From positions 1 through 32,220 of the forward strand of contig JBJCIZ010000995.1 of the NCBI GenBank assembly GCA_051294375.1: a DNA stretch of 32,220 nt. Reading direction: 5' to 3'. Positions 1 to 32,220 of this stretch are shown piece by piece. The DNA is from Paraspadella gotoi (Eukaryota > Animalia > Chaetognatha). Made by a program: the position numbers and the translations under genes. The notes under the pieces were generated by a model, which was not told the origin of the DNA, did not search any database, and saw nothing but the letters and a program-made list of their open reading frames with translations. The first letter of the stretch is position 1. Every line of letters starts with the position of its first letter.

Positions 1-1569
1 TACTGATAGTTTCCTATTCTAATTTGTCGTTATGTATTCAACTCAACAAATATTGGTTAAGTATTTTACAGTGAAGTACATTCTAACTTCACTATAGAAA
101 GATATTTATTTTCTCTATCACAGTCTCTCAATTCTTAGACCCTCACAAAGTCATCTCTTTCTCATCTACCTCTCCTCTCACACCTCTCTCTCGGCTCCAT
201 CTTCTTCCTTATTGCTCTACCCCTCGTTTCAGTTCTACTCGATCCTCTCAGATACTACTTTCTTTTCAGCTCATATTGTGGGGCGTTATGCAGATGAACG
301 ACAGTCATTTTTGTTTCTTCTTCTTTTTTTTTTCTTTTCTCTCTCCAATGTTGAGAGCAAGAAGCAATAAAATTAATTGCGAAGTAGTTGACACAAAATA
401 CACAATACAAAAAAAAGCGCTTCGAGATGCAAGAGAACGGATCAACCAGAGACAGATAGGCCTCAATCCTTACAATAACTCTTTATCCTTAATTGAGAAA
501 TCCGATCACGAACATACATGGCGAGTTGGTCGTCAGGAATCACCACTCGACGCAGACGTGAGCTGCTAGAGGAGTTGCGATGTCGATGGAACATTCTTAT
601 TCCTCACCCTAACCAATGTCACCCCTTGCTAGCCAAGATTAATCAAGACGGTACATTCCTTGATTGGCACCCTCCACTGTTCCCACCCATATGTCAGTAC
701 TCATCCTAAATTGCACCAACAAATTTGAATGCCTCTCCTAGCTCTCGGTCATTTCCTAATCACAGCATGATGAACGTCAGTCGATATCATATCTCTATGA
801 CCGTGTCATCCACATCCTTCCCCGTCCGCCCTAAAATCCCGTTCCTCGTTTTCTTCAGGAGGGCGGTGGGTGAAGTGGACAGGAAAGAACGTGGCATGTG
901 ACGGATGAGAGTGGCTGTCACTGAGAGTGAGACGGAGGGTGACTGTCACGAAGGAAGAACGTGACCACGAGGGTTGTAATGTCGCGTAAAATTTGTTGTG
1001 AATGAAGATGTGAGACGTTAAACTCGAGATACGTGACATGGAAAATAATCGCGTCACGAAACGGCGAAAATGTAAAAAGCACAGCGAGTAAAAGTGCGTT
1101 TTGAGGTAATACAATTTCGTACCTTCATGGTAGTAAATTGACGCCGTAACACGAAAGACCAAAGACACCGGTGACACCTGTGACACGTAAGACGATAAGG
1201 CTCAATCATCAACAAAACCCGAGGCATCGAGTGGACGCGAGTCCTATTAACCTCGTGACGCGAAGACGGGAAGAATAAGTCTACGCGCGCCAGCTGTCAA
1301 ACGTAAAATCTGCATCCGCGCGAAAACAGCCGTCACTCGCGCCACGGAGCCGAAGCAGCGGAGTGACGCAGCGTCAACCGTCGACCGGGTGCCGTTATGT
1401 CCGAGCGTGACATCACGTGGCGCGCCCTCAAATTTCGATTTCTTCCCGTCAATTGAGCGTCACGAGATCGTTCACGCTCGGTATCGTTCGTCGTCGTCGT
1501 CTCAGCGTCTCGCGATCGTCGTCGTCGATCGTCACTCTTTTCATAACTGTCGATCTAAAAAGCTTCATA

Positions 1570-2973
1570 AGGAAAAGGAAAAACGGCCGGAATAAGAGAG
1601 CGGAGAGGGGGGAGAGAGAGGAGATAGTAGGGAGCGGAAAGAGAGTGAGATCGAAGACGGACCGGAGGGACGGAGAAGGTTTATCTAAACACGAGACGAG
1701 GGAAAGAGGATGGCGGCGACGAGCAAGAGAGAGGTAGAAGACCGAGGAGAAGCAGAGAGCGAGGGAGAAAGGAAGAGAGAAAGGGAGGACACGGGAGCTA
1801 GTAGAAAGAGACCAGGGAGGAAAGTAAGGAAAGGAAGAGGAAGTAAAAGGAAGGAAAGGTATAAAGGAAATAGTGAGGGGAGAGAAGAAAGGAAAAGACA
1901 GGAAAGGAAAGGCGAAAGGAAAGGAAAGGAAAGCAAGAGGAAAGGAAGAAAGAAAGAGGAAAAATGAAGGACGGAACAGAAGCGTAGAGGGAAAAAAGGC
2001 GAGAGATAATAGAAAAGGCATTCATGCCTTTAGTCGATGTAAATACGTCGTTTGTGGATTGGCACCCGTATGTATCGTCGTTAGCGTCGTGGGCGGTGGT
2101 CACCAGGCACTAGGATAACTTAAATTTCGTCCGTCGTCGTCAATCGTCCTTTCTTCGTCACGTCGACTCAACAACGATTATTTCCACCCCGATCACTATC
2201 TACCCCATCTTCTAACCCTATCACTCCTCCCTCTCTCATTCTTCCATTCTCATCATTGTCCTCTCTCTCTCTCTCCCTCTCTTCCTCTCTCCCTCCCTCT
2301 CCTCCATTCTCTCCTCTCTCCTCCTCCCTCTCATCCCTCCTCTCTCATTCTCTCCTCCCCTCTATTTCTGCACCCACCGTGTTGCCATTAACCATGAGTC
2401 TCGTCGAATGCTTTCTCCCGTTGAAACCCTAGCGACGACCACTCTTTCGTCGTCACGTTGTCGTCGTCGTCGTGCTCCTCCCCCTCGCTCTTCCCTACAT
2501 TCGGGAGGGAAGGATGAGGGCAGGTGGCGGCGGAAGTTCCTCGGAGTTCGATTTCCCGCTAATATACGATTAGATTTTTTTTTCTCGCACTGTCTTAAGT
2601 AACAATTTATTATTTTTATTAATTGTACATTGTCTTGCTCCAAATGCCTGTCTTTGAAAAGGGATTTATAAAAAAACTATAATATATCTTGTTGTTGTTT
2701 TTTTTAGCGCACGCAGTACTTATCAAATCGATTCTTACAACACCGATCGAAACTAAGGAATCAGAGGGATCAGTGTAACTGCAAATATTGTCAGCTACTG
2801 AAAAATAGAATCTATACTAGAGAATATAAGTATGGTCAAACGTATGTCCACGAATATGAAAAAATATTGGCATATAAAAATATTAAAAATTTTACGGGCC
2901 GAGAATAAAGTGGAAAAAGATGCTTAGAGAGGAGAGGAACGTAGAGAAGAGAGAGTAGAAAGATGACGAGAGA

Positions 2974-3004
<31 letters not shown>

Positions 3005-3714
3005 CAGAGAGAGTAGAGAGAGAGACGAGAGTATAGTCGTCTTCGGTGATGGATGGAGGGAAACGCTTTCAACGTGGACCACTGATGGAGACGGAAGAGA
3101 GAAGAGAGGCGCTATAAGAGAGAGAGAGTACACGAGAGACGGAGAAAGCGTGAGGAAGGGAAGCTGAGAGGGAGAACTGAATCAGCAGAATGGCATGGAA
3201 ATAGACAGGGCCAACAGACAGAGCGTATTGGACGAGATAGAAACATGGGTAAAAGATAAAAGTCACATAATGAAGGAGAGCAAGTGTGAGATAGATAGGA
3301 AGAAAAGATAGAAAAGATATAATGATAAAAGGTGACACGCAAATCCAATCTACATAGGAGAAGGAAGTTATGTAAAATAATGACCGAGTATAAAAGATAG
3401 ATGATAGAAAGGTAGAATTAAAGGAGAAAGGGGGTTAATAGGTAAGAAGGAGATTAGATATAGTATTCTTGTTGATACAATTAAAAGGTGTGAATTGGGA
3501 CGTTTACCGCGACAGTCAGAAGTGAGATGGAACATCGGAAACGGGAGACAAAAAAGATAAAGAGGGAAAATGGCAAAGGAGAGGAATACAAAGATAAAAA
3601 AATATGGCACGCGCAATCTGAAAAGTTGAATATAGTCTACACAGGTAATATGAGACGAGAAGGAGAAGCAAATACACGAAGTAAAAGAAGAAAGAGATCA
3701 TGATGAAGGAACAA

Positions 3715-3761
<47 letters not shown>

Positions 3762-3830
3762 AGAGAGAGATGAGAGAGAGAGAAGAGAGAGAGAGAAAGA
3801 GAGAGAACGAGAGACGTAACGAGGTAAAAT
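1570..3830. repeat. Low-complexity (GA)n/(CT)n-rich, error-rich sequence
   Basis: Alternating polypurine and polypyrimidine tracts, source of the spurious R/E/K- and L/S/F-rich ORFs. Confidence 0.7.
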
Positions 3831-6800
3831 AAAAAAAGACTAAAAATAGGACTCGCAATTCAATCTGATTAGACCGTAGAATGCTGTACATTTCTTGGTT
3901 TCTTCGTATTGCATTAATCAAATATACCTTTAAACCCTTCTCGATGACACGTTAGACCTCTAAATAACTATTTCTATCGCAGGGGAATGTTAATGTTAAG
4001 TTTTCTGATTAAATTACATGTTCATCGGATTAACAAAATAGATCAACATTGTATGAATTCTAAATAATATTTATACAAATACTAGACTTAATTAGTATAG
4101 TTTGATTGTAATATATCTTGTGGCCAAGACAGGGGGGCGAAGTAGGAATAGGTCATATAATGCATCGTCCTATAGAGCGAACATGTCTAGGTATCAGGAC
4201 GGTAATCCGCTTTTGTTTTCGTTTGTGTGATGTTCTTTATTTTAGGTTTTTATTCTTATCTTGTGTTATTTTTTTTTTTTTTGTTATTGGGACAATAGGA
4301 TTGAACGGTTATATGAGTAGTCGCTCATAATGTTTTCAAGATAACTATAGATTCTTTTTAATCAACTGCTGATTAAGTAAACATAAAAATCTTAAAGATG
4401 AAGCCTCTTTAGTGCAGTGAAGTGTTCCGAAGCTCTCAAAGCCACATTCTTAGGAAGAACATGAAGAGTACCGAGCCCATGGGATTAATAATCCAAGCAA
4501 AATAAGACAAAGCGTAATGTCAGAAGTGCATAGAGGCATGTAGAGAGCCCGCTAAATAAACATAGTTTGTTTCTTATTAATTCATTACTACGAGATGGAA
4601 AATTTAACATGCTTGTGTCCGATTAATTCGAGTCTGAGGCACCGAAACAGTGAACTAGCACTGAAAAATAAAAGTTGGGCCAATGTGGTCATTCAATTAC
4701 TGATCAAGCATACCTCTGCTGTCTTATGAGATTTGTTACACTGATTTGCAGTGACTATTAGTGTATTCGAGAAGTGAGAGTAAAGCTGAGAATTCATTAG
4801 GATATAGTTGAGCGTTAAGTCGTCAGAACGGCGTATACGCGACACTTTTTAAAAGATTTGTTTTTCAATCTGTTCTTAGTATCTGTTTTGAGAAAATTAT
4901 ATAGTCTGAGTCAAGTCTGTCGTGATTACCATTTAATCATAGCACGCTATGGGATGTTAAAGTTTCTAGGATTAGGGGAGATTAAAGTCGTATATAAGAC
5001 AATTCAATATTCTCGACGTAGGCTAGCTCGACGTTGAGGTTATATTTCTGCCAGTCGACTTGCGAATTGATAAAGTACATTTCACAGTCGAAATGAGACT
5101 GGCGAAAAGATTCGAGGTCATACCGATACTCGAAATATTCTAGGCACTAGAATTATAGGACAGAGTTTTGACATACGCTATCGACTGACGAGAGCAATAG
5201 GAGTATAGGTGATATTTATATTAAAGAAGATTCGTTGATTAGGTGACAAATGCTTGTCACAAAAGACTTCAGTGTAAAAAAATAGTACTGGATAGCTGAT
5301 GTACTGAGACATTTTGGAGAATTAGGACCATGCCATTGACTGTAGTTCCAGGCTGACGCTTAAGAGAGATTCAGGCGGTGGTGACAGCAGCTCCGCTTAA
5401 ATAAATAGCTCTTGTGTCATTTCGCTAAGTGTCCGATAAACCAAATGTCTGAAATGATGCAAACAATGTCTCGGACTTATATAAACAAAAGTTCTTTTCA
5501 GCGATCCGGTTAAGTACTGTTGCGAAAGGTATTATGGAAAGGAAAACGAAAAAAAGTGTATCATAATTGCAAAAATACTCAAGATGGATTTCGGCCTTTT
5601 GCTGCTTGCATGAAAACCTGTCGCCTCGCCCACATCGTCATGACTGACTATCAGTATAGGCCGTTCTTTTATTTTCATATTCATAATTCAAAAAACGATA
5701 CTAAAATGTCGCGGTCAAGAATGAATCAAACACTGTTTAACAGAGTTGATACATTTTCGGAATCTTGTGCTTTGTAATCATCAAGGAGCTGCGAGGCTGG
5801 CGCAGGAACTGACATGTTGTATAGGATTCAGTGATTGGTTTTTTTTTCTTTTGTTTGAAATAGCCGATGTGTACAATATTTCATTTCATATCTGTAATAT
5901 GCAATATAGACAAGAAAGAAAGTAGCTACTCAAACTATTTCGTGTAAGGAACAAAAAACAACCACTTACGGGAACTCTAAAAACGCTTACACATAAACAA
6001 TTTGTTGTCTTCCCGTCGATAGGGAAGCAATGGATACCTCCTTCTATTTCTTTGGGATCCCATATATCAATCATCTTTCGATGCATAAATGATCTCTTTG
6101 GCTATAAAATAACTGTTGAAACCTGTCCTCTATGACGTGCTTGGGACTAGGAGTATGAATCTTATCTTTTTCTGGGGACCGACCCGTACCACTACTGGTT
6201 TTGCCGTATAAGAGAAGCGGAATTAAAAGAGTATCCTAACAATTATCCTTTGACATACAATAGTATGAGGTACTTTATAGAAAATTCTATTAATATACCG
6301 CGTTTGGCACTAAATAAGGCACATCGATGCCGTAAGACAGCATATGGGTCAGTGATGAAAAAATCAAGATGGCCTACCGTTTAAGGATGGTCATCAGAAT
6401 ACAGCCCTGCTTGCTCCCTGCTTGTCCTGAAGGACAGGATCTTGGTGGGGGCGGTGCAGGGTAGGAGCTGTAAAGTCCTTGACCGACGCACCTTATTATT
6501 TCATACGCGGCCGTTCGGCTCAGCGGGCCCCGTCCGATCGTCCTGCTGTCCGTCGGCTTGCGGAAGAAGCTGCCATGTAAAACAAAAAAGCTTTAAATAT
6601 TGTATAAGAGTGTAAACATTTCCTCATTCGCGTTTAGAATGGAATATAGGAGAAAGAGCTGAATTAACACTTTGGGATCTAATTGCGTCCTAATTACTTT
6701 TCCTTTGGCGAATAATTGTGATTAAATATTATTATTTTACTGTTGAATATTCCATTATAGATATTACAATTGTTCGCCGGTAAGAACAGCTGAATATCTA

Positions 6801-7058
6801 ATATGCTTTGATTATATTTATTAAGGTACCATTAAACATCAAGACGTTTCATTAGGCATAAAGAAACATATATTAACTTTGCTGTCCTGGCGCCGGCGCC
6901 CGGGTTTGAAGAGTGGTTCCCGTCCCGACGTCTTCTCCCTCTCCGCTAGGTCGAAGGAGGGGTTCTTTCACATTCACAAACCACATCGTCGAGGAACATC
7001 GACCTAATTAACATCGTAAGCGTTTTGGAATGGCACGGACGTTAACGTGTATAAATAT

Positions 7059-7329
7059 AACAAGTAGAGCAAACAAATGTCGGATCTGCCTACGATAAAT
7101 TAAATTAAATTAATTAATTTTAAATATGATTAAATTACATTTTAAATTTTTTTTCAACTTATCATAACCCACACGATAGTTCCTTAAAAATTGGGTTAGG
7201 AACAGTTATTTAAATGATGTTTTTTTATTCAACATTTTATCAAAACAAACAATATCACTCTTATTTTAATTTTATGTTCCGATTCTCTCTCTTCAGGTCT
7301 CTCTCTCTTCTCCTTCTCTCATCGTCGTC

Positions 7330-7362
<33 letters not shown>

Positions 7363-8024
7363 TTTCTTCGCCCAATTGCGACGATCTTTATGCTTTTTCA
7401 GAATTTTTTTTTTAAAACTTGCACATCAATTTTTTCACACATTAATTAATTAATTATATTCATATATTAATTAAACATTTTATTATAAATCATTAAATAT
7501 TAAAGATTCAAGTAAATGTTGACTTATGTTTTTTCCCCATCTAAAACTCATTTCCCCCGTGGGCACATTCCGTCAATACTTTATATATTATTTAATATAT
7601 TAATCAAATATTTAAAAGCTTCCAGTTGGCCAACACGCCCAATGAACTAATTCAAAAAGTTAATTATTGAAAATCGGATTTAGGTAGTAAAAGGACAAAA
7701 AAAATTTTAAAAGAAGAACCTAGAGTTAATAAAAGTGGTTCAAATTTTGGGCCCGCCCTTACTAGACTATTAGGGCCTACTAGAATATGATTGTGCAATT
7801 GGAATTAAAACAATGTTATCGGAAATAATAATTTATCAATTTTACTGTATTTTGTAAGTTAATTTTAAGTATTTTTATTCAGTGAGTAAAATAACAACTT
7901 TTTTATTTCGCTAATTTTTATCTCCGGACTCTCTCTGTCCTCTATCTTTCTCATCTCTTCTCTCCTCTCCTTCATTTTTGCAATTGCGACGATCCCTTAA
8001 TGCTCATTTTACTGCTTCATCTCA

Positions 8025-8055
<31 letters not shown>

Positions 8056-10167
8056 TTGCAATTGGCACGATCCCTTATGCCTTTTAGATTTTTTTAACTT
8101 GTATCCATTTTTCCTGCTTCAAGTAAATGTGATAAACTCAGGTTTTTCCTTTAAAACTCATTTCCACTGGCACAATTCTCCGTCAAAACTTTATATCTAA
8201 AGCTTTTTCCCACACACTTTCCCTATCCCGCCTCAGAAAATTTCATCTCAAATCTATTTATGGGTTAAAATAAGGTAAACAGATTCCCAACGTATATGGT
8301 GACCACATATTTTTTTTTCATTTAAACTCATTTCCACTCGAACGTTTCCACCAGAAACTTTTATCAAGATCGATACAAACATTTTTTCTACCACAACAGA
8401 AAATTGAACTCAATCTATCCCATCCAAATTATGATTAATTAGAAGTATTAATTGGTTAAAATAAGTATAAAAGAATTTTAGGTAAAATGGCGACTTATGT
8501 TTTTTCAACTTTTAAACTCAATTTCCACTCCACACGATTCCCGTCGAAACTTTAATATCCAGCTTTTTTATCACAACACTTTCCCTACCACACACAAAAC
8601 TTTCATTTCAATCCAACCATGCCAATCACGAGTTATTGGGGAGCTTTTATTGCTAAGGTTGGGACGGATGGACGGATTGAATTGACTGATTAATTAATTA
8701 ATTTGGAATTAATTGACTAATTGAGTATTTATTAACATTAAAATATTTGACTTATATAATAATCCTGCATATATCATTTAATAATAAAAGAAAAAAAGAA
8801 GCAATGAATCAAGTAATTAGTGAACAAGGTTTTTTTTTGTTTGTTTCCATTTAACTTCATTTCTCACTAAAAGATTCCACTCGAAATTGGTATTCCTGTT
8901 AATCAAGAACACTTTTCTCATCTCACATACAACAATTTCCAGGTCAATGCGATAATTACAGTGGAGGTAATAAGCTAATCTTGGGTCAACTTGCCATAAT
9001 TTAATCAACTTTGCATAAATTTGGTCAAACTGACATAATTTGGTTTAACTGACCATAAATTTGGTCGTACTGACATAATTTGGCTCACTGAAATAATTTG
9101 GTCCAACTACATAATTGGATCAATTAGATAAATTTGGGGTCAACCTGGCATATATTTGGTAACTGAGCAAGGCATAGATTTTTATCAATAGCCTAATTTT
9201 GTCACAGGCATAATTTGGTCAACTTGCAAAACTTGAATTAACTTGCAGAATTGGTACACTGGCAATAATTTGGTCATTAGCATATATTTGGTCAATCAAT
9301 AAATTCATCCAGAGAGAGAAGAGAAACTTGAAAAAATTCGAATAATATGTGTCTTTTTGGTTTTTCCTAATTGAACTGCTTTCCACTCCTAACGATTCCA
9401 TCAAAAAAAATTTTTTAATCCAGCTTATCACACATACTTTCCTTACCTCACACACAAAATCAATTTCGGATTTATCCTAATCCAAATTTTTTTTAATAAA
9501 CAAAAATTAATTATGAGTTAAATTTAGAGTAAAAAATGAACTTCAATAAAATATGACTTTTTGTTTTTTTGCACATTTTAACATCAAATTTCCACCGCTA
9601 CGATTCCATCGAAACTGACTTTTTTATATCCGGCTTCAGTATCAGCACAACACTTTCCTACCAATCATAACAAAAATTTTTCAAAGTCAATTGCCCCACT
9701 ATCCACTCATGAACAATTGGGCGTTTCAAATAGTGAAATATATTTTTTTGTTTTTTCCATTTAATACCAGTTTCCCTCGCACCGATTCCCTACGAAACCT
9801 TCATATCCATGTCTCTCAACAAGTTTCCTACCACAAACAAAACTTCCATACCAATCCATCCATCCAATCCGGGTAATTATTGGAGTTTTTTTGCTAGTAA
9901 GACGGAGGACGGAACGGACGGAACGACACGGACGGACACGAAAACGGACGGCGAACGGACGGGACGAGACGACGACCAAGACGGAGACAACGACCGGACA
10001 GATCGAACGACGACATATTTTTTTTTTGCATAATTATATCATATTGATGTTCCTGGACATGATATAGTGTGTGCCCCGACAATATTGGAGGGGCGGACCC
10101 GACGGACCCGGAAAAAGGAGGTTTATGACGTCCGGGATTCGCCCTGAAAAGCAGATCCGACTAAAAA
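7059..10167 (-). mobile_element. Full-length HINE family 1 copy (noisy sequence)
   Basis: 3' subTIR and hairpin at 7059-7092, degraded 5' subTIR/IR at about 10130-10167, (GGAC)n at about 9900-10010. Same internal modules as 26355-28739. Confidence 0.75.
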
Positions 10168-10169
10168 TC

Positions 10170-12410
10170 AAACTGCACCGAGATCAACGTCCGCCCGTTG
10201 ATAGGCAACGGATTAAACCGATATAAACGAAGGTGGGACCCTAACTATTTGCGTATCGTTGGGCGGGGAAAAACTTTCTGTCTCTCTCTGCATCTCCTCT
10301 CTCTCTCCTCTCCTATTCTTCTCTCTTCTCTCCTCTCTCCTCTCTTTTTTTTTACAAAAAAACATTTTTAGTCCACTTTTTTTTTCAACCAACGACGACC
10401 GCAACGAATTTAACGAGTTCCGGCTCTCTCTCTCTTCTCTCTCTCTATCTCTATCTCTCTCGCTCCTCCTACTCCATTCCTCTCTCTCTCTCTTTTCTCT
10501 CTCTGTCATTCTTCTCTCTGTAACGATCTCTTTGCGGTGATCGTTCGTTTTTTTTGAAAAATTCGGATTATTTTTTTTCCGTTTTAAAAACTCTTATTAT
10601 CGCCATTTTTTTATTAATACCAAAATCCCCAAAGTTTACCATCCGAGATTTTCCGCTGTTTTACACTTTTTAGATAAAGTAAAAAATCAAACTTAAAATG
10701 ACATGCCATATGTCAACTGTGCATCAGCTAAAGATTGACAGGTAGAGGCATTCCTGTATGTATATGGTATGTATGCAAATTTTTCAAAAAAAAATAATTT
10801 TTTTTTGGTTTTTTTATTTATTACTGTAACTTCTGGGACCGGTCGGGGCCCACTTTTAGGGCAAATTATAAGTCCTAAAAATAGGAGTCGAGAAGAGAGA
10901 TATAGTTCCAAATTACATTACTTTTTTGTTAATTCTGAATTAATATTGGTACTATTAATTTAAATGTGGCGCGAGCCTACTGCCAACGGGTGCTAAGGGA
11001 AATCCGGGAAATAGTTGCTCTTTTTGTCAACAACCTTTGGCCTTTTAGAAAAATCCGTTTTAAGGTGATTCCCGAATCCTTCCAGCGGCTTATTCTTTCT
11101 GAATGAATTTTTGGAGGATTATTTTTTTGCTGCCATTTTCTGTGAAAGCCTGCGAGTTTGGATAGGAAGTACGCAGGTAAAGAATTGTAATAGTTTAGGG
11201 ATTTTTTCTGTCCTCATCCCCACTACAAATTTTTTGCACCCCTTTTTTGGTTTGGAAATCGCGCTTTTCCTCTTTTGTCAACTTAACTCTATTTTGTGGC
11301 ATTCGGATTTTAATTCAATTACAATATGGGTCTTTGGCCCTTATGATATAGAAGTTTCTAAATTCATTGACCTCCTAGAAACGCAGGATGAACAATCATA
11401 AGGCATAGGAAAAGATCAAATTTTTACCCCCATTTCTACATTAAAATGTTATAATATTTTTAGCTGTATAATATTAAATCATTTTTAATCTTTTTAAAAA
11501 TAATAATTTTGAGTGATTTGTTAAACTATTTATAAATTAAACTTAATATGCAAGATTATAAAATTAAGACCTCGGTCTCGGTTTTCTCTTTTCCTAAAAA
11601 AAGAAAAAAATCAAAATTTTCATTCAAGATTAAAAATTATTAAAATGATAGATAGAATAAAAATTTTTTTTTCATAAGTAAAAAAAATTTATTTGGAAAT
11701 CAAAACAATATATCAAGTCGTTAAACTGAGTTTGTCACTATATATTTTGTTTTATGGGCTTATAATTTTTATTTTCTATCGACGTTCATTAAAATATCTC
11801 TCGTCTCTCCGTCTACTCTTTATGTCCTCTCTGTGGTGTGGTCTCTCTCTTCTTTTGTCTCCTCTTCTGTGTGTCTGTCTCTTCTCTGTATGATGCTTTT
11901 GCGTGAATCGTTCGTTTTTTTAAATTCTGATTATTTTTTTTTTCTCTCTAAAGAACTTTTATTACTTGGCCCATTTAATTATTTAATTCTCAATACAAAA
12001 TCCCGATACAAATAACTTAGCTTGACCTTAGATCGTGTCGTTGGCGGGGCACGAGTAAACACAGATGTTCGAGGAACTGACCTATATAACGCGGTTACGT
12101 GTTTATAAAAAAAAAAAATTCAACATGAACCAATTTCACGAGCGCCGTTGCGAGTCAAAGATACCGATATATAACGAGAGTTGACCTAATAATTTGCGTC
12201 TCGTCTGGTGAAAATCTCTCATCCTCTCTGCTCTTCTCTCTCCTCTCTCTCCTCTCTTTCTACTTTTCCCTCTTCTCTCTCTCTTCTCTCTCTCATCTTC
12301 TCTCTTCTCTCTCTCTCGTCTTCTCTCTCTTTTTCTCTTTCTGATCTCCTTTTTTTTTTTACAAAAAAAATTTTTATTAAGTTTTTTTTTTCTTTTCCTT
12401 TTTTTGAAAT
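10170..12410 (+). repeat. Degenerate dispersed/tandem repeat with (CT)n tracts
   Basis: 10170-10620 resembles 12120-12410 (CGCCGTTG..ACCGATATA(T)AACGA..GACCTAA..TTTGCGT) and 11890-12010 (TTGCG..ATCGTTCGTTTTTTT..GATTATTTTT). Confidence 0.5.
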
Positions 12411-12699
12411 CAGCAAGGGCGCCGAACTTTGTTTGGGAAGGGAGCCCTGCGGCTACCTCCGAGGCTCCCCGGACGAGTGTTCCGCGTTCATTCCTCTTTC
12501 TCTTTAATTATATATGTTGACTCTATCTCATCTGCTTGTCACTACCGTCTTTTTCTCCGTCCCGCTGTGCTTATCCCTGGATTGCTGCTGAGTTTGTGTG
12601 ACAGTCTGGTCGTCGGTCGTTGTCCCCGGGCAGTCCATATTTGTTTTTCACATTGCTCCATTTTTGCACTTGGCACTACTTTTAACTCATATTTTTTTC

Positions 12700-13350
12700 A
12701 AATTGCATTAATTATTTTTAATAAACTTGCATAATTTTTTCTGCTTTTTTAAACATTGCCAATAAATTTTTTACTAACTTGCATAAAATTTTTTTTAAAC
12801 TAGCATAATTTTTTAACTTGACATAATTTTTTCAAACTTGCATAAATTTTTTTTTCAACTTAGCATATATTTTTTCAACTTGCCATAATTTTATTTAACT
12901 TGCATTAATTTTTTCCTTGTATTTTTTTCAAACTTGCATAATTTTTTCAACTTGGCATAATTTTTCAATTTGCTGATATATTTTTTGGCAAACTTGCATT
13001 ATTTTTACTTGCCCATAATTTTTTCAAACTTTGTATAATTTCTTTTAACTTGCATAACTTTTTCAACTTGCATAATATTGGTTCAAACCTTGCATACTTT
13101 TTTTCATTTTGCATATTTTTATGTCAAATTTTGATACATTTTTTCAATATTTGCATACATTTTTTTAACTTGCAATAATTTTTTTTAAACTTGACCTAAA
13201 TTTTTTTTCAACTTGCATAATTTTTTTCACAACTTTGCAATATTTTTTTTTTCAAACTTGCAAATTTAATTTTTAATAATTGCATAATTTTTTTATACTG
13301 CACATAATTTTTTTTAAATACAAATAATTTTTTTAACCTTGCAAACCATT
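12700..13350 (+). repeat. ~19-21-bp minisatellite (AACTTGCATAATTTTTTC)n
   Basis: Roughly 30 degenerate head-to-tail units with variable T-run. Confidence 0.85.
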
Positions 13351-13517
13351 TTTTTTCGACTTTAACTACTCTAGTTATCCGATTTTCAAATAGTGAGGGA
13401 CCAGTGAGGAAAGTTGGAAATGGGTGGTCCATTTCTGCCATTCATATCCGATTCAAATATGTTTCTTGTTTGAATTTCCATTTAATTAATGATTTATACT
13501 GCAATATGCAAATTAGA

Positions 13518-13690
13518 TTATAGTGAATTTTCTTTGAATAAGTGAGTAAAAACTGGCGAGATCACTATACTTTTAAGATTTTTTGTGACCGTTTTCGTCG
13601 TCATCGTCGTCGTCACACTTCTTTACCATCGCAAATTGTAAAAGTGTGTAACCATAGGAAACTAAAAATTTAGATATCGCTTTTTATCAG
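13518..13690 (+). mobile_element. Probable 5' end of a third HINE-like repeat family
   Basis: TAGTGA..TCACTA inverted pair followed by (CGT)n. CTGGCGAGATCACT recurs in reverse orientation at about 17462-17475. Confidence 0.4.
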
Positions 13691-14002
13691 CAAGATCTTT
13701 TAGATTTACATGTTTGATATTCCTACACTCATTTGTTTGTGTTTTATTTACAAAAAAGTAATTAAATGTATATAAACGAGTTCAGTTCCAGCGTTTGTCC
13801 AGCGGCTGTCCAGCTTCTCTCTATTTCTCTTTCTCTTTTAATTATATGTTGCCCTTTCTTTTTTTATTTTTTTCTGTCGCTGCCTCTTCTGATTTGTTTA
13901 AAAATGAGTTCAGCTCTGCACTGGCTGTCCAGCGGCTGCTCAGCTTCTCTATATTTTTTTTCTCTTTCTCTCTCTCTCACTCATACATGCATGTTTTATT
14001 TA

Positions 14003-14677
14003 CGATGAATGATTCATCGCATCAATGAATGATTATCCTCGCATCAATGAATGACTAATTTTGACTATCATCGCATCAATGAATGATTATCATCGCATCA
14101 ATCATTTGGTTATCATCGATTCAATTATTGGTTAGCATCGCATTAATATTTTGTTATCATCGCATCAATAATTGGTAATCATTGCATTAATAATTGGTTA
14201 TCATCGCATAAATAAATTATTATTACATCAATAAATTATTATTACATCAATAAATTACTATTACATCAATCAATAAATTACTATTACATCAATCAATCAA
14301 TTATTATTACATCAATCTATCAATTACTATTACATTAATCAATCAATTACTATTACACCATTCAATCAATTACAATTACATCGATCAATTACTATTATAT
14401 CAAAAAATCAATTATTATTACATCAATCAATGAATTATTATTACACCAATTAATCAATTACTATTACATCAATCAATCAATCAATTACTATTATATCAAT
14501 TAATTAATATTATATCAATCAAACAATTAATATTATATCAATCAATTAATTACTATTAAATCAATCAAGCAATTTAAATATTACATCAATCTATCAGTTA
14601 CTATTGCATCAATCAATCAATAACTATTTCATCAATTAATTATTATTACATAAATAATTCGTTATCGCATCAATCAT
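14003..14677 (+). repeat. ~20-24-bp minisatellite grading from ATCATCGCATCAATGAATGATT to ATTACTATTACATCAATCAATCA
   Basis: Direct tandem units running into the assembly gap. Confidence 0.85.
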
Positions 14678-15326
14678 NNNNNNNNNNNNNNNNNNNNNNN
14701 NNNNNNNNNNNNNNNNNNNNNNNNNNNNNNNNNNNNNNNNNNNNNNNNNNNNNNNNNNNNNNNNNNNNNNNNNNNNNNNNNNNNNNNNNNNNNNNNNNNN
14801 NNNNNNNNNNNNNNNNNNNNNNNNNNNNNNNNNNNNNNNNNNNNNNNNNNNNNNNNNNNNNNNNNNNNNNNNNNNNNNNNNNNNNNNNNNNNNNNNNNNN
14901 NNNNNNNNNNNNNNNNNNNNNNNNNNNNNNNNNNNNNNNNNNNNNNNNNNNNNNNNNNNNNNNNNNNNNNNNNNNNNNNNNNNNNNNNNNNNNNNNNNNN
15001 NNNNNNNNNNNNNNNNNNNNNNNNNNNNNNNNNNNNNNNNNNNNNNNNNNNNNNNNNNNNNNNNNNNNNNNNNNNNNNNNNNNNNNNNNNNNNNNNNNNN
15101 NNNNNNNNNNNNNNNNNNNNNNNNNNNNNNNNNNNNNNNNNNNNNNNNNNNNNNNNNNNNNNNNNNNNNNNNNNNNNNNNNNNNNNNNNNNNNNNNNNNN
15201 NNNNNNNNNNNNNNNNNNNNNNNNNNNNNNNNNNNNNNNNNNNNNNNNNNNNNNNNNNNNNNNNNNNNNNNNNNNNNNNNNNNNNNNNNNNNNNNNNNNN
15301 NNNNNNNNNNNNNNNNNNNNNNNNNN
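14678..15326. other. Assembly gap (649 N)
   Basis: Run of N. Confidence 1.
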
Positions 15327-16651
15327 GATTAATTAATTATTGATTAATTAATTGACTAATTGATTAATAACTGATTAATTATTTGATTTATTTAATACAT
15401 CCTGCATATACATTTAATATAAAAAGAAAAGATCATAATCAATTAGTGAAACGGGTTTTTTGTTTTTTTTCCATTTAAACTCATTTCCACTCAAAAGATT
15501 CCATCGAAACTTGGTTTCCTGTTCAATCTCACACTTTTCTACTCACATACAAAATTCCAGGTCAATCGATAATTAAGTGGTAATAAGCTAACTTGGTCAA
15601 CTTGCCATAATTTAATCAACTTGCATATTGGTCAACTGACATAATTTGGTTAACTGACATAATTTGGTCAACTGACATAATTTGGTCAACTGACATAATT
15701 TGATCAATTAAGATAATTTGGTCAACCAGCATAATTTGGTCAACTGGCATAATTTTATCAACTGGCCTAATTTGGTCAACTGGCATAATTTGGTCAACAG
15801 GCATAAATTTGGTCAACTGGCATATTTTGGTCAACTGGCATATTTGGTCAACTTTAAGAATTTGGTCAATGGCATATTTTGTTAATTGGCAATTTGGTCA
15901 ATCAATCAAGCAATAAATCAATCAATCATCAATCAGAGATAGAGAGAAAATTTAAAAAATTCAAATAAATGTATCTTTTGGTTTTCTAATTTGAACTCTT
16001 TTCACTCCTACGATTCCATCAAAAAATTTATATCCAGCTTTATCACATACTTTCCTACCCACACACAAAATTCATTTTTCGATTTATCTATCCAATTTTT
16101 AATAAACATAATAATTATGAGTAAATTTAAGTAAAAATACTTCAAGTAAATATGACTTTTGTTTTTTCCATTTTAACTCATTTCCACTCGCACGATTCCA
16201 TCGAAACTTTATATCCAGCTCAATCACACACTTTCCTACCATCATACAAAATTTCAAGTCAATTGCCCTATCCACTCATGAGCAATTGGCGTTCAAATAG
16301 TGAAATATATTTTTTTCTTTTTTCCATTTAAACCAATTTCCACTCGCACGATTCCCTCGAAACTTCATATCATCTCAATCACAAGTTTTCTACCCACACA
16401 CAAAATTTAATATCAATCCATCCATCCAATCACGAGTAATTGGAGTTTTTTGCTAAGGTGGGACGGACGGACCGACGGACGGACGGACAGACGGACAGAC
16501 GGACGGACATCGTTTTTTTTTGCATAATTTATCATAATTCGATGTTCTGAATGATATAAGTGTGTGCCCGACAATATTGAGGGGGCGGACCGACGGACCG
16601 ACAAAGTGAATTATAGAGTCGGGATCTGCTGATAAGCAGATCCGATAAAAA
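15327..16651 (-). mobile_element. HINE family 1 copy, 5' half (rest lost in gap)
   Basis: 5' end GTCGGGATCTGCTGATAAGCAGATCCGATAAAAA at about 16618-16651, (GGAC)n at 16460-16508, 18-bp array at about 15590-15900. Confidence 0.8.
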
Positions 16652-17031
16652 TCTTAAGAGGAAAGGTCATTCAGCATAACAATACGTAATCATTGATGTA
16701 TTAGAGCTAATACATCGAGAAATACATCGTAATCACCAGTAATCACCAAAAAAAGTTTTTATTTATATGTCAACATTGTGTTTAAATATTTTTTTCGAAA
16801 TCAGTAAATAACAAATTGTTAAGTTAAATGGGTAAGCACATTTTTAAAGATTTGTTTTTCAATCTGTTTGTTAAAAATTTTTAGGTAAGAAGTTAAAACA
16901 CGGTATGGTTAGTTTAGAAGGGGAGAATTAAACAATTAATCTCGTTACTCTGTTGGTTTTCCAGTCATGAACAAAATCTTCAGTTAAATAGATGGTAAAG
17001 AAATTCGAGCTACAATGAATCTACACTGAAT

Positions 17032-17302
17032 TGAAGAGTTGCAGCCTTGACGACTGCAATAATATTGAATTAAAAATTTGATTAGCAATCTTAAAACATT
17101 TGTAAAAATGTAATAGAGAGACATTTTGATAAACGCGTTCCAGTGAGAAAGAATTCAGGTTAAAGTTTAAAAACGTTTTCATTTTCAAGGATCAAGTTGA
17201 AATTTAAAAATGTCTCTCTATTACATTTTTCTAATTCAGTAATAAAAAATTCATAAAAAATATCAGATGGATTGGCCTTTTCGTTTGACCTGCAACTCTT
17301 CA
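17032..17302. mobile_element. MITE/foldback-like element with nested inverted repeats
   Basis: 13-bp IR TGAAGAGTTGCAG (17032-44) / CTGCAACTCTTCA (17290-302), and a perfect 24-bp inner IR 17104-17127 / 17207-17230. No clear TSD. Confidence 0.5.
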
Positions 17303-17517
17303 GATAGGTTTCTTTTATTTTATATTATAATTAAAACCGATATAAAATGGGGGTAGAATGAATCAAATGTTTAAAGTGAATACATTTTCGGAATCGCCAG
17401 GAGCTCAGCTTTCTGAATTTTAGCCTATTTTGAAGTTGAATTGAATGACCCTTTTTCTTAAAGTGATCTCGCCAGACATTACTATCAAGAAAATTAATGA
17501 AAAAATCCGGAAAAAAA

Positions 17518-17935
17518 TGAGTGAGTGGAAATGAGTTTAAGTAGAAAAAACATAAGTCGCGTTTACTAAAATATTTTTAATTATTTTAACCAATAAGTCC
17601 TCTAATTAATCATAATTGGATGGATAGATTGAGTTCAAATTTTTTGTGTGGGTAGAAAAATGTGTATCGATGCTTGATATAAAGTTTCGGTGGAAACCCA
17701 TAATAGATTGAGATGAAATTTTGTGAGTGGGTAGTGTGTGAAGAAGCTNNNNNNNNNNCTGAATAAAAATACTTTTTACAATACAATTTTAAGGACATCG
17801 ATATTGGGAAGTTGAATATAAATTTAAAATTAATTATTACATATTAAAATTTATTATTACATATTAAAATTAATTGATTAATTAATTAATTAATTATCGT
17901 AGGCAGATCCGACATTGTTTGCTCAAACTTGTTTT
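17518..17935 (+). mobile_element. HINE family 1 3' fragment (spans 10-N gap)
   Basis: Internal module GAGTGGAAATGAGTTTAAG plus the 3' terminus TAGGCAGATCCGACATTGTTTGCTCAAACTTGTTTT, identical to 28704-28739. Confidence 0.75.
17749..17758. other. Assembly gap (10 N)
   Basis: Run of N inside a HINE fragment. Confidence 1.
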
Positions 17936-18042
17936 CTCTCTGTCTCTCTTTATCGTTCTCTGTAGTATTGACTCTATTGTCCCTGTTTCATCTGCTAATA
18001 AACGAGCTCATATATATTCATTTATTAACTGTTTTGACTCAG

Positions 18043-18132
18043 TTGATAACTGGGCCAAACAATCCATCTCAGTGAAAGCGACAAACACGATGTCGAAGAC
18101 GCTGCCTGATTGTCAGTTAAGCAAAGATCTCG
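18043..18132 (+). CDS. GT7 glycosyltransferase exon (stem region)
   Basis: Acceptor ttttgactcAG (18041-42), donor GTAAGA (18133). Encodes DNWAKQSISVKATNTMSKTLPDCQLSKDL, resembling the LPxC..LxG stem motif. The phase-1 end joins the next exon. Confidence 0.7.
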
Positions 18133-21100
18133 GTAAGACTGCTTAGATGCAGGGCAAAAATAAATAACCACAACAAGTAAAGAAAAAAGAGAGAACCCAA
18201 AAAGGGTTCCCCCTAACAACTATCCAGAGTGTCCAGAGTATGCAATACAGAATTTCAAGGATCTGTTTTTACAAAAGATCCCTAATCTCCATTTAACCCT
18301 TTTTGGGTTCTTTATAATCTTTATATTCTCTTTTTCTAGCATTATGAAAACTTTAAAAAAAAATTATGTTTCCTGAGCTTGTGATGTCGTTTAAAGATTT
18401 AAAAATTATTTTCCCCTATATCCTTAAGGGCCAATATGGTCTCGTTCAAAGTTAAAAAACTTTGAATCCTGGCAACGATATATGAAAAACAACGCCGCCG
18501 ATTTGAAATTTATGGAATATTTTAAGTACATAAGAACAAATAAGAAACAAGAAATAATTAATTTGTAATTCATCATTAGTAATTAATTAACGATCGGTTT
18601 TCCAGATTGCACTCAACGAAAGGAGGAGCTTGGAAACCAAAAAATTGTGTTGCTAGACACTCAGTCGCTATTATTATTCCGTTCAGGTGAAATTCAATGA
18701 TGATGACGATGATTTATTTTTTCATCTTAACAATATTTTTTTGGAAGAGCTGTTGTCGGATATTGATATATGTTCACCCCGCCTATAAATATGACTCTGA
18801 AGAGACAGTAATTATTGATAAGTGTTAATGACAGAACCGTTCAATATAAGCAGTCCCTGAGCTTCGGATCAGGCTGTCCGTCCGCCCGTCCGTCCGTCCG
18901 TCCGTCCGTCCGCCCGTCCGTCCGTCCGTCGTTTCCTCTCCGTCTCCGTCCCACCTTAGCAAAAAACTCCAATTACTCGTGATTGGATGGATGGATTGGA
19001 ATGAAATTTGGTGTGTGGGTAGGAAAACGTTTGATTGAGGTGGATATGAAGTTTCGAGGGAATCGTGCGAGTGGAAATTGGTTTAATGGAAAAAACAAAA
19101 AAATATTTTTCACTATTTGAACGCCAATTGCTCATTGAGTGTGATAGGGCAATTGACTTGAAATTTTGTATGATGGTAGGAAAGTGTGTGATTGAGCTGG
19201 ATATAAAGTTTCGATGGAATCGTGCGAGTGGAAATGAGTTAAAATGGAAAAAACAAAAGTCATATTTACTTGAAGTTATTTTACTTAAATTTACTCATAA
19301 TTATTATGTTTATTAAAAAATTGGATAGAAAATCGAAATTGAATTTGTGTGTGGGTAGGAAAGTAGTTGATAAAGCTGGATAAAAAATTTTTGATGGAAT
19401 TGTAGGAGTAGAAAAGAGTTCAAATTAGAAAACCAAAAGACACATTTATTTGAATTTTTAAAGTTTCTCTCTCTCTATCTCTCTCTGATTGATTGATTGA
19501 TTGATTGACCAAATTAGCCAATTGACAAAATATGCCAGTTGACTAAATTCTTAAAGTTGACCAAATTATGCCAGTTGACCAAATTCTGCAAGTTGATCAA
19601 GTTATGCAAGTTGACCAAATTATGCCTGTTGACCAAATTATGCCAGTTGACAAATTATGCCATTGACCAAATTAGGCCAGTTGATAAAATTATGCCAGTT
19701 GACCAAATTATGCCAGTTGACCAAATTATCTTAATTGATCAAATTATGTCAGTTGACCAAATTATGTCAGTAGACCAAATTATGTCAGTTAACCAAATTA
19801 TGTCAGTTGACCAAATTATGCAAGTTGATTAAATTATGCAAGTTGACCAAGTTAGCTTATTACCACTTAATTATCGATTGACCTGGAATTTTGTATGTGA
19901 GTAGAAAAGTGTGTGATTGAACAGGAAACCAAGTTTCGATGGAATCTTTTGAGTGGAAATGAGTTTAAATGGAAAAAAACAAAAAACCTGTTTACAGAGG
20001 AGGATTTAGCCTGCCGTCAATTCTCCTCTTCTTCTTCTTCTTTTTCCTCCTCCTGCCCCTCAGTATATTTTTTCTAGCGATACATTCTCTAGTTTTTTAC
20101 TCTTCGTGAATATACCATTATTTTTCCCTCTATTTCTTCACGCCTTCAATACCCTCAAGGTTTCACTAACTAATTATGATTCTTTTTACTTTTATATTAA
20201 ATGTATATGCAGGATGTATTAATTAATCAATTAGTCAATTAATTAATCAATAATTAATTAATCAGTCAATCAATCCGTCCATCCGTCCCACCTTAGCAAA
20301 AAGCTCCAATAACTCGTGATTGGCTGGTTGGATTGGAATGAAATTTTGTGTGTGGGTAGGAAAGTTGTGATAAAGCTGGATATAGTTTCGACGGAATCGT
20401 GTGAGTGGAAATGAGTTTAAGTGGAAAAAACATAAGTCGCATTTACTAAAATATTTTTACTTATTTTAACCAATAAGTACTCTAATTAATCATAATTGGA
20501 TGGATAGATTGAGTTCAAATTTTTGTATGAGATAGGGTTATTTGTATTTTTCGTTTTTTTTTTCTTTACTGTTCATTTATTTTTTTTCTTTGTGTGTTGT
20601 GAGGATTTAAGATTTTTTGATGGAATCCGTAGGGAAGGTGGAGAGTTTCTGAAGAATAATTTATTTGTTTTTATTTCTTTTTGTTGTTGTTGATTGAATT
20701 TATTGCCTTGAATTGATGATTAATGTTATATGTTGCATTCCTTAGTGATTGGTTGAATTGAGTTGATTAATCGCTGTTGATATGTGTTTTAGATTGATTT
20801 ATGGTTGTTGCTGGTGTTTTTTGAATATTATGGTGACTTTGTGTTGTTATGTGTATGATGTCGTGACTATGCGTTGATTATTTGGTTGGTTAGTTATATT
20901 AATTAATGATTTGACTGGTTTTGTTGTGAAGAGGTGTGAATTGAGGAAGTTTGTGATCTTTGAGTGGATGAGTTTTTATGGAGTTTTTTGATTATGATCT
21001 TTTTCTTTTATATTAATGTATTGAGGATGAATTATTCTTTTGTTTTATTTTTATTTTTATTTTATTATTGGGTCTCTGTCTGTCTTTGAGCTAGGGGGTA

Positions 21101-24100
21101 GAAAATTGATTGCGTGTGACATTGGGGGTTGGATTGATATTTTTGTTTGGTGTAGTGTGTGTGAATAGTGTATTGATGTATGAGTATACTCGATGTCGTA
21201 GTAATAGAAAATTACAGGAAATGAAGTTAAATGGAAAATATAATTATGTATGCACTATAATATAACTTTGATCTTTTTTACTATATTTGATGGTATCGCA
21301 TGAGAGTTATATTTGAGATATTAATTTTGTGAGCGGGTAGGAAAGTGTGAGAAGAAGCTAGATATAAAGTTTTGATGGAATTGTGCCAGAGGAAATGAGT
21401 TTAAATAGAAAAAAACATAAGTCACATTTACTTGAATCTTTATTATTTATGATTACTAATTTATGATTACTAATAAATGTTTTAATTAATTAAATAATTA
21501 ATGTGAAAAAATTATGCAATTTAAAAAAATTATGCAAGTTGAAAAAATGATGCAAGCAGAAAAATGATGCAAGTTAAAAAAATCGTAAAAGCATAAGGAT
21601 CGTCGCAATTGCAAAGAGAGAGAGAGGAATAGAGAGCAGAAAAATGAGCATAAGGATCGTTGCAATTGCAATTGCTATGATTATGAATCAGTGACGAGGA
21701 AAAAGAGAGTGGGAGAGAGACATGTAATTAAAAGAGAAAAGAGAGAGAGAAAAAAATATGAAAATAAAAGAGAGAAAATTTGTTTGTTTTGATAAAACGT
21801 AAACAAAACATATTTAATAACTGTCCAGACTCAATTTTAAGCACATCGATGATGAGAAGCTGTATATAAATTTTCAGCTTCATACACCCAAATTTAGTCA
21901 TAAAAAAGGCGATCTATAATTTGGAACCCGGACGTCAACGACGACGACGACGCCACTTATGCACCAAAGCGTTACAATATCGTCGCAAACGCTAAGCGAT
22001 TGCGACGATAAAAAAATAATATAGATAATTAATTTTATTTTTTTAAAAAAAATATATGATATTTAATTAAAAATTAATCTCAAATAAACTAACAGATAAA
22101 TATTAGCTGAGCACTTTAATTCAAAATCATATCCAGCTTTAAAAAGTAATTTTATGTTTTATTACTTATCAAAAAAAAATTTTTTATAAAATTATATTAT
22201 AATAATAGCTTACTCAATATTTGATATATATTATTAATAGACAAATATGTAAAAATATTAACAAACATAATGCTTTAACTTTTAATACTTAATTAGAGTA
22301 TATATTAATATTTTTTTAAATATTTTTTTTATTTTTAAAATTTTTTATATTAAAATTATTATTAATTAAAAAAAAACTTATTTTGAAGCCTAATAATAGA
22401 ACTGCATTTTGAGAACATATTTGTATCTTTATTTTTAAGAAATAATCTGTTCAACGGTACTAATTGATTAATCTTTTTGAAAAAAAATTTCTTATTTTTA
22501 CTTATATTTCAATAACGAAAAGTAATATTAAGTTGGGAGAGGACTCAAATTAAAGCTTATGCTTTGTAGATTATGATAGACATGTAGACATTCAAATTGT
22601 AAGAATATTCACTAAACTACTTTGTGATTAAACTTTCTTTCGTTGTGTTTTGAGTTATTTGAGATTAAAGACGAAGTCTTGGAACATCAACGATTTTATT
22701 TTATGGTACATACAAGTTTCATCAGTGCTTTGACAATTCACAATTTTCATTTTTTTCAAATTGACTTTGGGAGAGAGAGAGAGAGAAGAAATGGCCAACA
22801 AAGATGTGAGACAGGACAGTGGTGAAATGTGAGGACAGGTTTAAGTTGGTAGAGAGAGAGAGAGAGAGAGAGAGAGAATGTGAGGGAAAAGAAATTAAAT
22901 TTTGTGAGTGAGGGAGAGAGAGAGAGAAAAGAGAGAGAGAGAGAGAGAGACAGAAGCAGAGTTTAACATTTGGTAAGAAAATTTACATGAGATAATGTAC
23001 AACAATAGTAAATTTAATAAATAAGTAAATGGACTTAAACTAAAATATTTAAATTAATTCAGATTAAAATAAATAAAGAAGTGAAATTTAGATGAAATGG
23101 AAATAAAGATGTTGAGGGATAGGTAAGTGAAGGAGTAAGTGAAAAATAAAAAAAAGAAAAAGCTCAAAACAACCCAGTCCGACTCTCCTCAGATCGGGCG
23201 CCCACCAAAAAGACGGTTACAGGAGGAGGAGAGGGAGTCTGTAATTCCCGTTGCAAAACAGGCAAAAACAGACCACCGCCTGCCTCGCCAACAGGCGAGA
23301 CGAGGGCCGTTGGCAGGTTTATCAGGCCTGAGAGATATTCGAGTTGCACTTGGCCTCTTTCCACCCGGGTCTCTACTGGACCCGTCCATGTCGCACTCCA
23401 CTACAATAGCCTCTCATCCTATGACAAACCAATGACCTGACCACATCGTCAGCATCCCCCATTATTGACCCAGGGGGGGGCAGCTCATTTTGAGATTTTT
23501 CTTTTTCTTATTTTTCACTTACTCTTTCACTTACCTATCCCTCAAAATCTTTATTTCCATTTAATCTAAATTTCACTTCTTTATTATCTGAATTAATTTA
23601 AATATTTTAGTTTGTTTAAGTCTGTTTACTTATTTATTAAATTTACTATTGTTGTACATTATCTAATGTAAATTTTCTTACCAAATGTTAACCTCTGCTT
23701 CTGTAAGGGGGAGCCTAATTCAGTAAGGTGGTTAAGAAATTTGAATTAAGCACCTGCTCAAACAAAAATTTAGACATTTTTAAAAAAAATTGAATAGACA
23801 AAAAATTTTAATATTACTCCTTACTCCATATATTAATTTTTTAATATTTATTTATAAATAGGGAAGGTAAAAAATTTTTTAAGGATTTTAAGGATCAGAT
23901 TCAGGTAGCTTGCAAAAAGTTGTCTATACAAAGTATAATTCTTTTTTCGATATTTTGATCATAAGTGTGTGAAAAATATGAAAAACTATTTATAATCATC
24001 ATTATCATCATTTTTCGATAATTTTATTACTTTTTCTTAATTTGGACCAAAAAAACAGAACAATTTTTGAAAGTTATAGTTATATTTTTTATTTAACTTT

Positions 24101-27100
24101 TTATGCTCTATCAGAATCCATCAAAAAAAGTTAAGATTGATTAAAAAAATTTTTTATCATTATAAAATAATATTGTAATTTTAATAGCAATAATAAAAGC
24201 ATTAAAATCGAACTTTTTTTAAAAATTATTTTTTTACCAAAAAGTAGACTTCAAGACTAAAGTTTTGAACCCCCGCCCCTATTGAATTTAATTTCATAAT
24301 AGATTTCTACTTCTGTCTCTCTCTCTCTCTCTCTCTTTTCTCTCTCTCTCTCCCTCAGTCACAAAATGTAATTTCTTTTCCCTCACATTCTCTCTCTCTC
24401 TCTACCGAACCTTAAACCTGTCCTGCACATTTCACACTGTCCTGTCTCACATCTTTGGGGCCATTTCTTCTCTCTCTCTCTCTCTCTCTCCCAAAGTCAA
24501 TTTGAAAAAACATGGAAAATTGTGAATTGTCAAAGCACTGATGAAGGCTTGAATAAAAGCCGAAACTTGTATGTACTCAACTAAACTCAACTAAACTACT
24601 TAGAAATTTTGTTAAAAAAATTTCCAAAACTTTAATTAGAATTTTAAAAAAATCCTGCCTTTATCGAATTTTACTGACCTAACACATTAGGCGTCTCTTG
24701 GGTATACTTTAAGATTTTATAGGTTTCAGAGATGGCACTTTTTTGTTTCTTTCACATCCTCTCTGCCCTACCGTGCATTGACATTATGTACCGGGATTGA
24801 TCCCCAATGGTACTTACCCTGCGCGAAGCGTGATGACAGCCTGTAAAACTCTCAAGAGTGGTTTCAAGCCCTGGACTTGTTCCATTGCTGCCGAGGGGGC
24901 ACAGAAGATATGGATCATAATCTATTTGATTAAACAATTTTATTTTTATTATTAAAACTTTAAAAAAAAATTGCAAGTTTTTTAAAAAATTTTTCTCCAA
25001 AATTTGCACTATCTGATTTTGTAAAGATATTTTTTTATGATGTGAAAATTATTTCTTTTTCGTTGTTTATAAGTTAAGAGAGAATCAGTTTTTGAATTGT
25101 GCAACGAATTTTTTATTTATTTAATACGGACATGTTTCGTCTCTGTTTCGAGTCTTCATCAGAGTCGAAACATGTTCGTATTAAATAAATAAAAAATTCG
25201 TTGCACAATTCAAAAACTTTGATTTTCTCTTAAGATATTTTTTATATTATTTTTAAACTTGTACAGAGCATATTATTATAATTTATATTATTATTTTAGT
25301 TTTATCCTAAGTCCCTTCCTCCTCCCTTTTCCAGAGATCGAGCGGAACATTTAAATCTTTTCCTCAAAATTCTTCATCCTCTTCTACAACGACAACAACT
25401 CGACTATCAAATTTTTATTGTTGAACAAATCGGAGATAAAAAAAAGCCTTTTAACAAAGGTAAGGTTGACGGCCATCTTTGGCTCTCCATATCAGTTTAA
25501 ATCCAGAATTGAGTAAGATTTTAGTTACAAAAATTAGGTTAGAGGTTAGGGAATAAATTAGAGGTAAGGTTTGGGGTTAGTTTAAGTTCTATGGTTAATG
25601 GTTATGGGTTAGTATTTGGGCGAAGAATTAAGGTTAAGGATATAAAATATTTGAGTTAAAGACCAGAAATGGGTCGCTATAAAGAAATAGAAATAGGTCA
25701 AATTTGTCAGCATCGTCAGTATGTATCCCTCTCTTGTCCACCTTTTGAAAATTAATATTTCCAATGTTATTAATTTCAAAATTGTAACATTATGGTAAAA
25801 CAACTATTCTTTCAATCTTATTTAAAAAGGCAAGTTGTTTAACGTTGGCTTCTTGACGGCAAAATCGATGCGTCCAGACATCCGTTGTTTCGTCTTCCAT
25901 GATGTAGATCTGGTTCCAGAGGATGAAAGAATGCTCTATCGATGTGACAACTCAGCGGCCATCCATTTGGCAGCGATTGTGGACACACTTGGCTATACGT
26001 AAGGAGAGGATTGGAATGGTCAAATACTCAATGTACTTAATGAACAATCTATATGAAGCAAAGATTTTGGTATAAAGCATATTTAATGCGCGAGTCCTGA
26101 GATATGCATTCATAAAATTTTTTTAGGATTTTTCTAGATGTGATACAATAATTATGTATTTACTTTGTATGTAAATTATAAAGCTGTAATAAGAATGGGA
26201 TTAGAATAATAATAATAATAGCTGCTCATTTGTACTTTGTTGGGTAATAATGATTTGCTCAATATTCAAATATCCATGATTACTATCCTTAATTGGCTCA
26301 GAAAAAATGAGCTCTTCTACTAAATCCATATGAAAGACTTATCTTAATTTTTTTTGTCGGGTCTGCCTATCAGCAGATCCCGACTCTATAATTCACTTTG
26401 TCGGTCCGTCGGTTCGCCCCCTCAATATTGTCGGGCACACACTTATATCATGTTAGAACATCGAATTATGATTAATTATGCAAAATAAACGATGTCCGTC
26501 CGTCCGTCCGTCCGTCCCACCTAAGCAAAAAACCTCCAATTACTACTGTGATGGATGGATGGTCATGGTTATTGAAATGGTCTATCTCCGAATGTTGTGG
26601 GTAGGAAACTGTCGTGATCGAGATGGATAATGAATGTTTCGAAAGGGAATCGTACGAGGCGCTAGTGGAAATTGGTTTAAATGAGACAACAACCACAAAA
26701 AAATAGAAATCACTATTTCTGAACAGCCGCAATCTGCTCATTGTGGATAGGGCAATTGAACTTGAAATCTTTGTATGATGGTAGCGAAAGAGTGTGTGAT
26801 GTAAGCTGGACTATAAAGTTTCGATGGGAATCGGGCTGAGTGGAAATATGAGTTAAAATGGAAAAACAAAATCTATTACTTAAAGTTTTTTTTACTTACA
26901 ATTTTACTTCATAATGATATACAATGTTTATTAAATAAATGGATAGATAAATCGAAATGAATTTTGTGTAGTGTGGGGTAGGAATAGATTTGATGAAAGC
27001 TGTCGATCAATAAATATTGATCACGTTCTCTTTTTCAGAATGAGCACTATCCGTAGGCAGTTGATAAAGAGTTCAAATTAGAACAACCAAAAAGACACAC

Positions 27101-28202
27101 TTTACTATTGAAGATTGTTAAAGTTAGGTCTCTCTCAGCATATCTCTCTTCTGACTGATCTGACTTGATTGACAAATTATGCCAATTGACAAAAACTATG
27201 CCAGTCGACCACAATTTCTTAAAGTTGAGCCAAATCTGTATGCTGTTGCACCAAATTCAGCGCGTCATGACCCTATTAATAATATGGGCCGGTTCCGTAG
27301 GCCGCCAAATTATCTTAACTTGTAGTCATCGACAAATCTATGTCAGTTGACCAATATAATTCGTTATGTCACGTTAGACCAAAATGATGTCAGTTTAACC
27401 AAATTTATCGTCACGTTGACCAAATTATGGCAAGTCTTTGATTAAATCCTACTGCACAGGTTGCTTTGAAACCAAGTTAACATTCACTTAATCGGGCACT
27501 TAATTATCGCCACTTTGACCTGGAAGTTTTGATATGTAAGTAGAAAAGTGTGTGATTGAACAGGAAACCTAAGCTTTTCGATTGGAATCTTTTGAGTGGA
27601 AATGAGTTTCAACGGAAAAAAACAAAAAACGTGTTTTACTAATTGATTATGATTCTTTTTCCTTTTATATTAAATGTATATGCAGGATGTATTAATAAAT
27701 CAAATAATTAATCTGTTAATTAATCAATTAGTCAATTAATTAATCAATAATTAATTAATCAGTCAATCAATCCGTCCATCTGTCCCACCTTAGCAAAAAG
27801 CTCCAGTAACTCGTGATTGGCTGGTTGGATTTGAATGAAATTTTGTGTGTGGGTAGGAAAGTGTGTGATAAAGCTGGATATAAAGATTCGTCGGAATCGT
27901 GTGAGTGGAAATGAGTTTAAGTGGAAATAAACATAAGTCACATTTACTTGAATTCATATTATTTATGATTACTAATTAATGATTTACTATAAATGTTTTA
28001 ATTAATTAATTAATTAATTAATGTGAAAAATGTGCAATTTTAAAAAAATTATGCAAGTTGAAAAATAATGCAAGCAGAAAAAGATGCAAGTTAAAAAAAA
28101 TCCTAAAAGCATATAGGATCGTCCGCAATTGCAAGAGAAAGAGAAGAGAGAGAGAGAGAGAGAGAAGAGCAGAAAAAAATGAGCATAAGGATCGTCGCAA
28201 TT

Positions 28203-28247
<45 letters not shown>

Positions 28248-29172
28248 AGAGAGAGGCAGAAAATGAGCATAAGGATCGTTGCATATATATATATATATAA
28301 AGTTTTGACGGAATTGTGCCAGTGGAAATGAGTTAAGATGGAAAAAACATAAGTCACATTTACTTGAATCTTTAATATTAATGAATATACTAGGAAATAA
28401 ATGTTTTAATTAATTATAATAAATAATTAATTAATATGAAAAAATGATGCAAGTTAAAAAAATTTTAAAAGCGCAATTGCATAAAAAGAGAGAGAGAGAG
28501 AGAGAGTGAGAGAGAGAAGGAGACATAAAATAAAATAGAGGATATTTGTTTGTTTTGATAAAATGTAAACAAAACATTTAATAACTGTCCTAACCCAATT
28601 TTAAGGACATCGATGATGATAAGTTGAATATAAATTTAAAATTAATTATTACATGTTAAAATTAATTAATTAATTAATTAATCGATTAATTAATTAATTA
28701 TCGTAGGCAGATCCGACATTGTTTGCTCAAACTTGTTTTGATCTAATTGTCTGTTTCTCGGTTATATCTCAAACAAGCACCATCATTTAATTATGGAAAA
28801 CTACCATAATATTAATAAATATCTAGAATAATTAAGTAAAAATTCACATATGCTCAAAGAGCTCATTGCTCATTGCTTAATCAAAATACAAACAACATGA
28901 AAATGACATTTTTCTATTATTAAATACTATTCCCTCCTCATATTTATTTTTTTACTTTAAATAGCTCAGTTTACTAGAATTTAATATCCATTATAGCACA
29001 TAATTATAACAATTTTTTTTACAGTCCTTTGCACATTTCAAGAGTTGGTGGAGTGATAGCTGTGACGAAGGAGCAATACTTAATCGTCAATGGTTTTTCA
29101 AATCTTTACTGGGGCTGGGGTGGAGAGGATGACGATTTTGGCTGGAGATTAATCGAAGCAGGTCTCAATATT
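18043..29172 (+). CDS. Multi-exon GT7-family beta-1,4-glycosyltransferase (B4GALT / beta4GalNAcT bre-4-like); 5' TM exon not found, 3' end disrupted (possible pseudogene)
   Basis: Exons 18043-18132, 18429-18525, 18606-18686, 25335-25459, 25830-25998 and 29025-29172 splice in phase through GT-AG introns. Joined translation: DNWAKQ..TLPDCQLSKDLGPIW..LHSTKGGAWKPKNCVARHSVAIIIPFRDRAEHLNLFLKILHPLLQRQQLDYQIFIVEQIGDKKKPFNKGKLFNVGFLTAKSMRPDIRCFVFHDVDLVPEDERMLYRCDNSAAIHLAAIVDTLGYTPLHISRVGGVIAVTKEQYLIVNGFSNLYWGWGGEDDDFGWRLIEAGLNI. These are the hallmark GT7 motifs. Confidence 0.93.
18429..18525 (+). CDS. GT7 glycosyltransferase exon (stem region)
   Basis: Acceptor tatccttaAG, weak donor GTACAT. Open frame GPIWSRSKLKNFESWQRYMKNNAADLKFMEYFK. 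Phase 1 in and phase 2 out exactly bridge the two flanking exons. Confidence 0.65.
18606..18686 (+). CDS. GT7 glycosyltransferase exon (GGxxxPxxC..VAIIIPFR motif)
   Basis: Acceptor ttttccAG, donor GTGAAA. Encodes LHSTKGGAWKPKNCVARHSVAIIIPF(R). Confidence 0.92.
18876..21873 (+). mobile_element. HINE family 1 copy lacking both termini, intronic
   Basis: Starts at (GTCC)n and is colinear with 26490-28635. Contains a 166-bp insertion and a garbled internal duplication. Confidence 0.78.
19506..19853 (+). repeat. 18-bp minisatellite (GTTGACCAAATTATGYCA)n inside HINE
   Basis: About 19 head-to-tail units. Homologous arrays at about 8980-9300, 15590-15900 and 27165-27480. Confidence 0.9.
21868..22016 (-). 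mobile_element. 5' end of a second HINE-like family
   Basis: Minus strand: T-run, TATCGTCGCAA..TTGCGACGATA hairpin (21978-22010), then (CGT)n. Same 5' architecture as family 1 but a different sequence. Confidence 0.55.
23705..24309. mobile_element. ~0.6-kb AT-rich insertion nested in the PLE right arm
   Basis: Interrupts an arm that is continuous in the left copy. Flanked by CTTCTGT at 23698-23704 and 24310-24316 (11 bp with one mismatch). Family not recognised. Confidence 0.6.
24535..24574 (+). ncRNA. Minimal type-I hammerhead ribozyme (PLE-associated)
   Basis: GCA-CUGAUGA-A-GGCUU-gaauaa-AAGCC-GAAA-C-uu-G-UA|UGU: conserved core boxes, 5-bp stem II, 2-bp stem III, GUA cleavage triplet, 3-bp stem I (GCA/UGU). 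Confidence 0.8.
25039..25231 (-). mobile_element. Short 5'-truncated Penelope-like pLTR fragment with inverted 5' copy
   Basis: Inverted repeat of about 65-70 bp (about 25074-25143 vs 25163-25233). The minus strand reads hammerhead core, then ATTAAATAAATAAAA, TTCGTTGCAC and a tail of about 35 nt. Flanked by a ~14-bp direct repeat AAGATATTTTTT(T)AT at 25024-25038 and 25232-25245. Confidence 0.72.
25127..25162 (-). ncRNA. Minimal hammerhead ribozyme motif (5' strand of stem I lost)
   Basis: Minus strand: CUGAUGA-A-GACUC-gaaaca-GAGAC-GAAA-CAUG-UC|CG, with palindromic stem III (ACAUGU). The inverted copy preserves GAGUC, the perfect stem-II partner. Confidence 0.72.
25335..25459 (+). CDS. GT7 glycosyltransferase exon (RDRxEHL..LQRQQLDY..FNK)
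   Basis: Pyrimidine tract plus ccAG acceptor, donor GTAAGG. Encodes (R)DRAEHLNLFLKILHPLLQRQQLDYQIFIVEQIGDKKKPFNK(G). Confidence 0.95.
25533..25640 (+). repeat. Degenerate (TTAGGG)-like hexamer tract in intron
   Basis: GGTTAG-like units. A complementary degenerate (CCCTAA)-like tract lies at about 31185-31332. Confidence 0.55.
25830..25998 (+). CDS. GT7 glycosyltransferase exon with DxD metal-binding motif
   Basis: aAG acceptor (25828-29), donor GTAAGG (25999). Encodes KLFNVGFLTAKSMRPDIRCFVFHDVDLVPEDERMLYRCDNSAAIHLAAIVDTLGY. Confidence 0.95.
26355..28739 (+). mobile_element. Full-length Helentron-associated non-autonomous element (HINE / DINE-1-like), family 1
   Basis: 5' T-run plus subTIR TGTCGGGTCTGCCTA with adjacent inverted copy GCAGATCCCGAC. 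Then (GTCC)n, central 18-bp and ~120-180-bp tandem modules, 3' subTIR TAGGCAGATCCGACA (28704-18), short hairpin GTTTG-CT-CAAAC and a T-run. No TSD. Confidence 0.8.
29025..29172 (+). CDS. GT7 glycosyltransferase exon with WGWGGEDDD catalytic loop
   Basis: Acceptor ttttttttacAG. Encodes PLHISRVGGVIAVTKEQYLIVNGFSNLYWGWGGEDDDFGWRLIEAGLNI, then TGA at 29173-75. The 3' boundary is uncertain. Confidence 0.93.
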
Positions 29173-30264
29173 TGATTTTAAATGTTAGGCAATAATAGAA
29201 ATATAACATCAAAGTTTATGATAACTAGACCGGAGGTGGTGAACAAATACTCGAAGTGACAACGATAAGGGATTTTATTAATATTCAAACACGAGGTAAA
29301 GTCAGGAGAATATTTTCAATAGTTCTTTGTGAATCCTACCATCTACTTTTCTCTCTCTCTCACTTCACCAAGCCCAGGGCCATGTTCTCATTGGCCACAA
29401 ACTGAGTCTCCCCATAACCCTTTTCTTCTCCTTATTGGCTCTTGGTCCTGTCCGGGTCATAGAGTTTATGAGAGCCTCTTTGTTCGGGTCTTGGTCCGCG
29501 TGGTCCTCGTGGGCTCTGTCTCCTGCCGCGGCTGCTGATGATGAATTCTCCTGCAGCTGCGAGTCCCTTATTCGTTGATGATAATATGGTGTTGAAGACG
29601 AAAATATGACAAAATAAACGGCGCGGTAAAATGAAAAACGCATTGGCGAGACGGTTGTTCAAAATACCGTTGGTTAAATTTTAATAAAAGTTTATTTAAA
29701 CTTAGAGCTAAAGATAATTTTTTTCAAAAACGGGACATGGGGTGGTCACTGCAGGTCCAAAGCCCTGAGTGCCAGCTGTCGGGAGATGCCTCACACCCCA
29801 GGTATCACACACGTCCCTCCGTTGCCATAATATAACTGATCGCGAAATAGGCCGTGAAACTGAGCGAAATTTTATCGCTAATTAAACCGCCAATTTACGA
29901 TTGATAAATAAAATAATTGATCAATCACTAGATCAATAAAATCATAAATCAATCAATCAGTTATAATGTAGTTCAGAAGATTACTTATCTTTCAGTCGGG
30001 ATCACCAATGTAGAAGATGAAAATATGAGAAAATAAAGGTAGGGAAAAAGGTGAAGAATTGTGACGATGTAAGAGAATTAGAAAAGTAGTGAGACTAGTT
30101 CTCTCCTGTCAGGAGTCCTGATCCACGTTAATCATCGCCCAGACCAACTTGACCTTACGGTCGCCTCGGCCCTATTACTGTGTCCGGTCAATCTAAAGTC
30201 ATTGCCAAAGCTAGGGCAAAGTGACCGTGTAGATAGACCGGCTCGGAGAAAAACTTTAATAGGA

Positions 30265-30960
30265 CTAAGCTCTGATGAAAAAAGCCCGAGGTTTTTTCAA
30301 TATATTCTTATACCGGCCAAGGTAGAATGATGGCAATATTGTTAATATTAAGTTTCCAAAAAATCCCACCATAAATATAGAAAATATTAACCAAAATCTT
30401 TGGAAAATCAACCCCTTCTTTGGAAGATTTTCGCCATAGAAGATTTTTCCTGAATCTGACTCCCGGTTGAAAACTCTTAGAATTCCGATCGTTAGCTCCT
30501 CTTTTACTTTAAATAAAAATTTCACCAAAATGGACTAATTCACTTTACCATGATCGTATCATATCAAAATAACCTAATAAAATGTAAAGAAAAATTTTGA
30601 GAGCCCTTCAGACACTTTGCCAAAGGATTCCAAAATTAGACCTCATTTGTTGAACAGGAACATACCTCAGTCACGTTTATATCGTTTTCAAGGAAAAAAA
30701 TCCCTTTCATTTCTATATAAAATCAGAGATGGAAAATTTCTCCGTCCAGAAGCAGTCTATTTGTTCTGGCTTGTTTGATATCAAGATGTTGATGATTTGA
30801 CAAGAGAAAAAAAATGCGACAGGATTGGAATCAAGTGTTTTTACATCGATATTTTACCAGAATTTTTACCAGGAGCGTTTATATTGTTTGGTAGTCAGAT
30901 TTGAACGAAAATCTCCATTGAAAAAGTCTTCCTCGATCTCTAAGAACGACGTAGACTCCT
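30265..30960 (-). pseudogene. Possible decayed membrane-protein (ionotropic-receptor-like) coding relic
   Basis: The 87-aa ORF has a TM-like segment FWLIFSIFMVGFFGNLILTILP. An upstream stop-interrupted frame reads ILISNKPEQIDCFWTEKFS. Resemblance judged by eye only. Confidence 0.22.
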
Positions 30961-32220
30961 AACTTTAAAGAGAAAGACCGGTGGTAAGTCGCCTCAATGG
31001 CAACAAATGCTTCTTTATCCTTGGCTGTTTCATTGGTGAATTTTTCTCTCTTTCTTTCTTAATCCCTTTTTATTTCTCTTTTGACTCTCTTTTTCCAGAG
31101 CACCCCATTTCTGTTTATTTTGGAGTTTAATTTTAATTTAAATATATATGTTTTTATCAAACTTAAAATATTGAATCTTAGCCATATCCTAAACCCTTAT
31201 CCTAAGCTCTCATCTGTAATTTCTAACCCTTATCCCCAATCATAATCACTAACTTAATCTCCAACCTTAACCACTAACCTAATCTTTATTCTTAACCTTC
31301 AACTCAATCTTTAACCCAAAAAAATAACCTAATTCCAAATTTAAGATGAAATGGGGCGTTCTTGGATAATAAGGCCAAAATGTTTTTGTTTCCTTGTTAA
31401 ACAATTCCCTATCTAATATCTATCTAATATCTATCTTATATCTAATAATTCCCGATCTAATACTTAAGGGAGTCGTCTTTTCATACAATTGAAACGTTCT
31501 TTGAAACATTATACCACTTCATTGATAGGGAAGCCAGGTAATCTTGGAGTAAATAAACTAGACTGTGAGAGAGTCTTGATTGAAAGCTTGCAGGGACCTG
31601 CTATGTCATTATCTTGTAAGAGTGATGGAGGCCCTTCACCACCAAAGTCTGTCCAAAGTCAGGGGCAAGATAGCTTATTTATTAAATGAATAGATAATTT
31701 TTATATTGGTTGTAGCAATTTCATACATAACCAACTTTAGGTTTTATTCCACTCTTAGGAATTCCAATCAAAAGAGACAGCGCTAAACAGCCGTTTCATC
31801 GCTACACGATGTTGAAGCATGTGAGCCGCAATACGAAAGCAAATCCGAAAAGGTGAGAGATAGAGAGAGAGACCGACCGAGGAAGGATAAAAAATTTAAA
31901 AAATATAGAAAAAGAGTTATGAGGACACTCGAGTTACTCAATGGGTACTAGACCTTGCCATATATGAAAAGTTTTTAAATCAAAAAACGAGTATTGTTTA
32001 AAAGGTGCCCATACACCATACACAAAATAAAATTTAAGGTTTTTCAATCAACAACATTGGACAGAGTATGAAAAAGACTTCCTCTGGCAATGTAAATCTG
32101 TATTAAAATTTAAATATGCTATTTGCTTATTTTATTATTTATTTCTTTAATAACATTCATGTTAATTCCCATTACATTTATTTGAGACCGGGAACGGATT
32201 GCTAGCATTTATACAATAAA

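What the first reader, a model, noticed from the sequence alone, without database searches (positions are those of the whole stretch)
24535..24574. Complete minimal hammerhead ribozyme in the sense strand of a glycosyltransferase intron
Seen: GCA CTGATGA A GGCTT GAATAA AAGCC GAAA C TT G TA TGT. It has both catalytic boxes, a perfect 5-bp stem II, a 2-bp stem III, a GUA cleavage triplet (cut after 24571) and a 3-bp stem I. Known: Penelope-like elements carry such minimal type-I hammerheads in their pseudo-LTRs, proposed to work as dimers. Inference: it lies on the + strand of the 18687-25334 intron, so it could cleave the host pre-mRNA co-transcriptionally. Its stem III (ACTTGT) is one base from the dimer-forming palindrome ACATGT.
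Basis: partly seen in the sequence, partly recalled or inferred. Interest (0 to 1): 0.8.

Follow-up and report, generated by a model that had tools for sequence, protein, structure and literature searches.

The report
Locked hammerhead in Penelope-type intron remnant
The small self-cutting RNA motif in this gene's intron is real, but it belongs to an abundant repeat that is likely a dead end-piece of a Penelope-like jumping gene, and its own mirror-image copy upstream is predicted to zip it shut, so it is likely ordinary transposon debris that does not cut the gene's RNA.

Summary
The motif is at 24535-24574, sense to a glycosyltransferase-7 intron (18687-25334), with all core nucleotides. 2 of 1000 window shuffles give an equal motif. 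It is not a stand-alone ribozyme. It ends the right arm of a 1967-bp head-to-head insertion (22623-24589) with a 12-bp target-site duplication. The left arm is an inverted twin, 96-98% identical by substitutions, whose hammerhead lost stem II. Contigs from four runs pile up on the core, so it belongs to an abundant repeat family. This layout is published for Penelope-like elements, and 27 of 55 look-alike hammerheads from other animals share it (controls 8 of 124). No Penelope protein was found, so family membership is inferred. Cutting of the host pre-mRNA is unlikely. Stem III closes a 2-nt loop, so a dimer is needed, and no intact sense partner exists in the intron. The ACUUGU dimer helix computes to +0.3 kcal/mol against -4.6 for ACAUGU. 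The twin, transcribed first, is predicted to pair with the core and the cleavage site. No cleavage was tested and no RNA reads were available. The scan has noted the same arrangement in other genomes. Ordinary.

The parts
24535..24574 (+). Minimal type-I hammerhead motif (core, 5-bp stem II, 3-bp stem I, GUA triplet, broken palindrome ACTTGT at 24565-24570)
22611..22622 (.). Left copy of 12-bp target-site duplication
   Evidence: longest shared word between the flanks, only two occurrences in the window; 94 of about 20000 random 100-nt pairs share a 12-mer
24590..24601 (.). Right copy of 12-bp target-site duplication; 24577-24589 is a 13-nt filler resembling a partial extra copy of the target
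22623..23169 (-). Inverted twin arm (likely inverted pseudo-LTR), with a longer 3' end: 88 nt from the cleavage position to the duplication, against 5 nt in the plus arm
22706..22728 (-). Twin's hammerhead with a 19-nt deletion between two GAA words that removes all of stem II
23170..23487 (+). GC-rich repeated segment upstream of the plus arm, with an 88-codon open frame of no recognised family; likely the 5'-truncated body of the element
   Evidence: repeat depth and pieces starting at 23168; no family match
23488..23704 (+). Plus arm, 5' part (95.8% identical to the twin by substitutions)
23705..24305 (.). Later insertion of a very high-copy repeat that splits the plus arm
   Evidence: absent from the twin; highest depth of the stretch, pieces ending at 23706 and 24301
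24306..24576 (+). Plus arm, 3' part, ending 5 nt after the cleavage position (97.9% identical to the twin by substitutions)
25074..25233 (-). Separate fold-back insertion with a second hammerhead (core from 25162, ACATGT palindrome, GUC triplet), antisense to the gene, and an inverted 3' half on the plus strand (from 25162)
   Evidence: (32.7 bits)
18687..25334 (+). Host intron of a glycosyltransferase family 7 gene

Best explanation
The hammerhead motif lies at the end of one arm of a head-to-head, duplication-flanked repeat insertion that is likely a 5'-truncated Penelope-like retroelement, and it is predicted to stay inactive in the host pre-mRNA because its inverted twin pairs with it. Shown: the motif, the two arms, the 12-bp duplication, the abundance of the family and the conservation of the core. 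Inferred: an RNA of the parent element was copied into this intron by target-primed reverse transcription, giving a truncated direct copy plus an adjacent inverted copy with a longer 3' end. In the parent element the ribozyme likely works as a dimer or with help from the element's protein. Predicted: when the host gene is transcribed the twin is made first, about 450 bp of duplex forms, core and cleavage site are paired, and only stem II loops out. The copy is also weakened: broken palindrome and a stem I shorter than in some relatives.
For: Arms 95.8% and 97.9% identical; 12-bp duplication; contigs that join 22609-22620 to 24607-24626 show the flanking repeat uninterrupted elsewhere. Summed contig depth in run X4 rises from 11,166 at 24515 to 152,155 at 24548 and ends at 24577, against about 80-95 on single-copy pieces; the same peak in 4 of 4 runs. 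27 of 55 distinct look-alike hammerheads have an upstream inverted partner, 2 a downstream one, controls 8 of 124. Layout (inverted 5'-truncated copy, one-sided tail, 8-10 bp duplications) described in PMC8557442 and PMC3846280 (passages). Folding of 22600-24640: pairing with the twin at least 0.95 for 24535-24542 and 24565-24576, stem I about 1e-23; same in a transcript ending at 24580; local duplex -116 kcal/mol. Single minimal hammerheads showed no cleavage in vitro, dimers low cleavage (PMC4209133); the anole element's hammerhead needed its protein and no RNA-seq ends mapped to the site (PMC11167929).
Against: No reverse transcriptase or GIY-YIG remnant was found in the insertion or the window, and none was contiguous with a look-alike. 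The difference between the two 3' ends is 83 nt, longer than the published 30-40 nt tail. Equilibrium folding over 1.8 kb ignores proteins, splicing kinetics and RNA editing. One single-copy-depth contig in run X9 carries the twin's tail with stem II intact, so the deletion may not be in all copies or alleles. Depth is not a copy number (tool's warning).
Confidence: 0.85

Rival explanations
1. The motif cleaves the host pre-mRNA in vivo at a low rate, helped by the element's protein or by pairing in trans with a family transcript, and lowers or alters expression of the glycosyltransferase.
For: All core letters and stem II are intact and GUA is the commonest triplet among look-alikes (49 of 76); it is sense in the intron; protein-assisted cleavage is published for one Penelope-like hammerhead.
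Against: Predicted pairing with the twin; even without the twin, stem I forms with probability below 0.001; homodimer helix +0.3 and heterodimer with ACAUGU -0.6 kcal/mol; no intact sense partner in the intron; the locus is one young copy of a large family with no sign of locus-specific conservation.
Confidence: 0.06
2. The repeat is a non-autonomous hammerhead element (non-LTR retrozyme or SINE-like unit) mobilised by a Penelope-like helper, not the end of an autonomous element. The copy would be equally inert.
For: No recognisable protein in 23170-23487; depth peaks on the ribozyme with many different flanks; retrozymes are reported as Penelope derivatives, with 42-44% of copies in introns in Xenopus (bioRxiv 10.64898/2026.07.22.740005, passages).
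Against: No tandem units here; the arrangement is inverted, not head-to-tail; retrozyme hammerheads are described as canonical with loop contacts and short tandem repeats (PMC7229834, passages), whereas this one is minimal; contigs continue upstream of 23168 in family sequence.
Confidence: 0.25
3. A chance match to the hammerhead consensus in AT-rich intron DNA.
For: The two boxes alone are within chance; Rfam lists no hammerhead here.
Against: 2 of 1000 shuffles; conservation peak on the core in four runs; covarying stem I in 68 look-alikes; a second member in the same window.
Confidence: 0.01

Closest known systems
Minimal type-I hammerheads (min-HHR) of metazoan Penelope-like elements (Cervera and De la Pena 2014, PMC4209133; parts 1-3 of 4 read, supplement not read)
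   Same: Core, extra nucleotide between 9 and 10.1, G10.1-C11.1, short stem I, tiny near-palindromic stem III; mostly solo copies; that paper also reports pairs on opposite strands 100-700 bp apart.
   Different: Palindrome broken by one letter; stem II 5 bp (7-8 bp in Schistosoma); the opposite-strand partner has lost stem II and lies 1.8 kb away because of a later insertion.
Endonuclease-positive Penelope-like insertions with inverted 5'-truncated pseudo-LTR, one-sided tail and target-site duplication (Arkhipova et al. 2013, PMC3846280; Craig et al. 2021, PMC8557442; passages read)
   Same: Head-to-head arms with 3' ends outward, unequal 3' ends, short duplication, hammerhead near the 3' end.
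   Different: Duplication 12 bp (8-10 bp in the Adineta cases read); 3' asymmetry 83 nt rather than 30-40; no protein-coding remnant recognised, so the clade is not known.
Metazoan non-LTR retrozymes (Cervera and De la Pena 2020, PMC7229834; Li et al. 2026 bioRxiv; passages read)
   Same: Type-I hammerhead in an abundant non-coding repeat; solo copies common in introns.
   Different: Not a tandem array; minimal rather than canonical ribozyme; inverted layout.
Conserved intronic hammerheads of amniotes (HH9/HH10; names recalled; mentioned in review PMC6765202, passage read)
   Same: Sense-strand hammerhead in an intron.
   Different: Those are few, highly conserved copies; this is one young copy of a large repeat family, predicted to be paired with its twin.

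Membership tests
Minimal type-I hammerhead | Core CUGANGA, GAAA, NUH in type-I order | tested here: met
Minimal type-I hammerhead | Extra nucleotide after A9 and G10.1-C11.1 opening stem II | tested here: met
Minimal type-I hammerhead | Palindromic 15.2-16.2 and loop 3 | tested here: not met
   ACTTGT; dimer helix +0.3 kcal/mol. Met by 71 of 76 look-alikes and by the second motif in the window
Minimal type-I hammerhead | Covariation of stems among relatives | tested here: met
   Stem I, not fixed by the search pattern: 4 of 4 pairs with changes on both sides, score 0.281 against 0.111, 0 of 500 shuffles (related rows inflate this). In the same organism only unphased hints and the second motif's stem II
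Minimal type-I hammerhead | Self-cleavage at the triplet | not testable with these tools
   no assay; only contigs, no raw RNA reads
Rfam hammerhead families | Score at a curated threshold | tested here: not met
   no hammerhead family listed
Penelope-like element | Telomerase-like reverse transcriptase with or without GIY-YIG endonuclease | tested here: inconclusive
   none found in the insertion; absence is expected for a 5'-truncated copy; no whole genome held
Penelope-like element | Inverted 5'-truncated copy adjacent at the 5' end | tested here: met
Penelope-like element | Target-site duplication around the whole unit | tested here: met
   12 bp; uninterrupted flanking repeat in other copies
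Penelope-like element | 30-40 nt tail at one end only | tested here: inconclusive
   one-sided extension present but 83 nt long
Penelope-like element | Hammerhead near the 3' end of the pseudo-LTR | tested here: met
Non-LTR retrozyme | Head-to-tail tandem units, each with a hammerhead | tested here: not met
   one intact sense copy only; other loci of the family could not be read
Conserved host-regulatory intronic hammerhead | Single-copy, conserved at the orthologous locus across species | tested here: not met
   multi-copy repeat; orthologous loci of other species were not available

The most novel reading that the evidence does not exclude
The inverted twin acts as a built-in antisense lock that lets a sense-strand hammerhead sit in an intron, and when it is opened (editing, helicase, or the element's own protein during a burst of transposon activity) the ribozyme cuts the glycosyltransferase pre-mRNA, tying host gene output to retroelement activity.
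Probability: 0.04. Interest if true: 0.65.

Novelty: new member of a known kind. Interest (0 to 1): 0.13.

Why it matters
As found, little: minimal hammerheads occur by the thousand in animal genomes as parts of Penelope-like elements, and the inverted layout is published. The locus is a tidy test case for an open point, whether such ribozymes ever cut host transcripts: it offers a sense copy, a natural antisense twin and a natural stem-II deletion. If cleavage of the host pre-mRNA were shown, it would be a rare direct case of a transposon ribozyme acting on a host gene.

Tried and rejected
No whole genome is held, so copies could not be counted or aligned. Run search: no RNA holder listed; one run is only guessed to be RNA; contigs cannot show RNA ends. 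The table of other letters was empty on the short stretch and cut to 40 of 278 rows on the long one, so per-site variation in the core and whether ACTTGT is a subfamily trait were not determined. Rfam: no hammerhead hit; the microRNA hits are the 25074-25233 hairpin, far below curated scores. The 88-codon frame at 23169-23432: one weak Pfam match below cut-off (Chisel), nothing in the homolog search or the Atlas. Look-alike loci: 120 of 189 frames of 110 aa or more were scanned; one reverse-transcriptase hit (L036, E 1.5e-4), which by translation looks Penelope-like (motifs recalled) but lies about 3 kb from the matched hammerhead behind unrelated DNA, so it is not counted as a link. I suspected a Penelope protein remnant at 29900-31000; translation, tblastn and Pfam gave no support. 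The core-like letters at 30272 lack GAAA (E 0.18): rejected. The organism was not identified; the only named homolog of one exon is a Clytia protein at 53%. Lunse et al. 2016 (PMC5785218) is not held; its dimer result is known here only from its title and a review passage. The covariance model's score for the finding itself (40.5 bits) is circular, because the training set was picked with the finding's letters. One paper search for an antisense lock on intronic hammerheads listed 3 unrelated reviews; one search does not show absence from print.

Full report
Observation. The 40 letters are at 24535-24574 as written. In hammerhead numbering C3 is 24538, an extra A follows A9, stem II (5 bp) opens with G10.1-C11.1, GAAA is 24562-24565 and the triplet is GUA, with the cut at 24571/24572. 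Stem I has 3 pairs, one of them G-U. Stem III is A15.1-U16.1 plus one C-G pair around a 2-nt loop, which a single strand cannot close (established knowledge). The boxes alone are within chance (2 matches, 1.24 expected). The full descriptor has one hit in the window; 2 of 1000 local dinucleotide shuffles give one as good, 38 of 1000 under a looser rule. Rfam lists no hammerhead. The host intron is real: GT at 18687, AG at 25333-25334, with three exons matching consecutive parts of Pfam Glyco_transf_7N. The motif is sense to the gene.

What surrounds it. Self-comparison shows two inverted matches, 23488-23704 with 23169-22950 and 24306-24545 with 22960-22718. They are one arm of about 490 bp, split on the plus side by a 600-bp insertion (23705-24305) that the twin lacks. 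By substitutions the arms are 95.8% and 97.9% identical, so the event is young. The twin carries the same hammerhead on the minus strand (22728->22706), with the same ACTTGT and GTA, but a 19-nt deletion between two GAA words has removed stem II. The whole unit, 22623-24589, is flanked by a 12-bp direct repeat at 22611 and 24590 that occurs nowhere else in the window; 94 of about 20000 random 100-nt pairs share such a word. Contigs that join 22609-22620 directly to 24607-24626 show that the flanking repeat is continuous in other copies. The plus arm ends 5 nt after the cleavage position, the twin 88 nt after it. Between the arms lies a GC-rich repeated segment (23170-23487) whose family contigs run on upstream of 23168: a 5' truncation point.

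It is one of many copies. Nine runs hold the stretch, none on record as RNA. On 24515-24600, 84, 24, 12 and 48 contigs were laid from four runs. Summed depth in X4 is 11,166 at 24515, 152,155 at 24548, 19,213 at 24575 and zero from 24578, against 79-95 on single-copy pieces and an exon bin. The tool warns that this is no copy number, but the shape is the same in 4 of 4 runs: the core is shared by more sequences than its flanks. Loose ends give unphased hints of variation. Some relatives have ACG or GCG before the core and others C-CG after the triplet, which would be a compensated stem I. Others continue TGT-TTTAC or TGT-TTTGC (9 contigs and 1 contig), which would extend stem I to 6-7 bp if their upstream letters equal the window's. 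A variant with only a loop change in stem II appears. Per-site tables were empty or cut, so I could not tell whether ACTTGT marks a subfamily.

Look-alikes elsewhere. A pattern fixing the core and four stem-II pairs found 107 loci in 58 of 64 parts of the metagenome collection; neighbours such as Sina, a 7tm_3 receptor and a mariner-type transposase indicate animal DNA. Of 76 distinct matches, 71 have ACATGT and 5 ACTTGT (the pattern allowed only these two); none of the 5 has stem I in the plain register; the triplet ends in A in 49, T 14, C 10, G 3. I aligned 68 of the 72 with full flanks, leaving out 4 whose triplet lies in another register. Stem I, which the pattern did not fix, shows changes on both sides in 4 of 4 pairs, covariation 0.281 against 0.111, 0 of 500 shuffles; relatedness of rows inflates this. 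Of 55 distinct matches with 600 nt upstream, 27 have an inverted partner reaching upstream and 2 one downstream; 8 of 124 control positions do. No Penelope protein was contiguous with any of them. A model from these rows finds the finding (40.5 bits, circular) and a second hammerhead at 25170->25121 (32.7 bits), with the twin at E 0.11.

Comparison with the literature. Cervera and De la Pena (PMC4209133, parts 1-3 of 4 read) describe minimal type-I hammerheads in Penelope-like pseudo-LTRs, thousands per genome, mostly single, some as pairs on opposite strands; a single motif gave no cleavage and dimers little. Craig et al. (PMC8557442, passages) and Arkhipova et al. (PMC3846280, passages) describe the adjacent inverted 5'-truncated copy, the one-sided 30-40 bp tail and 8-10 bp duplications. 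Frangieh et al. (PMC11167929, parts 1-2 of 4) found that an anole element's hammerhead cleaved only with the element's protein, was not needed for insertion in vitro, and left no ends in RNA-seq. Li et al. (bioRxiv 2026, part 1 and passages) place 42-44% of Xenopus retrozyme copies in introns, depleted relative to intron size. The insertion meets the structural features of a Penelope-like remnant. The defining protein was not found and the 3' asymmetry is 83 nt, so membership is likely, not shown; a non-autonomous derivative remains open.

Would it cut the host RNA? Four points say probably not. First, it needs a dimer, and the intron has one intact sense core; the only other sense fragment is a 3' half at 25167 inside a -98.8 kcal/mol hairpin. 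Second, the dimer helix is +0.3 kcal/mol for ACUUGU with itself, -0.6 with ACAUGU, against -4.6 for ACAUGU with itself. Third, without the twin stem I forms with probability below 0.001. Fourth, with the twin, which is transcribed first, folding of 22600-24640 pairs 24535-24542 and 24565-24576 with it at 0.95 or more, and 24543-24545 and 24562-24564 at 0.25-0.75; stem II alone loops out. A transcript ending at 24580 gives the same pairs. These are equilibrium predictions and ignore proteins and splicing kinetics. One single-copy-depth contig in X9 spans the twin's tail with stem II intact; it may be another copy or another allele, and an intact twin would pair even more fully.

Earlier notes of this scan. 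None near this place or like this sequence. A word search, made after I had recorded my reading, listed 11 findings in at least 9 genomes, 8 shown, with the same arrangement and verdict; they are unchecked notes, not support. Verdict: a real minimal hammerhead, a new member of a known kind, likely inert here. Interest 0.13.

Noticed in passing
window 25074-25233: Fold-back insertion of a related family: hammerhead on the minus strand (core from 25162, ACATGT, GUC) whose stem I 5' strand is replaced by an inverted copy of its own 3' half. Its stem II (GACTC with GAGTC in the inverted half) differs from the finding's by two compensated pairs. About 30 contigs have loose ends at 25162 in X4.
   Followed up: partly
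window 23705-24305: Very high-copy AT-rich repeat inserted into the plus arm, with a near-repeat of about 12 bp at its ends; highest depth in the stretch. Class not determined.
   Followed up: no
window 22500-22622 and 24601-24820: The element landed inside another abundant repeat; contigs join the two sides.
   Followed up: partly
window 23169-23432 (+): 88-codon open frame, S/P/T- and basic-rich, in a repeated segment; no family found. Two differences from the high-copy form are T for C at CG sites, as from CpG decay.
   Followed up: yes
L020:4768-4815, L028, L034, L085: Look-alike hammerheads with a longer, nearly palindromic 12-nt stem III region and the triplet shifted downstream.
   Followed up: no
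L036:600-2300 and L050: Broken Penelope-like reverse transcriptase and GIY-YIG frames in inverted arrangement (motifs recalled; Pfam RVT_1 E 1.5e-4).
   Followed up: partly
window 15457-16508 and 18904-19986: Large inverted repeat pair with 18-nt tandem arrays and CGTC microsatellites; further copies at 20262-20575, 26351-27950.
   Followed up: no
window 26800-27640: A copy of that repeat with many scattered small insertions, which looks like poorly corrected sequence.
   Followed up: no
window 14182-14670: 23-nt tandem array running into an assembly gap.
   Followed up: no
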